Positions 1 through 64,000 of a stretch of 64,000 nucleotides of DNA are shown one piece after another. Every line of letters starts with the position of its first letter. Within the stretch, counting starts at the first letter, position 1. This DNA is from Acutalibacteraceae bacterium. Lineage in GTDB: Bacteria; Bacillota; Clostridia; Oscillospirales; Acutalibacteraceae. The position numbers were made by a program, and so were the translations under genes. The stretch is from positions 3,704 to 67,703 of the forward strand of contig JAZNVG010000029.1 in assembly GCA_045592705.1 (NCBI GenBank), in the 5' to 3' direction. The notes beneath the pieces were generated by a model, which made no database searches, was not told where the DNA came from, and saw only the letters and a program-made list of their open reading frames with translations.

Positions 1-16
1 ACTCGGTCCCGGCAAT

Positions 17-1228
17 ATGGCAATCGGCCATGTGCGCTACGGTGCGCTTGGTACAGACCCCCGTTTGAGCGCTCAACCCGTTGTTGTTGAGCACGTCAAG
101 GGCAGAATGGCGCTTGCAAACAACAGCGCACTTATCAACTACTATGAGCTTCGTGAGGAACTTGAACTTCAAGGCTCAATTTTCCACACCACCAGCGACG
201 CTGAAATTTTTACTTACATCATCACAAAAGAGCGTCTGACGGCTCCTTCGATTGAGGAGGCTGTCAACAGAGCAATGAGCAAAATCAAGGGTGCATATTC
301 ATTTGTTGTTATGTCCCCGTCAAAGCTTATTGCAGCAAGAGATGAGCGCGGCTTTAAACCGCTTTGCTACGGTGTTCTTGAAGACGGCGGTTATGTTGTC
401 GCTTCCGAAAGCTGTGCGCTTGACTCAATCGGTGCAACGCTTGTCCGTGAGCTTGAACCCGGCGAAATTCTTGTTTTCACAAAAGACGGAATCAAGAGCA
501 TCCGCGACCACTGTGGAAAAGCTCCCACCTCATTCTGTATTTTTGAGTATCTGTATTTTGCCCGTCCCGACTCGATAATTGACGGGCTCTCCGTTCACAG
601 CGCAAGACTCCGCGCGGGTGCATTCCTTGCCCTTGAACATCCTGTTCAGGCGGATGTTGTTATCGGTGTTCCCGATTCCGGACTTGATGCCGCTATCGGC
701 TACTCAAGACAGTCCGGTATTCCTTACGGTCTGGGCTTTATTAAGAACAAGTACATCGGCAGAACTTTCATTGCACCCGGTCAGGCTTCACGTGAAGATA
801 AGGTTAAGATAAAGCTTAACCCCATCAGCGAAACCGTAAAGGGTAAGAGAGTTGTTCTTGTTGATGACTCAATCGTCAGAGGCACAACCTGCGCAAGAAT
901 TGTCAAACTTCTGCGTGATGCGGGCGCAACCGAGGTTCATATGCGTTCCTCAGCCCCCACTTTCAAATATGTCTGTCACTACGGCACCGATATCGAATCC
1001 GAAAAGGTGCTTATCGCAAGACAGCATTCGCTTGAGGAAATCAAAGAAATCCTCGGTGTGGATTCCATCGGCTTCTTAAGCGTAGAAAACGCACCGAAAA
1101 TTGCCAATGGCTGTGCAAAGGATTATTGTCTTGCCTGTTTCAACGGCGAATATCCCACCGAAATACCCAGCAAAAAACAACAAAGAAAATATGAGAAAAA
1201 GATTTCTGAAAGTGAGGCTGCAATATGA
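17..1228 (+). CDS. purF: Amidophosphoribosyltransferase, 5'-partial (frame open from the window edge; N-terminal catalytic Cys not in window)
   Basis: GHVRY, NSALIN, PRT motif VVLVDDSIVRGTT, CLACF; first gene of the pur cluster. Confidence 0.97.
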   Translation: MAIGHVRYGALGTDPRLSAQPVVVEHVKGRMALANNSALINYYELREELELQGSIFHTTSDAEIFTYIITKERLTAPSIEEAVNRAMSKIKGAYSFVVMSPSKLIAARDERGFKPLCYGVLEDGGYVVASESCALDSIGATLVRELEPGEILVFTKDGIKSIRDHCGKAPTSFCIFEYLYFARPDSIIDGLSVHSARLRAGAFLALEHPVQADVVIGVPDSGLDAAIGYSRQSGIPYGLGFIKNKYIGRTFIAPGQASREDKVKIKLNPISETVKGKRVVLVDDSIVRGTTCARIVKLLRDAGATEVHMRSSAPTFKYVCHYGTDIESEKVLIARQHSLEEIKEILGVDSIGFLSVENAPKIANGCAKDYCLACFNGEYPTEIPSKKQQRKYEKKISESEAAI

Positions 1229-2259
1229 ACAGTTTCAGTGAAAGCTATAAAGCTGCGGGCGTAGATATCACCGCGGGTTACAAAGCTGTTGAGCTTATGA
1301 AAAAACACATCGCAAGAACCCTTACTGCAGGCGCAATGTCTGATATCGGCGGTTTCGGCGGTTTGTTTGAACTTGATTTAACGGGAATTTCAAAGCCCGT
1401 TCTTGTCAGCGGCACCGACGGTGTCGGCACAAAGTTAAAGCTTGCATTCATTATGGACAAGCACGACACAGTCGGTATTGACTGCGTTGCAATGTGTGTC
1501 AACGACATTATCTGCTGCGGTGCAAAGCCTCTCTTCTTCCTTGATTATATTGCCTGCGGCAAAAACGTTCCCGAAAGAATTGCAGACATCGTTGCAGGTG
1601 TTGCTGAGGGATGCGTTCAGGCAGGTGCGGCACTTATCGGCGGCGAAACCGCTGAAATGCCCGGCTTCTATCCCGTTGATGAGTATGACCTTGCCGGCTT
1701 CTCTGTCGGTGTTGTTGACCGTGACAAGGTTGTTGACAACAAAAAAATCAAGGTCGGCGATGCTGTTATCGCTCTTCCTTCCAGCGGCGTACATTCAAAC
1801 GGCTTTTCTCTTGTAAGGAAAGTTTTCGATGTTGAAAACAAAGACATCCAAACTCCCGTTGCAGAGCTTGGCGGCAAGTCAATCGGCGAGGCACTTCTTG
1901 CCCCCACCGTTATCTATGTAAAGCCCATGCTTAACCTCTTTGATAACGTAACCGTCAAGGCTGTTTCACACATCACCGGCGGCGGTTTCTATGAAAATAT
2001 TCCCAGAAGCATCCCCGCAGGCTTTGCTGCAAAAATTGAAAAGGCAGCCGTTAAGACTCTGCCCATCTTCAATATGATTGCAAAAGCAGGCGATGTCTGC
2101 GAACGCGATATGTTCAATACCTTTAATATGGGCGTCGGTATGAGCTGTGTCGTCGGCGCAGAAGAGGCTGACAAGGCTGTTGCCACACTTAAGGCAAGCG
2201 GCATTGACGCTTATATAATGGGCGAAATCGTCAGCGGCGAGGGTGTTGAATTATGCTAA
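1225..2259 (+). CDS. purM: Phosphoribosylformylglycinamidine cyclo-ligase (AIR synthetase)
   Basis: YKAAGVDI, GTDGVGTK, GGETAEMPG, HITGGG motifs. Confidence 0.98.
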   Translation: MNSFSESYKAAGVDITAGYKAVELMKKHIARTLTAGAMSDIGGFGGLFELDLTGISKPVLVSGTDGVGTKLKLAFIMDKHDTVGIDCVAMCVNDIICCGAKPLFFLDYIACGKNVPERIADIVAGVAEGCVQAGAALIGGETAEMPGFYPVDEYDLAGFSVGVVDRDKVVDNKKIKVGDAVIALPSSGVHSNGFSLVRKVFDVENKDIQTPVAELGGKSIGEALLAPTVIYVKPMLNLFDNVTVKAVSHITGGGFYENIPRSIPAGFAAKIEKAAVKTLPIFNMIAKAGDVCERDMFNTFNMGVGMSCVVGAEEADKAVATLKASGIDAYIMGEIVSGEGVELC

Positions 2260-2861
2260 AGGCAAAAATCGCCGTCCTTGTTTCGGGCGGCGGCACCAAT
2301 CTGCAGGCGCTGATTGATGCACAAAACAGCGGCATAATCACAAGCGGTGAAATTGCGGTTGTCATTTCCAATAATGCGGATGCTTATGCACTCACCCGCG
2401 CAAAAAACGCAGGCATTGCAACAGCGACCGTCATAAAAAAAGAATGTGCATCTCAGACTGAGTTTGAAAGCAGAATAATTGATATTCTCAACAAAAATGA
2501 AATTGACCTTATTGTGCTTGCGGGCTTTATGTGCATTCTCAGCGCAGATTTCACACGACGCTACGATGAAAGAATTGTCAACGTTCATCCGTCACTTATT
2601 CCGTCTTTCTGCGGCAAGGGCTTTTACGGTCTGCGCGTGCACGAGGCGGCGCTTCAATACGGTGTCAAGGTGACGGGGGCAACCGTTCATTTTGTTAATG
2701 AAATTCCCGACGGCGGCAGAATTATTCTGCAAAAGGCTGTCGCGATCCGTAAGGGTGACACACCCGAAACACTCCAAAAAAGAGTTATGCAGCAGGCGGA
2801 GTGGAAGATTCTTCCCAAAGCCGTTGAGCTTGTTTCAAAAGACATTATTGCAGGAAAATAA
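2253..2861 (+). CDS. purN: Phosphoribosylglycinamide formyltransferase
   Basis: VLVSGGGTNLQALI, NVHPSLIP, GATVHFV. Confidence 0.97.
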   Translation: MLKAKIAVLVSGGGTNLQALIDAQNSGIITSGEIAVVISNNADAYALTRAKNAGIATATVIKKECASQTEFESRIIDILNKNEIDLIVLAGFMCILSADFTRRYDERIVNVHPSLIPSFCGKGFYGLRVHEAALQYGVKVTGATVHFVNEIPDGGRIILQKAVAIRKGDTPETLQKRVMQQAEWKILPKAVELVSKDIIAGK

Positions 2862-2881
2862 GAAAGGTAAGGTAAGCTAAA

Positions 2882-3607
2882 ATGAGCATTTACGAGTGCG
2901 CCGATATCGGCAAGATTCTCAGCGAGAATACATATCCCGGCAGAGGAATCATTGTGGGCAAATCTGCTGACGGAACAAAGGCGGTTTCTGCATATTTTAT
3001 TATGGGCAGAAGCGAAAACAGCCGTAACCGTGTTTTTGAAGAAAAGAAGGATGAAATCAAAATTCTTCCCTTTGACGCATCAAAGGTAGAGGATCCCTCT
3101 CTTATCATTTATTATCCCGTTCGCAAGTTTGAGGATACTCTTGTTGTCACAAACGGCGACCAGACCGACACGGTTTATGATTTCATTAAAGAAGGCAAAA
3201 CCTTTGAGCAGGCGCTTGAAACACGCTGCTTTGAGCCGGATGCCCCCAATTTCACACCCAGAATCAGCGCACAGCTTACCGAAAAAGACGGTGCTTTCAC
3301 TTATAAAATGAGCATCCTCAAAAGCAACGATGCCGTCGGCAGTGATTGCAACCGTTATACCTTTACTTATGCTCCCGTTAACGGTGTCGGCCACTTTATC
3401 CACACCTATAACCACGACGGTAATCCCATCCCCACATTCACAGGCGAACCTGAAAGAATTGAAATTATTGATGATATTAATGAGTTTGCCGAAAAAATTT
3501 GGGCAAATCTTAATCCTGACAATAAAATTTCGCTTTATGTTCGTTATTTTGACTTGGCAACCGGCGCTTGTGAAACAAAGCTTTACAACAAGCATTTAGG
3601 AAATTAA
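2882..3607 (+). CDS. IMP cyclohydrolase-like protein (PurO/Ntn-hydrolase type)
   Basis: YPGRGI, AYFIMGRSENSRNR, VTNGDQTD, FEPDAPNFTPRIS; sits directly before an AICAR transformylase lacking its cyclohydrolase domain. Confidence 0.85.
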   Translation: MSIYECADIGKILSENTYPGRGIIVGKSADGTKAVSAYFIMGRSENSRNRVFEEKKDEIKILPFDASKVEDPSLIIYYPVRKFEDTLVVTNGDQTDTVYDFIKEGKTFEQALETRCFEPDAPNFTPRISAQLTEKDGAFTYKMSILKSNDAVGSDCNRYTFTYAPVNGVGHFIHTYNHDGNPIPTFTGEPERIEIIDDINEFAEKIWANLNPDNKISLYVRYFDLATGACETKLYNKHLGN

Positions 3608-3621
3608 CGGAGGATTTTGAA

Positions 3622-4806
3622 ATGAAAGAATTTGAACTCAAATACGGTTGTAACCCCAACCAGAAACCCGCCAAGATTTATATGCACGACGGCACCGACC
3701 TTCCCATTGAAATTCTGTCGGGTCGCCCCGGTTACATTAATTTCCTTGATGCTTTTAATTCCTGGCAGCTTGTCAAGGAAATCAAAGCGGCACTCAATAT
3801 GCCCGCCGCAACATCATTCAAGCACGTCAGCCCCACCTCTGCGGCTGTCGGCACACCCCTGAGCGATACACTCAAAAAAGCCTGCTTTGTTGATGATATC
3901 GAAGGTCTTGACGATTCTCCGCTTGCCTGCGCTTATGCAAGAGCAAGAGGCACAGACAGAATGTCCTCTTACGGCGACTGGATTGCTCTGAGCGATGTCT
4001 GTGACGTTACCACCGCCAATATCATCAAGCGCGAGGTTTCCGACGGTATCATTGCTCCCGGTTATGAACCCGAGGCACTTGAAATTCTTAAGACAAAGAG
4101 AAAGGGTACATACAATATTATTAAAATTGACCCCGATTTCATTCCCGACCCTCAGGAAATCAAGCAGGTTTTCGGCATCACATTTGAGCAGGGCAGAAAC
4201 AATTTCAAAATTGACAATTCCTTGCTTGAAAACCTTGTAACAGAAAACAAAGAGCTTCCCGACAGCGCAAAGCGTGACCTCATTATTGCGCTCATCACTC
4301 TTAAATATACACAGTCCAATTCCGTTTGCTATGCTGTTGACGGTCAGGCAATCGGTGTCGGTGCAGGTCAGCAGTCAAGAATTCACTGCACACGTCTTGC
4401 CGGCAATAAGGCTGACATCTGGCACTTAAGACAGCATCCGAAAGTGCTTGCTCTTCAGTTTGTTCCCACAATCGGCAGAGCAGACAGAGACAATACAATC
4501 GACACTTACATTTCCGATGAATACGAAGATGTTCTCGGCGATGATGTTTGGCAGAATTTCTTTGCAGTCAGACCCGAACCCTTCACAAAAGAAGAGCAGA
4601 AGGCTTGGCTTGCACAGATTAACGGTGTTGCTCTCGGCAGTGACGCATTCTTCCCCTTCGGCGATAATATCGAGCGTGCTCGCAAGAGCGGTGTTACCTA
4701 TGTTGCACAGCCCGGCGGCTCTGTCAGAGATGATCACGTCATTATGACCTGCAACAAATATAAAATGGCAATGGCATTCACGGGAATGCGCCTTTTCCAT
4801 CACTGA
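3622..4806 (+). CDS. purH: AICAR formyltransferase (transformylase-only PurH-like)
   Basis: Starts LKYGCNPNQ, SFKHVSP, KYTQSNSV, GAGQQSRIHC, SDAFFPF; no N-terminal MGS-like IMPCH domain. Confidence 0.92.
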   Translation: MKEFELKYGCNPNQKPAKIYMHDGTDLPIEILSGRPGYINFLDAFNSWQLVKEIKAALNMPAATSFKHVSPTSAAVGTPLSDTLKKACFVDDIEGLDDSPLACAYARARGTDRMSSYGDWIALSDVCDVTTANIIKREVSDGIIAPGYEPEALEILKTKRKGTYNIIKIDPDFIPDPQEIKQVFGITFEQGRNNFKIDNSLLENLVTENKELPDSAKRDLIIALITLKYTQSNSVCYAVDGQAIGVGAGQQSRIHCTRLAGNKADIWHLRQHPKVLALQFVPTIGRADRDNTIDTYISDEYEDVLGDDVWQNFFAVRPEPFTKEEQKAWLAQINGVALGSDAFFPFGDNIERARKSGVTYVAQPGGSVRDDHVIMTCNKYKMAMAFTGMRLFHH

Positions 4807-4824
4807 TAAACGGAGGTTTGTTCT

Positions 4825-6084
4825 ATGAAAGTCGTAGTCATCGGTGGCGGCGGCAGAGAGCATGCAATTATCAAAAAGCTTAAAGAAAGCCCCCAAATTA
4901 CCGAAATTTTTGCATTGCCCGGCAACGGCGGCATTGCCGCTGACGCCACTTGTGTTGCCATAGGCGCAACAGATATCGGCGCAATTGTTGATTTTATAAA
5001 AAATAATGATATCGGGTTTGCCGTTGTTGCACCCGATGACCCGCTTGTACTCGGTGCAGTTGACGAAATCGAAAAGCTCGGCGTTCCCTGCTTCGGCCCG
5101 AATAAAGCGGCGGCAATAATTGAGGGAAGCAAGGTTTTTTCAAAGAATCTTATGAAAAAATACGGCATCCCCACCGCACAGTATGAAGTCTTTTCCGATA
5201 TGGATGCGGCACTTGCTTACCTTGAAACCGCACCTATTCCCACCGTTATCAAGGCTGACGGTCTTGCCCTCGGCAAAGGTGTTATCATCGCCGCAACCCG
5301 TCAGGAAGCCTTTGATGCGGTTCACTCAATGATGGAAGATAAAGTTTTCGGCGAAAGCGGCAGCAATGTTGTTATTGAAGAATTCCTTACCGGTCCCGAG
5401 GTTTCCGTTCTTTCTTTCACCGACGGTAAAACAGTTGTTCCTATGGTTTCTTCAATGGACCATAAGCGCGCTCTTGATAATGATGAGGGTCTTAATACCG
5501 GCGGTATGGGTACGGTTGCCCCCAATCCCTATTACACACCCGAGGTTGCGAAAAAATGTATGGAAGAAATCTTCCTGCCGACCGTCAACGCAATGAATTC
5601 TGAGGGCAGAAGCTTTAAGGGCTGTCTTTATTTCGGCCTTATGATTACTGCCGACGGCCCCAAGGTTATCGAATATAACTGCCGTTTCGGCGACCCCGAA
5701 ACACAGGTTGTTCTGCCTTTGCTTAAAACAGATTTGTTTGAAATTATGAAAGCTGTTTCTGCCGGCACACTCGGCGAAATGGATGTTGAATTCAGCAATG
5801 ACAATGCCTGCTGTGTAATTATGGCAAGCAACGGTTATCCTCAAAAATATCAGTCGGGCTTTGAAATCACTGTTTCACCCGATTTCGATAAAGAGCTGTT
5901 TGTCGCGGGCGCAAAGCTCGTTGACGGCAAGCTTCTCACAAGCGGCGGCAGAGTTCTCGGTGTCACGGCGGTTGAACCTACACTTGAGCAGGCCGTAAAA
6001 TCCGCCTATGAAGGCGTGGAAAAGGTATCCTTTGAAAACGCTTATTGCCGCAAGGATATCGGTAAACGCGCTTTAATGGCATAA
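4825..6084 (+). CDS. purD: Phosphoribosylamine-glycine ligase
   Basis: GGGGREHA, PGNGG, KADGLALGKGV, NTGGMG, EYNCRFGDPETQ. Confidence 0.98.
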   Translation: MKVVVIGGGGREHAIIKKLKESPQITEIFALPGNGGIAADATCVAIGATDIGAIVDFIKNNDIGFAVVAPDDPLVLGAVDEIEKLGVPCFGPNKAAAIIEGSKVFSKNLMKKYGIPTAQYEVFSDMDAALAYLETAPIPTVIKADGLALGKGVIIAATRQEAFDAVHSMMEDKVFGESGSNVVIEEFLTGPEVSVLSFTDGKTVVPMVSSMDHKRALDNDEGLNTGGMGTVAPNPYYTPEVAKKCMEEIFLPTVNAMNSEGRSFKGCLYFGLMITADGPKVIEYNCRFGDPETQVVLPLLKTDLFEIMKAVSAGTLGEMDVEFSNDNACCVIMASNGYPQKYQSGFEITVSPDFDKELFVAGAKLVDGKLLTSGGRVLGVTAVEPTLEQAVKSAYEGVEKVSFENAYCRKDIGKRALMA

Positions 6085-6097
6085 GGAGGAAAAGCTA

Positions 6098-9000
6098 ATG
6101 GTATACAGAGTTTATGTCGAAAAAAAGCAGGGCCTTGCCAATGAGGCAAACTCGCTTTGCAATGATATAAAAACATTGCTTCAGATTGAAAAGCTTGAGT
6201 CTCTTCGTCTGCTCAACAGGTATGATGTTGAAAATATTGACAGCGAGCTTTTTGATTACAGTGTTTCAACCGTTTTTTCAGAGCCTCAGCTTGACAATGT
6301 AACATATTCACTCGGCGACACCTCCGACTGCACGGTGTTTGCCGTTGAATATCTTCCCGGTCAGTTTGACCAGAGAGCGGACTCTGCGGCACAGTGTATC
6401 CAGATTATCTCTCAGGAGGAGCGTCCTCTTGTAAGAACTGCAAGAATTTATATGCTTTACGGCGACCTCACTGCTGAGGACATTGCCGCAATCAAAAAAT
6501 ATGTTATTAACCCCGTTGAAAGCCGCGAGGCAACTCTTGACGAATTCAAGACTCTCGTCACAGAGTATGACATTCCCGAAAGTGTTGAAACACTTGACGG
6601 ATTCATTTCTCTTGATTCCGACGGTCTTGCAGACTTTGTAAAGAAATACGGCCTTGCAATGGATTGCGATGACATTGCTTTTTGTCAGAGCTATTTCAAG
6701 AAAGAGGGCAGGGAGCCGACAATTACCGAAATCAGAATGATTGACACATACTGGTCGGACCATTGCCGTCATACAACTTTCCTTACAACAATTGACAGCG
6801 TTAAGTTCGAAGACGAGCTTCTCGAAAAGACTTATAACGATTATCTTAACGCACGCAAGGCAATCAACCGCACAAAGCCGATTAACCTTATGGATGTTGC
6901 AACTGTCTGCACCAGATACCTTAAGGCAAACGGCAAGCTTCCGAGAATTGATGAGTCAGAAGAAATCAACGCCTGCACAGTTAAAATCAAGGTTAATGTT
7001 GAGGGTGAAGAGCAGGATTGGCTGCTTCTCTTCAAGAACGAAACACATAACCATCCCACCGAAATTGAGCCCTTCGGCGGTGCCGCAACCTGTATCGGCG
7101 GCGCTATCCGTGACCCGCTTTCGGGCAGAGCTTATGTTTACGGTGCAATGCGCGTAACGGGTGCTGCAAATCCGCTTGTTCCCGTTAAAGATACAATCAA
7201 GGGCAAACTGCCCCAGCGTAAGATTGTCACCACCGCTGCGGCAGGTTACAGCTCATACGGCAACCAGATCGGTCTTGCAACGGGTCAGGTTGATGAGCTT
7301 TATCACGACGGTTATGCCGCAAAGCGTATGGAAATCGGCGCTGTTGTCGGTGCCGCTCCCGCTGAAAACGTAAGACGAGAATGTCCCGTTGACGGAGACA
7401 TAGTTATTCTCCTCGGCGGACGCACAGGCCGCGACGGTTGCGGCGGTGCTACCGGTTCATCAAAGTCCCACACTCTCGATTCTCTCGAATCCTGCGGCGC
7501 AGAGGTGCAGAAGGGTAATGCACCCGAGGAAAGAAAGCTTCAGCGTCTTTTCAGAAATAAAGAAGCATCACGCCTTATCAAGCGTTGTAACGACTTCGGT
7601 GCCGGCGGGGTTTCCGTTGCCATCGGTGAGCTTGCAGACGGTCTTGAAATCGACCTTAATGCTGTCCCCAAGAAGTACGAAGGTCTTGACGGCACAGAGC
7701 TTGCAATCAGCGAATCACAGGAGAGAATGGCTGTTGTTGTTGCCGCAAGTGATGTTGAGCGCTTCAAAGAACTTGCAGATTCCGAAAACCTTGAGGCAAC
7801 CGTTGTTGCCGAGGTTAAGGCAGAGCCCAGACTTCGTATGAAGTGGAACGGCAAGTACATTGTTGATATTTCCAGAGAATTCCTTAACTCAAACGGTGCT
7901 GAAAAGCACATTGATATTACTCCCGCTGCTCCCGAATGTTATAAAAAGGCTGTCGGCACAGACTTTGAAAAAGAGCTTGTTGCACTTGCAGATGACCTCA
8001 ATGTCTGCTCAAAGCGCGGTCTTTCCGAGCGTTTCGACTCAACAATCGGCGCAGGCACGGTTATGATGCCTTTCGGCGGTAAGAATCAGTTGACACCCTC
8101 TCAGGCGATGGTTAACAAGGTTTCCGTTGAAAAGAAGCATACGGACACCTGCTCGCTTATGGCTTGGGGCTACAATCCCTTCATTGCTGAAAAGAGCCCC
8201 TACCACAGCGCATATCTTGCTGTTGTTGAATCCGTATCAAAGCTTATTGCTACGGGCGCGGATTTCACGGATGTTTATCTGACCTTCCAGGTATACTTTG
8301 AAAAACCGATGCGTGACGGCAAACGTTGGGGCAAGCCCCTTGCAGCCCTTCTCGGTGCATTCAAAGCACAGATGGATTTTGAAATCGCATCAATCGGCGG
8401 TAAGGATTCAATGAGCGGAACTTTCGAGGATATTGATGTTCCTCCCACGCTTGTTTCCTTTGCCGTTACAACCGATGATGTCAAGAATATTGTTACTCCC
8501 GAATTCAAAGCGGCGGGCAACAAGGTTGTTCTTCTCAAACCCGAGTACGACAGCAACCATCTTCCCGTTGCCGAATCCGTTAAGGCAAACTTTGCAGTTG
8601 TCAGCAAGCTTGTCCGTGAGGGTAAGGTGCTTTCTGCATACACCCCCGGATACGGCGGCATTGCCGAGGCAATAATGAAGATGTGCTTCGGTAACGATAT
8701 CGGCTTTGATTTTGCTGACGGTTTCTCAATGGAAGAAATTTTCGGCTATTCATACGGCTCATTCATCCTTGAACTTGCGGACAATACAGATGTCGGCGTT
8801 GTTCTCGGTTCCACAACAAACGAATTGGCAATCAAATTCGGCGGCACATCTGTTTGTCTCGGTAAACTGCTTGACACTTACGAAAACAAGCTTGAACCCA
8901 TTTTTAGCTGCAATATTGAGCAGGCTCACGGTGAAATTCCCGCGTTTGAATTCAAAGCAAACGAGTGGAGTTCACCCGTTATCAAGACCGCTCAGCCCAA

Positions 9001-9790
9001 GGTGCTTATTCCCGTATTCCCCGGTACAAACTGTGAGTTTGACACCGCCAAAGCACTTGAGACAGCAGGCGCAAAGGCTGAAATCATTGTTATCAATAAC
9101 CTTACCCCCGCAGGTATCGCAAACAGCGTAGATTACTTTGTAAAACAGATTTCCGAGTCACAGGTTATCTTCGTTCCCGGCGGCTTCTCCGGCGGTGATG
9201 AGCCCGACGGCTCCGGTAAGTTCATTACCGCATTCTTCCGTAACGGTGCGGTCAAAGAGGCTGTCAACGAGCTTCTTAAAAACCGCGACGGCCTTATGTG
9301 CGGTATCTGTAACGGCTTCCAGGCAATCATCAAGCTCGGTCTTGTTCCTTACGGCGAGATTATTGACACCGATGAAAACTGCCCGACGCTGACATTTAAC
9401 ACAATCGGACGCCACCAGTCACGAATTGTACGCACACGCATCGCTTCCAACAAATCGCCCTGGCTTATGAATACACAGGTCGGCGACATTTATTCCGTAC
9501 CCATTTCTCACGGTGAGGGTAAATTCCTTGCAAGTGAAGAGCTTATCAGACAGCTTGCCGCAAACGGTCAGATTGCTACACAGTATGTTGACCTTGAGGG
9601 CAAACCTTCCTCTGATATTCATTTTAATCCCAACGATTCCGCCTTTGCGGTTGAAGGCATCACTTCACCCGACGGCAGAGTTTTCGGTAAAATGGGTCAC
9701 TCGGAAAGAATCGGCAACGGTCTTTATAAGAACGTTGAGGGTAACTATAATATCGGCTTGTTTGATTCAGCCGTTAAATACTTCAGATAA
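6098..9790 (+). CDS. purL: Single-chain FGAM synthase (PurL with fused C-terminal glutaminase)
   Basis: WSDHCRHTTF, KNETHNHPTEIEPFGGAATC, GGKDSMSG; glutaminase FPGTNCE, GICNGFQ, MGHSER. Confidence 0.97.
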   Translation: MVYRVYVEKKQGLANEANSLCNDIKTLLQIEKLESLRLLNRYDVENIDSELFDYSVSTVFSEPQLDNVTYSLGDTSDCTVFAVEYLPGQFDQRADSAAQCIQIISQEERPLVRTARIYMLYGDLTAEDIAAIKKYVINPVESREATLDEFKTLVTEYDIPESVETLDGFISLDSDGLADFVKKYGLAMDCDDIAFCQSYFKKEGREPTITEIRMIDTYWSDHCRHTTFLTTIDSVKFEDELLEKTYNDYLNARKAINRTKPINLMDVATVCTRYLKANGKLPRIDESEEINACTVKIKVNVEGEEQDWLLLFKNETHNHPTEIEPFGGAATCIGGAIRDPLSGRAYVYGAMRVTGAANPLVPVKDTIKGKLPQRKIVTTAAAGYSSYGNQIGLATGQVDELYHDGYAAKRMEIGAVVGAAPAENVRRECPVDGDIVILLGGRTGRDGCGGATGSSKSHTLDSLESCGAEVQKGNAPEERKLQRLFRNKEASRLIKRCNDFGAGGVSVAIGELADGLEIDLNAVPKKYEGLDGTELAISESQERMAVVVAASDVERFKELADSENLEATVVAEVKAEPRLRMKWNGKYIVDISREFLNSNGAEKHIDITPAAPECYKKAVGTDFEKELVALADDLNVCSKRGLSERFDSTIGAGTVMMPFGGKNQLTPSQAMVNKVSVEKKHTDTCSLMAWGYNPFIAEKSPYHSAYLAVVESVSKLIATGADFTDVYLTFQVYFEKPMRDGKRWGKPLAALLGAFKAQMDFEIASIGGKDSMSGTFEDIDVPPTLVSFAVTTDDVKNIVTPEFKAAGNKVVLLKPEYDSNHLPVAESVKANFAVVSKLVREGKVLSAYTPGYGGIAEAIMKMCFGNDIGFDFADGFSMEEIFGYSYGSFILELADNTDVGVVLGSTTNELAIKFGGTSVCLGKLLDTYENKLEPIFSCNIEQAHGEIPAFEFKANEWSSPVIKTAQPKVLIPVFPGTNCEFDTAKALETAGAKAEIIVINNLTPAGIANSVDYFVKQISESQVIFVPGGFSGGDEPDGSGKFITAFFRNGAVKEAVNELLKNRDGLMCGICNGFQAIIKLGLVPYGEIIDTDENCPTLTFNTIGRHQSRIVRTRIASNKSPWLMNTQVGDIYSVPISHGEGKFLASEELIRQLAANGQIATQYVDLEGKPSSDIHFNPNDSAFAVEGITSPDGRVFGKMGHSERIGNGLYKNVEGNYNIGLFDSAVKYFR

Positions 9791-9802
9791 GGAGAGTGTA
9801 AA

Positions 9803-11308
9803 ATGGCTTATTATTTTTCAGAACCGTCAAGAACATTCAGTGAATATCTTCTTGTTCCCGGTTATACATCAGAGCAGTGCATTCCTGCAAATGTAACCCT
9901 TAAAACACCGCTTGTAAAGTTCAAAAAGGGTCAGGAAGAGTCTGCAATCAACCTTAATATTCCTATGGTTTCTGCCATTATGCAGTCTGTTTCCAATGAT
10001 ACAATGGCAATTGCTCTTGCACGCGAGGGCGGTATGTCTTTCATCTACGGCTCACAGACAATTGAGGATGAGGCAAGAATGGTTGCCAAGGTAAAGAATT
10101 ACAAGGCAGGCTTTGTTGTCAGCGATTCCAATCTTAAACCCGACAGCACTCTTGAGGATGTTCTCACCCTTCTTAACGAAAAGGGTCACAACACAATGCC
10201 CGTAACCGAAAACGGACAGCCTAACGGCAAGCTTGTCGGTATTGTCACCGGCCGTGACTACCGCGTCAGCCGTATGCCTCTTGATCTCAAGGTTACAGAG
10301 TTTATGACTCCTCTCGATAAGCTTATTACAGCTCCCGATACAACATCACTTAAAGATGCAAATGATATCATCTGGGAAAACAAGCTTAATTCTCTTCCCA
10401 TCGTTGATAAAGACGGCAACCTTGTTTATATGGTTTTCCGCAAGGACTATTCACAGCACAAGGAAAATCCTCAGGAACTTCTTGATGACAACAAGCGTTA
10501 CATGGTCGGCGCAGGTATCAATACTCTTGACTATGAAAAACGCGTTCCCGCTCTTGTTGAGGCAGGCGCAGACGTGCTTTGCATCGACTCTTCGGAGGGT
10601 TACACTGTCTGGCAGAAGAAGACCCTTGATTTCATCCGTGAAAGATACGGTGACAGCGTAAAGGTCGGCGCAGGTAACGTTGTTGACCGTGACGGCTTTA
10701 TGTTCCTTGCCGAGGCAGGTGCAGACTTTATTAAGGTCGGCATCGGCGGCGGGTCAATCTGCATTACACGTGAGCAGAAGGGTATCGGCAGAGGTCAGGC
10801 AACTGCTCTTATTGAGGTCGCGGCCGCAAGAGACGAATATTTCGAAAAGACAGGCATCTATATTCCTATCTGTTCCGACGGCGGTATTGTTCATGACTAT
10901 CACATGACACTTGCCCTTGCAATGGGTGCAGATTTTATGATGCTCGGCAGATACTTTGCACGCTTTGATGAGAGCCCCACAAACAAGCTCAACATCAACG
11001 GCACTTATGTTAAGGAGTACTGGGGTGAAGGCTCCAACCGTGCCCGTAACTGGCAGCGTTATGACCTTGGCGGCAAAACAAAGCTTTCTTTCGAAGAAGG
11101 CGTTGACTCCTATGTCGTTTACGCAGGTCCCCTCAGAGATAACGTTGAAAAGAGCCTCTATAAGGTTAAGTCAACAATGTGCAACTGCGGTGTGCTGACA
11201 ATTCCCGAACTGCAGAAAAATGCAAAAATCACCCTTGTTTCCGCAACAAGCATTGTTGAGGGCGGCTATCACGACGTTATGCTCAAAACAACCGCAAATC
11301 CCGGTTAA
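9803..11308 (+). CDS. guaB: IMP dehydrogenase
   Basis: CBS pair, [14 protein letters not shown] catalytic loop, SDGGI, EYWGEGS. Confidence 0.96.
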
Positions 11309-11322
11309 TCACTGAAATTGCG

Positions 11323-11363
11323 AAATCTCCCGCTTTTCCAAAAGAGAAAGCGGGAGATTTTTT
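11323..11363 (+). terminator. Intrinsic terminator of the pur-guaB operon
   Basis: AAATCTCCCGCTTT...AAAGCGGGAGATTT stem followed by a T run. Confidence 0.9.
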
Positions 11364-11403
11364 GCGCTTTTGTTTAGTGAATATGCTATTACTGTAAAAC
11401 TTC

Positions 11404-11431
11404 TTGAAATATTGTAATGTTATGCTATAAT
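11404..11431 (+). promoter_or_regulatory. SigA-type promoter for the glycerophosphodiesterase gene
   Basis: TTGAAA-16 nt-TATAAT with extended -10 TG. Confidence 0.6.
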
Positions 11432-11502
11432 AAATTTATAAACACAATGATACCTCAGGTGTTATGAATTTAATTTTCCCGTAGACTGAAAGGAGAACTC
11501 TG

Positions 11503-12258
11503 ATGGTTAATGTAATTTCTCACCGTGGTGCCAATACTTTTGCTCCGCAAAATACTCTGCCTGCTTTTGAAAAATCGTTTTCAATTTCTGTTGAGGGTAT
11601 TGAAACAGATATTCATATGACAAAAGACGGTGTTCCCGTTGTCTGTCACAATTATACAATTGACGAAACCTCAACGGGCGTCGGCGAAATCTGTGATTTC
11701 ACCCTTGAAGAGCTTCGCAGTTATGATTTCGGCTCATATTTCGACAAGGAGTTTGAGGGCACAAAAATCCCAACCCTTGACGAGTTGCTTGACCTTTGCG
11801 CCACCGCTAACCTGACAGTTCTTAATATCGAGCTAAAATCTCCCCGTAACAAAAATTCGGGTATTGTTGAAAAAACAATTAATGCTGTCAAGGCGCACGG
11901 TTTGTTTGATGTTCTTCTTATTTCAAGCTTTGATTCAGACCTTCTTGTTGAGGCAAAGCAGATTGACCCGGCCTGCAAAACAGCTTATCTTTATGCACCC
12001 ACAAGACTTAAATCAATTCACAAATGGTTCAATGCCGTCAAGTTTGCAAAGAAAATCAACTGCGATGCGTTGCACCCCCATTACAGCTTTGTCACAAAGC
12101 GTTACATTAAGGCAAGCCACAAGGCCGGTATTCAGGTTAATCCCTGGACGGTCAATTCACCTGAGGTTATGCTGAAAATGATTGCTTGCGGTGTTGACGG
12201 CCTCATAACAGACCGTCCTGACATTGCAAACGCACTTCTGGGCAAAAAGACAAAATAA
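11503..12258 (+). CDS. Glycerophosphodiester phosphodiesterase
   Basis: SHRG, QNTLPAF, ETDIHMTKDG..VVCH, NIELK, WTVN, GLITDRP. Confidence 0.93.
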   Translation: MVNVISHRGANTFAPQNTLPAFEKSFSISVEGIETDIHMTKDGVPVVCHNYTIDETSTGVGEICDFTLEELRSYDFGSYFDKEFEGTKIPTLDELLDLCATANLTVLNIELKSPRNKNSGIVEKTINAVKAHGLFDVLLISSFDSDLLVEAKQIDPACKTAYLYAPTRLKSIHKWFNAVKFAKKINCDALHPHYSFVTKRYIKASHKAGIQVNPWTVNSPEVMLKMIACGVDGLITDRPDIANALLGKKTK

Positions 12259-12275
12259 AATTGCAGATACATATG

Positions 12276-12312
12276 AAAAATTCCGTAATACGCTGTGTAT
12301 TACGGAATTTTT
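12276..12312. terminator. Bidirectional terminator between convergent genes
   Basis: Perfect 16-bp stem AAAAATTCCGTAATAC / GTATTACGGAATTTTT, 5-nt loop. Confidence 0.9.
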
Positions 12313-12329
12313 TAATCCTTGCGGAATTT

Positions 12330-13946
12330 TTATTTGCCGATTGATTTGAGAAGATCTTTGTAAGCCGTCCAGATTGTTGAACCGGTTGTTTTTCCGGCGG
12401 AAACGATTTCTTCGTTTTCAGTGAAATATGAGTGCCAGCTGTTGTCGGTAAGAATGTAACCTATCTGGTCATTTGAAAGACCGAAAACAAGAAGCTTTCT
12501 GCCCTTGCTCATTGATTCAAATGTGTCATATTCCCAGTTTGCGCCGTCCCAGGATGTTTCTGCTGTTTCGGCACCGCCCCAAGCGATTTCGGGTGCAAGC
12601 TCGCCGGGTATAAGTGCAATTGCAAGCTCGTTGCCGAATTCGGCATAGCCAACCTCGGTGAGAATGCGGTATTTTGCAAGACCTGATTTATAAACTTTGT
12701 TTGAAAGCAGACCTCCCTTTGCCGCAAGAACAAGAATGCTGTTGTCAACATCAACAAGAAGTTCCTTGTGCGCAATGCTGAGCTTTGCGCCGACGGGAAT
12801 GTCGTTGCTGATTGAGCAGGTCAGCTCGCCGAGTTTTTTGCCAAGAGCCATGATGTGAGCGTAATCGTTGTTTGTTTTTTCAACATCTGCAGGGTCGGGA
12901 GTGATGGTTTCACCCTGAACGGAAATTGCAAGCTCTGCGCCCTGAATCATAATGAAATCGGCGTCTGCATTTTCGTTGATGTATTTTTCCATGTAGTAGG
13001 GATAGTCGCCAGTGACATCTGTCGGACCTGCGCCGTAGCCGACACAGTGAAGACCGAGGTTGACAAGCCATATTTCTCTTTTTTCGGTGTCAGCGGGAAC
13101 AAAGCGAAGACGGTTGATGTTGGGGTCAAAAACTTCGGGTTCGCGCTTTTCTCTGATATACTGACTGATGTCAACGTTGCCGTAGAAAAGCTCGCCTTCT
13201 GTCATGTTTTCAACAGCTTCAATCATTGTGTTGACAACCTTGGTGTAAAGGTTTTCCATATATTCGGGGTTTTTACCGCCGTAAAGTTTAACACCGAAAA
13301 GGTTTTTGACAGAAGATGTGAAAAGTGCAGAAATGATGTCACCGTTCATACCGAAGGTATCAATACAGCTGTGCTGGTGAAGAGTGAAAACATTGATGCT
13401 TTCAACGTCAAGATTTTTATCTTTGGCATATTTCATAAATCTTTCACGGATGATTCTGACATCGGAGTTTGCAAGACCGTAAGCGTCAAGTGAAGCAAAA
13501 AGAACGATATCTTCGGTTTTGCCGGTGGTTGACATTGCAACGGTTCTTACTCTCTGGTCGTCGGAAATGCTTGTTGCAAGCTTCTTTGTTACGGAAAGGC
13601 TTCCGCCGACGTAGTGCTCGTCAACAAGCTCTTTACCTGTCTGAAGAGAAGCACTTGAATAACCGACATTCCATTTTGCGTTTTCGCTTGCCTGTGCTTT
13701 GAACTGCTCGGCGGTCATGCCGTCAAGAAAAGTGTCGTCGGTTTCACGGTTTCTTTCCCATTCCCAACCCGGATCGAAAATGAGCATTGCAATGCCGCCG
13801 ACAAGAACATCGACAACCTTGTCAAGGAAACGGTTAAGTGAGTTTTCGATTTTTTCTCCCGTTGTGTAATCTGCACTTGCAGGAATTGCAAAAGCGGAGA
13901 ACACCATTATAAGAACGAGAGAAAGAGCGGTGATTTTTTTAAGCAT
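12330..13946 (-). CDS. Secreted protein, neutral/alkaline-ceramidase-like metallohydrolase
   Basis: Signal peptide ending PASA; LHQHS, LGLHC, IPGE, GLSNDQIGYI, NEE resemble ceramidase-family motifs (by eye). Confidence 0.55.
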   Translation of the reverse strand: MLKKITALSLVLIMVFSAFAIPASADYTTGEKIENSLNRFLDKVVDVLVGGIAMLIFDPGWEWERNRETDDTFLDGMTAEQFKAQASENAKWNVGYSSASLQTGKELVDEHYVGGSLSVTKKLATSISDDQRVRTVAMSTTGKTEDIVLFASLDAYGLANSDVRIIRERFMKYAKDKNLDVESINVFTLHQHSCIDTFGMNGDIISALFTSSVKNLFGVKLYGGKNPEYMENLYTKVVNTMIEAVENMTEGELFYGNVDISQYIREKREPEVFDPNINRLRFVPADTEKREIWLVNLGLHCVGYGAGPTDVTGDYPYYMEKYINENADADFIMIQGAELAISVQGETITPDPADVEKTNNDYAHIMALGKKLGELTCSISNDIPVGAKLSIAHKELLVDVDNSILVLAAKGGLLSNKVYKSGLAKYRILTEVGYAEFGNELAIALIPGELAPEIAWGGAETAETSWDGANWEYDTFESMSKGRKLLVFGLSNDQIGYILTDNSWHSYFTENEEIVSAGKTTGSTIWTAYKDLLKSIGK

Positions 13947-13973
13947 TGTTTTTTCTCCTTTTCTTAATTTATG

Positions 13974-15038
13974 TTATGTATCAAGCTTCATATCGCCCGA
14001 CTTGATAATGTTAAGCTTTCTCATTCCTTCCGAAATGACAAGCGAAATTACCGCAGGGGCAATAAAATGCATAACAACAATTTCAATCAGAACAATTTTC
14101 GGGTCAACACCGTTTGCTGTCATTGAGTTATATGTCATAAACTGACCGACAAGACCTGCCGTACCCATACCCGAGCCGGAAGCGGTGCAGGTCATGGAGA
14201 GAACTTTTGTGGAAATCGGGCCGAGAATTGCGCTTGTGATAATCGGCGGAATCCATATAAGCGGATGCTTTACGATGTTGGGCATCTGCAGCATTGATGT
14301 GCCGACACCCTGAGCAATCAGACCGCCAACTTTGTTTTCGCGGTAGCTTGAAACGGCAAAGCCTATCATTTGTGCGCTGCAACCGATAACGGCGGCACCT
14401 GCGGCAATTCCGTCAAGACCGAGAATAAGACCGATTGCGGCGGAGCTGATGGGCAGGGTAAGGCAAATACCCATAACAACCGAAACAACAATACCCATAA
14501 GAATCGGCTGACACTGTGTGCCCCAGTTGATGACATCGCCGAGTGCTTTCATAATCTGGCTGATTGTCGGACCGAGAAGCAGACCGACAGCCGAGCCTGA
14601 AAGAATTGAAACGGCAGGGGTAAGAATAATGTCAAGCTTTGTTTTGCCGCTGACAAGTCTTCCGATTTCAATTGCCGTGAATGCGGCAATGAAAGCACCG
14701 AGCGGCTCACCGGGTCCCGAGTAAAGAACACCGCCGCTGAGCAGAGTACCCGCGCTTATCTGGCTTGAAAAAGCACCGACCATGCCGGCAACCGCAGAAG
14801 AAACGGTAACAAGGGGAGCGGCCTTATACTTACTGGCAACGCCCACACCGATACCGGCGCCCGTTATTGATTTTGCAACGGCGGCAACGGCACTGAGATA
14901 TGCGCCGTAGGGGGAGGGCAGGAATGAGGCAATCTGATCAAGAATCGTGCCGATAATCAGCGTTGAAAAAAGACCGAGTGCCATTCCCGAAAGACCGTCA
15001 ATAAAAATGTGGTTAAGAATTTTCTTAAGCTGTCTCAC
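13974..15038 (-). CDS. Stand-alone PTS EIIC_2-like membrane protein
   Basis: Multi-TM; IDGLSGMALGLF, LPISSAAI, GTSMLQMPNI, SGMGTAGLVG; GTG start. Confidence 0.85.
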   Translation of the reverse strand: MRQLKKILNHIFIDGLSGMALGLFSTLIIGTILDQIASFLPSPYGAYLSAVAAVAKSITGAGIGVGVASKYKAAPLVTVSSAVAGMVGAFSSQISAGTLLSGGVLYSGPGEPLGAFIAAFTAIEIGRLVSGKTKLDIILTPAVSILSGSAVGLLLGPTISQIMKALGDVINWGTQCQPILMGIVVSVVMGICLTLPISSAAIGLILGLDGIAAGAAVIGCSAQMIGFAVSSYRENKVGGLIAQGVGTSMLQMPNIVKHPLIWIPPIITSAILGPISTKVLSMTCTASGSGMGTAGLVGQFMTYNSMTANGVDPKIVLIEIVVMHFIAPAVISLVISEGMRKLNIIKSGDMKLDT

Positions 15039-15058
15039 GTTAATCCTTCTTTATAATC

Positions 15059-15670
15059 TTATTTTAAAAGTTCCTTAACGGCATCAAAGTAGTGAGCGGC
15101 AATGAATTTTGCACCTTCTGCCGTGGGATGAACGCCGTCAGCCGCCCAGTGGGTGGGGGCTTTTTTAATGCTTGCCGCGGCAAAAAGTCCGTCAAGCGGA
15201 ATATATACATCTGCAAATTCGCGGGCAAGGCGCCTTACAATATCAATTTTGGGGTCAAGGTCAACACGGAAGAAATCCTTGTCGGGAACAGAAAGCAAAA
15301 ACTGTTCCATCATTATGATTTTTGCGGTCGTGTTTTCCTTGATTGCGGTGAGAACGGTGCGGTAGTTGTTCTCAAAAGCTTCGTTGTCAATCCAGTTTTG
15401 CTCGTCTGCCCGGTGCCACGTGTCGTTGACACCGATAAGAATTGAAACAATGTCAGGCTGAATGTCAACAAAGTCTTCCTGCAAACGCTCAACAAGGTTT
15501 TCGGTGCGGTTACCGCTGATGCCGAGGTTTACAAACTCAAAGTTAATTCCCGGATAGCCTTCTTCAATAAGGCAAGAGGCATAAAACGGATATCCGCTGC
15601 CAAGGTCGTGGTAATCCGCGCGGTCGCGGCCGGCATCTGTGATGCTGTCACCCTGAAAAAGAATTTTCAT
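15059..15670 (-). CDS. SGNH/GDSL hydrolase
   Basis: GDSITD, GISG, GVND, DGVHP blocks; start refined to the ATG after GGAGG. Confidence 0.93.
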   Translation of the reverse strand: MKILFQGDSITDAGRDRADYHDLGSGYPFYASCLIEEGYPGINFEFVNLGISGNRTENLVERLQEDFVDIQPDIVSILIGVNDTWHRADEQNWIDNEAFENNYRTVLTAIKENTTAKIIMMEQFLLSVPDKDFFRVDLDPKIDIVRRLAREFADVYIPLDGLFAAASIKKAPTHWAADGVHPTAEGAKFIAAHYFDAVKELLK

Positions 15671-15686
15671 AACAAAACCTCCGTTA

Positions 15687-16799
15687 TTAAAACTTATCAA
15701 TAATCTTTCTGAGTTCGTCGATTATTTTAATCTGCTGGGGGCATTTGCTTTCACACGCACCGCATTTTTTGCAAAGGTTGGCATTGTATTCAATGTCGGG
15801 GAAAAGCTCCTTAACCTTGCGTCTGCCTCCCGTTGTGATGTTGTTATATGCGGCAAAAACGTCAGGAATTTTTACACCTGCGGGGCAGGGGATGCAATAT
15901 TCACAGTGGGTGCAGGGAACAACGGTGAGTGTGTCAAACACCGCTTTTGCCTCAGTGTATTTTTCAAGGTCGGTTTGGGTCAGCGAATTTTCTTTGCTTG
16001 CGCTTGCGTATGCAATGTTTTCGTCAACCATCTGCATATTACCCATGCCGCTGAGAACAAGTGAAACCTCGGGTCTGTTCCAAAGGAAATCAAGAGCGTT
16101 CTGAACGGGCGTTTTACCTTCGGGAAGTTTTTCGGCAACAAGGTCAACGGGGGTTGCCAGCTTGCCGCCGAGCAGGGGTTCCATAATAATAACACCAAGA
16201 CCTTTTGCTGCGGCATATTCAAGACCCTCAGTGCCTGCCTGATAATCAACATCTATGTAGTTATACTGAATCTGGCAGAATTCACATCCTTCGTATTCGT
16301 CAACAATTGTTTTAAAAACCTCAAGGTCGTCGTGGAAAGAAAAGCCAATATGCCTTACTTTGCCCTCAGCCTTTGCTGTTTTCATTTTTTCAATAATTCC
16401 GTGTTCTTTTACCTTTTCCCACTTTTCTCTGTCAAGGGCGTGCAGAAGGTAAAAATCAATATAGTCGGTCTGAAGCTTTGAAAGCTGTTCGTTTAAAAAA
16501 CGGTCAAAATCCTCGGGGCATTTCACATTCCACATCGGCAGCTTTGTTGCAAGGTAAACTTTTTCGCGGTAGCCGTCGAGCAAAGCCTTGCCGACAAGCA
16601 CCTCGCTCATATGGTTATGGTAGCCGTAGGCAGTGTCAAAATAATTGATTCCGCTGTCAATTGCGTGGCGGAGCATTGCGATTGCCTGACTTTCATCAAT
16701 GGCAGCCGCATCGTCGGGGTTGGTAAGAGGCAGGCGCATTGTTCCGAAACCGAGTGCCGAAACCTTGCAACCCGTGTTTCCGATATTTCTGTATTGCAT
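15687..16799 (-). CDS. Aldo/keto reductase with C-terminal 4Fe-4S dicluster domain
   Basis: GFGTMRLP, NYFDTAYGY, IDFYLLH, IMEPLLGG; CTHCEYCIPC and CKKCGACESKCP. Confidence 0.92.
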   Translation of the reverse strand: MQYRNIGNTGCKVSALGFGTMRLPLTNPDDAAAIDESQAIAMLRHAIDSGINYFDTAYGYHNHMSEVLVGKALLDGYREKVYLATKLPMWNVKCPEDFDRFLNEQLSKLQTDYIDFYLLHALDREKWEKVKEHGIIEKMKTAKAEGKVRHIGFSFHDDLEVFKTIVDEYEGCEFCQIQYNYIDVDYQAGTEGLEYAAAKGLGVIIMEPLLGGKLATPVDLVAEKLPEGKTPVQNALDFLWNRPEVSLVLSGMGNMQMVDENIAYASASKENSLTQTDLEKYTEAKAVFDTLTVVPCTHCEYCIPCPAGVKIPDVFAAYNNITTGGRRKVKELFPDIEYNANLCKKCGACESKCPQQIKIIDELRKIIDKF

Positions 16800-16870
16800 A
16801 ATAACCTCCTGAAATATATTCATTGTATTTTAACATATTAATACAATATATGCAAGATTTTTGCAAACAA

Positions 16871-16902
16871 AAAAATGAGCCGTGCAAAGCACAGCTCACT
16901 TG
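16871..16902 (-). terminator. Terminator after the YdbC-like gene
   Basis: TGAGC-CGTGC...GCAC-AGCTCA hairpin with an A run on the + strand (U tail on -). Confidence 0.6.
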
Positions 16903-16917
16903 AATTGCGGGAAAGAA

Positions 16918-17133
16918 TTAAAGCTCTTTAACGATTTCGCAAAGGGCAGCCATTTCTTCCTGGCTGAGAGTTACACCCTTGCCCATTTTTTCGTGTTCGG
17001 GAGCCCACTCGCGGATATCATACTTGGGGTCTCTGCCATTCCAGCTGATGAGGTTGAGCTCTTTTGTCCAACCCTTGGGATTTTCGGAGAGGACACCGAC
17101 CTGTTTGACTATCTCATAAGTAAATTCCGGCAT
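16918..17133 (-). CDS. YdbC/PC4-family ssDNA-binding protein
   Basis: GWTKELNLISWNGRDPKYDIREW, MGKGVTL; start refined to MPEFTY after AAAGGAG. Confidence 0.9.
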   Translation of the reverse strand: MPEFTYEIVKQVGVLSENPKGWTKELNLISWNGRDPKYDIREWAPEHEKMGKGVTLSQEEMAALCEIVKEL

Positions 17134-17232
17134 GATATGTACTCCTTTCGTAATTATATCAATGCCATTATAATCCACTTATTTTTAAAAGTAAATAGTT
17201 TTTATAAATTTTTTAAAATATTTTATTTGAAA

Positions 17233-17646
17233 TTATATGTTTTTGAACAACTTTGTCAACATAAGCGTGTGAAGAATTTCATCGGTCATAAGTTCGAAGA
17301 ATAATTCCTTTATGTAATTTTCACTGTTGGACATATAAATGTCACGGTATTTTTCAATAGTATGTGTTTTGTTGTCAATTGCATCACCGACAGCCTGACC
17401 GATGCTTGTAAAAACAACCTCGGACACAGGCGGCATTTTCGGCTCACAACGGAAAATGCGGCAGAAAAGCTCTCTCGCCAGAATAAAATGTCTTATTTCA
17501 TTGTCTCTGATTTTTTCAATTACGTCTGCAAAACAGTCACCCGGATTTTCTGTCAGCAATTGCTGAAAATATTCAACTTCATTCTGCTCGTTAATCAGAA
17601 TTTGTGTTAGCAGGTTTCTTGTGAGTTTGTTGCGGTTTTTGTCCAT
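17233..17646 (-). CDS. Ferritin-like (rubrerythrin/YhjR-like) four-helix-bundle protein
   Basis: Two ExxH motifs (NEIRH, DEILH); GGAGG RBS before MDKNRN. Confidence 0.75.
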   Translation of the reverse strand: MDKNRNKLTRNLLTQILINEQNEVEYFQQLLTENPGDCFADVIEKIRDNEIRHFILARELFCRIFRCEPKMPPVSEVVFTSIGQAVGDAIDNKTHTIEKYRDIYMSNSENYIKELFFELMTDEILHTLMLTKLFKNI

Positions 17647-17700
17647 TGTATAAAACACCTCCGCTAATATAATATGAGGCACCTTTGCGTTGTTTACACT

Positions 17701-17730
17701 GTCATAAATGGGACATGGTGTGAATATAAA
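17701..17730 (+). promoter_or_regulatory. SigE-like sporulation promoter upstream of sipL
   Basis: GTCATAA-14 nt-GAATATAA resembles the mother-cell SigE consensus. Confidence 0.5.
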
Positions 17731-17762
17731 TAGGCTGAAGAATTTTTAAGGAGAGAAAAAGT

Positions 17763-19298
17763 ATGAATTACAATATGCAAAGCAAAAAAACGGGTTGTGC
17801 CGTGAAGACACTTGAAACAGCGGCGCAGTATGCGGTTGATTTTGAAATAACTCTGCCCGATTACTGTCCGGAAATTCAGCGTGTGCTCAAATGCATTGTT
17901 GAACCCAATGTCATTTCAACCCAGTTTTCCGACAGTGGTGTAACGGTCGGCATTACTTCTGTTGCCCGTGTGATTTTTGTCGGTGACAACGGCAAGCTTT
18001 GCTGTTATGAACACTCTGTAAACGGCGATAAACGTGTTGACACAAACGGTGTGTCGGTTTCTGCCGAAAATACCTGCGCTTTGGCAGTTACGGATTATGT
18101 GAACTGCCGTGCGGTAAGTCCGCGAAGGGTGGATGTGCACGCAATGATTAATGTCGGCGTAACCTCAACGAAGCTTGTTAATGACGAAATACTCTGTTGT
18201 GCCGATGGAGCGGGGCTTCAGGTGAACACTCGCGAACGTGAAGTTTTCAGTTGTGCAGGTTGCGTTGAAAAGACTTTTCCGCTCAGCGAAGTTGCCGAAA
18301 TCAAAGACAGTTTGCCTGCTATTTTCCAAATTCTCGGATGTAACGCTGTTGCGTTAATTGACGATAAAAAAATCATCAGCAATAAATTGCTTATTAAAGG
18401 TGATTTGAAAGTCAGAATTCACTATATCGGTGAAGACAGTAATGCCCCCGACTGCTTTGAGCACACAATGCCGATAAGCCAGATTATTGAGCTCGACGGT
18501 ATTTCCGAAGATTGTATGTGCGCACTTGAATCCGATGTTATTTCTGTTCTTGCAACACCTAAAGCGGATACCTCCGGAAAAATGCGTATTGTGGATATCA
18601 ACGCAAGGGTAAATGTCGGTGTGACTGCGGGCAAAGTAATTCCGCTGACACTTATCGGCGATGCATATTCGACCGAATATGAAATCAAGGCAGACCGCAG
18701 TAATGCGGAGCTTTTCAGCTATGTTGATACACTCAGTGAAACTTTCACCGCAAAAACAACACTTGATTCGCCCGACGGCGATGTAAAGAGTATTGTTGCC
18801 GTGTGGTGCAATTCACCGTCAGCAACTTCTGCCGCAATCGCAGAGGGTATTCTCTTTTCGGGTACATACAAAACAAATATCATTTACAAAAATGCCGCCG
18901 ATGAATATGCGATGATTTGTATGCCCGTAAGCTTTGAGCATAAAATGAAATTGGCGCAAGCACCGTCTTGTGTCAAGGCGAGAGTTAAGCTTTGTGTGCT
19001 CGAAAGTGCCTGTGCCGTTACCGCCGACGGTAAGCTTGACCTGCGTGCCGAAATATCGGCAAGAGGCCTTGTGCTTTCCTCGGGCAATGAAAAATATGTG
19101 AGCAACATCGTTCTTGACACTGACTGTCCCAAGAAAAAAGATTCAGCCGCACTGACGGTTTATTTCTGCGACAGCGGCGAAAGTGTCTGGAATATTGCCA
19201 AACGCTACAACACAACACCCGATGCAATAATGAAAGAAAACTCACTGGATAACGGTACGGTTGAGGAAAAAAGAATGCTTATGATTCCCTGTGTGTAA
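17763..19298 (+). CDS. sipL: Spore coat assembly protein, SPOCS (DUF3794) repeats + C-terminal LysM
   Basis: TLPDYCPEIQRVLKC, LIKGDL, C-terminal GESVWNIAKRYNTT LysM. Confidence 0.85.
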   Translation: MNYNMQSKKTGCAVKTLETAAQYAVDFEITLPDYCPEIQRVLKCIVEPNVISTQFSDSGVTVGITSVARVIFVGDNGKLCCYEHSVNGDKRVDTNGVSVSAENTCALAVTDYVNCRAVSPRRVDVHAMINVGVTSTKLVNDEILCCADGAGLQVNTREREVFSCAGCVEKTFPLSEVAEIKDSLPAIFQILGCNAVALIDDKKIISNKLLIKGDLKVRIHYIGEDSNAPDCFEHTMPISQIIELDGISEDCMCALESDVISVLATPKADTSGKMRIVDINARVNVGVTAGKVIPLTLIGDAYSTEYEIKADRSNAELFSYVDTLSETFTAKTTLDSPDGDVKSIVAVWCNSPSATSAAIAEGILFSGTYKTNIIYKNAADEYAMICMPVSFEHKMKLAQAPSCVKARVKLCVLESACAVTADGKLDLRAEISARGLVLSSGNEKYVSNIVLDTDCPKKKDSAALTVYFCDSGESVWNIAKRYNTTPDAIMKENSLDNGTVEEKRMLMIPCV

Positions 19299-19379
19299 TA
19301 AATTCACTTTTTACTCTTGCATTTATCGCTGTTGATGTTGTAAAATAATAGGGTAATTCTATTGAAAAGGATTTTTACT

Positions 19380-20297
19380 ATGATTTATGACGTGATTATT
19401 ATCGGCGGCGGTCCTGCGGGCTATTCGGCGGCGCTTTATTGCGGCAGGGCTCAGCTTAACACTCTTCTTATTGAAAAATTAATGCCCGGCGGCCAGATGG
19501 GCACAACCGAGCAGATTGACAATTATCCCGGATTTAACGATGGCATCGGCGGTGTTGAGCTTGCGATGAATATGCAGGCAGGTGCCGAGCGCTTCGGCGC
19601 AAAAACCGATTATGCCGAGGTAACGGGCGTTGAGCTTTCGGGCGATATCAAAAAGGTTATGACCGATTCGGATGTTTTTGAGTGCCGTGCCGTTATTCTC
19701 GCAACCGGTGCTTACCCCAGAAAACTCGGCCTTGACAATGAAGATTCTCTGCGCGGCAGAGGTGTTTCTTACTGCGCAACCTGCGATGCAATGTTTTTCA
19801 AGGATAAAACCGTTGCGGTTGTCGGCGGCGGCGATACGGCGGCGGCAGATGCCCTTGTGCTTTCAAAGGTCTGCAAAAAGGTTTATCTTATTCATCGCCG
19901 TGATACTCTGCGTGCAAGCAAAGCTTATGCCGCACCGCTTGAAAATTGCGGCAATGTTGAGTTTGTATGGAATTCAAACGTAACCGCACTTACAGGCAAA
20001 ACAAAGCTTGAGGCGATTGAGGTTACCGACAACAACGGCAAAACAACAATGCTTGACTGTGACGGCATATTTGTTGCTATCGGTTATCTGCCCGATACGA
20101 AGCTTGTTTACGGTCACGTCAAGCTTGATGCTCAGGGCTATGTTGATGCAGGCGAAGATACAAAAACAAGCGAGGCTGGCGTTTTTGCTGCGGGCGATTT
20201 GCGGGCAAAGCCCTTGCGTCAGGTTGTAACGGCTGCGTGTGACGGTGCCGTTGCGGCGACAATGGCACTTGACTATCTTATGACAAAAGAAAACTGA
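19380..20297 (+). CDS. trxB: Thioredoxin-disulfide reductase
   Basis: GGGPAG, CATCD redox motif, GGGDTA, GVFAAGD. Confidence 0.95.
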   Translation: MIYDVIIIGGGPAGYSAALYCGRAQLNTLLIEKLMPGGQMGTTEQIDNYPGFNDGIGGVELAMNMQAGAERFGAKTDYAEVTGVELSGDIKKVMTDSDVFECRAVILATGAYPRKLGLDNEDSLRGRGVSYCATCDAMFFKDKTVAVVGGGDTAAADALVLSKVCKKVYLIHRRDTLRASKAYAAPLENCGNVEFVWNSNVTALTGKTKLEAIEVTDNNGKTTMLDCDGIFVAIGYLPDTKLVYGHVKLDAQGYVDAGEDTKTSEAGVFAAGDLRAKPLRQVVTAACDGAVAATMALDYLMTKEN

Positions 20298-20306
20298 TTC
20301 AAATTC

Positions 20307-20340
20307 AAACGGACGGTCTGCCGCGGCAGACCGTCCGTTT
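20307..20340. terminator. Bidirectional terminator; perfect 34-bp palindrome
   Basis: AAACGGACGGTCTGCCG|CGGCAGACCGTCCGTTT between convergent trxB and MATE genes. Confidence 0.85.
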
Positions 20341-20342
20341 TC

Positions 20343-21692
20343 TTATTTTTCTTCTTTTATTTTTTTGAGGGCTGTTCTCAGGAAGAAAGCTGACAGAATC
20401 AGTGACATTATTTCTGCAATCGGGAAAGCCCACCAGATGTAATTAACGTTGCCGAGTCTTGACAGCAGAAATGCGACGGGGATGAGCACAACAAGCTGTC
20501 TGCCGACTGAAACCAAAAGGCTGTACATACTTTTACCGAGCGCCTGACATACCGAGCCTGCAACAATGCAGAAGCCGGCAAAAAGATAGCTTAAGCTGAT
20601 TGTGCGCAGGGCAACTCTGCCGATTTCTTTCATTTCTGCAGAGGCATTGAAAATAGAAAGCAGACTGTCGGGGAAAATCTGGAAAACAAGCAGTGCGATA
20701 AACATAATTGATACCGCATAAATAATGCTGAGTTTGAGTGTCTTTTGAATACGGTCGATTTTGCGTGCACCGTAGTTGTAAGCGATAATCGGCACCATAC
20801 CGTTGTTAAGACCGAAAACGGGCATAAAAGCAAAGCTCTGAAGCTTGAAATAAACGCCGAAAACCGCAACGGCGGTTGAGGTGTAGGCAATGAGCAGAAG
20901 ATTCATACAATATGTCATTACCGAACCGATGGCGGCAAGCAGAATTGACGGTGTGCCGATGTACATAATTCTGCCGAAGATTGAAATGTGCGTTTTGAAG
21001 AAATAACTGATTTTGATTTTCAGATCTTTGTTGAGCGTAAAATGAAGAATGATTGCGGTGATGCCTGCAACCGTCTGACCGATGACCGTTGCAACCGCTG
21101 CACCCTCAACGCCCATTGCAGGTACGCCGTATTTGCCGAAAATGAAAACAGGGTCAAGAATGATGTTTATAATTGCACCCACGCTCTGTGTAATCATTGA
21201 AAGCTTTGTTTTGCCGGTTGAAAGAAGCATTCTCTCGAACGAAATCTGTGTAAAAACGCCGAAGGATAAGCAGCAACAGACTTTAAGATAATCAGAACCC
21301 ATTTCAACAATTTCGGGCACATCTGTCTGCGAATTCATAAAGGCTGTTGTGCCGAAAAGACCAAGCACAAAGAAAAGTACGGCGGCAATGTAGCTGAGCA
21401 TAAGACCGTGTGCGGCTGTCTGACCTGCTTTTTTGCCGTCTTTTTCGCCCAGTGCCTTCGAAATGAGCGCATTCATACCGACACCGATGCCGACACCTGC
21501 GGCAATCAGAAGATTCTGCACGGGGAAGGCGAGTGAAACGGCGGTCAGTGCGTTTTCACTCAGCTTTGCAACATAATAGCTGTCAACAACGTTGTAAAAA
21601 GCCTGCACAAGCATTGAAATCATCATCGGCACAGACATATTAATCAGCAGCTTGTTTACGGGCATAATGCCCATTTTGTTTTCCTGAGTCAA
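20343..21692 (-). CDS. MATE family efflux transporter
   Basis: 12-TM pattern, FYNVVDS, NIILDPVFIFG..MGVEGAAVATVIGQ; probable TTG start 8 nt after GGAGG. Confidence 0.93.
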   Translation of the reverse strand: MTQENKMGIMPVNKLLINMSVPMMISMLVQAFYNVVDSYYVAKLSENALTAVSLAFPVQNLLIAAGVGIGVGMNALISKALGEKDGKKAGQTAAHGLMLSYIAAVLFFVLGLFGTTAFMNSQTDVPEIVEMGSDYLKVCCCLSFGVFTQISFERMLLSTGKTKLSMITQSVGAIINIILDPVFIFGKYGVPAMGVEGAAVATVIGQTVAGITAIILHFTLNKDLKIKISYFFKTHISIFGRIMYIGTPSILLAAIGSVMTYCMNLLLIAYTSTAVAVFGVYFKLQSFAFMPVFGLNNGMVPIIAYNYGARKIDRIQKTLKLSIIYAVSIMFIALLVFQIFPDSLLSIFNASAEMKEIGRVALRTISLSYLFAGFCIVAGSVCQALGKSMYSLLVSVGRQLVVLIPVAFLLSRLGNVNYIWWAFPIAEIMSLILSAFFLRTALKKIKEEK

Positions 21693-21817
21693 AAGAAAAA
21701 CCTCCAAAATATATTACCTTGAAATGATAATATTTTTTGAAGGCTTCTGTCAATATGATTTTATAATGATATTTGTGTCGTATTTTTTATGTTTTTGTGC
21801 TTTTTGCTTGATGTGGT

Positions 21818-23515
21818 TTATCCGCTGACTTTACCGCCCCATTCGACAACGGTGAATCCGTTTCTTTCGTGAGTCGGCAACTCTTGTTCTTTAACTCCGA
21901 CGGGTGACTCAAGAGGAGTGTAAACCATAAAAATTCTTATCACCGTGTCGGGCTTGGGGTGAATGTCAAGCTCTGCCTTTTCAGTGTATTCTTCACCGAC
22001 AAAAGTGATTAAATTGTAGCTGTTCTTTGTAAGTACAGGCACCCAGAATTCCATAAAATCAGCTCTCTCTTTTTCATTTAACCCCATATAAGTCAGTTTT
22101 TCTGCAAGGAATTCTTTCGTGTCGATTCCCTTAACGCAGAAACCTTCGTTTCGGTCTGTTTTTATATCAAGTTCCGCTTCCCAGAAAAGATATTCGTAAA
22201 CTGTCAGGTCGTTGTTTACAATTGTGCCGTCGGGGAATACAGTGACCTGCCAACCGCTGTTATATAAGGGCTCGCTTACGGTCAGCTTTCCGTCAAGGTT
22301 GAGCTTTACGCTGACATTTGTTTTTTCTTCGGGATAAAGATAAATTACCGGTTTGTAGGCGACCATCGGATCGGGTTCAAAATTGCTTTGAGCAACTGAA
22401 TAAGCGGTTACGGTCTGCTTGTTGTCGCCTGTGTTTTTTATTGACTCGGATTTATATTTGACATCAACAAAATCGCCGACTTTGAAGTTTTCCGACAGGT
22501 CAAAAATAATTGTGTATTCAAGAGGGGAGGGCCAAGGGTGAGTGCCCTTGAAATAGCCGTTGCCGATTTCCGTAATTTCAACCGTCAGCATATCGCTGTC
22601 TGCAAAGTTACTGCTTTGCAGCGGCTCAGAGCAGATAACGGCATCATCAACATTCATTACTGCCGTTTCATAATCACCCGCGGGGATTGTCACGATAATT
22701 GTCCACATTGCAATGTCGCAGGTGCCGACCTCGGGCACGATTCTTGCAACATCAACATTGATTTCTTTTCCGTTTAACCACACGCTTTCAATGTAATGGC
22801 TGTTACTGCCGCTCGGCTCGTAAAGATTGACAAAAACAAGGGCGTTTTTCTTGAAAAAGCTTTCGTCACAGTGCGAAACATAATCTTTCACACCTTTTCC
22901 GCCGTCGGCGGCATTAAGCGAAAAACCGCAGATGTGGTCGTCAAAATGTGCGTTAAGCTCCGCAGCGCTCTGAACAATCTGACAGCTGTTTTCCCATATT
23001 CCGTCACAGTCTTCAATGGCAACGCGCACGGTGTCAGAAGAAAATTTGAGTGTTTTTATCGGTGAATTTGTTGTTGACACGGTACTTGTGGTGTTTGTGG
23101 TGCTTGAGATATTTTCCTTTTCCGTGTTGCGTGCACGGTAAAGGGTGAATGTGCCGTCAGTTCCTTTTACCGCAACGCATTCGCTCTGATTCTTTACGGA
23201 ATAAATCTCTGTGCCGACGGGCAGAAAGCTTGCGCTGAAATCCTGTGATACATAGTTTTCGTATTCGCTTTCTTTCATTTCGGACGGCACTTGCACGGCT
23301 ACCGTGCCGAGCAGGTCACCGATTAAATCTTCACTGATGTCGGCATCTTCGACGTTGTTGTTGTACTCGTAGCTCACACCGTCAACCTTTACAAAATCAA
23401 CCCATTCAACAATAACAACAGAGTCAATAAACGGCAGGTCGATGCCTTTGCTGCAACCTGAAAAGGCACACAGTGCAAAAACAAGGGCAAGCGCGGCACA
23501 TAATAATCTTTTCAT
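21818..23515 (-). CDS. Multidomain lipoprotein with PrcB-like domain and C-terminal KPVIYLYP domain
   Basis: Lipobox FSGC; Thr-rich linker; SGSNSHYIESV..GTCDIAMW (PrcB-like); KPVIYLYP...YLFWE...DFMEFW...VVEWGG; start refined to MKRLL after GGAGGG. Confidence 0.8.
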   Translation of the reverse strand: MKRLLCAALALVFALCAFSGCSKGIDLPFIDSVVIVEWVDFVKVDGVSYEYNNNVEDADISEDLIGDLLGTVAVQVPSEMKESEYENYVSQDFSASFLPVGTEIYSVKNQSECVAVKGTDGTFTLYRARNTEKENISSTTNTTSTVSTTNSPIKTLKFSSDTVRVAIEDCDGIWENSCQIVQSAAELNAHFDDHICGFSLNAADGGKGVKDYVSHCDESFFKKNALVFVNLYEPSGSNSHYIESVWLNGKEINVDVARIVPEVGTCDIAMWTIIVTIPAGDYETAVMNVDDAVICSEPLQSSNFADSDMLTVEITEIGNGYFKGTHPWPSPLEYTIIFDLSENFKVGDFVDVKYKSESIKNTGDNKQTVTAYSVAQSNFEPDPMVAYKPVIYLYPEEKTNVSVKLNLDGKLTVSEPLYNSGWQVTVFPDGTIVNNDLTVYEYLFWEAELDIKTDRNEGFCVKGIDTKEFLAEKLTYMGLNEKERADFMEFWVPVLTKNSYNLITFVGEEYTEKAELDIHPKPDTVIRIFMVYTPLESPVGVKEQELPTHERNGFTVVEWGGKVSG

Positions 23516-23517
23516 TT

Positions 23518-24774
23518 TTATCCCTCCATGGTTGTAACAACACCGATGAATATCGGCAGACGGTTTTGCGTGTCGATTATTGCACATACAAAGGGACGGT
23601 TGAGAATTACCTCTTTTGCGACAACTTCTGCGGATTTTTCATCGGCACCGACAAGGGTGATTGCGCCTGCTTTTGTGCCGTGCTCATCAACGCAGATATA
23701 TGTTTTATGAATTACCGTGCTGATGTAGCATGGGTTTTCTGCCATCCTTGAAAAATCGGCAAGATTGCCGTCAAAAGCGCTCGGCATTCCCATATTTTTT
23801 AATCCGTCGGTAAGCTCAATGTCAAAGTCAAACTCGAACTTCGGCATCGCCGTGTGAACGGTTTCGTTACTGCCGTTTTCAAGAATGTTCAGCAGTTTTT
23901 CACCGCTGAGTGTTGCGACAAAATCGTAAATATTCACGTTTTCATCGGGCAAAAGTGCGGCAAAGGCATAGTCGCCGCCTTTGTAATTCTTCATAAAGCC
24001 CTGTGCGTTGTCACAGCTTAAATAAATCTGTTCTTCCGAGTGCAGAAATTCAACATCCTGCCTTCTGCCTTTTGCGTCTGTGAATACGCGGTTAAAGACC
24101 TCTGACCTTTCGTAAGTTTTTTCCCATTCACCGTCAAAAGCAAGACAGTTGATAAGATAAAGAATTGTGTTAGGGTTGATTGAGTCAATGATTGAGTCAA
24201 TCATTCCGTCCGTACCTTTGTCAACCCATTTGTTTATTTTTTTGACAGTTGAGTCATCAAACGGCTCTTTGTAGGCCGCCGCACCGTAGTAATCGGCATT
24301 TATCTGCAAAAAGTCAGGCTTTACCTTTGCAAAATCCTGTCTGAACCAGATTGAATTTGCAATTGAAAATTTTACCTTTTCACTGTTCGGTAAAGATTTC
24401 TGATACGTGTACAGATATTCGTTGAGTGCATTGATTTCAATACCGCCGAGGGCACTTTCCATTTCGGCAAGTGTCTGAGAGTCGGCACCGTTTGCGGTCA
24501 TTGCAAGGGCAAGCATTACCGAAAGGGGAGAAACAAGTGTGCACTTTTCCCGGGAAACGCTTTCATTTAACAGATTTGCCGTAAAGGTGCAGTAGGCCGT
24601 TTTGAATAACTCGTCGGGAGCTTTTTCGTTTACACTTTGCGCAGTTATGTTTTCCATAAGGTCGGCCGCCTGCGCGGTGGGCAAAACGGCGGTGCAGGCA
24701 GAAAGATTAAAGATAAGGGAAAAAGCAAGGATTAAGCAGATAACCGAAAGGAAAAATCTTTTCATTTTGTTCAC
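23518..24774 (-). CDS. Serpin (serine protease inhibitor) lipoprotein
   Basis: Lipobox LSAC; LVSPLSV, ANSIW, INKWV, NCLAFDGEW, MPKFE, VDEHGTKAGA hinge, LNRPF. Confidence 0.95.
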   Translation of the reverse strand: MNKMKRFFLSVICLILAFSLIFNLSACTAVLPTAQAADLMENITAQSVNEKAPDELFKTAYCTFTANLLNESVSREKCTLVSPLSVMLALAMTANGADSQTLAEMESALGGIEINALNEYLYTYQKSLPNSEKVKFSIANSIWFRQDFAKVKPDFLQINADYYGAAAYKEPFDDSTVKKINKWVDKGTDGMIDSIIDSINPNTILYLINCLAFDGEWEKTYERSEVFNRVFTDAKGRRQDVEFLHSEEQIYLSCDNAQGFMKNYKGGDYAFAALLPDENVNIYDFVATLSGEKLLNILENGSNETVHTAMPKFEFDFDIELTDGLKNMGMPSAFDGNLADFSRMAENPCYISTVIHKTYICVDEHGTKAGAITLVGADEKSAEVVAKEVILNRPFVCAIIDTQNRLPIFIGVVTTMEG

Positions 24775-24777
24775 TCC

Positions 24778-25440
24778 TTAAGCCAATATTAAGCTTTTGA
24801 TAATTTCGTTGTTTTCGGGACCGATGCCGTACCATTCGTTGCCGAAGCACACAGCGCCGTCCGTCCAGAAATAAATATCGCCCGTTTTTATGAAGGTAAT
24901 GATGTAATAATCGTCGGGTGCCTGAAAATCGAGCATGATTTTCTCTTCGGGGTCAAGTGCCGACAGCAGCTTTTCGTAATCGGTGTAAAGCTCTTTTATA
25001 AAATCGGGGTAGTTGTTGCGTGTTACGTTTGCAACTGCTTCTGATGCGTTTCCGGAAAGAACGGTTGCTTGCGACTTTGCGGTTGTTGCAGGAATTGAAT
25101 CCAAAATGTCGCCGCCCGAAGCCGCATAATTGTCAAGACCGTCAACCGAGTCCGTGTCGATGACATCGTTGTTGCTGTCAGAAAAATCGCCGACGGTTGT
25201 GACGACTGTTGTCGAAACGTCTGTTGCTGATTGCCCGATGTTGACCAATTCATTTTCAGCTTCTGCCATATCAGCGGATTTCTCAGCGAAAAAGCCGGAA
25301 GAAAGTGCGGATATGCCGATAACAACAACTGCACACAGCGGCACAAGCGTTGCAAAAGCGGTGATTTGCTTTTTGCGCTGCTTTACGGCAATGTTGCGTT
25401 TTTTGTAAATGCTTTCAAGGTATTCATCTCGGTTTTTCAT
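24778..25440 (-). CDS. Probable anti-sigma factor (single TM, extracytoplasmic C-terminus)
   Basis: Basic N-terminus, one hydrophobic helix, Ser/Thr/Asp-rich exterior; overlaps the end of the ECF sigma gene. Confidence 0.65.
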   Translation of the reverse strand: MKNRDEYLESIYKKRNIAVKQRKKQITAFATLVPLCAVVVIGISALSSGFFAEKSADMAEAENELVNIGQSATDVSTTVVTTVGDFSDSNNDVIDTDSVDGLDNYAASGGDILDSIPATTAKSQATVLSGNASEAVANVTRNNYPDFIKELYTDYEKLLSALDPEEKIMLDFQAPDDYYIITFIKTGDIYFWTDGAVCFGNEWYGIGPENNEIIKSLILA

Positions 25441-25981
25441 CTGCATATCCCTCCTTTTCCATTTTTGTTTTTAGGGCTTGCTTTGCGCGGTAAGCAAGGT
25501 TTTCAATTTGCTTTTTGTTTTTTTTCATTACTTTTGCGGTGTCTTCGTTTGACATTTCTTCGAAATAGATAAGATGTAAAACGGTCTTGTAATCGTCGTT
25601 AAGAGTGTTGAGACAGCGGTGCAACGCACGCATTTTCTCCTGCTTTAAAAACTGTTCTTCGGTGCTTTGTGTGCCTGAATAATTTTCCGCAGACCCGTAG
25701 TCTGTTTCGGGGTGACGAGCCAAGCGGCGCACTGCATCAAGCGCTTTGTGGCGCGCAACGGCAAACAGGTATGTTTTAAAAGAGGCTTTGAAATTGTAGC
25801 GGTGCCTGCGCATAAGCACCTCAACAAAAACATCCTCTGAAATATCCTCGGCAAGCGAGTAGTTTTTAACATATCTGTTGATAAAAAATATTAAATTGTC
25901 GGCATAGAGGTCAACAATTTCCTCAAATGCCTTTTGGTCGCCGTCAAGAAAACGGCGGTAAAGCAGGGTACCCTTATCCAT
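25424..25981 (-). CDS. ECF-type RNA polymerase sigma-70 factor
   Basis: AEDISEDVF, FKTYLFAVARHKALD, region 4 (LIYFEEMSNEDTAKVM...LAYRAK); start refined to MDKG after GGAGG. Confidence 0.93.
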   Translation of the reverse strand: MDKGTLLYRRFLDGDQKAFEEIVDLYADNLIFFINRYVKNYSLAEDISEDVFVEVLMRRHRYNFKASFKTYLFAVARHKALDAVRRLARHPETDYGSAENYSGTQSTEEQFLKQEKMRALHRCLNTLNDDYKTVLHLIYFEEMSNEDTAKVMKKNKKQIENLAYRAKQALKTKMEKEGYADEKPR

Positions 25982-26010
25982 AAAAAGCCTCCGCGTCAAG
26001 CTTTCATCTT

Positions 26011-26040
26011 TTAGTCGCATAAAAAGTGAAAAACACTCAC
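26011..26040 (-). promoter_or_regulatory. Candidate ECF-type autoregulatory promoter
   Basis: Minus strand TGAGTG-16 nt T-rich spacer-CGACTAA, similar to ECF TGAAAC-16-CGTC/CGAC architecture. Confidence 0.45.
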
Positions 26041-26091
26041 TTAAAAATAAAATATTTCAGTTAAATTTTAAACCCTGCCGTAAAAAAAGTC

Positions 26092-26117
26092 AACGGAGCC
26101 TCCGCAGAGACTCCGTT
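26092..26117 (-). terminator. Terminator after mazF
   Basis: AACGGAG...CTCCGTT stem with an adjacent A7 run on the + strand. Confidence 0.7.
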
Positions 26118-26127
26118 ATAATGTAAG

Positions 26128-26481
26128 TTATACAAGTGCCGTAATACCCAAGCTGACCGAAAGCGCACGGTCAACGCGTGTCATATCCGTGTCGTTGAGG
26201 TAGCCCATTTTTTCTTTAAGCCGCTTTTTGTCAAGTGTTCTTACCTGCTCAAGCAATACAATGGAATCTTTGGCAAGGCCGCAACCGTCCGCATTTACAC
26301 GGATGTGTGTGGGCATACTTGTTTTGTATTTCTGGCTTGTTATTGCCGCGGCAATTACCGTGGGGCTGAATTTGTTGCCGACATCATTTTGCACAATCAG
26401 CACAGGCCTTGTGCCGCCTTGCTCCGAACCGACCACTGGGCTCAGGTCGGCATAATAAATTTCTCCCCGTCTGACATTCAT
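26128..26481 (-). CDS. mazF: MazF/PemK (EndoA/NdoA) endoribonuclease toxin
   Basis: [47 protein letters not shown]; true start at 26481 after GGGGAG. Confidence 0.96.
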
Positions 26482-26616
26482 TTTATCACTCCCCGGTGAA
26501 TTTGTTTTCAAAAATATTTTTGACAGTAAAAAGCAAAATAAACATACCTTTTTAAAAATCGGGGAGGAATTTTTAAAAGGCTTACATTTAAAGTATATTC
26601 GGCTTTTTAAAAAATG

Positions 26617-26641
26617 AAACGGAAGCAAAACGCTTCCGTTT
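26617..26641 (-). terminator. Terminator separating the lipoprotein gene from mazF
   Basis: AAACGGAAGC / GCTTCCGTTT 10-bp stem, T-rich tail on the minus strand. Confidence 0.8.
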
Positions 26642-26646
26642 CAGAA

Positions 26647-27156
26647 TCATTTGAAATTGCTGAATGTTATGTTAAGGTTGAGGCTCTCTACCGAAAGAGT
26701 ATTAAATGCTCCTGTGGCGACATTTTGCGTAAGTATGTATCCGCCCGAATCAGTGCTGCCGGAGTAAGTCCACATTCCGTCGGCATAAGTCGGTGTTATG
26801 TTTGCTGTCGGCAAAGTATCGAGAATATCAGCAACAACACTGCAAAATGCGGTTTGCGGATAACGGCCGATATCGGTCTCAAAGCGAAGGTCGTTGTAAG
26901 TGACTGTACAGATACCGCCCTCAAAGCTGAGCGCCATCGGTTCAAGTGCGGCAGGGGAGAGCATATCGAATGTGTAACTCGCAAACGAGTTTTGCCTCAT
27001 TGTTGCCGTCATTTCATTGCCGTTGTAGCTTATGGCAAGGTCAGCTGTAAAGGTGTCGGGGATTTTCGGCGGAGCGTTTTCGGTGTTTTGGAATTCCTGT
27101 TTGCCGCAACCGCAAAACAGCAGAAGGGCAAGTAAAAGCACGGGAATCTTCTTCAA
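26647..27156 (-). CDS. Lipoprotein, LolA-like (YdcC/GerS-position) hypothetical
   Basis: Lipobox FCGC; beta-rich; occupies the ydcC/gerS position downstream of acpS-nnr. Confidence 0.6.
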   Translation of the reverse strand: MKKIPVLLLALLLFCGCGKQEFQNTENAPPKIPDTFTADLAISYNGNEMTATMRQNSFASYTFDMLSPAALEPMALSFEGGICTVTYNDLRFETDIGRYPQTAFCSVVADILDTLPTANITPTYADGMWTYSGSTDSGGYILTQNVATGAFNTLSVESLNLNITFSNFK

Positions 27157-27176
27157 TCAATCACCTGCAATCAAAT

Positions 27177-28712
27177 TCAGTAATTTGAAAGAAGAGCAGG
27201 TAATTCCAAAGCAAGGTCGGACGGCAAAAGTCCTCTCGGCGAAAGTTTTTGAGCCGCCGTGGCGGCAACTTTGCCGTGCAGGTAAACCGCAACCCTTGCG
27301 GCATTGACGGGTGAAACGCCTTGAGCCAGTAAGGAAAGCATCATGCCGGCGAGAAGGTCGCCGCTTCCGCCCTTAGCAAGTGAGGTATTGCCTGTACGGT
27401 TGATATAAATTGGATGCAAATCAGCCGTGTTGCAAACAACGGTGTTTGCGCCTTTGAGCACAAGGGTTATGCCGAAATTTTGCGAAAATTTTTTTGCGAT
27501 ACCGACCGGGTCGGCAAGAATTTCTGCAATCTCTTTGCCGCAAAGTCTGCTCATTTCACCGGGGTGCGGTGTCAGAATTACGGGTGCGCTTGCTTCTTTC
27601 AATATATCTATATTTTTCGCAACAAGATTTATTCCGTCCGCATCAATAATTATCGGCTTTTTGCAATTTTTTATAATTTCATATACGATTTCGGTTGTGT
27701 CCGCATTGACCCCCAGACCGCAACCGATGAGAACGGCGCTTGCTTTTTTTGCGCTTTCAAGCAGTGCGGGCAGTGCTGCAACCGCGAATGTGCCCTGAGT
27801 ATTTGAGGGCAGGGGAAGCATCAACGGCTCTGTAAGTTTTGGCGCAATTGCCGCGTATGCCGCGTCGGGGAATGAGGCGGTCACAAGTCCTGCACCCATC
27901 CTGAGCGCTCCGCTTGCCGCCAGCACGGCGGCACCCTGCATATTTTTACTGCCGCAGATGCTCAAAGCGTGTCCGAAAGTGCCTTTGTTTGAAACTGCGG
28001 GTCTTGCGGGCAGTAATGCCGAAATATCGGCGTCGTCATAGGTGACAAATGCATCTGTGCCGAGGGCTTCAAAATCGTTATCGGTAATGCCGATGTCGGC
28101 AATTATAACTTTGCCGCAGGCGTCATTTGCGGGCTTTAATATGTGGAGCTTTTTCAGTGCGGAAATGGCGATTGTTGTGTCGGCTTTAATGTATGCACCC
28201 GTAATTTCGGGTTTGTCACAGTTGATGCCAGATGGCACATCAATGCTTATTTTTTCGCCTTTTGCCGCGTTGATTTTTTTGCAAAGTTCGGCCAATTCGC
28301 CGTCAATTGAACCGCTGAAGCCTGTGCCGAAAATGCAGTCCACAATGATGTCTGCACAGTTGAGACTGTCGGTATCAATATCCTTTTGGATAACGGCAAT
28401 TTTCTCTGTGTCAAGCTGAGAAAACATATAAACTGCGTCCTCTGCCTTCGGTGCGCCGAGGGCAAGCAAAACGGTCACCTTACAACCCGATTCACAGAGT
28501 TTTCGTGCGATTACAAAACCGTCGCCGCCGTTTTTTCCTTTGCCGCAGACAACAAGAATATTTTTTGTCTGTGTGCGGATACCGTATTCATCAATAATGA
28601 TTTCGGCACAAGCCGTGCCTGCGTTTTCCATAAGCTGTGTGAAAGAGATTCCGCGCTCAACCGCAGAAGTTTCTGCGGCGAACATCTGCTTTGATGTCAG
28701 AATATAATTCAT
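27177..28712 (-). CDS. nnr: Bifunctional NAD(P)H-hydrate epimerase/dehydratase
   Basis: LMENAG, GKGKNGGDG, DCIFGTG, DVPSG; NKGTFG, IDADG, LTPHPGEM, LAKGGSGDLLAG. Confidence 0.94.
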   Translation of the reverse strand: MNYILTSKQMFAAETSAVERGISFTQLMENAGTACAEIIIDEYGIRTQTKNILVVCGKGKNGGDGFVIARKLCESGCKVTVLLALGAPKAEDAVYMFSQLDTEKIAVIQKDIDTDSLNCADIIVDCIFGTGFSGSIDGELAELCKKINAAKGEKISIDVPSGINCDKPEITGAYIKADTTIAISALKKLHILKPANDACGKVIIADIGITDNDFEALGTDAFVTYDDADISALLPARPAVSNKGTFGHALSICGSKNMQGAAVLAASGALRMGAGLVTASFPDAAYAAIAPKLTEPLMLPLPSNTQGTFAVAALPALLESAKKASAVLIGCGLGVNADTTEIVYEIIKNCKKPIIIDADGINLVAKNIDILKEASAPVILTPHPGEMSRLCGKEIAEILADPVGIAKKFSQNFGITLVLKGANTVVCNTADLHPIYINRTGNTSLAKGGSGDLLAGMMLSLLAQGVSPVNAARVAVYLHGKVAATAAQKLSPRGLLPSDLALELPALLSNY

Positions 28713-29083
28713 CTTTTTTCCCTCTTGAATGCAATTACCGCCGCCGTGGCGGTGGTGTCGGTGTGTGTAAGGCTTACATCAAAATCAAGACCGTTTTCGT
28801 CGGCAATTTCTTTTGCCGTTCCCGAAAGAACAAGGTAAGGCTTGCCTTTTTCGTCGTTAAGCACCTGAATGTCGTTTAATGAAATGCCCGAAAGTCCCGT
28901 TCCGATTGCCTTTGAAAACGCTTCTTTTGCAGCAAAACGAGCGGCAACACTCTGCGCCGGGATATCTTTTTCTTCAATCAATTTTTGCTCTTCTTCGCCC
29001 AGAATATAGCCGAGAAAACGGGGGTTCTGCATTGATTTTTTTATTCTTGCAATTTCAACGCTGTCAATTCCTATTTTAAACAT
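28709..29083 (-). CDS. acpS: Holo-[acyl-carrier-protein] synthase
   Basis: GIDSVEIARI, AARFAAKEAFSKAIGTG, GKP, VSLTH. Confidence 0.96.
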   Translation of the reverse strand: MFKIGIDSVEIARIKKSMQNPRFLGYILGEEEQKLIEEKDIPAQSVAARFAAKEAFSKAIGTGLSGISLNDIQVLNDEKGKPYLVLSGTAKEIADENGLDFDVSLTHTDTTATAAVIAFKREKR

Positions 29084-29183
29084 TGTTTTATTCCTCCCGC
29101 AGTGTCTGCTGAAATTATATCATCTGCCCGTGTGCTTGTCTACCGATAAATTATTTAAATATTAAAAAAATCTGTATTTACAC

Positions 29184-29212
29184 TTGAAAAAATAAAAAGG
29201 ATGTGATAAACT
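29184..29212 (+). promoter_or_regulatory. SigA promoter of the pheST leader
   Basis: TTGAAA-17 nt-TAAACT with extended TG. Confidence 0.7.
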
Positions 29213-29229
29213 ACTTGCAATGTTAAACG

Positions 29230-29495
29230 CGTTGACCAAGAGAGTAAGCAGATTCTTGGCGCACCCCAGAGAGGATATGCGTGGCTGAAACATATCCGTG
29301 CGTTGGTTTGCCGAAGTTCACTTGTTAGCGGTGCGGCTGAAGCTTTTTGTTGTAGGTCGCAACGGTTTGCAACCGTTACCGTGCAAAAAACGCCATCGCG
29401 CGTTTGTGAGTGTCTGCCTTTTGGCAGGAATATGGGTGGTACCGCGGAGTCGTCTTCGTCCCAAGTCGGAACGAAGGCGTTTATTTTTTTATTCG
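29230..29495 (+). ncRNA. T-box riboswitch (Phe)
   Basis: Stem I AGAGAG...GCTGAAA; specifier GAAG-TTC (29317-29319, Phe); T-box AATATGGGTGGTACCGCGG (29429-29447); terminator CGTCTTCGTCC/GGAACGAAGGCG + T run. Confidence 0.93.
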
Positions 29496-29508
29496 GAGGT
29501 AGTTTGAA

Positions 29509-30573
29509 ATGCAAGAAAAAACAGCAAGTCTCAAAAAACAGTTTGAGGAAAAAATCGCAACTGCCGCTTCAACCGCCGAGGTTGAGCAGTTAAGAATTGA
29601 ATTTATCGGCAAAAAGGGTTACGTTGCCGACCTTATGGGTCAGCTTCGCACAATTCCCAACGAAAGCAAAAAAGAAGCAGGTCAGCTTATTAATGAAGTA
29701 AAGCAATTTATCGAGGGCGCGCTTGCCGCAAAGCTCAGCGAACTTGCAAAGCTTGAAGAAGAGCGCCTTATCAACAGCACCGAGGCTTATGATGAGTCAT
29801 TCCCGAGCAATGTTGACTGCGGCTCATATCACCCCATCACACTTGTTCAGCGTGAGGTTGAAAGCATTTTCGAAACAATGGGCTTTGCAATTGAAGATTA
29901 CTACGAGGTAACCGATGATTACAATTGCTTTGAGGCTCTCAATATTCCCAAAAATCACCCTGCAAGAGATATGCAGGACACTTATTATCTGAGCACAGGA
30001 CAGCTTCTCAAGACCCACACCTCTGCTGCACAGAACACAATTCTGCGCAAGTATGCCGCCGACCTTGAAAAGGGTCTGCCCCTGCGTGCGGTTTTCCCCA
30101 GCCGTTGCTTCAGAAACGAAAAAATTGATGCTTGTCACGAAAATACATTCTTCCAGATGGAAGGTATGATGGTTGACAGGGATATTTCAATTTCAAACCT
30201 TATTTACTTTATGAAAACAATGCTTTCCGAGGTTTTCCAGCGCGATATCACTGTTCGTCTGCGCCCCGGCTTCTTCCCCTTCGTTGAACCCGGCTTTGAG
30301 CTTGACATTCAGTGTCTTATCTGCCACGGCGAGGGCTGTCCTTCCTGCAAAAATTCCGGTTGGCTTGAGCTTTGCCCCTGCGGTATGATTCATCCCAACG
30401 TTCTGTCTGCGGGCGGCGTTGACCCCGAAAAATACACAGGCTTTGCTTTCGGCCTCGGTCTTACAAGACTTGCAATGATGAGATACGGCATCAAAGATAT
30501 CCGTGTTTTCAATTCATGCAATCTTAAATCACTTTCACAGTTCAACAACAGAACCTTTACGGTTAACGAATAA
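29509..30573 (+). CDS. pheS: Phenylalanine-tRNA ligase alpha subunit
   Basis: HPARDMQDT, THTS, FRNE, FFPFVEPG, GFAFGLGLTR. Confidence 0.97.
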   Translation: MQEKTASLKKQFEEKIATAASTAEVEQLRIEFIGKKGYVADLMGQLRTIPNESKKEAGQLINEVKQFIEGALAAKLSELAKLEEERLINSTEAYDESFPSNVDCGSYHPITLVQREVESIFETMGFAIEDYYEVTDDYNCFEALNIPKNHPARDMQDTYYLSTGQLLKTHTSAAQNTILRKYAADLEKGLPLRAVFPSRCFRNEKIDACHENTFFQMEGMMVDRDISISNLIYFMKTMLSEVFQRDITVRLRPGFFPFVEPGFELDIQCLICHGEGCPSCKNSGWLELCPCGMIHPNVLSAGGVDPEKYTGFAFGLGLTRLAMMRYGIKDIRVFNSCNLKSLSQFNNRTFTVNE

Positions 30574-30591
30574 GGGCGGGAGGTAAAAGAA

Positions 30592-32955
30592 ATGTTTGTA
30601 TCAATTAACTGGATTAAAGAATATGTTAACCTCGACGGCTTTGATATTGACAAGCTTATCGGCAGCTTCACTCTTGCCACAGCCGAGGTTGAGGAAATAA
30701 TTCACAAGGGCGACGACGTTCAGAACGTTGTTGTCGGTGAGATTGTTTCAATTGAAAATCATCCCGATTCCAAGAAGCTTCATCTTCTTAAGGTTGACGG
30801 CGGCGACAGACTTTATGACGTTGTCTGCGGTGCACCAAACGTTGCAATGAATATGAAGGTTGCTTTTGTAAAGGCAGGCGGCAGAGTTCCCGCCGGCGAA
30901 ATCACAAAGGCAAAAATTGCCGGCTATGAGTCCGAGGGTATGTGCTGTTCAGCTTTTGAACTCGGTCTGAGCGACGATAAGTCCGGACTTATGCAAATCC
31001 GTGACGATGTTCCCAACGGCACTGACCTTAAGGCGGTTTATCCGATTGATGACGTTATTTTTGAGGTTGACAACAAGTCCCTCACCAACCGTCCCGACCT
31101 CTGGGGTCACTACGGCATTGCCCGCGAATTTGCGGCACTTGCAGGCAGAGAATTAAAGCCCCTCAACCTTGCCGACCTTGATTATGACGGCGATTACAAG
31201 GTTCCCGTAACAATTGAGCGCGAGGATATGGCTTTCAGATATTCTTGCCTTAAAATGGATAATATCGGTGTTAATGTCAGCAATGAAGTTATGTCAACCC
31301 GTCTTTATTACTGCGGTATGCGTCCCATTAACCTGCTTGCCGACGTAACCAACTACATTATGCTTGAGGTCGGCCAGCCCACTCACGCATTTGACGCTAC
31401 AAAAATCACCGATATCGTTGTAAAAACTCCCGCCGAAAAAATGAATTTCACAACCCTTGACGGCGTGGAAAGAGTTGTTGATGAAGATACTCTTATGATC
31501 TGCAACGGAGACACACCTGTTGCCATTGCAGGTATTATGGGCGGTCTTGACTCCGAAATCGTTGACGGCACAACATCCGTTGTTCTCGAAAGCGCAAACT
31601 TTGACGGCGCCTGCGTGCGTAAATCTTCTTCACGTCTCGGCCACAGAACGGATGCAAGCGCAAGATATGAGAAGATGCTTGACCCCGAGCTTACTCTTGT
31701 TGCAATCAGACGCTTTGTTCAGCTTGTTAAAGAAGCGGACCCCAACGCTGTCATTGCTTCTCAGCTTACCGATGTTTATCCCACAAAATATCCCGAAATC
31801 ACTCTTACAATCGACAAGGCTTACGTTGACCGTTACACCGGTATCGACATCAGCTGTGAGCGTATTTACAACACCCTTGTTTCTCTCGGTTTCAAGGTCG
31901 AAATGAACGGCGAAGAATTCACTGTTGTTGTTCCTTCCTGGCGTGCAACCAAGGATGTTACAATCAAAGCTGACCTTATCGAAGAAATTACCCGTATTTA
32001 CGGCTATGATAACTTTGAAATCGCAACCACAAGAAGCCCCTTGAAGCCTGTTGCACCTTCAATTGCAAGAAGTGAGGATAACGAAATCAAAGACCTTCTT
32101 GTCAAGAAATATTCACTGCACGAGGTTCATTCTTATCTTTGGACAGACAGCAAAAAGTATAAGAAACTCGGCATTGAGGTTGAGGAAAACGTAAAAGTTC
32201 TCAACATTGAAACCTCTGAAAACGGAACTCTCAGAAATTCAATGCTTCCCACCTTGCTCAGCGCGGTTTATGATAACCGTGATTTTTCCGATAAATTCGG
32301 AATTTTTGAAATCGGCAGAGTAATCAAGGGCACAAAAGCTGACGGTACCTGCGACGAGCACAGAAATCTCGGCATTGTTCTGTTTGACAAATCCGGCGAC
32401 GAAAAGAAGCTCTACTTTGAAACAGTTGCAATGATTAACAGCCTTTTTGCTCAGATAAAGCATACAAAGCCCGCTTTTGAAAAGACAGAGGTTGCTCACA
32501 AGTGGCAACACCCAAAAAACACTGCGGTCATTACTGCTGACGGTATTACTGTCGGTACACTCTGCACTCTTCATCCTCTCAACCGTACCAAGGTTGACAA
32601 AACCGCAGCGGTTGTCTGCGTTGAAATTGACCTTGATTCCTTCAACAGCGTAAAGGGTCGCTCCATCAGCTTTGTTGAACCCTCAACACAGCAGCAGACC
32701 TATTATGACCTTTCACTTGTTCTCACCCCCGAAATCAAGTTCTCACAGCTTGAAACGGCTTGGAATTCTCTTGAGCTTGCCGAACTCAACACGGTGAAGG
32801 TTATTGACGTTTATGAGAAGGATGATATCAAGAGTGTCACTGTCCGTCTTGTATTCTGTGCTTACGACCGCACACTCGGAATGGATGAGGTTCAGTCTTG
32901 GATTGACAGGATTCTTGCAAATCTTGCCACTCTCGGTGTTACAATAAGATCATAA
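30592..32955 (+). CDS. pheT: Phenylalanine-tRNA ligase beta subunit
   Basis: VVCGAPNV, SEGMCCS, NRPDLWGHYGIARE, VPSWR, DLIEEITRIYGY. Confidence 0.97.
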   Translation: MFVSINWIKEYVNLDGFDIDKLIGSFTLATAEVEEIIHKGDDVQNVVVGEIVSIENHPDSKKLHLLKVDGGDRLYDVVCGAPNVAMNMKVAFVKAGGRVPAGEITKAKIAGYESEGMCCSAFELGLSDDKSGLMQIRDDVPNGTDLKAVYPIDDVIFEVDNKSLTNRPDLWGHYGIAREFAALAGRELKPLNLADLDYDGDYKVPVTIEREDMAFRYSCLKMDNIGVNVSNEVMSTRLYYCGMRPINLLADVTNYIMLEVGQPTHAFDATKITDIVVKTPAEKMNFTTLDGVERVVDEDTLMICNGDTPVAIAGIMGGLDSEIVDGTTSVVLESANFDGACVRKSSSRLGHRTDASARYEKMLDPELTLVAIRRFVQLVKEADPNAVIASQLTDVYPTKYPEITLTIDKAYVDRYTGIDISCERIYNTLVSLGFKVEMNGEEFTVVVPSWRATKDVTIKADLIEEITRIYGYDNFEIATTRSPLKPVAPSIARSEDNEIKDLLVKKYSLHEVHSYLWTDSKKYKKLGIEVEENVKVLNIETSENGTLRNSMLPTLLSAVYDNRDFSDKFGIFEIGRVIKGTKADGTCDEHRNLGIVLFDKSGDEKKLYFETVAMINSLFAQIKHTKPAFEKTEVAHKWQHPKNTAVITADGITVGTLCTLHPLNRTKVDKTAAVVCVEIDLDSFNSVKGRSISFVEPSTQQQTYYDLSLVLTPEIKFSQLETAWNSLELAELNTVKVIDVYEKDDIKSVTVRLVFCAYDRTLGMDEVQSWIDRILANLATLGVTIRS

Positions 32956-33067
32956 TTACGTGATTTCTTACAGAAACCAAAAAATATATTAAAACTTTTT
33001 TAAAATCGTTGTTTTATTTGAATTGATGCGGTATAATAACAACATCAAAATTAACGGAGGTGCTGAA

Positions 33068-33316
33068 ATGACCGACAAAACAATAAAATTCACAATCAGA
33101 GAAGAGCCTGAAAAAGAGATGCAACAAAACCTCAGATTGGTTTATGAAGCTCTTAACGAAAAAGGCTACAATTCAATCGGACAGATAGTCGGTTACATTC
33201 TCTCCGAGGACCCGACTTACATCACCACTCACAACAATGCACGCAGCATTGTCAGACGTCTTGACAGAGATGAGCTGCTTCAGGAAATGGTGAAATGTTA
33301 TCTCGGAATAAAATAA
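33068..33316 (+). CDS. ireB: IreB/ReoM-family regulatory phosphoprotein (UPF0297)
   Basis: DKTIKF, VYEALNEKGYNSIGQIVGYILSEDPTYIT..NNAR; start after GGAGG. Confidence 0.92.
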   Translation: MTDKTIKFTIREEPEKEMQQNLRLVYEALNEKGYNSIGQIVGYILSEDPTYITTHNNARSIVRRLDRDELLQEMVKCYLGIK

Positions 33317-33338
33317 TGTTTAAACAGGAGTAGAAATA

Positions 33339-33635
33339 ATGGCTAAAAAAAGCGACTTTCTGATGTATAAGGGTAAACCGCTTGTACGTAACGGCAAAAC
33401 AATTTATTACGGCTATATGAGCGAGCCCTATGTTGTGATTATTCAGATTACAAGTATGCGTGAAATTAAAGGCGTTGAGGTTGCAGACAGGGTTGTTGTT
33501 CAGCTTGTCAGCACTGACCCCGATGTGCGTCCCCGCGAAAGAATTGTCAAAAAAGCGGAGCGCACCGGTCTTTACAGCGCAATGGATATCGGCTCAATCT
33601 GGCTTGAACGTGAGCTTGGCAAAACCTCTGCATAA
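33339..33635 (+). CDS. Hypothetical protein, 98 aa
   Basis: AGGAG RBS, host-like codon usage, cotranscribed with ireB. Confidence 0.75.
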   Translation: MAKKSDFLMYKGKPLVRNGKTIYYGYMSEPYVVIIQITSMREIKGVEVADRVVVQLVSTDPDVRPRERIVKKAERTGLYSAMDIGSIWLERELGKTSA

Positions 33636-33647
33636 TTAATCTGCAAA

Positions 33648-33690
33648 AAAAGCGACCTGCGAAGGAAATTTTCCTCTGCAAGTCGCTTTT
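33648..33690. terminator. Bidirectional terminator
   Basis: AAAAGCGAC...GTCGCTTTT stem with A/T tails on both sides. Confidence 0.8.
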
Positions 33691-33700
33691 ATTTTTTTAT

Positions 33701-34297
33701 TTACTTACTTTGAACATGCTTTTCGATTTCGTCAAGCGTCATTTGTGTCAGGGTGCCTTTCACGGCGTGAAAACAGCTTTCGCCGAGACGAAAAATATGA
33801 ATGTCATTTTTGAGTGAGTCTGAAAAAACGTTTACAAATTCCGCGTCCGGCAATCTCTCGGCAAGGCGTAACGGCTTTTGCTTGTCTTTGCAGTTTCTGC
33901 CGATGATTTCACCCGTCTTTTTATCCATTCGTGTGGCAATCAGCACGTCAACACCGAATTCATCACAAATGGGTTTAAGAAAAAATTCGGGTGAAGCGGA
34001 GCAGACCACAATCGGTCTGCCGCTTCTGTTTTCGGGGTTAAAAATCGGATAAATTCTCTTGCGGTTTTTCCGCCAGAAACGGCATGCTTCTTTTTCGGCA
34101 TCCACAAAGCGAAGGAAAACAAAGCATTTGCCCTTGAATTTGTCACCGAAACCGAGAAAGAAAAGTGCAAGGCAGACCGCCTGATAAGGAATCAGAAAAG
34201 CAAGCCACGGTTTTCGTGCCATGCAGTAAAACAAAAAATCTGTTTCCGAGTCGTGCGGATATACCGTTTTATCAAAATCGTAAAGGTCAAATTTCAT
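33701..34297 (-). CDS. HAD-IB family phosphatase
   Basis: DFDKT motif I, VCSASP, NCKDKQK, FSDSLKND. Confidence 0.85.
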   Translation of the reverse strand: MKFDLYDFDKTVYPHDSETDFLFYCMARKPWLAFLIPYQAVCLALFFLGFGDKFKGKCFVFLRFVDAEKEACRFWRKNRKRIYPIFNPENRSGRPIVVCSASPEFFLKPICDEFGVDVLIATRMDKKTGEIIGRNCKDKQKPLRLAERLPDAEFVNVFSDSLKNDIHIFRLGESCFHAVKGTLTQMTLDEIEKHVQSK

Positions 34298-34298
34298 T

Positions 34299-36599
34299 TT
34301 AAATCCTTACAGTAGTTTTTTTGCCGTCAAGTTTTACGTTGACGGTTTTGCCGTTGTATGAAACGGTTGTTTCGCCGTTGCCGCAAAGGCAAAGCTCACA
34401 AAGCTTGCCGTCTTTCCACGTGATGTCAACCGTGATGTTGCCCTTTGCAAGCAGACCCTTGACACTGCCGTTTTTCCAAGCGTCGGGCAGAGCGGGCAGC
34501 ACAACGATTTCACCGCTTGCCGACTGCATAAGCATTTCGGTAATTCCGCTGACATAGCCGAAGTTTCCGTCAATCTGGAAGGGGGGATGTGCATCGAAAA
34601 GATTGTCGTAGGTGCCGCCGCCTTTGTGATATTTTATACCGTTGCCGCCGGGAACGTGGCGAAGCTGAAGCTCTATGAGTTTGAGTGCGTGGTTACCGTC
34701 ACGAAGTCTTGCCCAGAAATTGATTTTCCATCCGAGACTCCAGCCGGTGCCGTTGTCGCCTCTGATTTCAAGTGTCTTTTTGCAGGCATCAATAAGGTCG
34801 GGGTTTCTGTCGTAATTGATAAGTCCGGCGGGGTGAAGAGCATAAAGATGAGAAACGTGTCTGTGGTGAATTTCCTTTTCCTCATATTCGCTGTCCCACT
34901 CAAGAAGCTGACCCTTTGAGCCGACTTTGAAGGGCTTGATTTTTGCCATTTTTTCTTTAAGCTCAGCAACAAAATCGCCGTCAATGCCGAGCTTTTCAGC
35001 GGCTGCAACGGTGTTTGTGAAAACGTCAAGAACAATACTCATTGTCATTGTGGAAGTCTTGGCGACACTGCATTCATCACCCTGATAAACAAAATCGTTT
35101 TCGGGTGAGGTTGAGGGCGCAAAAATAAGCTCGCCGTTGTACTCAACCAGCATCGCATTAAAGAATTCCGCATTCTTTTTAAGCAGAGGATATGCGGTAT
35201 CTTTCAGATAATCAATATCGTTTGTGTATTCATAGTGCTCGTAAGCGTGGCGGCTCATCCAGCCCGAGGAGCAGGGCCAGAATGCCCAGACGCAGGAACC
35301 GTTGACGGGTGTCGCAAGGCGCCAGATGTCAACATTGTGGTGAGAACAGCAGCCGGGAGCGCCGTAAATTTCTCTTGCGGCTCTTTCGCCCGTAACAGCG
35401 AGTTCCTGAAGCATCTTGATAAGCGGCAGGTTAACCTCGGGCATATTGCACATAAGCACCGGCCAGTAGTTCATTTCCGTGTTGATGTTAACCGTGTAGT
35501 TTGAGTGCCAGGGAGGAGTGATTTTGTCGTTCCAGATACCCTGAAGGGTGGAAGGCTGTGAGCCTTCACGTGAACTTGAAATTGAAAGATATCTGCCAAA
35601 ATTATAAACAAGTGTGATAAGTGAGGGATCGTTCTTTGTTCTGCCGAATTTCTTGAGTCGCTTGTCAGTACACAGCGAGTCCGCATCATTGGCACCGAGG
35701 TCGAGGCTTACGCGTGAATAAAGTGAGCGGTAGTCGGCAAGGTGGTTTTCTTTGATTGCGGCATAGTTTGTGACATTTTCAAGAGTTTTTGCGCAGGGTG
35801 CGGCAAATTCTTTGCCTTCAAGCAGGGGAAGCTTGTCAAAACCGTTGAAGCTTGTTTCGCAGGTGAAGAAAAGCTCGGCATATTCCGCATCTTCAACGCG
35901 AAGGAAAGTGTTCTGCTCAATGATTTTGCCGTCGGTGACAATTTTTACGCCGGATTTGAACTGAATTCCTCTGCGCTTGTCGTCGAGATAATAAACTTTG
36001 CGGCTTGACTCGTTGTTTTCATTGTTTTCGGAGGGGCATTCACCCTCAAGCCAGAGAATACCGTCACGCACATAGCTGTTTGCGCGAAGCTGGCTTGAAA
36101 GTCTGACCTCAAAAGCAAGCTTGCCGCCCTCTGCCTTATATCTTGCGGCAATAACCTTGTCGGGATAAGAAGCTATGTATTCACGTGTGTATTTTACACC
36201 TTTATTTCTGTACTGAACCGTGCTTACGGCATTTTCAAGGTCAAGTGTGCGCAGGTAATCCGCCGATCTTTTGCAGTGGTCAAAGGTAACCGTCATATCG
36301 CCAAGGGGCATATATGCCTGACTCCACTGACCGAGAAAATCTTTTTCAAGAAGTTTTTCCGCCTCGTGAAGCTTGCCTTCAAGAGCAAGGTCGCGTGCTT
36401 TATAATATGCGTTTTTATCAATGCCTTCGCAGGTGTTGCGGGGATAGCCTGTCCAAAGCTCGTCATGGTTAAGTGCAAGCTTTTCTTCCTTGACACCGCC
36501 GTAAATCATTGCGCCGAGCGTGCCGTTGCCGATGGGCATACACTGCGTCCAAACTTTTGCAGGTGAATCATATTTTAATGTTGAAGCGCCGTTAATCAT
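34299..36599 (-). CDS. GH95 alpha-L-fucosidase-like glycoside hydrolase (no signal peptide)
   Basis: [58 protein letters not shown]. Confidence 0.93.
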
Positions 36600-36792
36600 A
36601 GGGTTTGTTCCTTTCTTTGAAAGATTTATAATTACAGTATAACTGTATATCTTCCTTAAGTCAATGTAATAAAATGAAAGTTTTCTTGCAAAACTTCATG
36701 CATTTCACTTGCTTTTTAATTTGTGTTGGTGTAAAATACTTAATTACGGATAACTGATATTTAATGTAATATTATAAAGGACAGGTGAGCTT

Positions 36793-37671
36793 ATGGCAGG
36801 CTCTTTGCAAAATAAAATTGATTGCATATACGGGACTCTCTCAAAGGGACACAAGCGTCTTGCCGATTATCTTAAAAGCGATTATGAAAAAGCGGCTTTT
36901 ATGACGGCGGCGGTTTTGGGAAAAACGGTCGGCGTTAGTGAATCTACGGTTGTGCGTTTTGCAACAAATCTCGGCTTTGAGGGATATCCTCAGCTTCAGA
37001 AATACCTGCAGGAGCTTGTTAAAAATCACCTTACAAGTATTCAGCGTATGGAAGTTTCCGCAAGCAAGATTAAAGGCGAAGACATCCTTGATTCCGCTTT
37101 GCTTGCCGATATTGAAATGATAAAAGCAACGCGTGAGCAGGTTTCCCGCGATGTTTTTGTCAAAAGCATTGATGCTCTCAGCAAAGCTTCCAAAATATAT
37201 GTTCTCGGTGTGCGTTCGTCAGCAACCCTTGCAAGCTTTCTTGCTTTTTATCTTAATCACATTTATGAAAACGTTGTTCTGATTGACACTTCAAGCAAAA
37301 GTGAACTTTTTGAACAGCTTTACCGTATTGACAGCGGCGATGTCTGCGTTGCAATCAGCTTTCCGCGTTATTCCAATCAGACAATCAATGCCTGTCGTTT
37401 TGCAAGTGAAAGGGGAGCAACCGTTATTTCAATAACCGACGGCGAGCAATCTCCGCTTGCAAAATTCACAACCTATCTTCTTGTTGCAAGAAGTAATATG
37501 GTTTCTTTCGTTGATTCTCTCGTTGCACCGTTGAGCCTTATCAATGCTCTGATTGCGGCTGCGGCACACGAGAAGAGTGCCGAAGTTTATAACAATCTGC
37601 AAACACTTGAAGAAATCTGGAACACATACCGTGTTTATAATTCAATGGAGGTGGATGCCGATGCAGACTGA
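36793..37671 (+). CDS. MurR/RpiR family transcriptional regulator
   Basis: HTH VGVSESTVVRFATNLGFEGY + SIS domain (GVRSS, ISFPRYS, ITDG..SPLA). Confidence 0.93.
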   Translation: MAGSLQNKIDCIYGTLSKGHKRLADYLKSDYEKAAFMTAAVLGKTVGVSESTVVRFATNLGFEGYPQLQKYLQELVKNHLTSIQRMEVSASKIKGEDILDSALLADIEMIKATREQVSRDVFVKSIDALSKASKIYVLGVRSSATLASFLAFYLNHIYENVVLIDTSSKSELFEQLYRIDSGDVCVAISFPRYSNQTINACRFASERGATVISITDGEQSPLAKFTTYLLVARSNMVSFVDSLVAPLSLINALIAAAAHEKSAEVYNNLQTLEEIWNTYRVYNSMEVDADAD

Positions 37672-38911
37672 TGTTCTTGTTATCGGCGCGGGTGCCGCCG
37701 GTCTTATGGCGGCAGGCAGAGCCGCTTTGAGCGGAGCAAAAACCGTGATGCTTGAGCGTAACGACCGTGTCGGCAGAAAGGTTATGATAACCGGAAAGGG
37801 CAGATGCAATGTTACGAATGCCTGCACCTCGCTTGATGAATTGATTGCCGCCGTGCCTGTAAACGGCAGATTCCTTTTCAGTGCCTTTTCGCGTTTTATG
37901 CCTTATGATACAATGGATTTCTTTGAAAGCAGGGGAGTTGCGCTGAAAATTGAACGCGGCAACCGTGTCTTCCCCGAATCCGACAAGGCGGTTGATGTTG
38001 TTGATGCCCTGCGCGATTATGCCGTTTCATCAGGCGCACAGCTTGTTAAAGGCCGTGCCGTGGAGCTTCTTTGCGAAAACGGAAAGGTGAGCGGTGTTCG
38101 CACCGAAGACGGTGAGGTAATAACCGCAAAGGCTGTGGTTGTTGCAACGGGCGGTATTTCGTATCCGCTGACAGGTTCAACCGGTGACGGATATGAGCTT
38201 GCAACGCAGGCGGGACATCAGATAATTGACCCCAAACCTTCCCTTGTTCCGCTGGAGGTTCACGAAGGCTTCTGCACCGATTTGCAGGGTCTTTCCCTTC
38301 GCAATATTTCCATTACCGTTACAGACACGAAGACCTACAAAGAAGTTTACAGCGATTTCGGTGAAATGCTTTTCACCCATTTCGGTGTCTCCGGTCCCGT
38401 GATTCTCAGTGCTTCCGCACATCTTAAAAATATGGAGCGCGGAAAATATAAAATCTCAATTGACTTAAAACCCGCCCTCACCTACGAACAGCTGGATGCG
38501 CGCGTGTTACGTGATTTTTCGGAAAATTCAAACCGTTCTTTCATTAATTCGCTCAATGGTCTTTTGCCCAAAAAGCTTGTTCCCGTTATTGTAAAGCTTA
38601 CGGGAATTCCGCTTTCAACAAAGGTCAATCAGGTGACAAAAGAGCAAAGGGCAAAGCTTGTTTACCTGCTTAAAAATCTTGAACTTACCGTCACCGATTT
38701 CCGACCGATTGCCGAGGCAATTGTCACCTCGGGCGGTGTCAGCGTTAAACAGATTGACGCAAAGTCAATGCAGTCAAAGCTTATGCAGGGTCTTTTTTTT
38801 GCAGGCGAAGTCATTGACGTTGATGCTTATACCGGCGGATTCAATCTGCAAATTGCCTTTTCCACGGGGCAGGCCGCAGGCGGTGCGGCGGCTGATTATG
38901 CCAATAATTAA
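37661..38911 (+). CDS. HI0933/BaiN-like NAD(P)/FAD-dependent oxidoreductase
   Basis: GAGAAG, GRKVMITGKGRCNVTN, LFTHFGVSGP, VTSGGV, TGGFNLQ; start refined to MQTD. Confidence 0.92.
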   Translation: MQTDVLVIGAGAAGLMAAGRAALSGAKTVMLERNDRVGRKVMITGKGRCNVTNACTSLDELIAAVPVNGRFLFSAFSRFMPYDTMDFFESRGVALKIERGNRVFPESDKAVDVVDALRDYAVSSGAQLVKGRAVELLCENGKVSGVRTEDGEVITAKAVVVATGGISYPLTGSTGDGYELATQAGHQIIDPKPSLVPLEVHEGFCTDLQGLSLRNISITVTDTKTYKEVYSDFGEMLFTHFGVSGPVILSASAHLKNMERGKYKISIDLKPALTYEQLDARVLRDFSENSNRSFINSLNGLLPKKLVPVIVKLTGIPLSTKVNQVTKEQRAKLVYLLKNLELTVTDFRPIAEAIVTSGGVSVKQIDAKSMQSKLMQGLFFAGEVIDVDAYTGGFNLQIAFSTGQAAGGAAADYANN

Positions 38912-38928
38912 CATTTATGAGGTGTGTT

Positions 38929-39603
38929 ATGAGTAAAATTATCAATGTTGCCGTTGACGGACCTGCCGGCGCAGGCAAAAGCACAATTTCAAGAGCTGCG
39001 GCAAAGGCTTTGGGATACATTTATGTTGATACGGGTGCGCTTTACCGTGCCGTCGGTGTCAATGCATTGAGAAAGGGCTACGACACCGCTGATAAGGCGG
39101 CAGTTGAAGAATCCATAAAGGGAATTGAGGTTGACCTCACTTTTGTTGACGGTGAACAGCGTGTTCTTCTTTTCGGCGAAAACGTTTCGGGCGAAATCAG
39201 AACACCCGAGGCTTCAATGGCGGCTTCAAATGTTTCCGCCGTACCTGCCGTGCGCTCTCTTCTGTTTGATTTGCAGCGTGATATTGCAAGCCGTAACAAC
39301 TGTATTATGGACGGCAGAGATATCGGTACCGTTGTGCTTCCGGATGCTCAGGTGAAAATTTTCCTCACTGCCTCCGCTGAAGCCCGTGCACAGCGCCGCT
39401 ACAAAGAGCTTGTTGAAAAAGGAACACAAGTAAAATTTGAAGATGTACTTGCAGAAATGATTCAAAGAGATTATAATGATTCTCATCGTGAGATTGCACC
39501 CCTCAAGCCCGCCGAAGATTCCGTGCTCCTTGATACAACCGAGCTCGGTCTTGAGGAAAGTATTGATAAACTTATCAGCATAGTAAAGGAGAAGACAATA
39601 TGA
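38929..39603 (+). CDS. cmk: Cytidylate kinase
   Basis: AVDGPAGAGKST, DTGALYR, DGRDIGTVV, FLTASAEARAQRR. Confidence 0.97.
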   Translation: MSKIINVAVDGPAGAGKSTISRAAAKALGYIYVDTGALYRAVGVNALRKGYDTADKAAVEESIKGIEVDLTFVDGEQRVLLFGENVSGEIRTPEASMAASNVSAVPAVRSLLFDLQRDIASRNNCIMDGRDIGTVVLPDAQVKIFLTASAEARAQRRYKELVEKGTQVKFEDVLAEMIQRDYNDSHREIAPLKPAEDSVLLDTTELGLEESIDKLISIVKEKTI

Positions 39604-40241
39604 AAGGCTTTGATTATTCAAAATTAAGTGACAGCAAGACTTATGATTTTCTCAGACCCGTCGGCAAGCTTCTTTGCAAAATGCTTTACGATTTTGAATA
39701 TGTGGGTCTTGAGAATATTCCCGAGGACGGAGGCTTCATTCTTGCCGCTAACCATTACACCGCCCTTGACCCCGTTTATATTGCCATTCCGATGGAGAAA
39801 AGACAGCTTCACTTTATGGCAAAAAAAGAGCTTTATGACAACAAAATCGTTGCCTGGGCTTTTACAAAGCTCAACGGCTTCCCCATTGTAAGAGGTAGCC
39901 GTGACAAAGCGGCTATTGATTATGCAATCCGTATTCCCAAAGAGGGATATGTTCTCGGTATTTTCCCTGAGGGCACACGCTCCAAAACCTTCACTCCCGG
40001 CAATGCAAAGTCCGGTGTTGCGCTGATTGCAAAAGAGGCAAAGGCACCTGTTCTGCCCGTGAGCATTTACAACACTGAACAGATGAAGAAAAGAACAAAG
40101 GTAACAATCCGTTTCGGCAAGCTGATTCCTTATGAGGAGCTTGGTTTTACGGGTGAAGATTCACGCGATGAAATCAGAGAGGTTGCCAAAAACATAATGG
40201 GCGAAATCACCAAGCTTTGGGAGGAAGGTCATTGCGAATAA
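39600..40241 (+). CDS. plsC: 1-acyl-sn-glycerol-3-phosphate acyltransferase
   Basis: NHYTALD, FMAKKEL, IFPEGTRS. Confidence 0.92.
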   Translation: MKGFDYSKLSDSKTYDFLRPVGKLLCKMLYDFEYVGLENIPEDGGFILAANHYTALDPVYIAIPMEKRQLHFMAKKELYDNKIVAWAFTKLNGFPIVRGSRDKAAIDYAIRIPKEGYVLGIFPEGTRSKTFTPGNAKSGVALIAKEAKAPVLPVSIYNTEQMKKRTKVTIRFGKLIPYEELGFTGEDSRDEIREVAKNIMGEITKLWEEGHCE

Positions 40242-42277
40242 CCGTTGCGAAAACCGCGGGTTTCTGCTTTGGCGTTAACCGAGCCGTTGAACTTACATAT
40301 TCGCTTGTTGACAGCGGCAAAAAAGTATGCACCCTCGGCCCCATTATTCACAATCCGCAGGTTATTGAGGACTTGAAGGACAGGGGAGTCGAGATAATTT
40401 CTTCGCCCGAGGAAGCGCAAAAAGACTCAACTGTTGTCGTGCGTGCGCACGGCGTTGCCGAAAGCGTTATGAAAGCGCTCGAGGAAAGCGGCTGTGAAAT
40501 CTGCGATGCAACCTGCCCCGTTGTGAAAAAAGTTCAGCGTATTGTAAGCGAAAATTCCGCGCCGGATGTACCCGTTGTAATTGCAGGTGACCCTGCTCAC
40601 CCTGAGGTTGTCGGCATCTGCGGTCACGCAAAAGGTGAAACTTTCACCTTCAAAAATTTCGATGAACTTGAAAATCTTTTGAAAAATAATTGTGAATTAT
40701 GCCAAAAAAGAATAATTGTTGTCTCTCAGACAACTTTTAGTGAAAAAGATTGGAAACTTTGTGCGAAAAAAATAAAAATAGACTGTACAAATGCAATTAT
40801 ATTTGATACAATATGTAACGCTACGCATAAACGACAGTGCGAAGCAAGTGAACTTTCAAAGCGCGTTGACCTTATGATTGTCATCGGTGGCAAAGAAAGT
40901 TCCAACACGGCAAAGCTCGGCGCGGTCTGCTCCGAAAACTGCCGCACCTATTTGGTGGAAAGAGCTGACGAGCTCTTGACCATAGATTATTCCCATTGCA
41001 CCCTTATCGGGGTTACGGCAGGTGCGTCAACGCCTGCCCGTATTATAAAGGAGGTACTTTTAAAAATGTCCGAGATTTTAAATGAAACTATTGAGCTTGA
41101 GGAAACTGCAAACGTAGCAGCTGCCCAGCAGGTAGAGGAGGTGCCTTCTAAATCGTTTGACGAAATGAATTTTGATGAGGCACTTGAGGCCTCTCTCAGC
41201 AGCATGAGCACTGACCAGAAGGTTAAGGGTATCGTCATGGGCTTTACCCCCACTGAAATTCAGGTTGATATCGGCAGAAAGCATGCCGGCTTTGTCAGCA
41301 TGGATGAATACAGTGCAGATCCTTCCGCCGATCCCCGCAAGGAACTCAAGATCGGTGACGAAATCGACCTTATCATCATGAAAACAAATGATGCAGAAGG
41401 AACAGTTATGCTTTCAAAGCGTCGTTTTGACGCTCAGAAGTCATGGGTTGACGTTATCGCCGCAGAAGAGAGCGGTGAGGTTCTTGAGGGCACAGTTGTT
41501 GAGGTTATCAGAGGTGGCGTTCTTGTCGTTTATAACGGCGTTCGCGTTTTCATCCCTGCATCCCTTGCAACAGCTAACCGTAATCAGCCTCTTGAGGAAC
41601 TCCTTAAGACAAACGTTAAGTTCCGCATCATTGAGGTTAACAAGCAGCGCAGAAGAGCTGTCGGCTCTGTTCGTGCAGTTCTCAGAGATATCCGTAAGGA
41701 AGCTGAGGAAGCATTCTGGGCATCGGCAACTGTCGGCCAGACATATCACGGCACCGTTAAGTCAATGACAGCTTACGGCGCATTTGTCGATATCGGCGGC
41801 ATTGACGGTATGGTTCACATTTCCGAGCTCTCCTGGAAGCGCATCAAGCATCCGTCAGACGTTTTGGAAATCGGCCAGGAACTCGATGTCTACATAAAGG
41901 CTCTTGACGCTGAGAAGAAAAAGATTTCTCTCGGCTACAAGAGAGATGAGGACAATCCCTGGAAGATCCTCGAAAACAACTATCCTGTCGGTTCTGTCGT
42001 TGAGGCAGAGGTTGTCGGAATGACAACATTCGGCGCTTTTGCTAAGGTTATCCCCGGCATCGACGGTCTTATCCACATTTCACAGATTGCTGACCGCCGC
42101 ATTGAAAAGCCCCAGGATGCACTTACAGTCGGTGAGAAGGTAACTGTTAAGATTACAGCTATCGACTTTGACAAGAAGCGCGTCAGCCTTTCAATCCGTG
42201 CTCTTATGGAGCCCGAGGCAACAGAAGAACCCGCTGAGGAAGCTGTTGAAGCAGTTGCTGAAGAAGCTGCTGAATAA
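40232..42277 (+). CDS. ispH: Bifunctional IspH (HMBPP reductase) / 30S ribosomal protein S1 fusion
   Basis: AGFCFGV, DATCP, TICNAT, SSN, AGASTP followed by four S1 repeats; probable TTG start at 40232. Confidence 0.95.
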   Translation: MRITVAKTAGFCFGVNRAVELTYSLVDSGKKVCTLGPIIHNPQVIEDLKDRGVEIISSPEEAQKDSTVVVRAHGVAESVMKALEESGCEICDATCPVVKKVQRIVSENSAPDVPVVIAGDPAHPEVVGICGHAKGETFTFKNFDELENLLKNNCELCQKRIIVVSQTTFSEKDWKLCAKKIKIDCTNAIIFDTICNATHKRQCEASELSKRVDLMIVIGGKESSNTAKLGAVCSENCRTYLVERADELLTIDYSHCTLIGVTAGASTPARIIKEVLLKMSEILNETIELEETANVAAAQQVEEVPSKSFDEMNFDEALEASLSSMSTDQKVKGIVMGFTPTEIQVDIGRKHAGFVSMDEYSADPSADPRKELKIGDEIDLIIMKTNDAEGTVMLSKRRFDAQKSWVDVIAAEESGEVLEGTVVEVIRGGVLVVYNGVRVFIPASLATANRNQPLEELLKTNVKFRIIEVNKQRRRAVGSVRAVLRDIRKEAEEAFWASATVGQTYHGTVKSMTAYGAFVDIGGIDGMVHISELSWKRIKHPSDVLEIGQELDVYIKALDAEKKKISLGYKRDEDNPWKILENNYPVGSVVEAEVVGMTTFGAFAKVIPGIDGLIHISQIADRRIEKPQDALTVGEKVTVKITAIDFDKKRVSLSIRALMEPEATEEPAEEAVEAVAEEAAE

Positions 42278-42290
42278 TAGCACACATTTC

Positions 42291-42320
42291 GGCCGCCTGC
42301 GTTTTTCGCCGGCGGCTTTT
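42291..42320 (+). terminator. Probable terminator after ispH-rpsA
   Basis: GCCGCC...GGCGGC stem followed by TTTT. Confidence 0.6.
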
Positions 42321-42356
42321 GTGATAATTGTTTTATGACATTCGTTTTACATTGGA

Positions 42357-43280
42357 GTGGTATATATCAAAAAGCAACAACTTAAAGGCGGCATAATGCT
42401 TGTGCTGGCGGCACTTATCTGGGGTGTTTCTTTTGTTGCGCAAAGTGTTGGCATGGAAACGGTTGAAGCGTTTACCTTTAACGGTATCCGTATGCTTATC
42501 GGCGGCATTGTATTGCTTCCTTTGGTCTTTATTAGACTCAGAAAGCAGTTCAAAGCCCCCGAAAAGACAAAAGAAACAAAGAAAAAAGAATTTTCCGTGC
42601 TTATTAAAGCGAGCCTTGCGTGCGGCGGTTTGCTTTGCATTGCGAGCAACCTGCAACAGCTTGCTTTCACCTATGATATGGAGGTCGGCAAAGTCGGTTT
42701 TATCACCGCACTTTATATGGTTTTTGTGCCCGTCTTTGGCTTCTTTGTCGGCAGAAGGGCTCGCCTCACGGGCTGGATTGGCGTTATTCTCGGCACAATC
42801 GGTCTTTACCTTCTTTGTATGACAGAGGGATTCTCATCTGTCGGTGTGGGCGATTTTCTTGTGCTTGGCTGTGCTGTTTTTTATGCACTCCATATTCTTG
42901 TTATCGACAGATTTATTGACCGCGTTGATGACATCAGTCTTTCCTGCGCCCAGTATCTTGTCAGCGGTATAATTTCCGCTGTGTTTATGTTTGCATTTGA
43001 AACTCCGCAAATTTCCGCAATTGTTGCAACGGCACCCACTATTCTTTATGCCGGTGTTATGAGCTGTGGCGTTGCATTCACATTTCAGGTTGTCGGCCAG
43101 AAAAGTGTTGAGCCCACGGTTGCTTCGTTACTTCTGTGCCTTGAGTCGGTTTTCTCCGTGCTTTTCGGTTGGATACTGCTGGACGAGGTGCTTTCAACGC
43201 GTGAATTTATCGGTTGCGCAGTTATGTTTGCGGCTGTACTGATTTCCCAGATACCCGAAAAAAAGAAGATAAGGGGATGA
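42357..43280 (+). CDS. DMT/EamA family transporter
   Basis: ALIWGVSFVAQ, GFITALYMVFVP, ESVFSVLFG; 10-TM pattern (start may be 42396). Confidence 0.92.
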   Translation: MVYIKKQQLKGGIMLVLAALIWGVSFVAQSVGMETVEAFTFNGIRMLIGGIVLLPLVFIRLRKQFKAPEKTKETKKKEFSVLIKASLACGGLLCIASNLQQLAFTYDMEVGKVGFITALYMVFVPVFGFFVGRRARLTGWIGVILGTIGLYLLCMTEGFSSVGVGDFLVLGCAVFYALHILVIDRFIDRVDDISLSCAQYLVSGIISAVFMFAFETPQISAIVATAPTILYAGVMSCGVAFTFQVVGQKSVEPTVASLLLCLESVFSVLFGWILLDEVLSTREFIGCAVMFAAVLISQIPEKKKIRG

Positions 43281-43284
43281 GGCG

Positions 43285-44784
43285 ATGTATAGATTAATCT
43301 CGCTTGTGCTTTCAGCTGTTATGGTGTTTGCGGGCACTGCCGTTAATACGGTCGATTCTGTGCTTGATTCCGTGTCAGAAATGCTTTTCGGTCTTCCTTT
43401 TACTGATTATGCGGTTGAAAGTGATTTTCTTGATTCGGCTGATGACAGCAATATTGAAAAACTTTCAGGCAGCTTGGGGTATGCCCGAGACACGGTTATT
43501 GTTTTTCTTAAAAGTGATGTCGGATTTAAAGAAAAACGTGCGGTTTTTGAAGAATATGCTGACGGCGGAATTGTTGTCGGTTGGTATGCCCCTGCAAGTC
43601 TTTATGTTATAAAATATCCGTTTGCAGATTATAACACTTTAATTGCAAAGAGTGAAAAACTGAGCGAAAACGAAAATGTCGCTTATGCCGGTCTCAGTTA
43701 TGCAAGGCATTATGAAAGCCAGTGGACTCCCAATGACCCCTTTGACCCCGAAGAAGAAAACATCTGGGATGAAGCATCGCCCGACGGTGCAAATTGGTGG
43801 CTTGAGGCAATTAATGCAAGACAGGCTTGGGATTATTCTCAATATTTCAAGAAAGTCAGACTCGGTGTTGTTGACAGCGGTTTTTATACCGAACAGCCCG
43901 ATTTGAAAGGGAAAATATTCTTCCCCAATGCACTTTCGGCATGGTTGAATTCCTGGAATTATCACGGCTCACACGTTGCGGGAATTATTGCCGCACAGGC
44001 TGATAACGGTGTCGGTATTGCGGGTGTCTGTCAGACGGCAGAACTTGTCTGTTGTGACTGGCAACCTTCGGCTTTACAGTTCTGGATTGAAGACCTTGCC
44101 ATTTTCTTCTCCATCGGCAAAGTCATTAAATCGGGCGCAAAAGCTGTTAATCTTTCCTTCGGCCTTGTGGTGGACGGTGAAAAAGCACCGTGGTATTTTG
44201 TAAGTTCCGACGCAACGATTTATTCGATTTATATGGCATCTTTGCTTGATAAAGGCTATGATTTTGTTGTGGTTCAGTCTGCCGGTAACGGTAACGCTGA
44301 CGGTTTGCCGATTGACTCTGTGAACAACGGCACTTTTGCCAGCATAACGCCCGAAACCGTAACGAATTACGGTTATGAGCACATTCCGACAAGTGAGCTG
44401 CTCGACCGCATTATTATTGTTGCGGCGGCTGAAAATCTTGGTGAAGGCAATTACCGCCTTTCTTCTTATTCAAACACGGGCAGATATGTTTCAATTGCCG
44501 CACCCGGTGAAAATATTTACAGCTGTGTCAATGAAGATGATGCTTATTATTATCTTTCGGGCACATCAATGGCGGCGCCGGTTGTAACGGGTGTCTGCGG
44601 GCTTGTGTGGTCGGTCAATCCGTCATTTACGGGCAAGCAGGTCAAAGAAATTGTCTGCTCAAGCACAAAAGATGTTGCCCAAAAATATGTCGGTGAGGGT
44701 TATTATACCTCTGTTGAATACCGCGATATTCCGATGGTAAATGCTCAGCTTGCCGTTGAAAAAGCAATAGAATATATTCATTAA
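43285..44784 (+). CDS. Secreted S8 (subtilisin-like) serine peptidase
   Basis: Signal peptide; catalytic triad VVDSG, HGSHVAG, GTSMAAP; oxyanion SAGN. Confidence 0.94.
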   Translation: MYRLISLVLSAVMVFAGTAVNTVDSVLDSVSEMLFGLPFTDYAVESDFLDSADDSNIEKLSGSLGYARDTVIVFLKSDVGFKEKRAVFEEYADGGIVVGWYAPASLYVIKYPFADYNTLIAKSEKLSENENVAYAGLSYARHYESQWTPNDPFDPEEENIWDEASPDGANWWLEAINARQAWDYSQYFKKVRLGVVDSGFYTEQPDLKGKIFFPNALSAWLNSWNYHGSHVAGIIAAQADNGVGIAGVCQTAELVCCDWQPSALQFWIEDLAIFFSIGKVIKSGAKAVNLSFGLVVDGEKAPWYFVSSDATIYSIYMASLLDKGYDFVVVQSAGNGNADGLPIDSVNNGTFASITPETVTNYGYEHIPTSELLDRIIIVAAAENLGEGNYRLSSYSNTGRYVSIAAPGENIYSCVNEDDAYYYLSGTSMAAPVVTGVCGLVWSVNPSFTGKQVKEIVCSSTKDVAQKYVGEGYYTSVEYRDIPMVNAQLAVEKAIEYIH

Positions 44785-44788
44785 AAAC

Positions 44789-44857
44789 AGAGCACGGTTG
44801 GAAATCGTGTAACGGGCTATAACCTGTTCGAGGGTTCGAATCCCTTGCTCTCCGCCA
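44789..44857 (+). pseudogene. 5'-truncated tRNA-Ser(GGA): 3' two-thirds only
   Basis: Anticodon stem CACGG/TCGTG with loop TTGGAAA, 6-bp variable arm, T-arm GAGGG-TTCGAAT-CCCTT, 3' acceptor strand GCTCTCC-G-CCA; no 5' acceptor strand or D-loop upstream (S8 stop codon is 4 nt before). Confidence 0.88.
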
Positions 44858-44858
44858 G

Positions 44859-44893
44859 AACCCCATGGAAGTAATAGCTTCTGTGGGGTTTTT
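44859..44893 (+). terminator. Terminator directly after the tRNA remnant
   Basis: AACCCCATGGAAG / CTTCTGTGGGGTT stem + T run. Confidence 0.75.
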
Positions 44894-44898
44894 CTTAT

Positions 44899-45073
44899 GC
44901 TTTCAGCCACAGAAAAGCATACACAAAACCCACTTTCGGCGACGAAAAGATGACGACAGGGCGAGCATATATACCTATGGTCGGCAAGATAATCCCTTAT
45001 CGTCGTCGGTTGATGCTTTTGTAGTGGATTTTTTGATGTGGGTATGATATAATTCAAATCAACAAATAAGATT
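44899..45073 (+). repeat. Repeat copy A (degenerate X module + full Y/promoter module)
   Basis: GCTTTCA-N11-GCATACA-N8-ACTTTC..CGACGAAAAGA; TATGGTCGGCAAGAT (44976-44990); 37-nt promoter block 45024-45060. Confidence 0.85.
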
Positions 45074-45107
45074 TTATGAGCCGATTAAAAAAATCAGGGA
45101 GATTCCT

Positions 45108-47450
45108 ATGAACATTTTACAGACAATTATTTCTTATCTTGCAATAGCGGCAGCTTTTATTTCTTCTTGTTTTTCGTTTGGTGATTCGGCAATGATACCT
45201 TATACAAATTATTACAAGATTCCCGACAGTATTCCCGAATACAGTGTGATTTCCACGCAGGAGAAAACCGAGTGGAAAGCCAAATGGATCTGGGATAAGG
45301 AAAACCTGACGTAGAAAAATGTCTGGATGTGCTTTAATAAAAAGGTCAGTCTTGATACGATTCCCGAAGAACTTACTGCCGACATCTCAGCCGACTCGAA
45401 ATATTGGCTTTACATAAACGGAGAAACCGTTGTTTTTGAGGGCAGCGTGAAACGAGGCCCCGATAAAAACAGCGGATATTATGACAGTATAGATATTGCA
45501 CCTTATCACAAAGAGGGTGAAAACTCAATTTGTGCTTTGGTGTGGTTCTGGGATAATGAAACAAGCTATTCATACAGTAGCAGCGGTCAGGGAGGTTTCA
45601 TTTTTGAAGCCATAGGGGAAAACATCACCGTAATTTCCGACAAAAGCTGGAAGGTGAAAAGGAACAGTGCTTATGTTGACAGCATTCTTTATCCTCCAAA
45701 TTACAGACTTCCCGAATACAGTATTTATTTCGATGCAAGGAAAGATCCGGGCGATTGGATAGACGAAGCCTATGATGTTTCAGATTGGGAAAATGCAACC
45801 GAATATGCCGTCGGCGGCGAGGGTGCTTACGGCAAGCTTTATCCGAGAGGAATACCGTTTTTAAAGGATTACGGTCTTAAAGATTACGAAAATTCAAAGG
45901 ATTATGAAAACTATACCGTAAAGAAGCTTTTCGGCGAAAAAATCACTGTAGATGTTCCCTATAACGCACAGCTTACTCCCTATCTTAAAATCATAGCACC
46001 TAAAGGCAAAAAGATTCGCATAACAACGGAAAACACCTTAATCGGCGCAGTTTCAACTACCTACATAACAAGAGAGGGAGAGCAGGAGTTTGAAGCTTTA
46101 GGCTGGTTTAACGGCGAGCATATTACTTATAAAATACCGAGAGGCGTTACGGTTGTTTCTTTGATGTACCGTGAAACGGGATACGACAGCTTATTCTGCG
46201 GTGACTTCAAGTGCGATGATGAATTTCTGAATTCGCTGTGGCAAAAATCCCTGCGTACTCTCTATGTTACAATGCGTGACAGTTTTATGGACTGTCCCGA
46301 CAGAGAAAGAGCCCAATGGTGGGGCGATGTCACAAGTGAAATGATTATGACGATGTACTCTATGGACAGCAATTCCTATCTGCTGTATCAAAAGGGTGTT
46401 GAGGCTATGCTTTCTCACGTTGATGACACAAAAGTGCTTCAGACCGTTGTGCCCATAAGCGGTGACTATTTTGAGCTTCCCGTTCAGCAGCTTGCAGGAA
46501 TCGTCGGTTTCCTCACTTACTATGAATATACCGGCGACAAGGCTTTTATCGAAAAGGTTTATGATGCTTCCCTTGACTACCTGAAGCTTTGGGAAATCGG
46601 TGAAAATAATCTTGTTGTGCATAGAGGCGGCTCGTGGGATTGGGCTGATTGGGGCAAAAAGGCAGATATGACAGCCATCGAAAACGCCTGGGTTTACTAT
46701 GCTCTTTCCGCCGCAGAGGAGATGGCGGAGCTTTTGGGAAAAGACGAGGACATCTCATTTATTACCGAAAGAAAAGATACTATCTCAAAGGGGTATAAGA
46801 CTCTTTGGAATGAAGAAGGCTTCAAAAGTAAAAAAGTAAGAAAACCCGACGACAGAGCCAATGCCCTTGCGGTATTGTCGGGGCTTGCAGAAAAAGAGCA
46901 GTATGATACTATTACAAATGTACTCACAACCGCTAAAAATTCAAGCCCGTATATGGAATACTATGTTCTTGAAGCTCTTTGCAAAATGGGGAAATATGAA
47001 GCGGCAAAAGACAGAATTAAGGACAGATACGAGGGCATGATGAGCGAGAATTATTCTACTCTCTGGGAATTCTGGGACTCCTGGCGAGGCACCAAGAATC
47101 ACGCTTGGAGCGGCGGCCCTCTTGTAATAATGAGTAAGCATTTTGCAGGCATCACTCCCCTTGAAGCAGGCTATGAAAAGGTTAAAATCGAGCCTCAATA
47201 CACTCTGTCCGACCGTATGAACTGTACCGTTCCGAGCGTAAAAGGGTTAATCACTCTGAATTATAAAAGGACTTCCGGGGATTATATTATCGACCTTACT
47301 CTCCCGCAAGGAATGAAAGCTGTTTTATATGTACCGACCGGTTCTGTTGTAAACATCAATTCAGAGGTTTATTATCAAAACGGTGAGTATGTAAAAAGCG
47401 ACATCATCGGTGATGTGGAGATTGCAGAAAAAGCGCTCGATAACGGATAA
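45108..47450 (+). pseudogene. GH78 alpha-L-rhamnosidase-like gene interrupted by an in-frame TAG at 45312-45314
   Basis: ORFs 45108-45314 and 45327-47450 share a frame (WIWDKENLT*KNVWMCF); DCPDRERAQWWGD, STLWEFW, NHAWSGGP; N-terminal hydrophobic signal. Confidence 0.85.
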
Positions 47451-47489
47451 GGTAAATTTCAATTTATCGAAATAAACAATAAAACTGTT

Positions 47490-47526
47490 AAGTGCAATGG
47501 GATGTGAAATCCTGTTGCACTTTTTT
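47490..47526 (+). terminator. Terminator-like hairpin after the GH78 gene
   Basis: AAGTGCAA..GGGAT / ATCC..TTGCACTT + T6. Confidence 0.7.
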
Positions 47527-47547
47527 ATTTGTAAAGGAGCAAATCAA

Positions 47548-47596
47548 ATGAAACAAACAACACTTGAAGATTTATTCTACGGTAATATTGACTCTT
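47548..47596 (+). pseudogene. N-terminal stub of a DUF6809-like small protein, cut at the repeat boundary
   Basis: AAAGGAG RBS + MKQTTLEDLFYGNI (resembles the 'ILEELYYGNI' start of DUF6809 proteins, from recall); after codon 16 the frame runs into repeat B. Confidence 0.5.
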
Positions 47597-47786
47597 ACAA
47601 AGTAACCAAGCTTTCAAAGCCTGTATGCACACAGTCAGAGGACTTCCACGACGAAAAGACGACGACAGACCGAGCAGAAATATCCATATGGTCGGCAAGA
47701 TGTTCCTTTACTGTCGGCATATGATGTTTTTATTGTGGATTTTTTAATGTGGGTATGATATAATTCAAATCGGTAAATAAGAATTT
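47597..47786 (+). repeat. Repeat copy B (full X + Y modules)
   Basis: 47597-47647 is 50/51 identical to 49035-49085; 47735-47771 is 36/37 identical to 45024-45060; 47687-47701 is identical to 44976-44990. Confidence 0.93.
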
Positions 47787-47819
47787 ACAGATTGTTTTAG
47801 TTTGATTGGAGGTATTTTT

Positions 47820-48998
47820 ATGAAATATCGTGAGGATAAATACGGCAATAAACTTTCTGCTTTAGGCTTCGGCTGTATGCGATTTAAAAAGAAAATGGGC
47901 AGAATAAATATGGAGGATGCAGAGCGTCAGATAATGTCAGCTTTTAATAAGGGCGTAAATTATTTTGACACAGCATTTATTTATCCCGGAAGCGAATCGG
48001 CAATAGGAGAAATTTTTGAAAAAAACAATATCCGCGACCAAGTCTATATTGCAACAAAACTTCCTCCACAGCTTATGCGCAGTACAGATATACTTGATAA
48101 GCTTTTTAACGAACAGTTAAAAAGACTTCGTACGGATCATATTGATTTTTATCTTATGCATATGATGGCCGACATTAAGATTTGGGAACGTCTGAAAAGT
48201 ATAGGAATTGAAAAGTGGATAGAAGAGAAAAAAGCAAGCGGTGCAATTCGTCAGATCGGATTTTCATATCATGGCGGTTCGGATATGTTCTGCAAAATTA
48301 TTGATGCTTATGACTGGGATATGTGTCTTATTCAGTATAACTATATGGATGAACATACTCAGGCAGGGCGTAAAGGCTTGAATTATGCCAACGAAAAGGG
48401 GATTCCCGTTATGATTATGGAGCCTCTTCGCGGCGGCAGACTTGTCAATAATCTTCCGTCGGATGCAAAACGGATTTTTGATGAGCATACCGTTAAACAC
48501 ACTCCTGCGCAGTGGGCATTTCGCTGGCTGTGGAATCAGCCTGAGGTCACGGTTGTGCTTTCGGGCATGAATTCAGATGAAATGGTAGAGGATAATATCA
48601 AAACTGCATCTGACACCGAAATCGGCGAGTTGACCGCCAACGATGAAGAAATGCTTAAGAGAGTTGTTAAAGCTATCAACGCAAAGATGAAAGTTCCTTG
48701 TACCGGATGCGGATACTGTATGCCCTGCCCTCAAAACGTTAATATCAGCGGAACTTTTTCTGCATATAACCGTCGTTTTACCGATAGCAGCTTTGCTGGC
48801 TTCAAAGAGTATATCAAAAATACAATTTCACAGCAATATGCACCGGTATCAAAATGCGTAGGCTGTGGAAAATGCGAAAAGCATTGTCCGCAGAGCATTG
48901 AGATAAGAAAACAGCTCAAAGAAGCCGAAAAAGAGCTTGAAAGCAACGCGTACAAAGCGCTCAGCAAAGTTGTATCGGTGTTCGGAAAGAACAAATAA
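47820..48998 (+). CDS. Aldo/keto reductase with C-terminal 4Fe-4S dicluster domain (second paralog, cassette cargo)
   Basis: GFGCMRF, NYFDTAFIY, IDFYLMH, IMEPLRGG; CTGCGYCMPC and CVGCGKCEKHCP; start after GGAGG. Confidence 0.92.
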   Translation: MKYREDKYGNKLSALGFGCMRFKKKMGRINMEDAERQIMSAFNKGVNYFDTAFIYPGSESAIGEIFEKNNIRDQVYIATKLPPQLMRSTDILDKLFNEQLKRLRTDHIDFYLMHMMADIKIWERLKSIGIEKWIEEKKASGAIRQIGFSYHGGSDMFCKIIDAYDWDMCLIQYNYMDEHTQAGRKGLNYANEKGIPVMIMEPLRGGRLVNNLPSDAKRIFDEHTVKHTPAQWAFRWLWNQPEVTVVLSGMNSDEMVEDNIKTASDTEIGELTANDEEMLKRVVKAINAKMKVPCTGCGYCMPCPQNVNISGTFSAYNRRFTDSSFAGFKEYIKNTISQQYAPVSKCVGCGKCEKHCPQSIEIRKQLKEAEKELESNAYKALSKVVSVFGKNK

Positions 48999-49034
48999 CA
49001 TATACTATATACAGAAAATTTGCAGAATGTTTTG

Positions 49035-49107
49035 ACAAAGTAACCAAGCTTTCAAAGTCTGTATGCACACAGTCAGAGGACTTCCGACAATCAAAAGACG
49101 ACAACAG
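49035..49107 (+). repeat. Repeat copy C (X module + first part of Y)
   Basis: ACAAAGTAACCAAGCTTTCAAAGTCTGTATGCACACAGTCAGAGGACTTCC then AAAAGACGACAACAG; similarity ends at about 49107. Confidence 0.93.
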
Positions 49108-49136
49108 CGGCGACTGTGCTTTTTGTTAAATATTAG

Positions 49137-49165
49137 TTGTAATTGTATTTTTTTTGTGCTATAAT
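49137..49165 (+). promoter_or_regulatory. SigA promoter of the GH13 gene
   Basis: TTGTAA-17 nt-TATAAT with extended TG. Confidence 0.7.
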
Positions 49166-49194
49166 ATTCAAGAATATTATGATGAGGTGATAAT

Positions 49195-50865
49195 ATGAGC
49201 GACATCAAAAAGACTTGGTTCAAAGAAATGGCTGTTTACCAGATCTGGCCCCGCAGCTTCTATGACGGCAACGGTGACGGTATCGGTGATATTAAAGGTG
49301 TTATGGAAAAGCTTGATTACATCAAGAGCCTCGGCGTTGATGCAATCTGGTTTTCTCCGCTTTACAAATCCCCCCAGCACGACTACGGCTATGACATTGC
49401 CGATTACAGGTCAATTGCACCCGAATACGGCACTCTTGAAGAGTTCAAGGAACTGCTTGACGCCGCCCACAGCAAGGGTCTGAAAATTATTATGGACCTT
49501 GTTATCAACCACACATCAAACGAACACGAGTGGTTTATCGAAAGCCAGAAGAGCAAGGATAATCCTTATCATGATTACTATTTCTGGCGCAAGGGTAAAA
49601 AGCCTCCCAACAACTGGCTTTCAACCTTTGCAGGCCCCGGCTGGCATTACAACGAAAACCTTGACGAGTGGTATCTCACTCTTTTCGCAAAGGAACAGCC
49701 CGACCTTAATATGGATAATCCTAAGGTTCGTGAAGAAATCAAAGATATCATCCGTTTCTGGCTTGATATGGGTGTTGACGGCTTCCGTGAAGACGTTATC
49801 ACTTTCATTTCAAAGAAAGAGGGTCTGCCCAACGGCTTCCCCATTCCCGTTGCCTGCGGCATGGAGCACTATAAAAACGGTCCCAATCTTCAGAAGTATC
49901 TCGGTGAATTCAGAAAAGTTACCGACAACTATGACTGTATGACCGTCGGTGAAGCTCCCATGATGACTCCCAGACTTGCTCTCAAATTCATCAAAGAGGG
50001 TGCAGAGCAGAAGCTTAATATGATGTTCAACTTCCAGCATATGGAAGCTGACTGCTTCCTTGTCAGCTGGATTCCCATGCCCTTCAGCCTTAAAAAGCTT
50101 AAGAAGGTTTATAACAACTGGCAGAACAAGCTTTACGGCATTGCGTGGAATGCAAACTACATCGAAAACCACGACCAGCCCAGAATCATCAGCCGTTACG
50201 GCAGTGAAAAGTTCAGAGTTGAAAGCGGCAAAATGCTTGCAACAATGTACATCTGCCAGAGCGGTACACCCTTTATTTATCAGGGTCAGGAAATCGGTAT
50301 GGTTAACATAAAGCTTCCCGATGTAAATATGTACACCGACGTGCAGACAAAGAATACTTATCAGCTTTTCAGAAAGCTTGGTTTCTCGGAAAAAGCAACT
50401 CTCAAGGTTGTCAACCGTGCATCCCGTGATAATGCAAGAACACCCGTTCAGTGGTCTGCCGAAAAGAATGCAGGCTTCACCACTGCTGACGAGCCCTGGT
50501 TCTTCATTAACGATAATTACACGGAAATCAACGTTGAGGCTGCCGAAAAGGATGAGAATTCACTTCTCAACTATTACCGCAAGCTTCTCAAATTCCGTAA
50601 GGAAAACGAGGTTTGTATTTACGGCGATTTCAAGCTTCATTACAAGAGCAGCAAAAAACTGTTTGTTTATGAGCGTAATTATGAGGGCAAGAGAATGCTT
50701 GTCATCAACTCTTTTGTTGAAGAGCCCGTGACATTTACCGCTCCTGACGGCTTTAATCTCAGCAAGGGCAAGCTTGTTCTTTCAAACTATGATGTTGTTA
50801 CCGACGGCACTCTCAACAGCTTCCAGACCAAGCCTTACGAAACACGCGTTTATCTTTTTGATTAA
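49195..50865 (+). CDS. GH13 oligo-1,6-glucosidase / alpha-glucosidase
   Basis: YQIWPRSFYDGNGDGIGD, DLVINH, QPDLN, GFREDV, TVGE, NHDQPR, SRDNARTPVQW. Confidence 0.93.
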   Translation: MSDIKKTWFKEMAVYQIWPRSFYDGNGDGIGDIKGVMEKLDYIKSLGVDAIWFSPLYKSPQHDYGYDIADYRSIAPEYGTLEEFKELLDAAHSKGLKIIMDLVINHTSNEHEWFIESQKSKDNPYHDYYFWRKGKKPPNNWLSTFAGPGWHYNENLDEWYLTLFAKEQPDLNMDNPKVREEIKDIIRFWLDMGVDGFREDVITFISKKEGLPNGFPIPVACGMEHYKNGPNLQKYLGEFRKVTDNYDCMTVGEAPMMTPRLALKFIKEGAEQKLNMMFNFQHMEADCFLVSWIPMPFSLKKLKKVYNNWQNKLYGIAWNANYIENHDQPRIISRYGSEKFRVESGKMLATMYICQSGTPFIYQGQEIGMVNIKLPDVNMYTDVQTKNTYQLFRKLGFSEKATLKVVNRASRDNARTPVQWSAEKNAGFTTADEPWFFINDNYTEINVEAAEKDENSLLNYYRKLLKFRKENEVCIYGDFKLHYKSSKKLFVYERNYEGKRMLVINSFVEEPVTFTAPDGFNLSKGKLVLSNYDVVTDGTLNSFQTKPYETRVYLFD

Positions 50866-50880
50866 TCAATATAAACCGTT

Positions 50881-50917
50881 ATCGGCGGTGGGGATAAAAC
50901 CCTGCCGCCGATATTTT
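50881..50917 (+). terminator. Terminator after the GH13 gene
   Basis: ATCGGCGG(T)GGG / CCC(T)GCCGCCGAT stem + T-rich tail. Confidence 0.8.
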
Positions 50918-51007
50918 TATATAAAATATATATTATTTATATATTAAATATTGAAAAAATCTGAGATTACTGATATACTAAAAAGATATGAAAGGACTGA
51001 TGAAAGC

Positions 51008-53044
51008 TTGAAACGTAAAAAATGGGTTGTTGCCGAATGTGATAAGGATTCAGCTGCGCAGATTGCCGAGCAATACGGCATAAATCCGCTTGCGGCGCTT
51101 ATCGCCGTTTCCCGCGGTCTTGACCTCGGTGATGATGCCGAAAGCTTTTTTGATGAATTCTCATATCCTGAAACTGACCCTTTTTCACTTATAGATATGG
51201 ATAAGGCGGTTGAAAGAATCAACCGCGCCCTCGATAATTACGAAAGCATTACCGTTTTCGGCGATTATGATGCCGACGGAATCACCGCAACGGCGTTGCT
51301 GTATTCTTACCTTGAAACAAACGGTGCGAATGTCACACGCTACATTCCCGACCGCCTTGTTGAGGGATACGGTCTTAATATTGATGCGGTTGAGTCGCTT
51401 GCGCAATCCGGCACAAAGCTGCTTATTACTGTTGATAATGGTGTGTCGGCAATCAAAGAAACTCAGCGCGCCAATGAATTGGGGATGGATGTTATAATCA
51501 CCGACCACCACAAGGTGGGGGACGAAATCCCCGATGCTGTTGCGGTTGTCAATCCGCACCGACCCGATTGCCCGACTCAGTTCAAAGATTTTTCGGGTGT
51601 GGGCGTTGCGCTGATGCTTGTTTGTGCGCTTGAGGGCGGCGGATTTGAGGGTGTGCTTGAGGAATACGGCGACCTTGCCGCCATAGGAACAATCGGCGAC
51701 GTTGTAACGCTCAAGGGCGATAACCGACTGATTGTGCGCACGGGTTTGCGTATGATAAACGAAGAACCGCGCCCCGGTGTGACGGCGCTTCTCAATAAAG
51801 CCGGTCTTTCCGGCAAATATATTGCATCGTCAAATGTTGCTTTTGCGCTTTGTCCGCGTATTAATGCAACGGGCAGAATGGGTACGGCAAATAAAGCTCT
51901 TGATTTGCTTTTGTGTGATGACGAGGATGTTGCCGATCAGATTGCCGAAGAAATTCAGAGCCTTAATGCTTTGAGGCAGAAGACAGAAAATGAAATTTAT
52001 ATTCAGGCACTCGAACAGCTTGCAAGACATCCGGAAAGAATGCACGACAGGATTCTGGTTGTTGATTCGGAAAATTGGCATCAGGGTGTAATCGGCATTG
52101 TTGCCGCAAAGCTTGTCGAACAGTTCTCAAAGCCGGCTATTGTTATTTCACACGGTGAAAAGGAAGCAAAAGGCTCGTGCCGCAGTGTGGAGGGCTTTTC
52201 GATTTTTGATGCCGTCAATGCCGTCAGTGACTGTCTGACACATTTCGGCGGGCACACCCTTGCAGCAGGCATCGGTCTTGAATGTGACAGAACAGATGAA
52301 TTCCGTAAGCGTATAAATGACTATGCGCGCCATATTGAAATTCCGTTCCCCGTTCAGAATATTGACTGCAAGCTTAACCCCAGAGGAATTAACCTTGATT
52401 TGCTTGATGCTTTGCAGCTGCTTGAACCTTTCGGCTCAGGCAATCCGCAACCGTCATTCGGCCTTTACGGAATGAGAATTGACGATTTGTCCTCAATTTC
52501 CGAGGGTAAGCATATGCGCTTGTCTCTTTCCCGTAACGGCGCAAAGGTTAACGCTGTTTATTTTAAAATGCCCGAAAACAGCTTTCCTTTCGTCCGCGGT
52601 GATATTGTTGACCTTGCGGTTAACCTTGATCGAAATGTTTATAACGGTGAAACCCGTGTGTCTGTGATTGTGCGCAATATGCGCTTTTCAAACACCGATG
52701 AAGAAGCTGTTTTGTCGGGAATCCGTCTTTATGATTCTCTGTGCCGTGACGACAAGCTGACCCCCGAGCTGGCTCGTCGGATTTATCCCTCAAGAGATTT
52801 TCAGATTGCCGTTTATAAATACATAAAAGCGCATCCGCTTTATGAAGAGGATTATGAAATGCTTTGTGTGCGTCTGGGTGATAACGGTTCGGCAGTCAGC
52901 CGCGCGATGGTTGCCGTCAATTCAATGCTTGAGGCAGGCGTACTCAAATATAATGATGACGGAAGTATCGGCGATGCCCAATCACAGCAAAAAGCAAACC
53001 TCGACGAAACTCCCCTTATGAAAAAAATCCGCAGATACCTCTGA
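51008..53044 (+). CDS. recJ: Single-stranded-DNA exonuclease RecJ
   Basis: GDYDADG, ITVDNG, ITDHH, SGVGVA, PRINATGRM, GGHTLAAG; probable TTG start (MKRKKW). Confidence 0.96.
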   Translation: MKRKKWVVAECDKDSAAQIAEQYGINPLAALIAVSRGLDLGDDAESFFDEFSYPETDPFSLIDMDKAVERINRALDNYESITVFGDYDADGITATALLYSYLETNGANVTRYIPDRLVEGYGLNIDAVESLAQSGTKLLITVDNGVSAIKETQRANELGMDVIITDHHKVGDEIPDAVAVVNPHRPDCPTQFKDFSGVGVALMLVCALEGGGFEGVLEEYGDLAAIGTIGDVVTLKGDNRLIVRTGLRMINEEPRPGVTALLNKAGLSGKYIASSNVAFALCPRINATGRMGTANKALDLLLCDDEDVADQIAEEIQSLNALRQKTENEIYIQALEQLARHPERMHDRILVVDSENWHQGVIGIVAAKLVEQFSKPAIVISHGEKEAKGSCRSVEGFSIFDAVNAVSDCLTHFGGHTLAAGIGLECDRTDEFRKRINDYARHIEIPFPVQNIDCKLNPRGINLDLLDALQLLEPFGSGNPQPSFGLYGMRIDDLSSISEGKHMRLSLSRNGAKVNAVYFKMPENSFPFVRGDIVDLAVNLDRNVYNGETRVSVIVRNMRFSNTDEEAVLSGIRLYDSLCRDDKLTPELARRIYPSRDFQIAVYKYIKAHPLYEEDYEMLCVRLGDNGSAVSRAMVAVNSMLEAGVLKYNDDGSIGDAQSQQKANLDETPLMKKIRRYL

Positions 53045-53076
53045 TTCTTATTACTCTAAACAATGAAAGGAAGGCT

Positions 53077-55317
53077 ATGCTTATGACACAGGACCTTAAA
53101 TATGACATTAAAGCCATTTGTCCTGCCGATGCCGAAACTTGTGAGGTTGAATGTATTCAAAAGCTTCTTTCTTCACTCAATGAGGGCACCTCTGAACAAG
53201 ATGTTGACAGCATTGTCAGAGCATATCAGTATTCCCGTCAGGCACACGAAAATCAGAAAAGGCTTTCGGGTGAACCTTATATTATCCATCCGCTGAGTGT
53301 TGCGCAGATTGTTGCAAAACTCGGTATGGATGCCCCCGCAATGGTTGCGGCAATCCTCCACGACACTGTTGAGGATACCAAGGTGAGTCTTGACGATGTT
53401 TCACGCCTTTTCGGCAGAGAAGTCGCGTTACTTGTTGACGGTGTGACAAAAATCGGTAAAGTTCCGCTTTCAACAAAAGAGGAGCAGCAGGCGGAAAACA
53501 TCCGTAAAATGCTTCTTGCCATGTCACAGGATATCCGCGTTATTATCATCAAGCTTGCCGACCGTCTTCACAATATGCGCACACTGATGTTCAAGGCTGA
53601 GCAGAGACGCCGCGAAATTGCGCTTGAAACAATCGAGATTTATGCACCCATTGCGCACCGTTTAGGTATCCGTCCCATTAAAGAGGAGCTCGAGGATCTT
53701 GCAATCAGCTACCTTGACCCCGTTGCTTACAGCGAAATTGAACGTTCGCTTGCCGAGCAGAACAATTCCCGCACAGAGTTTCTTGACACAATTCAGGACA
53801 GAATCAAAGACAGAATAAGCGACGTTGTTTTGGGTGCGCAGGTCAGCGGCAGAATCAAATCCGTTCACGGCATATACCGAAAAATGTATATGCAGGGCAA
53901 AAATTTTGACCAGATTTATGACATCTATGCAGTCAGAATAATTGTTGACTCCGTCAATGACTGTTACAACTGTCTCGGTGTCATTCATGATATGTTCAGA
54001 CCCATTCCCGGCAGATTCAAAGATTATATTTCCACCCCCAAGCCCAATATGTATCAGTCCTTGCACACAACCGTTATTGATGCGGAAAATGAGGGTATTC
54101 CTTTTGAGGTTCAGATAAGAACGTGGGAAATGCACCACACCGCCGAATACGGTATTGCGGCGCACTGGAAATATAAACTCGGTATTTCCGGCAAGAACAA
54201 GTTCGAAGAACGACTTGCGTGGATAAGACAGCTTCTTGAAAGTCAGAGCGATGTTGAAGACGTTGAAGACATTGTCAGAACAATCAAGAGCGACCTTGTG
54301 CCCGAGGAGGTTTATGTTTTCACGCCGAAGGGCGATGTTTTCAATTTGCCCATGGGTGCAACCGTTATTGACTTTGCTTATGCCATTCACTCCGCTGTCG
54401 GTAACAGAATGGTCGGCGCAAAGGTTGACGGCAGAATCGTGCCGATTGACTATCAGGTAAAAACAGGCGAAATTGTAGATATTCTTACCTCGTCACAGCA
54501 GGGTAAAGGCCCCAGCCGTGACTGGCTGAAAATTGTAAAAACAAGTCAGGCACGTGCAAAAATCCGTCAATGGTACAAACGTGAAAAACGTGAGGAAAAC
54601 ATTGCCGAGGGCAAAAACGAGGTCGAAAAAGAGTTCAGACGCAATTTTGTGCGTTTGCCGGAAGATAAGCTTAACGAATTCCTGCTCAAAATTGCTGAAA
54701 GACAGCACTTTAAAACAATTGAAGATTTTTATGCGGCAATCGGTTACGGCGGCATTTCGCTTATCCGTCTTATGCCCAGAATCAAGGAAGAATATTCAAA
54801 GCTTGTCAAAACCACTGACACGACCGTGGTTGCAATGCCCGAAAAGCGCCGCACAAAGAGCAGTGAGGGTGTTGTGGTTGAGGGCATTGATAACTGCCTT
54901 ATTAAGTTCTCCCGTTGCTGCAATCCGCTGCCCGGTGATGAAATCATCGGTTTTATTACCCGCGGTCACGGTGTTTCAATTCATACAAAGAAATGTACAA
55001 ATGTCCCCAAGGATATCTCAAAAGCGGGTGAACCCGAAAGATGGGTCAATGCCTATTGGGACAAAAACGTGCGTGAGGAATTCAAATGCACGCTTCAGCT
55101 TGTCTGTCTTAACCGCGTCGGTCTGCTTGCGGATGTTTCGGGTCAGCTTGCTCAGATGCACGTTATGATTAATGACCTGACCACACATCATCTCAAAGAC
55201 GGCAGGTGCTCAATGGTGCTGACTCTTTGCGTTAACGGTGTTGAACACGTTAACAATCTTGTCGCAAGGCTCAAAAAAATTGACAGCGTGCTTGATATTG
55301 AAAGGACGGGTGTCTGA
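53077..55317 (+). CDS. rel: Bifunctional (p)ppGpp synthetase/hydrolase
   Basis: SGEPYIIHP, LHDTVED, KLADRLHNMRT, YQSLHTTV, EVQIRT, TGS, ZFD (CCNPLPGD), ACT. Confidence 0.97.
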   Translation: MLMTQDLKYDIKAICPADAETCEVECIQKLLSSLNEGTSEQDVDSIVRAYQYSRQAHENQKRLSGEPYIIHPLSVAQIVAKLGMDAPAMVAAILHDTVEDTKVSLDDVSRLFGREVALLVDGVTKIGKVPLSTKEEQQAENIRKMLLAMSQDIRVIIIKLADRLHNMRTLMFKAEQRRREIALETIEIYAPIAHRLGIRPIKEELEDLAISYLDPVAYSEIERSLAEQNNSRTEFLDTIQDRIKDRISDVVLGAQVSGRIKSVHGIYRKMYMQGKNFDQIYDIYAVRIIVDSVNDCYNCLGVIHDMFRPIPGRFKDYISTPKPNMYQSLHTTVIDAENEGIPFEVQIRTWEMHHTAEYGIAAHWKYKLGISGKNKFEERLAWIRQLLESQSDVEDVEDIVRTIKSDLVPEEVYVFTPKGDVFNLPMGATVIDFAYAIHSAVGNRMVGAKVDGRIVPIDYQVKTGEIVDILTSSQQGKGPSRDWLKIVKTSQARAKIRQWYKREKREENIAEGKNEVEKEFRRNFVRLPEDKLNEFLLKIAERQHFKTIEDFYAAIGYGGISLIRLMPRIKEEYSKLVKTTDTTVVAMPEKRRTKSSEGVVVEGIDNCLIKFSRCCNPLPGDEIIGFITRGHGVSIHTKKCTNVPKDISKAGEPERWVNAYWDKNVREEFKCTLQLVCLNRVGLLADVSGQLAQMHVMINDLTTHHLKDGRCSMVLTLCVNGVEHVNNLVARLKKIDSVLDIERTGV

Positions 55318-55772
55318 TGAAAGCTGTTGTTCAGCGGGTCAAAAAATCTCAGGTCAGTGTTGACGGTCAGGTTGTCGGCAAAGTCGGTCAGGGCTTCAAT
55401 GTGTTACTTGGCGTAATGCAGGGTGACACAACGGCTGAGGCTGATGTGCTTGCCGCAAAAATTGCAAAGCTGCGTGTTTTTGAGGATGAGCAAGGCAAAA
55501 TGAATCTTTGTGTCACCGATATCGGCGGTGAAATTCTTGTCATTTCTCAGTTTACTCTTTGTGCCGACCTGAAAAAAGGCAACAGACCCTCTTTTATAAA
55601 TTCCGCAAAGCCCGATGAGGCAAATGCGCTTTACGAATATTTTTGTAAACAGCTTCTTGCAAACGGTGTCGGAAATGTCGAAAAGGGCATTTTTGCCGCC
55701 GATATGGAGGTTGAAATTATTAACGACGGTCCCGTGACAATTGTTATGGATACCGATATCTGGAAAAGGTGA
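55317..55772 (+). CDS. dtd: D-aminoacyl-tRNA deacylase
   Basis: MKAVVQRV, SQFTL, NDGPVT. Confidence 0.96.
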   Translation: MKAVVQRVKKSQVSVDGQVVGKVGQGFNVLLGVMQGDTTAEADVLAAKIAKLRVFEDEQGKMNLCVTDIGGEILVISQFTLCADLKKGNRPSFINSAKPDEANALYEYFCKQLLANGVGNVEKGIFAADMEVEIINDGPVTIVMDTDIWKR

Positions 55773-56407
55773 TAAAAATGGTTGAAAAGTTTTTTATTGA
55801 CCATCCCATGCTTGCCAACTGTTGGCTTATTGCCGACGAAAAAAACGGCAGGGCTGCGGTTGTTGACCCTGCCTGGCTTACTGATGAAATGAAAGAAATA
55901 CTTACCGACAGGGGAATTGAGGTTGAATACATTCTTCTCACCCACGGTCATTTTGACCACATTCTCGGCGTTGCCGCGCTGAAAGAATTTTCGGGTGCGA
56001 AAATCGCAATTCACGCCGAGGATGCCGATTGTCTGCACGACGAGGAGAAGAGTCTTGCCAAGGGCAACACCAACGATTTTACCCCCGCCAATGCCGATAT
56101 CCTTTTAAATGACGGCGATGTTCTGAAAGTCGGTGACATCGAAATAAAGGTTATGCATACCCCCGGTCACACACCCGGCGGTGTCTGCTACATTATTGAA
56201 GACGAAAAAACAATCCTTACGGGCGATACGCTGTTTTGTATGACGGTCGGTCGAACCGATTTTCCCGGCGGAAGCTCTGAGATTCTTGCCGAGTCACTTG
56301 AAAAGCTGATTGCCCTTGACGGCGATTATGTGATTTTACCCGGTCATAACCGTGAAACAACCCTCGAAAGAGAGCGCACAAGAAACCGTTTTATCAGAAG
56401 GATGTGA
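55769..56407 (+). CDS. MBL-fold metallo-hydrolase (glyoxalase II-like)
   Basis: THGHFDH, TPGHTPG, TGDTLF, PGH. Confidence 0.92.
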   Translation: MIKMVEKFFIDHPMLANCWLIADEKNGRAAVVDPAWLTDEMKEILTDRGIEVEYILLTHGHFDHILGVAALKEFSGAKIAIHAEDADCLHDEEKSLAKGNTNDFTPANADILLNDGDVLKVGDIEIKVMHTPGHTPGGVCYIIEDEKTILTGDTLFCMTVGRTDFPGGSSEILAESLEKLIALDGDYVILPGHNRETTLERERTRNRFIRRM

Positions 56408-56411
56408 TGAT

Positions 56412-57881
56412 TTGATACTCAGAGTAATCGGACACAAGTTTCACTATGAAGCCGAAAACCTGTGTAGAATTTTCTTTCCCAATGATAAAATAACAGTTGT
56501 GCGTGATTTTGAAGGCGAAGATTCCCGCACCGTTGTTACCGAAATTTGCGACACTGACGGTGTCTGCAAAGTAAATGTTTCGGTTGATATTGAAGGCAAC
56601 CGTTTACAGCAGAGTGCCGAATGTGTCTGCACCTGCGCTGAAAATTACGACGAGTGCGAGCTTATGATGGCACAGATGATGTTTCATCAGCTTAGCACCG
56701 TTACCTGTTACATTCCGCCCTGGGGCGTGCTTACGGGTGTAAGACCCTCTAAACTTATGATAAAGCTTGTAAGTCTCTACGGCGAAGAGGGCGCAAAGCG
56801 TCATTTTACCGAGAAGCTTCTTGTAAGTGAAGAAAAAACCAACCTTGCTTTTTCCGTTTCTCAGGCGGAAGAAAAAATTGTTTCGCTTTCAAAGCCCGAC
56901 TCGGTCAGTCTCTATGTTTCAATCCCGTTTTGTCCGTCAAGGTGCAGTTATTGCTCATTTGTGTCACACTCGATTTCGAGCCCTGCCGCAAAGAAACTGC
57001 TTGTGCCTTATATTGACAGACTCTGCGATGAAATTGAACTGACTGGCGAGATTGCTTCGAAGCTTAATCTGCGACTTGAAAGCATTTATTTCGGCGGCGG
57101 CACACCCGGCGTGCTTGAATCCGAGCAGCTGCGTCGCCTTTGTACCAAAATTAACGAAAACTTTGACTTGTCGCATCTTCGCGAATACACAGTTGAAGCA
57201 GGCAGACCCGATACGCTTGATGAGTATAAGCTTGAAACGCTTCGCAGTGTCGGTGTTGACCGAATCAGCATAAATCCCCAGACCTTCAATCAGTCGGTGC
57301 TCGATACGGTCGGTAGGAAACATACCGTCGAAAAAACCTTTGAGGTTTACAGTGCCGCAAGAAAGGTCGGATTTAACAGCATAAATATGGATTTGATTGC
57401 CGGCTTGCCGACAGAAAGCTTTGAAAGCTTTGCAAACTCCGTGGATACCGCAAATTCACTTAACCCCGAGAATATAACGGTGCACACTCTTGCGCTCAAA
57501 CGCTCGTCAACACTTGCCGCTGACGGATATTTTGTAAGCGACGGCAACACCGCAAAGCAGATGCTCTCTTATGCGCAGGGTCAGCTTACAAAAGCCGATT
57601 ATTTTCCTTATTATATGTACCGTCAGAGCAAATGTCTGGGGAATCTTGAAAATGTCGGTTGGTGCAAGACGGACAAGGAATGTGTTTACAATATATTTAT
57701 GATGGAAGAGTGTCACAGCGTTTTAGCTGTCGGTGCAGGTGCGGTCACCAAACTGAAAGCGCCCGAATCCGATTACATTGAGCGCATTTTCAATTTCAAG
57801 TATCCTTACGAATATATTGACAGATACGGTGAGTTGACCGAACGTAAAAAAAGAATAAATGAGTTCTATTTGTCATACTAA
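56412..57881 (+). CDS. hemZ: Radical SAM coproporphyrinogen dehydrogenase-like HemZ
   Basis: WGVLTGVRP, IPFCPSRCSYC, YFGGGTP, EAGRPDT, PYYMYRQ; probable TTG start. Confidence 0.92.
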   Translation: MILRVIGHKFHYEAENLCRIFFPNDKITVVRDFEGEDSRTVVTEICDTDGVCKVNVSVDIEGNRLQQSAECVCTCAENYDECELMMAQMMFHQLSTVTCYIPPWGVLTGVRPSKLMIKLVSLYGEEGAKRHFTEKLLVSEEKTNLAFSVSQAEEKIVSLSKPDSVSLYVSIPFCPSRCSYCSFVSHSISSPAAKKLLVPYIDRLCDEIELTGEIASKLNLRLESIYFGGGTPGVLESEQLRRLCTKINENFDLSHLREYTVEAGRPDTLDEYKLETLRSVGVDRISINPQTFNQSVLDTVGRKHTVEKTFEVYSAARKVGFNSINMDLIAGLPTESFESFANSVDTANSLNPENITVHTLALKRSSTLAADGYFVSDGNTAKQMLSYAQGQLTKADYFPYYMYRQSKCLGNLENVGWCKTDKECVYNIFMMEECHSVLAVGAGAVTKLKAPESDYIERIFNFKYPYEYIDRYGELTERKKRINEFYLSY

Positions 57882-57909
57882 AATTGTAGTAACGATAAGG
57901 AGAATATGT

Positions 57910-58821
57910 ATGACAATTAACGATATCAATTCTGCGGCACGCAACAATCCCAAGTCTTTCTGTGTGCAGAGCAATGCGGATTATGCCGCACAGCTTGACC
58001 GTGCGGTAGGCTTTATTAACGAAAGTCCGCTTCGCAAAATTGTTTTGCTCGCCGGTCCGAGTTCTGCCGGCAAAACAACAACGGCGGCGCTTCTGGCAAG
58101 GCGGATAAAAGAGAGCGGCAATATGGCTTATATTGTTTCGCTTGATAACTTTTATCACGGCGTAAGGGAAGCCTATCCTCTCAACGAAGACGGAAAGCCC
58201 GATTTTGAATGCCTTGAGGCACTTGACCTTGAGTGTATGCACGACTGCTTTGAAACACTTATCAATGAGGGCAGTTGCGAAATGCCTGTTTTTGATTTCA
58301 AAACGGCAAGCCGCAGTGATGAAAAGCAGAAAATTTTCCTTAACGAAAACGACGTTGTTATTGTTGAGGGGATCCACGCGCTCAATCCTGCCGTTGCCCG
58401 TCATCTGCCGCCCGAAAACCTTGTAAAGCTTTATGTAAGCGTTTCTTCGCGCGTTTACGGTGATGACGGAAATGTTATTCTTGCAAAGCGTGAGCTTCGT
58501 TTTATACGTCGTATGGTGCGTGATTTTTACCACCGCGCAAGTCCCGTTGACAAAACCTTTGAACTTTGGTTTGATGTTCTGAAAGGTGAGGACAAATATA
58601 TTTTCCCGTTTAAAGAATTTGCCGACATAAAGCTCAACTCGTTTTATGCTTGTGAGCCGTGTATTCTGGCGGGGGAGGCTTTGCGTCTTCTCACAACGGT
58701 TGAAGAAAGCTCGCGATACAAACCGCTTTGTAATGAGCTTGCGGCAAAGCTTGAAAAATTTGTAAAACTTGATTATTCGATGATGACCCCCGATTCTCTT
58801 TTGTGGGAATTTGTCGGGTAG
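57910..58821 (+). CDS. Uridine/nucleoside kinase family protein
   Basis: P-loop GPSSAGKTT, SLDNFY, VEGIHALNP, RRMVRD. Confidence 0.85.
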   Translation: MTINDINSAARNNPKSFCVQSNADYAAQLDRAVGFINESPLRKIVLLAGPSSAGKTTTAALLARRIKESGNMAYIVSLDNFYHGVREAYPLNEDGKPDFECLEALDLECMHDCFETLINEGSCEMPVFDFKTASRSDEKQKIFLNENDVVIVEGIHALNPAVARHLPPENLVKLYVSVSSRVYGDDGNVILAKRELRFIRRMVRDFYHRASPVDKTFELWFDVLKGEDKYIFPFKEFADIKLNSFYACEPCILAGEALRLLTTVEESSRYKPLCNELAAKLEKFVKLDYSMMTPDSLLWEFVG

Positions 58822-58844
58822 ATAAATAAAAATCACAAAGGAGA

Positions 58845-60680
58845 GTGAAAGACTTGGCTGGCGAAAAGAAACAATCTGTGCTTAACGGTGCAATGGTGCT
58901 GGCGTTTGGTGTAATCCTTGTTAAAATTATCGGCGTTTTCTTCAAAATTCCGTTTACGGATATGGTAGGAAGTGTCGGCAGAGGTTACTTTAACTCTGCT
59001 TACGAAATTTACACACCGATTTTTGCAATTTCAATGGCGGGTCTGCCCGTTGCTGTTGCAAGACTTATTGCGGAAAATGTTGCCCTTGAAAAATATCGCG
59101 AGGTTGAAAGTGTTTTTAAAGTGGCTAAAAAACTTTTCCTCGTTGTGGGTTTCGTGGGCACGGCTGTACTTGCTCTGATTGCTTATCCTTACTGTAAGTA
59201 TTATGCAGATATACGTAATCTTCCGGCAATTTTCTGCATTGCTCCCGCTGTTTTCTTCTGTTGCCTTATGTCGGCATACAGAGGTTATTATGAGGGCTTG
59301 CGAAATATGAAGCCCACGGCTATGTCGCAGGTTATTGAGGCAACCGGAAAGCTTTGCGTCGGACTTGTTCTTGCGTATGTTTTCGTTTGGATTGGCGAGC
59401 GTCAGTTTGCGGCGGGTATGGCAGCTTCCGGCGATACGGTTGCAACTGTTTTCGGTGTTGAGGTGACAAGCCGTACACAAGCGAATAATGATGCCATTTA
59501 TCCCTGGGCTGCGGCAGGTGCCGTGCTCGGTGTTACAATGGGCTCGGTGCTCAGCACACTTTCTCTGATAATTTATCACAAGGTTAAAGGTCAGGCTTTT
59601 GACCGTGTTCAGCTTGTCAATTCGCCTGCGGCAACGCCCGATAAAGAGCTTGTCCGCACAATGATAAGCATTGCCGTTCCCATGGTTGTCAGCTCTCTGA
59701 TCCTTAACGTAACAAATCTTATTGATACAACAACAATTCAGGCGCGTATCGCAACGGCTATTGAAGCGGATTACAATTATATCTTTAATATGTATGCTCC
59801 TTCGATTAATGCCGCTGTTGCTGCCGACAGACTTGACCTTTCGGACAATGCAAACCTTGTCAAGTATCTGTGGGGCGCATACGGCTCGGCTCTCGATTTC
59901 AGAAACCTGATTCCCACAATCACCGTTCAGCTCGGTGTAAGCGCTTTGCCTGCACTTGCGGCGGCTTGGGCAATCAAGGATAAAGAAAATTGCAAGTCCA
60001 CCGTTGAAACCGTTCTCAGGGTTGCAATGATGATTGCTTTGCCTGCAGGCTTCGGTATGGCAGTGCTCGCACAGCCGATTCTTACCATTCTTTACGGCAG
60101 GGGAGAGAATTCCGACGCGATTGCCATTATTGTGCCGATTATGGCAGCTTACGGAATTGCAACGGGTCTTATGGCTGTTTCCACTCCTATTACAAATATG
60201 CTTCAGGCAATCGGCAGAACAGATATTCCCGTCAAGTCCGTTATCGTCGGTGCTATTGTAAAGGTTGCCTGCAACTATATTCTTGTCGGTAATCCCAGAT
60301 TCAATATTTACGGAGCGGTAATCGGTACGGTTTTGTTCTATGTTGTAATTGTCAGCTTCAACCTCGTTTCACTTCTGCGCATTTCCAAGGTCAGACCCCA
60401 GTGGCTTTCGGTTATTGTCAAACCTTTTGTCAGTGCGGTGCTTTGTGCGGCTGCAGCTTACGCGACAAACGGCCTTCTGTGCAAGGTTTTACCTGCAGGC
60501 GACCCGACCGGTATCCTCAACGGTTCAACGTTTGCAGCTGTTGTTTCCATCGGTGTTGCGGTAGTTGTTTATGCAGTTTCAATGATTTTGTGCAAGGGCC
60601 TTGTGAAAGATGATATAATTTCACTTCCGAAAGGCAAAAAAATTGCAAAAGCTCTTGAAAAATATAGACTTTTGGGTTAG
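58845..60680 (+). CDS. SpoVB/YabM-like polysaccharide flippase (MOP superfamily)
   Basis: VKIIGVFFKIP, GLPVAVARL, YRGYYEG, SQVIE; position before mazG-hup-yabOPQ. Confidence 0.88.
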   Translation: MKDLAGEKKQSVLNGAMVLAFGVILVKIIGVFFKIPFTDMVGSVGRGYFNSAYEIYTPIFAISMAGLPVAVARLIAENVALEKYREVESVFKVAKKLFLVVGFVGTAVLALIAYPYCKYYADIRNLPAIFCIAPAVFFCCLMSAYRGYYEGLRNMKPTAMSQVIEATGKLCVGLVLAYVFVWIGERQFAAGMAASGDTVATVFGVEVTSRTQANNDAIYPWAAAGAVLGVTMGSVLSTLSLIIYHKVKGQAFDRVQLVNSPAATPDKELVRTMISIAVPMVVSSLILNVTNLIDTTTIQARIATAIEADYNYIFNMYAPSINAAVAADRLDLSDNANLVKYLWGAYGSALDFRNLIPTITVQLGVSALPALAAAWAIKDKENCKSTVETVLRVAMMIALPAGFGMAVLAQPILTILYGRGENSDAIAIIVPIMAAYGIATGLMAVSTPITNMLQAIGRTDIPVKSVIVGAIVKVACNYILVGNPRFNIYGAVIGTVLFYVVIVSFNLVSLLRISKVRPQWLSVIVKPFVSAVLCAAAAYATNGLLCKVLPAGDPTGILNGSTFAAVVSIGVAVVVYAVSMILCKGLVKDDIISLPKGKKIAKALEKYRLLG

Positions 60681-60692
60681 AATAGTAACAAT

Positions 60693-61505
60693 ATGTCGGA
60701 GGTTCCTGAGTTGAATAATTTTGAATATAAGAATAATTATACTGTCACAGACCTTCTTGAGATAATGCGTGTCCTTCGTGCTCCCGGCGGTTGCCCTTGG
60801 GATGCGGAGCAGACACACGAAAGCATCAAGAAAAATCTGATTGAAGAAACCTACGAGGTAATCGAGGCAATCAACAAGCAGGATAACGACCTTCTTTGTG
60901 AAGAACTCGGCGACTTGCTTATGCAGGTTGTTTTTCACGCTCAGATGGAAACCGAGAAGGGCACCTTCGGCTTTGATGAAATTTGTGACGGAATCTGTAA
61001 AAAGCTTATTGAGCGTCATCCTCATGTTTTTGCCGATGTCGAGGTTTCAGGCGTTGATGATGTGCTTACAAACTGGGATGCAATCAAGCGCCGTACAAAG
61101 GGGCAGAAAACAACGGGCGACTCAATGCAGAGTGTGCCGCGCGAGCTGCCTGCACTTATGCGCGCAACAAAGCTTCAGAAAAAAGCGGCAGATGTCGGCT
61201 TTGACTGGAACGATGTTTCGGGTGCTCTCGACAAACTCAGTGAGGAAATCGGCGAGCTCAAGGAAGCTATTGCTTCCGGTCAGCAGACTTGTATGCTTGA
61301 TGAATTGGGAGATGTTCTTTTCTCTGCCGTCAATGTTTCACGCTTTATTAAATGTGATGCTGAAGAAGCACTCACCGCCGCTTCCGATAAGTTTATGAAC
61401 CGTTTTCTTGCGGTTGAAAAAATGGCGGCTGAGCAGGGGATTGATATGAAAGAATCTTCTCTTGAAGAGTTGGACAGGCTTTGGGATAAAGCCAAATTAA
61501 TCTGA
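60693..61505 (+). CDS. mazG: Nucleoside triphosphate pyrophosphohydrolase MazG
   Basis: GGCPWDAEQT, EETYEV, EELGDLL, RHPHVF, DELGDVLF. Confidence 0.95.
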   Translation: MSEVPELNNFEYKNNYTVTDLLEIMRVLRAPGGCPWDAEQTHESIKKNLIEETYEVIEAINKQDNDLLCEELGDLLMQVVFHAQMETEKGTFGFDEICDGICKKLIERHPHVFADVEVSGVDDVLTNWDAIKRRTKGQKTTGDSMQSVPRELPALMRATKLQKKAADVGFDWNDVSGALDKLSEEIGELKEAIASGQQTCMLDELGDVLFSAVNVSRFIKCDAEEALTAASDKFMNRFLAVEKMAAEQGIDMKESSLEELDRLWDKAKLI

Positions 61506-61559
61506 ATATGCAATACTTCGGTATTTCATAAAATATACTTAAACACAAGGAGTAAACAA

Positions 61560-61835
61560 ATGAATAAGTCAGATCTCGTAAATGCTATTGCAGCAAAAGA
61601 AGGAATTGAAAAGAAGTGCGCAGAAAAGGCAGTTAACGCTGTTGTTGCAGCTGTTGCTGATGCTCTTGCAAACGGTGAAAAAGTTCAGCTTGTCGGCTTC
61701 GGCACATTCGAAGTACACGCTCGCGCTGAAAAGAAATGCCGTAACCCCAAGACCGGCGAAGCTATCACCGTTGCCGCTACAAAGGTTCCCGTATTCAAGG
61801 CTGGCAAGGCTCTCAAGGATAAGGTTGCTGAATAA
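61560..61835 (+). CDS. hup: Histone-like DNA-binding protein HU
   Basis: MNKSDLV, VQLVGFGTF, RNPKTGE, VPVFKAGKALK. Confidence 0.97.
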   Translation: MNKSDLVNAIAAKEGIEKKCAEKAVNAVVAAVADALANGEKVQLVGFGTFEVHARAEKKCRNPKTGEAITVAATKVPVFKAGKALKDKVAE

Positions 61836-61893
61836 TTAAAATTTCAATTTCGGGGCCGGTTATCGGCTCCGAAAATTTTTTCGGGAGGATTTT

Positions 61894-62136
61894 ATGCGTC
61901 TTGACAAATATCTTAAGGTTTCCAGAATAATCAAAAGAAGAACCGTTGCAAACGAAGCTTGTGATGCAAAGCACGTAACCGTCAACGGAAAGGTTGCCCG
62001 TGCTTCTTATGAGGTGAAGGTCGGCGATGTTATTGAACTCACTTTCGGTGAAAATAAAAACCGTTTTGAAGTGTTGAGCATTTCCGAACACGCCAAAAAA
62101 GAAGAGGCGGCAATGATGTATAAACCTCTGAAATAA
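61894..62136 (+). CDS. yabO: S4-domain RNA-binding protein (YabO/RqcP)
   Basis: MRLDKYLKVSRIIKRRTVANEAC. Confidence 0.93.
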   Translation: MRLDKYLKVSRIIKRRTVANEACDAKHVTVNGKVARASYEVKVGDVIELTFGENKNRFEVLSISEHAKKEEAAMMYKPLK

Positions 62137-62144
62137 TTTATCGG

Positions 62145-62174
62145 TCATATTTTAAAACTCTTGCACATATCAAT
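62145..62174 (+). promoter_or_regulatory. SigE-like promoter of yabPQ
   Basis: TCATATT-14 nt-CATATCAAT; yabPQ is SigE-controlled in B. subtilis. Confidence 0.6.
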
Positions 62175-62209
62175 TGTGTAAGAGTTTTATTTTTGAAAGG
62201 ACTGATTAT

Positions 62210-62488
62210 ATGGAGGAAAAAAAGACTGTTTCTTTACCGCATAATGTTATAATGGAGGACAGGCGATTGCTCACGGTTTCGGGTGTCAACGATGTTGACA
62301 GCTTTGATGAGCAGACTGTAATTGTTTTTACCGAAATGGGAGAGCTTACGGTGCGCGGAAGTGACTTGCATATAAACCGCCTGAGTGTTGAGGTTGGCGA
62401 ACTGCTCATAGAGGGTAAAATCGTTTCTTTGGCTTATTCGGATGAAGCGCCTCGAAACGGCGGCTTTTTCTCTAAGGTGTTCAGATAA
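62210..62488 (+). CDS. yabP: Sporulation protein YabP
   Basis: VSGVNDVDSFDE, GELTVRGSDLHI, GKIVSLAY. Confidence 0.93.
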   Translation: MEEKKTVSLPHNVIMEDRRLLTVSGVNDVDSFDEQTVIVFTEMGELTVRGSDLHINRLSVEVGELLIEGKIVSLAYSDEAPRNGGFFSKVFR

Positions 62489-62490
62489 CA

Positions 62491-63036
62491 ATGGTATATA
62501 TCAGCTCACTTGCACAGCAGACACGGCTGTTTCTTTATGCTTTCGGATTTGGTTTTATTCTCGGAATTCTTTACGATGTTTTTCGCACCGTTCGGTTGAT
62601 TTTTTCAAATTCGCGCATTGCCGCCTGGGTGGCGGATATTGTGTATTTTCTCTGCGTTTCTGTTTTTACCTTTGGCTTTGTACTTGTACTCAATTCCGGC
62701 AAGCTTCAAGGTTATGTGTTAATGGGTGAAATTCTTGGTTGGCTGGTGTATTATTTTTCAACCGGCAGTATTGCCGTCAGAGTTAGTAACGCTGTCATAA
62801 AAGCGGTCAGAACGGTTTCATACAGTGCTTTCAGTGCCGCAAAACGGCCGTTTGTGTTTCTTGGCGGAAAAATTAAAAAGAAATGCAGAAAAACAACAGT
62901 TTTTTTCAAAAAAACCTTAAGAAAATTTAAGAAAAATAACAAAATGCTATTGCAAAATCAACACAATATATTGTATAATATAAAAGAATTAATGCATTCC
63001 GAACCAGAGGCTGATTATGACAACAACAAAACATAA
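62491..63036 (+). CDS. yabQ: Spore cortex biosynthesis protein YabQ
   Basis: GFILGILYDVFR, membrane helices, follows yabP. Confidence 0.88.
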   Translation: MVYISSLAQQTRLFLYAFGFGFILGILYDVFRTVRLIFSNSRIAAWVADIVYFLCVSVFTFGFVLVLNSGKLQGYVLMGEILGWLVYYFSTGSIAVRVSNAVIKAVRTVSYSAFSAAKRPFVFLGGKIKKKCRKTTVFFKKTLRKFKKNNKMLLQNQHNILYNIKELMHSEPEADYDNNKT

Positions 63037-63322
63037 CACCCACAACAGAAAACGCAGTGTTATACTAACCGTGCTTTTGCTCGCGTTGGTCTGTTATTTT
63101 GTTGCCACTCTGGTCAATCTTCAGACAAAGGTCAAGGCGCAAGAGGCTGTCAATGCATCATATTCCGAGCAGTATGAGGCTCAGCTTGCCGAAAACGCAG
63201 ATCTTCAGGCTGTTATTGAAAGCGGCGATGAAGAGGAATACATCGAACGTATCGCAAGAGAAGAGTATGGCTATGTAATGCCCGATGAAAGGGTTTATTA
63301 CGATTCGGCATACTTAAATTAA
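63017..63322 (+). CDS. divIC: Septum formation initiator (DivIC/FtsB family)
   Basis: Single TM, coiled coil, YIERIAREEYGYVMPDE. Confidence 0.85.
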   Translation: MTTTKHNTHNRKRSVILTVLLLALVCYFVATLVNLQTKVKAQEAVNASYSEQYEAQLAENADLQAVIESGDEEEYIERIAREEYGYVMPDERVYYDSAYLN

Positions 63323-63340
63323 GGGAGGACTTCTTTCTTT

Positions 63341-63808
63341 ATGCAAATTGAGGAAGGTGCAATTTTCAGCGGCAAAGTTACCGGCCTTACCGATTTCGGT
63401 GCTTTTGTTGAGCTTGAGTGCGGAAAAACCGGTATGGTACATATCTCAGAGGTTGCTCAGACTTATGTAAAAGATATTAAGGAACATTTGTCGCTTAATC
63501 AGGAAGTCAGAGTTATGGTTCTCTCTGTAAGTCCCGAGGGAAAAATCAGCTTGTCAATTAAAAAATTGCTTGATCAGGAAGCTCCCGCTCAGCCGAAGCC
63601 TTCAACCCGTCCCTCACGTCCCAGACAGGAAAGACGCTCTCCGCCTGTTTGGCAGGGCAATAAATCCGCCCCCGTGGCAGAGCATCAGTCTTTTGAGGAT
63701 ATGATGGCGCATTTCAAGCAGGTCAGTGATGAGAAAATGACCGACCTCAAGCGTTCAAGCGAGTCAAAGCGCGGCGGTTATTCGCGCCGTGGCGGAAACA
63801 AACAGTAA
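63341..63808 (+). CDS. yabR: S1 RNA-binding domain protein (YabR-like)
   Basis: GKVTGLTDFGAFV, GMVHISEV, ISLSIK, SFEDMM..F...S. Confidence 0.9.
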   Translation: MQIEEGAIFSGKVTGLTDFGAFVELECGKTGMVHISEVAQTYVKDIKEHLSLNQEVRVMVLSVSPEGKISLSIKKLLDQEAPAQPKPSTRPSRPRQERRSPPVWQGNKSAPVAEHQSFEDMMAHFKQVSDEKMTDLKRSSESKRGGYSRRGGNKQ

Positions 63809-63815
63809 TTAATTC

Positions 63816-63843
63816 GGGCAGACTTTTTGTCTGCCCTTTTTTT
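63816..63843 (+). terminator. Intrinsic terminator
   Basis: GGGCAGAC / GTCTGCCC + T run. Confidence 0.88.
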
Positions 63844-63853
63844 GGTGATATTT

Positions 63854-64000
63854 ATGAGTGTTCGTGAAATTGATGTCAGTTTAGTAAGGGCTGTTGTAAG
63901 CGAGCTTTGCATTAAGGCAAATAAGATTTTGCCGGCCGACCTTTGTGACCTGATCTGTGAAGGAAAATGCCGTGAAACTCAAGAGCTTGCAAAAACAGTG
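63854..64000 (+). CDS. Class I fumarate hydratase / tartrate dehydratase alpha subunit, 3'-partial
   Basis: MSVREIDVSLVRAVVSELCIKANKILP resembles the FumA/TtdA alpha N-terminus; runs off the window. Confidence 0.7.
   Translation, partial: MSVREIDVSLVRAVVSELCIKANKILPADLCDLICEGKCRETQELAKTV

Follow-up and report, generated by a model that had tools for sequence, protein, structure and literature searches.

The window, a stretch of 64,000 nucleotides, contains four co-directional and tightly packed genes on the minus strand, which encode an ECF sigma factor, an anti-sigma-like membrane protein, a serpin and a lipoprotein. The first-pass annotation had proposed that these genes form a four-gene minus-strand operon, and all four ORFs were confirmed. 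It had also described the genes as overlapping or separated by gaps of 2–3 nt. The sigma and anti-sigma genes do overlap, by 17 nt (23 nt with the longest sigma ORF), and the gap between the serpin and lipoprotein genes is indeed 2 nt, but the anti-sigma and serpin genes are separated by 12 nt, not 3 nt, because the GTG falls within the ribosome-binding site. Ribosome-binding sites overlap at the 12-nt and 2-nt gaps, and the serpin and lipoprotein genes are placed behind the sigma/anti-sigma pair with no space for additional promoters. No terminator was found after the fourth gene, so that transcription may read through into a MATE gene. The host belongs to the Acutalibacteraceae and is a gut bacterium, and the organisms carrying related loci are represented by MAGs from animal guts.

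The first gene (positions 25424–25981, minus strand) encodes a sigma factor of 185 amino acids with the Pfam domains Sigma70_r2 (E=1e-11) and Sigma70_r4_2 (E=2e-10), and this protein matches the TIGR02937 sigma70-ECF model with E=9e-26 and 90 bits (cut-off 43). As in ECF (group 4) sigma factors, only sigma-2 and sigma-4 domains are present and the size falls within the range of about 180–200 amino acids; a putative cognate anti-sigma gene and a bipartite, presumably autoregulated promoter, both recognised in silico, agree with this assignment. The start at MDKGT is preceded by a GGAGG site, and use of the longer ORF, which reaches position 26020, is unlikely. The sigma orthologs found in front of serpins are 46–92% identical.

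Overlapping the sigma gene, and co-translated with it, is a gene (24778–25440, minus strand) for a protein of 220 amino acids. Its cytoplasmic N-terminus is basic, conserved and unusually short (about 26 residues); a single transmembrane helix follows, then a low-complexity linker and finally a small C-terminal ectodomain. The topology is that of an anti-sigma factor: the protein is single-pass and N-in, its gene follows the sigma gene directly, and its conserved part is cytoplasmic. Searches of Pfam and NCBIfam at E values up to 10 detected no recognised anti-sigma domain (zf-HC2/ZAS, RsiW, RskA or RsiV type). Among 59 orthologs conservation is limited to the first 45–90 residues; the N-terminal motif MKxREEYxxSIYxKRDxxxKKRKK and the transmembrane helix are kept in the 59 loci, the ectodomains vary, and the small C-terminal ectodomain of the present protein is private to two species. 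Such highly divergent ectodomains fit poorly with one common ligand. We refer to this membrane protein as anti-sigma-like and regard it as the putative anti-sigma factor of the operon's sigma factor. The genome also encodes a RasP-like M50 site-2 protease.

The ECF-like promoter claimed in the first-pass annotation stood up to comparison with the related loci. It lies at 26011–26040 on the minus strand, about 30 nt ahead of the sigma start codon, and consists of GTGAGTG (-35), a 16-nt spacer and CGACTA(A) (-10). The consensus across loci is GTGAGWGTTTT-N11-GCGAMTAA, in which GAG and CGA stand 18 nt apart in 58 of the 59 loci and the G/A/G and C/G/A positions are invariant. When the whole genome (2.22 Mb) was scanned for the motif, strict and loose searches alike matched this promoter only, and the single still looser match is antisense, inside a gene. 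Because the motif has no second copy in the genome, the sigma factor probably acts on its own operon only, with positive autoregulation. A promoter scan also identified a sigma-A-type promoter, TTGACT-17-TAAAAT (26065–26093, minus strand; 10 of 12 matches), which overlaps the terminator of an upstream mazF-like gene. Several orthologous loci likewise have TTGACA...TATAAT-like elements ahead of their ECF promoter, and a basal sigma-A promoter most likely underlies the ECF autoregulation of the operon.

The third gene (23518–24765, minus strand) encodes a lipoprotein serpin of 415 amino acids, the only serpin in the genome, with a signal peptide and the lipobox LSAC (...NLSAC). Its match to PF00079 (E=1e-81) covers positions 3–368 of 370, as in a full-length serpin fold, and among proteins of solved structure it is most similar to tengpin (2PEE/2VH4, E=2e-115). 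The reactive centre loop (23608–23685, minus strand), which aligns without gaps to the tengpin loop, contains the hinge EHGTKAGAITLV, where the residues E-H-G-T-K-A-G-A-I provide the Gly at P15, the Thr at P14 and the small residues at P12–P9 of an inhibitory hinge. By these residues the serpin is of the inhibitory type. Residue counting predicts Lys377 as P1, with Ser as P1', and from this predicted Lys the serpin is expected to target trypsin-like proteases. The P1 residue differs widely between serpin orthologs, which fits an inhibitor tracking its target proteases.

The fourth gene (21818–23515, minus strand) encodes a mosaic lipoprotein of four domains with the lipobox FSGC (...AFSGC). 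Its N part (23081–23515, minus strand) comprises the signal peptide, the lipobox, a private N domain with relatives only in one close species, and a Ser/Thr linker. Next comes the M domain (22616–23080, minus strand), a member of an uncharacterised family with conserved SGS..H and GT.D..W motifs, to which at least 963 representative clusters match; its AF2 model (pLDDT 85) had no match in the PDB. The protein had at first been labelled PrcB. It turns out that this label does not hold as family membership, the similarity of M to PrcB_C being weak, remote and below every Pfam threshold: no match to PF14343 (PrcB_C) was found for the protein at E values up to 10, in the whole genome, or in 100 M-domain relatives. 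M and PrcB_C are co-linear at low significance (hhalign probability 17–30%, P=3e-4 to 5.5e-4; reversed control 0.7), and an M HMM matched 8 of 28 true PrcB_C proteins at E<0.002 (best E 1.5e-6). There are no prcA-prtP-type subtilase genes in the operon or its flanks, the nearest S8 gene being about 18 kb off.

The remainder of this lipoprotein consists of two further domains. A YobA/DUF3221-like OB-fold domain (22361–22615, minus strand; AF2 pLDDT 93) matched OB folds in Foldseek, including B. subtilis YobA (2jqo) with probability 1.0 and TM 0.53 (target) over 97 columns, an agreement at the level of the fold, with DUF3221 Pfam matches in relatives near threshold. The C domain (21818–22360, minus strand, stop codon included), characterised by KPVIYLYP...EWGG, belongs to no Pfam family; its homologs number more than 2288 and show 37 invariant columns, and its confident model had no PDB match beyond the OB part. 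Some relatives of the M and C domains carry dockerins. Since M and KPVIYLYP domains elsewhere take the place of the ectodomain in this and other types of anti-sigma factor, and M is also found fused to serpins, both are probably additional modules that interact with proteases or bind a signal.

Of the 57 serpin loci of the genus, 55 have an orthologous sigma gene upstream in the same orientation, and the other two are cut by contig ends. Wherever the sigma gene is present (59 loci), the gene immediately after it is of the anti-sigma type. Conservation of the order extends to more than 55 species, whose serpins may be as little as 31% identical, and identical gene order is found in other Oscillospirales families (L113, L117, L119 and L128) and in one Anaerovoracaceae MAG (L246). 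The first-pass annotation had called for a search for synteny of ECF sigma, serpin and KPVIYLYP genes, and would have taken its absence from other genomes as a refutation. No such refutation resulted, as the sigma/anti-sigma/serpin part of this synteny extends genus-wide and beyond, but the full KPVIYLYP lipoprotein accompanies the operon in two species only, the present one and one close relative. Among 63 loci of sigma relatives with at least 2.5 kb of downstream sequence, 52 have a serpin and 23 an M domain, and three have M or C without a serpin. Close sigma/anti-sigma relatives without any serpin also exist (L174, L175, L178, L185 and G002).

The M and C domains recur in such operons, and parts that are separate in the window are fused elsewhere. 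Anti-sigma-type proteins are fused to a serpin (L114 and L111; in L114 the sigma gene overlaps a gene for a TM-anchored serpin), to M (L017, and zf-HC2 proteins such as P0342, with an ECF sigma gene upstream) and to C (L208, with the anti-sigma type described here). Serpin and M are fused in L123 and L140, and in L119 a C domain stands alone right after the serpin. These domain fusions suggest that the parts of the operon are tied together functionally. No publication on ECF sigma/anti-sigma wiring of a serpin operon was found in the literature searched.

From the gene content and wiring we infer, with moderate confidence, that the operon is a self-contained extracytoplasmic signalling-and-response unit under ECF control, most likely protease-sensing, with feedback through the serpin. 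In the resting state, the sigma factor would be kept at the membrane by the short and basic N-terminal helix of the anti-sigma-like protein. A signal from outside the cytoplasm, most likely serine proteases active at the membrane surface, would cause loss of the anti-sigma ectodomain, after which the RasP-type site-2 protease encoded in the genome would free the sigma factor. The operon would then be induced, and serpin and lipoprotein would build up on the outside of the membrane, where trapping of the protease by the serpin would remove the signal and thus provide negative feedback. Protease sensing itself is a plausible element of this scheme.

The juxtamembrane segment of the anti-sigma-like protein, AEKSADMAEAE (25255–25287, minus strand), resembles the serpin reactive loop around P1 and has EKSA in common with the loop sequence DEK/SAEVV, where the slash marks the predicted P1–P1' bond. 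A loop-like segment is also present in the sister clade and in L233. The likeness occurs in two or three related clades of 15 or more, with nothing in 13 clades, and a clade-level permutation gave a p value of about 0.004, which is post hoc and driven by two clades. The EK/SA likeness is the one direct hint of protease sensing, and we treat it as a post hoc lead only. The putative bait is situated only a few residues outside the membrane, where it may be hard for a protease to reach, and we know of no demonstrated precedent for a site-1 cut of an anti-sigma factor by a foreign protease. A more specific version of the mechanism, in which the anti-sigma factor carries a copy of the reactive loop (EK/SA), so that the protease trapped by the serpin would make the site-1 cut, and in which M and KPVIYLYP would be hitherto unrecognised modules that interact with proteases, either as anti-sigma sensor heads or as induced shields on the surface, is tentative and seems to us rather unlikely. 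If it were true, this mechanism and the fused serpin/anti-sigma relatives would jointly mark out a family of ECF switches, widespread among gut Clostridia, that sense proteases.

The sigma factor might drive the serpin operon when the anti-sigma factor responds to something other than a protease. Cell-wall damage, antimicrobial peptides, bile, lysozyme or a similar cue from the envelope or the host could play this part, and the serpin would be one component of a broader adaptation to the host. Among the Firmicute ECF systems that have been characterised, most respond to cell-envelope stress. The high variability of the anti-sigma ectodomains among orthologs and the existence of close sigma/anti-sigma pairs without a serpin point the same way, as does the serpin of B. 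longum, which is controlled by sugars and not by proteases (PMC8012564). However, the one operon that the sigma factor is predicted to control has a protease inhibitor as its constant cargo, and serpins form the ectodomain of related anti-sigmas, a fact difficult to account for if the signal is not a protease; we consider a non-protease cue doubtful. Protease sensing could also be indirect, with the lipid-anchored serpin or the M/C lipoprotein acting as a co-receptor whose conformational change or complex would be read by the anti-sigma ectodomain. The fusions of anti-sigma with serpin (L114 and L111), M or C demonstrate that these domains can sit on an anti-sigma factor, and in the window the serpin, the lipoprotein and the anti-sigma-like protein are separate proteins on the same membrane face. 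Nevertheless, such a co-receptor appears quite unlikely, since contact of the anti-sigma ectodomain with serpin or lipoprotein has no support, that ectodomain is confined to two species, and the loop-like juxtamembrane segment would be left unexplained.

It is improbable that the operon regulates proteases secreted by the bacterium itself, with the serpin and the PrcB-like lipoprotein restraining or stabilising endogenous subtilases at the cell surface and the sigma factor responding to secretion or self-proteolysis stress. The genome does contain four S8 subtilase genes, one of them in the window about 18 kb away; cellulosomal serpins exist, and dockerins are found on some M- and C-domain relatives. 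PrcB partners the subtilase PrtP in Treponema (PMC8167434), and M is remotely PrcB_C-like. Yet no protease gene is located in or beside the operon in any locus examined with the reference set, the predicted P1 Lys suits trypsin-like enzymes better than subtilisin, and the wide variation of P1 across species looks like an arms race with foreign proteases. Finally, a fortuitous adjacency, with serpin and lipoprotein expressed independently of the sigma factor, is scarcely credible given the 12- and 2-nt gaps with overlapping ribosome-binding sites and an order that persists across more than 55 species at serpin identities as low as 31%; judged by its conservation, the sigma/anti-sigma/serpin arrangement is far beyond chance.

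In Firmicutes, the SigW-RsiW system uses PrsW and RasP, and the SigV-RsiV system uses lysozyme, signal peptidase and RasP. The pair described here resembles both in having an ECF sigma factor with a putative single-pass anti-sigma just downstream, in the predicted ECF-promoter autoregulation, and in the release expected through site-1 and then site-2 (RasP-type) cleavage, an M50 protease being present. It differs in the absence of a zf-HC2, RsiW or RsiV domain, in a cytoplasmic part of only about 26 residues, and in having a serpin as cargo. The serpin-tipped anti-sigma of L114 likewise ties an ECF sigma factor functionally to a serpin in Oscillospirales, but there the serpin is the anti-sigma ectodomain, whereas here anti-sigma-like protein and serpin have separate genes, the serpin is lipid-anchored and the operon includes a fourth gene.

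A protease-induced serpin is not new as an idea. The serpin operon of Bifidobacterium breve UCC2003 is induced by proteases via an adjacent two-component system, and a protective role has been proposed (PMC8012564, PMC8201313). Both cases involve a gut-commensal serpin with an adjacent dedicated signalling system. However, B. breve belongs to another phylum and uses a histidine kinase and response regulator instead of an ECF sigma/anti-sigma pair, no two-component regulator adjoins the present operon, and the M/C lipoprotein partner is absent from B. breve; furthermore, protease induction was demonstrated there, whereas it is a prediction for the operon described here. Like tengpin of Thermoanaerobacter tengcongensis (2PEE/2PEF/2VH4), the present serpin is a full-length bacterial serpin of inhibitory type with an ungapped reactive loop; it differs from tengpin and from the gut serpins siropin and miropin in its predicted P1, Lys rather than Ala, and in its lipid anchor. 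Gut serpins inhibit host elastase-type proteases, and the siropin paper makes no mention of sigma-factor control (PMC5127057). The fourth protein is, like Treponema denticola PrcB (dentilisin complex, PF14343), a lipoprotein with a small beta-rich domain, but the M family has invariant motifs of its own, and no prcA-prtP-type protease genes adjoin the present operon.

Bacteria in the gut are surrounded by proteases from the pancreas, from neutrophils and from microbes, and bacterial serpins, among them the siropins and the B. longum serpin, are under study as modulators of gut inflammation. To our knowledge, the regulation of Firmicute serpins is essentially undescribed. Here a dedicated ECF switch stands before a serpin and is conserved in dozens of uncultured Acutalibacteraceae species and their relatives. 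The locus links two large uncharacterised extracytoplasmic domain families, M and KPVIYLYP, neither of which has a Pfam model or a solved relative, to protease biology. Its wiring suggests a way in which gut microbes may sense and neutralise proteases, and the sigma factor, the anti-sigma factor and one promoter would make a portable system with which to ask whether commensals sense protease activity directly.

The serpin operon consists of four ORFs, all on the minus strand, as the first-pass annotation had reported. They encode a sigma factor (25424–25981), a membrane protein of anti-sigma type (24778–25440), a serpin (23518–24765) and a mosaic lipoprotein (21818–23515). The sigma factor matches Pfam Sigma70_r2 and r4_2 and NCBIfam TIGR02937, and MDKGT is preferred as its start because GGAGG lies 7 nt upstream. 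Pfam Serpin covers the full length of the third protein (E=1e-81), and the third and fourth proteins carry the lipoboxes LSAC and FSGC, respectively. Searches of Pfam and NCBIfam gave zero matches for the anti-sigma factor or for the fourth protein, in which we distinguish an N domain, an M domain, an OB linker and a C domain (KPVIYLYP...EWGG). The sigma and anti-sigma genes overlap by 17 nt, the serpin ATG is preceded by a 12-nt gap with AAGGAG, and the lipoprotein ATG by a 2-nt gap with GGAGGG; separate promoters have no room at these junctions. The spacing had previously been described as overlaps or gaps of 2–3 nt, which is correct for the first and last junctions but not for the 12 nt in front of the serpin gene.

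The 5' neighbour of the operon is a mazF-like gene, whose strong terminator is overlapped by a sigma-A-type promoter. The product of this gene (26128–26484, minus strand) is a toxin of MazF/PemK type (PF02452, E=9e-35); no antitoxin gene adjoins it, and the gap upstream of it is taken up by a terminator and a promoter. Two further species of the genus likewise have nnr, small lipoprotein, mazF and sigma in this order. On the 3' side is a MATE gene, which has a promoter of its own; no terminator was found between this gene and the fourth gene of the operon.

The ECF-like promoter claimed in front of the operon was recovered by comparison. The regions 5' of the sigma genes share the motif GTGAGWGTTTT-N11-GCGAMTAA, positioned 36–58 nt 5' of the start codon in 59 loci; GAG and CGA are spaced 18 nt apart in all but one of these (58/59), while the sequence around the motif varies. 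Its match in the window is at 26040–26011 on the minus strand. Within the 2.22 Mb genome, strict and loose patterns gave one match each, both at the operon site, and a looser pattern gave one additional match, on contig 51, which was rejected as a second promoter because it is antisense within a gene and no ORF follows it. Judging from the single genomic match of the motif, the sigma factor appears to serve one operon, and to regulate its own synthesis positively.

Within the genus, 62 of 132 genomes encode a serpin. We fetched 57 of the genus serpin loci with their flanks, and an orthologous sigma gene (46–63% identity) is located upstream on the same strand in 55 of them; the remaining two are interrupted by contig ends. 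One or two serpins follow the sigma/anti-sigma pair in these loci. Starting instead from the sigma gene, 63 loci with at least 2.5 kb of downstream sequence included 52 with a serpin, 23 with an M domain, three with M or C but no serpin, and eight with none of these. The proposed synteny of ECF sigma factor, serpin and KPVIYLYP domain is conserved in its sigma/serpin part (55/57), but the KPVIYLYP domain is not a constant partner; it was rejected as such, since it also occurs in unrelated contexts (genomic contexts G040, G042 and G046). The same gene order was found in other families of the order (loci L113, L117, L119 and L128) and in a MAG of Anaerovoracaceae (L246). Order-wide, serpins are common (183 of 401 genomes), and many of these serpins have no sigma link within 1.5 kb. 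More than 500 relatives of the sigma factor were recovered. The related contigs come from MAGs whose labels read Acutalibacteraceae, Oscillospiraceae or Clostridia; for many, the label gives goat, sheep, deer or buffalo gut, or faeces, as the source. Five serpin-less relatives (L174, L175, L178, L185 and L189, about 6320–7340) carry, behind the sigma/anti-sigma pair, a gene for a conserved lipoprotein of ~325 aa, which had no match to the domain models used in the survey.

Wherever the sigma gene is present (59 loci), a gene of anti-sigma type, encoding about 205–330 aa, lies directly 3' of it. All 59 products have a conserved basic N-terminus (MKxREEYxxSIYxKRDxxxKKRKK) and one transmembrane helix, and their ectodomains vary between clades. 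No known anti-sigma domain was detected in the membrane protein, and the assignment therefore rests on position, topology and conservation pattern.

Among solved structures, the serpin is closest to tengpin (E=2e-115), to whose reactive loop its own aligns without gaps, and it has an inhibitory-type hinge, E-H-G-T-K-A-G-A-I. When residues are counted from P17, Lys377 is predicted as P1 and Ser as P1', whereas the same count puts Ala at P1 in tengpin. Among the serpin orthologs the predicted P1 varies widely (K, M, S, E, G and T). Many genus serpins (538–563 aa; L068, L064, L097 and L077) have an N-terminal extension of ~180 residues between the lipobox and the serpin fold, which holds a small Cys-containing domain with the motif ...DC..(D/N)Y...G..YYYH..CG...

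The full-length fourth protein was found only here and in one close species (95% identity), and its N domain is private to these two. The M domain is a member of a large family for which Pfam has no model; this family comprises 963 representative clusters and shares the conserved motifs SGS..H and GT.D..W. Because the M-domain piece by itself gave zero matches in a word-indexed homology search, its relatives were found instead by exhaustive HMMER and profile searches. The first-pass annotation had labelled this protein PrcB, a label not borne out at Pfam thresholds: PrcB_C matched neither the protein, nor the whole genome, nor any of 100 M-domain relatives. Compared with profiles of 28 true PrcB_C proteins, the M domain aligns co-linearly and weakly (hhalign P 3e-4 to 5.5e-4, reversed control 0.7; best HMM E-value 1.5e-6). 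Membership of PrcB_C was thus rejected in favour of a weak, remote similarity, and 'uncharacterised M domain, remotely PrcB_C-like' should replace the earlier label. The AF2 model of the M domain (pLDDT 85) had no PDB relative in a fold search. The C domain has >2288 homologs with 37 invariant columns and a confident AF2 model (pLDDT 93), for which a fold search found no solved relative; the OB linker, which resembles YobA/DUF3221, was the only part of the lipoprotein matched.

These domains recur in several combinations with anti-sigma factors. In locus L017, whose species has no serpin at the syntenic position, the operon-type anti-sigma factor has the M domain as its ectodomain, and so do classical zf-HC2 anti-sigma factors adjoining ECF sigma genes (protein P0342). 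The M domain is also fused C-terminally to lipoprotein serpins of 560–565 aa (L123:1045–2727 and L140:1036–2733), and is encoded by extra genes within many of these operons. An anti-sigma factor with the same N-terminal type (L208:5539–6741) has an ectodomain ending in the C domain, and a C-only lipoprotein directly follows a serpin in L119. Two loci from other Oscillospirales genomes, L114:1498–3439 and L111:1492–2886 (the latter assigned by architecture), have a serpin in place of the anti-sigma factor: the protein combines a short tail in the cytoplasm, a single transmembrane helix and a complete serpin, and its gene overlaps that of the ECF sigma factor. From these fusions and adjacencies we argue for a single pathway in which the serpin, M and C domains would work with the anti-sigma factor. 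No shared neighbourhood was found for stand-alone M-domain proteins. Some M and KPVIYLYP relatives (P0121, P0002 and others) carry dockerin or Big_14 domains, in some cases as tandem M arrays, which points to display on the cell surface, of the cellulosome type or another.

A possible lead on the signal is a likeness between two short segments. The first extracytoplasmic residues of the window anti-sigma factor, AEKSADMAEAE (25255–25287, minus strand), share EKSA with the serpin reactive loop (23608–23685, minus strand; DEKSAEVV, with the bond between K and S predicted as scissile), at the predicted scissile bond itself. Similar pairs of juxtamembrane segment and loop are SMK(D/N)AMPAEQP and KSA(A)MPVE(Q/R)P in a sister clade, and KKSAEAEV and KTSAEVIM in L233. 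A clade-level permutation over 15 clades gave p about 0.004, a signal that comes from two related clades, with none in the other 13. Mimicry of the reactive loop as a general rule was rejected, since it holds in two or three related clades only. The likeness was spotted after looking, and is therefore offered as a hypothesis rather than as evidence of mechanism. Among the proteases encoded in the genome are a RasP-like M50 enzyme and four S8 subtilases, one of the latter in the window at 43849–44682 (plus strand), about 18 kb from the operon. Protease sensing, as initially proposed, is the most likely candidate for the signal of the operon.

The comparative evidence gives good support for ECF control of the serpin operon. 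A full-text literature search found no paper linking ECF sigma factors to serpins, and serpins are absent from the main text of the ECF re-classification paper. Siropins, serpins of gut Firmicutes, inhibit host elastase-type proteases (PMC5127057). The nearest precedent comes from B. breve, where a two-component system controls a protease-inducible serpin operon (PMC8012564, PMC8201313), in contrast to the ECF sigma/anti-sigma pair of the operon described here. ECF signalling with a serpin as its output is a new form of ECF signalling.

Follow-up and report, generated by a model that had tools for sequence, protein, structure and literature searches.

The insertion between an S8 peptidase gene and a GH13 gene in the window, the whole 64,000-nucleotide stretch of Acutalibacteraceae DNA analysed here, is probably the decayed, integrase-less remnant of tandemly accreted elements specific for the 3′ end of tRNA-Ser(GGA), copied to this ectopic site. 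The array looks like an integron without being one. The initial annotation had read it as a cassette array of the integron type, with decayed tandem integrative elements as a fallback; it is the fallback that the evidence favours.

Anatomy of the insertion

The insertion covers approximately 44772–49194, or about 4.4 kb. The order first read from the sequence, namely a tRNA piece, GH78, a stub, an aldo/keto reductase (AKR) and the host GH13 gene, is borne out by the ORF list and Pfam, and single genes are indeed delimited by repeats, each behind its own promoter-like block. The features are the following.

43285–44784, + strand: S8 subtilase, left host flank (Pfam PF00082; comparison with 17 congeners)
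44790–44857, + strand: 3′ 68 nt of tRNA-Ser(GGA), att core of the element family (97–100% identity to the 3′ part of intact tRNA-Ser(GGA) genes and to fragments next to integrases in relatives)
44857–44900, + strand: 'term' hairpin and T-run, intrinsic-terminator-like (terminator scan)
44938–45007, + strand: Y1 copy A, a double GACGACG (44938–44956) followed by inverted CGTCG repeats (motif census)
45011–45076, + strand: Y2 copy A, a promoter-like block with the L half of the inverted repeat edging the cargo (sequence reading)
45108–47450, + strand: cargo 1, GH78 alpha-L-rhamnosidase (Pfam, ORF list)
47454–47522, + strand: R half of the inverted repeat (47454–47472) and T2 terminator hairpin (47490–47522) (terminator scan, slot-edge comparison)
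47548–47647, + strand: DUF6809 remnant B, including X at 47597–47647 (tblastn with the intact 97-aa relative)
47647–47786, + strand: Y1 and Y2 copy B, with the GACGAC motif at 47647–47665 and the −10 box at 47759–47764 (motif census, repeat alignment)
47820–48998, + strand: cargo 2, AKR with a C-terminal 4Fe-4S dicluster domain (PF00248, Fer4 families)
49020–49114, + strand: DUF6809 remnant C (codons ~28–47, X at 49035–49085), right end of the insertion (tblastn, motif census)
49137–49194, + strand: predicted TG-extended promoter and leader of GH13 (promoter scan, 10/12 matches with TG)
49195–50865, + strand: GH13 alpha-glucosidase-type gene, right host flank (Pfam PF00128)

The search for empty sites proposed at the outset was productive. 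The S8 and GH13 genes are contiguous in 17 of the 20 congeners checked, and modules occur at none of the 20 sites. In these 17 congeners S8 reads on and terminates ~20 bp ahead of GH13, whereas the S8 gene of the window lacks their ~90-aa C-terminal extension and its homology to them stops near 44771. GH13 has orthologues in 114 of the 121 genus genomes; its promoter and leader are without counterpart in congeners, whose GH13 comes straight after S8.

The tRNA remnant noticed initially covers the anticodon stem-loop, variable arm, T arm, 3′ acceptor strand and CCA. ARAGORN makes no tRNA call over the window and the piece is not functional as a tRNA; the intact tRNA-Ser(GGA) gene of the same genome lies on another contig (C34:44512–44603). 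The 'term' hairpin follows the core throughout the family and is 90–100% conserved in relatives. Contig C47, which carries a second decayed array, is the only other place in this genome that has it. The T2 and 'term' hairpins together are confined to these two arrays, plus one T2-like copy, so that a role as generic genus-wide terminators is rejected. Y2 copy A consists of TGGATT (45025–45030), a 17-nt spacer and TGnTATAAT with its −10 box at 45048–45053, a block conserved across 46 slots of the genus. It would act as an active promoter, and terminator function is likewise predicted for the hairpins. Y1 is a putative set of binding sites, of the arm type (P′ arm) or for a regulator. A structured RNA or leader was also considered for Y1 and rejected: 48 aligned copies give a consensus fold of −4.4 kcal/mol with compensatory changes at 0 of 11 pairs. 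Rfam has no match to X or Y.

Regarding the cargo, GH78 is broken by an in-frame TAG (45312–45314), and when read through this stop it shows 84–91.5% amino-acid identity to the GH78 cargo of five other arrays. The AKR gene likely starts at the ATG at 47820, behind GGAGG; a homologue with 91% amino-acid identity fills one of the slots of another genome, where the flanks are different.

The direct repeat X matches at 50 of 51 positions (47597–47647 and 49035–49085) with a period of 1438 bp, and the similarity reaches 73 bp at 92% identity when extended. Copies A and B have Y in common (108 nt at 82% and 44 nt at 80%) at a spacing of ~2711 bp. A search beyond the locus turned these modules up in 53 public loci; of 24 sampled congeners, 10 have them. 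With such recurrence the repeats lie far outside what chance would give. The meaning first given to X does not survive. It had been taken for a recombination core, and it is an internal coding piece of DUF6809, codons ~28–47; its short dyads are therefore incidental, and one is already broken in copy C. Nor is copy A a diverged X; the two are only weakly similar (22 of 38 positions identical), and 18 of 2000 shuffles attain this score. The GCTTTCA...ACTTTC of copy A is the standard lead-in to the GACGAC motif, with ~48 copies in relatives, and the GCAYACA word of the proposed pattern is missing from the family consensus.

The intact 97-aa DUF6809 relative matches PF20648 with 75.8 bits (E=4.9e-21, cut-off 27). 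The 58-aa remnant in the window has no Pfam match, yet tblastn aligns it to residues 1–47 of the intact relative; it reads as a fragmentary pseudogene of this family, whose gene is intact in congeners. Remnant B comprises codons 1–15, a 45-bp internal deletion and then codons ~31–47. Remnant C continues into a degenerate GACGAC motif (49086–49104) and then into 10 nt similar to the integrase-side arm. The AF2 model of DUF6809 is a helical hairpin (pLDDT 77, pTM 0.41) with no fold match in the PDB; NCBIfam and PHROG gave zero matches, and no paper on its function was found. Its position at the extreme end of mobile elements, here and beside TnpV elsewhere, provides the first contextual clue to this family.

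The tRNA-Ser(GGA) element family in relatives

In relatives, the core, the 'term' hairpin and the Y block come after intact tRNA-Ser(GGA) genes, and the core is the att site of an undescribed family of integrative elements with a tyrosine integrase. Their intact order is core (60–68 nt), 'term', Y1, an optional Y2 with one cargo ORF and T2, DUF6809, a ~10-kb backbone, the integrase, a second GACGACG motif and the next core. For example, the tyrosine integrase (PF00589, phrog_1) lies ~470 bp to the left of a 61-nt tRNA-Ser fragment in genome G012, and the cognate integrase adjoins the att site in loci L009, L040, L047 and L057. Locus L040 contains two complete elements with their backbones in tandem. 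GACGAC(N)AAAAGACGACG sites are located ~130 nt left of the core by the integrase, ~80 nt right of the core and ~150 nt past DUF6809, and hybrid copies with reciprocal flanks are present in L032, L065 and L060. The motif may bind the integrase, an excision factor or a regulator of the element. Comparison of the backbone proteins with Pfam, PHROG, NCBIfam and the PDB gave nothing beyond the integrase and one DUF1643 protein, and no conjugation or mobilisation genes were recognised. Modules are 85–100% identical between species whose IspH-S1 proteins are ~69% identical.

The early observation that no integrase was in view extends to the whole contig (C29), from which recombinases are absent. The cognate integrase is missing from this genome (best match 24% identity), so the window copy can only be a decayed derivative. 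The supposition that a recombinase was supplied in trans is nevertheless plausible, because the tyrosine integrase of relatives sits beside the same tRNA core. The cognate integrase was found in 4 of 121 genus genomes versus ~35 with array-type DUF6809 copies, and therefore most arrays are without a visible driver. The window retains a single core copy and its right end is a DUF6809 remnant with a degenerate motif, so attL and attR are not both kept, as excision in cis would require.

Origin of the one-gene slots

The sister species G007 has both end junctions of the insertion, S8/tRNA fragment on the left and X/motif/GH13 promoter on the right. Its interior is wholly different and contains an NRPS-like gene, an AMP-ligase and a methylase element. 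Within this syntenic locus, the integrase-side arm of the methylase element is fused to a second core. Even when it lies apart from any tRNA gene, a tRNA fragment can thus still serve as a landing pad, since a fresh element junction lies within it in the sister species. The junction between DUF6809 and Y falls at codon 47 in the window, at codon ~83 in L041, ~58 in L050 and ~42 in L058; junctions at so many positions are what illegitimate deletions would leave.

We infer the following order of events. Successive integrations at the core would pile elements up, and deletions at microhomologies and between repeated motifs would then strip backbones and integrases and leave a truncated DUF6809 fused to the Y block that follows. 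The leftover would be a row of promoter, single gene and terminator units, two of them here (GH78 and AKR). Recombination between the regulatory modules would reshuffle the remnant alongside deletion. The AKR unit is flanked by two X-Y1a copies, as expected from one crossover in X, which could be a Campbell-type insertion of a 1438-bp circle or an unequal exchange. Some points stand against accretion and decay: no site-specific step accounts for the array reaching the S8/GH13 site, and most arrays show no driver.

Genus-wide, Acutalibacteraceae MAGs yielded 46 promoter-to-terminator slots with ~35 cargo families, including glycosidases, transporters, immunity genes and ANT(6)- and CAT-like genes. 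Exactly one ORF is present in 36 of the 46 slots, occupying 90–99% of the slot. Each slot has its own TGnTATAAT block ahead and a terminator hairpin behind, and its edges form a 21–28-nt inverted repeat. Homology of AKR and GH78 across module contexts begins 12–20 nt before the ATG and stops at or just past the stop codon. Accretion and random deletion alone leave these tight one-ORF slots, the recurrence of cargo in varied contexts and the inverted-repeat edges unaccounted for.

One account of the arrays is homologous recombination between promoter-and-terminator cassettes, similar to the PeSL of T4-type phages, with the tRNA-Ser integrase merely delivering new material. As the main generator of the arrays this is possible though doubtful, and it complements accretion and decay rather than replacing them. 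The Y2 promoter and two families of terminator hairpin surround nearly all cargo and, in this genome, are confined to the arrays. X-Y1a direct repeats lie on both sides of AKR, a fucosidase is found behind a tRNA-proximal module in L055 and behind a DUF6809 module in L037, and mini-circles belong to the precedent (PMC2839356). However, recombination of this kind shifts existing joints between module and cargo and cannot make new ones, and many junctions have only microhomology.

Another account is a site-specific capture of cassettes. The slot at the att-proximal end (Y2, L, one RBS and ORF, R, T2) would be a dedicated ORF-capture site, and promoterless RBS-ORF units would enter the palindrome TTCGACAAAT-N4-ATTTGTCGAA, which separates the Y2 promoter from the T2 terminator. 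The recombinase serving this functional analogue of an integron would act in trans and might be one of the backbone proteins without a known family. We consider both the dedicated site and the capture process improbable, although several observations fit them. In addition to the single ORFs and the diversity of their families, the slot-edge repeat reaches 72% complementarity across 21 nt (14 distinct slots), GH78 has an R-like half-site behind it in 4 of 6 contexts with differing downstream DNA, two AKR copies have only the RBS and ORF in common, and sister species differ in the interior although the site has no integrase. On the other hand, the pairing of L with R within a slot does not exceed that of shuffled partners (213 versus 214.5 of 294 cells), which also leaves a 5′/3′ UTR pairing or folded DNA unsupported as explanations of this repeat. 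The L or R site is missing in many slots, the edges shift by several bases, the spacer is AAGA in L and TCCA in R, and an empty palindromic site was found neither in any locus nor in the genome. Folded-site covariation is absent from Y1 and from the L/R edges.

The enzymology of integrons is also missing, and this part of the original proposal is unsupported: an integron integrase, a folded attC-like site and a conserved crossover point were all absent. An integron platform is defined by an integrase scoring at least 265 bits against TIGR02249; the best match in this genome, on a contig other than the recombinase-free one analysed, scores 50 bits, and the element integrase of relatives scores 57 bits. 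One attC, an imperfect palindrome of ~57–141 bp that folds, is expected at the 3′ end of each cassette, and attC-type sites were not found; the modules between ORFs are 240–510 bp long and hold a gene and a promoter. Finally, integron cassettes are promoterless behind a common Pc promoter, and here every slot has its own predicted promoter-like block.

It is highly improbable that the ~510-bp T2-DUF6809-Y module is a non-autonomous transposable element with 21–28-bp terminal inverted repeats that inserts between genes and supplies a terminator and an outward promoter; its ends are inverted (24 of 30 positions in the reference copy) and it is well conserved across species, but it is confined to tRNA-Ser-linked arrays (two loci in this genome, 0 of 20 syntenic sites, never among core genes), DUF6809 is a 97-aa helical protein, and neither target-site duplications nor an associated transposase were seen.

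Comparison with known systems

A close parallel to accretion and decay is provided by integrative elements that target tRNA genes, accrete in tandem and decay into CIMEs, as in ICESt1/ICESt3 (reviewed in PMC5704250). Both use a partial copy of a tRNA 3′ end as att, which here remains at the boundary, and intact relatives carry a tyrosine integrase at one end. Tandem element–element junctions are present in L040 and G007, and decay leaves integrase-less units with att-derived sequence still at their bounds. Unlike those systems, the array lies off any tRNA gene, at an ectopic site with ends that are not site-specific. Its tRNA core is lost at most internal boundaries, where a terminator/DUF6809/motif/promoter module frames single ORFs instead, and its backbone has no recognised transfer genes.

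The tycheposon islands of Prochlorococcus (bioRxiv 10.1101/2020.12.28.424599) are likewise seeded at tRNAs, with repeated integration pushing older elements inward, scattered partial tRNAs, degraded elements and adaptive cargo. They differ in phylum and have an unrelated backbone; the cargo of the arrays sits in a standardised, att-proximal promoter–terminator slot, and no replication or PICI-like module was identified in the array elements. The PeSL of T4-type phages (PMC2839356, PMC4122927) surround single non-essential ORFs with a short conserved promoter and stem-loop, and differences between close relatives map to the modules. The same is seen here, where a predicted promoter and stem-loop bound the differences between G000 and G007. 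Unlike PeSL, the array is chromosomal and element-borne, and its modules, at 240–510 bp, are longer and contain a repeated DNA motif as well as a gene for a protein.

The array shares with integrons its rows of mostly single-ORF units, adaptive and resistance genes, inverted-repeat edges and variable content (G000 versus G007; ~35 families in 46 slots), as first suspected. It departs from them in having neither IntI nor attC-type folds, and in its per-unit promoter-like block, irregular junctions and tRNA att core as platform. What looked like an integrase-less integron thus becomes checkable, and it defines an undescribed tRNA-Ser(GGA)-specific integrative-element family of ruminant-gut Acutalibacteraceae. 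The att-proximal end of these elements would offer ready-made expression slots, and their decay products would be integron-like rows of accessory genes. If the one-ORF slots need a dedicated mechanism, genes would be captured by a new route in a phylum without integrons; and if the capture site is true, the Firmicutes would have an integron analogue that bears its own expression signals.

Insertion at the S8-GH13 site

The array between the S8 subtilase and GH13 genes of the window is best explained as decayed tandem integrative elements, a reading that we consider probable and that the initial annotation had offered as the alternative to an integron-like cassette array. Its observations of repeats and gene order largely hold; the order is S8 subtilase, GH78, a stub, an aldo/keto reductase (AKR) with an Fe-S domain, and GH13. 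The array has the following features, in window positions.

43285-44784: S8 subtilase gene
44790-44857: tRNA remnant, the 3' 68 nt of tRNA-Ser(GGA), from anticodon stem to CCA
44940-45076: copy A
45312-45314: in-frame TAG in the GH78 gene
47597-47647: repeat X in copy B
47644-47800: part of copy B aligned with copy A
49035-49085: repeat X in copy C
49137-49194: predicted TG-extended promoter, TTGTAA-17-TATAAT

The gene order IspH-S1, EamA, S8, GH13 is found in 17 of 20 congeneric genomes, in which S8 runs on for a further ~90 codons and its end is separated from the GH13 start by ~20 bp; two of the others are without S8 and one has another context. No array module is present at the S8/GH13 site in the 20 congeners examined. 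This, together with the S8-GH13 adjacency, identifies window ~44772-49194 as an insertion, which, as read from the sequence comparison, has cut the last ~90 codons of S8 and the S8-GH13 operon junction. The insertion also brought the new promoter that precedes GH13, as predicted by promoter scan.

The closest relative is a sister species (G007), with 97% amino-acid identity in GH13. It has in common with the window the S8/tRNA-fragment junction, which in G007 lies at a contig end, and the right junction, composed of DUF6809 codons 1-45 (in G007), a degenerate motif and the GH13 promoter. The G007 interior is wholly unlike that of the window and holds an NRPS-like 1400-aa gene, a 253-aa ORF, an AMP-ligase and a C5-methylase element, the integrase-side arm of which abuts a second 60-nt core. 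Thus, the same junctions, the other interior and the second core indicate that the stranded tRNA fragment has served as a landing pad since the insertion and that the interior has turned over.

Integrative elements at tRNA-Ser(GGA)

ARAGORN calls no tRNA gene in the window. The intact tRNA-Ser(GGA) of the same genome (contig C34:44512-44603) differs in its terminator and, over the part retained in the remnant, shows only 85% identity. In two congeneric loci (L011 and L016), an intact tRNA-Ser(GGA) that is 97-98% identical to the window fragment is followed directly by a terminator-like hairpin (term) and the Y block common to copies A and B. In congener G012, a 61-nt copy of the fragment has a tyrosine integrase (PF00589; phrog_1, E = 1.6e-81) ~470 bp to its left, and the same integrase also occurs in loci L040, L047 and L057.

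The backbone of these elements was defined by clustering all ORFs across 58 loci. The recurrent order is core, term hairpin, Y1 (the double GACGACG motif), an optional slot formed by the promoter-like block Y2, cargo and the terminator-like hairpin T2, then DUF6809 and 0-5 kb of variable genes. These are followed by a 187-aa DUF1643 protein and proteins of 152, 121, 255, 491, 206, 164, 188 and 121 aa, and the element ends with the integrase, the integrase-side motif and the next core. Of the backbone proteins, only the integrase and the DUF1643 protein have a match in Pfam, PHROGs, NCBIfam or PDB sequences. Accretion is directly evident in L040, where two such elements lie in tandem. The elements occur in Acutalibacteraceae MAGs of ruminant-gut origin; the tRNA-Ser element integrase is present in 4 of 121 genomes of the genus, and array-type DUF6809 copies in ~35. 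Defence genes are also among the cargo: the G012 element (L009:2669-7431) has a McrBC-like restriction pair, made up of a 979-aa AAA_5 ATPase and, after it, a 603-aa DUF2357 protein.

The two GACGACG words, 11 bp apart, occur in three fixed contexts: ~130 nt left of the core beside the integrase, ~80 nt right of the core (Y1a) and ~150 nt past the DUF6809 stop. Some copies are hybrids whose left and right flanks come from different contexts, and both reciprocal forms are represented (L032, L065 and L060). When 48 Y1 copies are aligned, the consensus fold is weak (-4.4 kcal/mol) and has no compensatory pairs, and an Rfam search of X and Y returned no match; Y1 therefore behaves as protein-binding DNA words. 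The proteins that bind them would be the integrase or an excision factor, with the words as arm-type sites, or a regulator of the element, with the words as operators. Y2 has the form TGGATT-17-TGnTATAAT and is missed by a consensus promoter scan because its -35 is weak.

The genome of the window contains no cognate integrase (best 24% identity) and no integron integrase, and its contig C29, of which the window is 3704-67703, carries no recombinase. It contains a second, more decayed array (C47:64359-70400; L096:4359-10400). From left to right, this comprises a mutated tRNA-Ser fragment (anticodon now GAA), the term hairpin, Y1/Y2, three ORFs (70, 392 and 817 aa), an R site (the right half of the inverted repeat edging cargo), a T2 hairpin, a DUF6809 start remnant without ATG, a 554-aa ORF and a further T2-like hairpin. 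The 4.5-kb contig C41 of this genome has a T2-like hairpin at 1712 and a 19-nt X match at 2598-2616, and may be a third array fragment.

Repeat X and the DUF6809 remnants

The direct repeat X is real, with 50 of 51 positions identical at a spacing of 1438 bp, and the similarity extends to 73 bp at 92% identity. Elsewhere in the genus, a single intact 97-codon gene (e.g. L009:696-989) comprises both the stub and X, and it matches Pfam DUF6809 (PF20648, E = 4.9e-21). By tblastn, copy B consists of codons 1-15 and, after a 45-bp deletion, codons ~31-47, and copy C of codons ~28-47. X is therefore a coding remnant and not the dyad-bearing recombination site proposed initially; the dyads have no standing, and one is lost in copy C. 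Copy A shares a ~140-bp block with copy B at ~82% identity and contains no part of DUF6809. Its GCTTTCA...ACTTTC stretch, which had been taken for a diverged X, is the standard sequence preceding the GACGAC motif in ~48 related copies, and X-like words are absent from their family consensus.

The AKR unit is flanked by two X-Y1a copies; copy B retains the 5' part of the resident gene, and in copy C the resident right junction is preserved, as are four further codons upstream. A single crossover would give this layout if it took place in X and joined the resident remnant to a circle, or to a sister copy, that carried X, Y, AKR and a spacer. The 1438-bp circle of the initial annotation is compatible with such an event, and unequal exchange fits equally well. 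The truncated DUF6809 gives way to Y at codon 47 in the window and at codons ~83, ~58 and ~42 in L041, L050 and L058, respectively, and each junction has microhomology of a few bases only. Judged by these junction sequences, the scatter is a signature of repeated illegitimate deletion and not of a fixed crossover point.

In other mobile elements, a generic DUF6809 subfamily, 30-35% identical, is found at the very end, where it adjoins a TnpV-family (PF14198) gene and a 53-aa ORF (L098:7001-7811, L099:7001-7811 and L100:1675-2485). The DNA on the DUF6809 side varies between contigs, and the host flank changes right beside the gene. A generic DUF6809 at a mobile-element edge is also found just to the left of the window (C29:1724-1993). 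The AF2 model of DUF6809 is a helical hairpin (pLDDT 77) with no fold match in the PDB, and we found no paper on the family. Its att-adjacent position in two unrelated element types suggests that DUF6809 may have an end-associated accessory or regulatory role.

Single-ORF slots and comparison with known systems

A slot was defined as the interval from Y2 (or Y1b) to the next T2 or DUF6809 (n = 46). Exactly one plus-strand ORF fills 90-99% of the slot in 36 of the 46. The slot ORFs form ~35 families, among them alpha-L-fucosidase, GH5, GH28 and GH78; EamA, MatE and Na/H exchanger; WapI-like immunity protein; ANT(6)-type adenylyltransferase and CAT-like acetyltransferase; methyltransferases, HNH and GIY-YIG proteins; and SDR, FAD oxidoreductase and AKR. 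In relatives' slots, the cargo includes an ANT(6)-type streptomycin adenylyltransferase (PF04439, E = 5e-94) and a CAT-family acetyltransferase (L069:5701-6564 and L033:72-707), so that resistance genes against aminoglycosides or phenicols may be spread by these arrays among Clostridia of the ruminant gut. The TAG in the GH78 rhamnosidase gene of the window lies past codon 68 and severs the signal-peptide region; read through it, the product is 84-91.5% identical to intact GH78 cargo in five other arrays, and the gene is either a recent pseudogene or the result of an assembly error.

The slots are edged by an inverted repeat, left ...TATAATTCAGTTCGACAAATAAGAATTT and right AAATTCCAATTTGTCGAACTAAAT..., which over 21-28 nt has the form TTCGACAAAT-N4-ATTT... 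/ ...AAAT-N4-ATTTGTCGAA. It spans the predicted first transcribed bases and the bases just past the stop codon (e.g. window 45055-45076 and 47454-47472; L009:1060-1100 and 600-632). In 14 distinct slots the halves are 72% complementary over 21 nt and show no covariation, same-slot pairs being no better than shuffled ones. Between two AKR copies (91% amino-acid identity), common sequence is limited to the ORF and the 12 nt ahead of its ATG; among six GH78 copies (84-91.5%), it runs from about -20 to ~20 nt past the stop, with an R-like half-site inside the common stretch in four of the six. A dedicated ORF-capture step behind the slots is improbable; this tight pattern can arise when deletions prune the slots under selection for expression.

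The integron-like reading finds partial support as a description of form, in the single-ORF slots, and none as a mechanism. The junctions are irregular, and the array departs from integrons in integrase, attC and common promoter alike; it is therefore not an integron. Among known processes, the nearest is the tandem, site-specific accretion of elements that then decay to cis-mobilisable remnants (PMC5704250), taken together with the tRNA-seeded island growth of tycheposons (10.1101/2020.12.28.424599). The regular promoter/terminator frame round single ORFs resembles the PeSL cassettes of T4-type phages, in which genes are shuffled by recombination and mini-circles are formed (PMC2839356).
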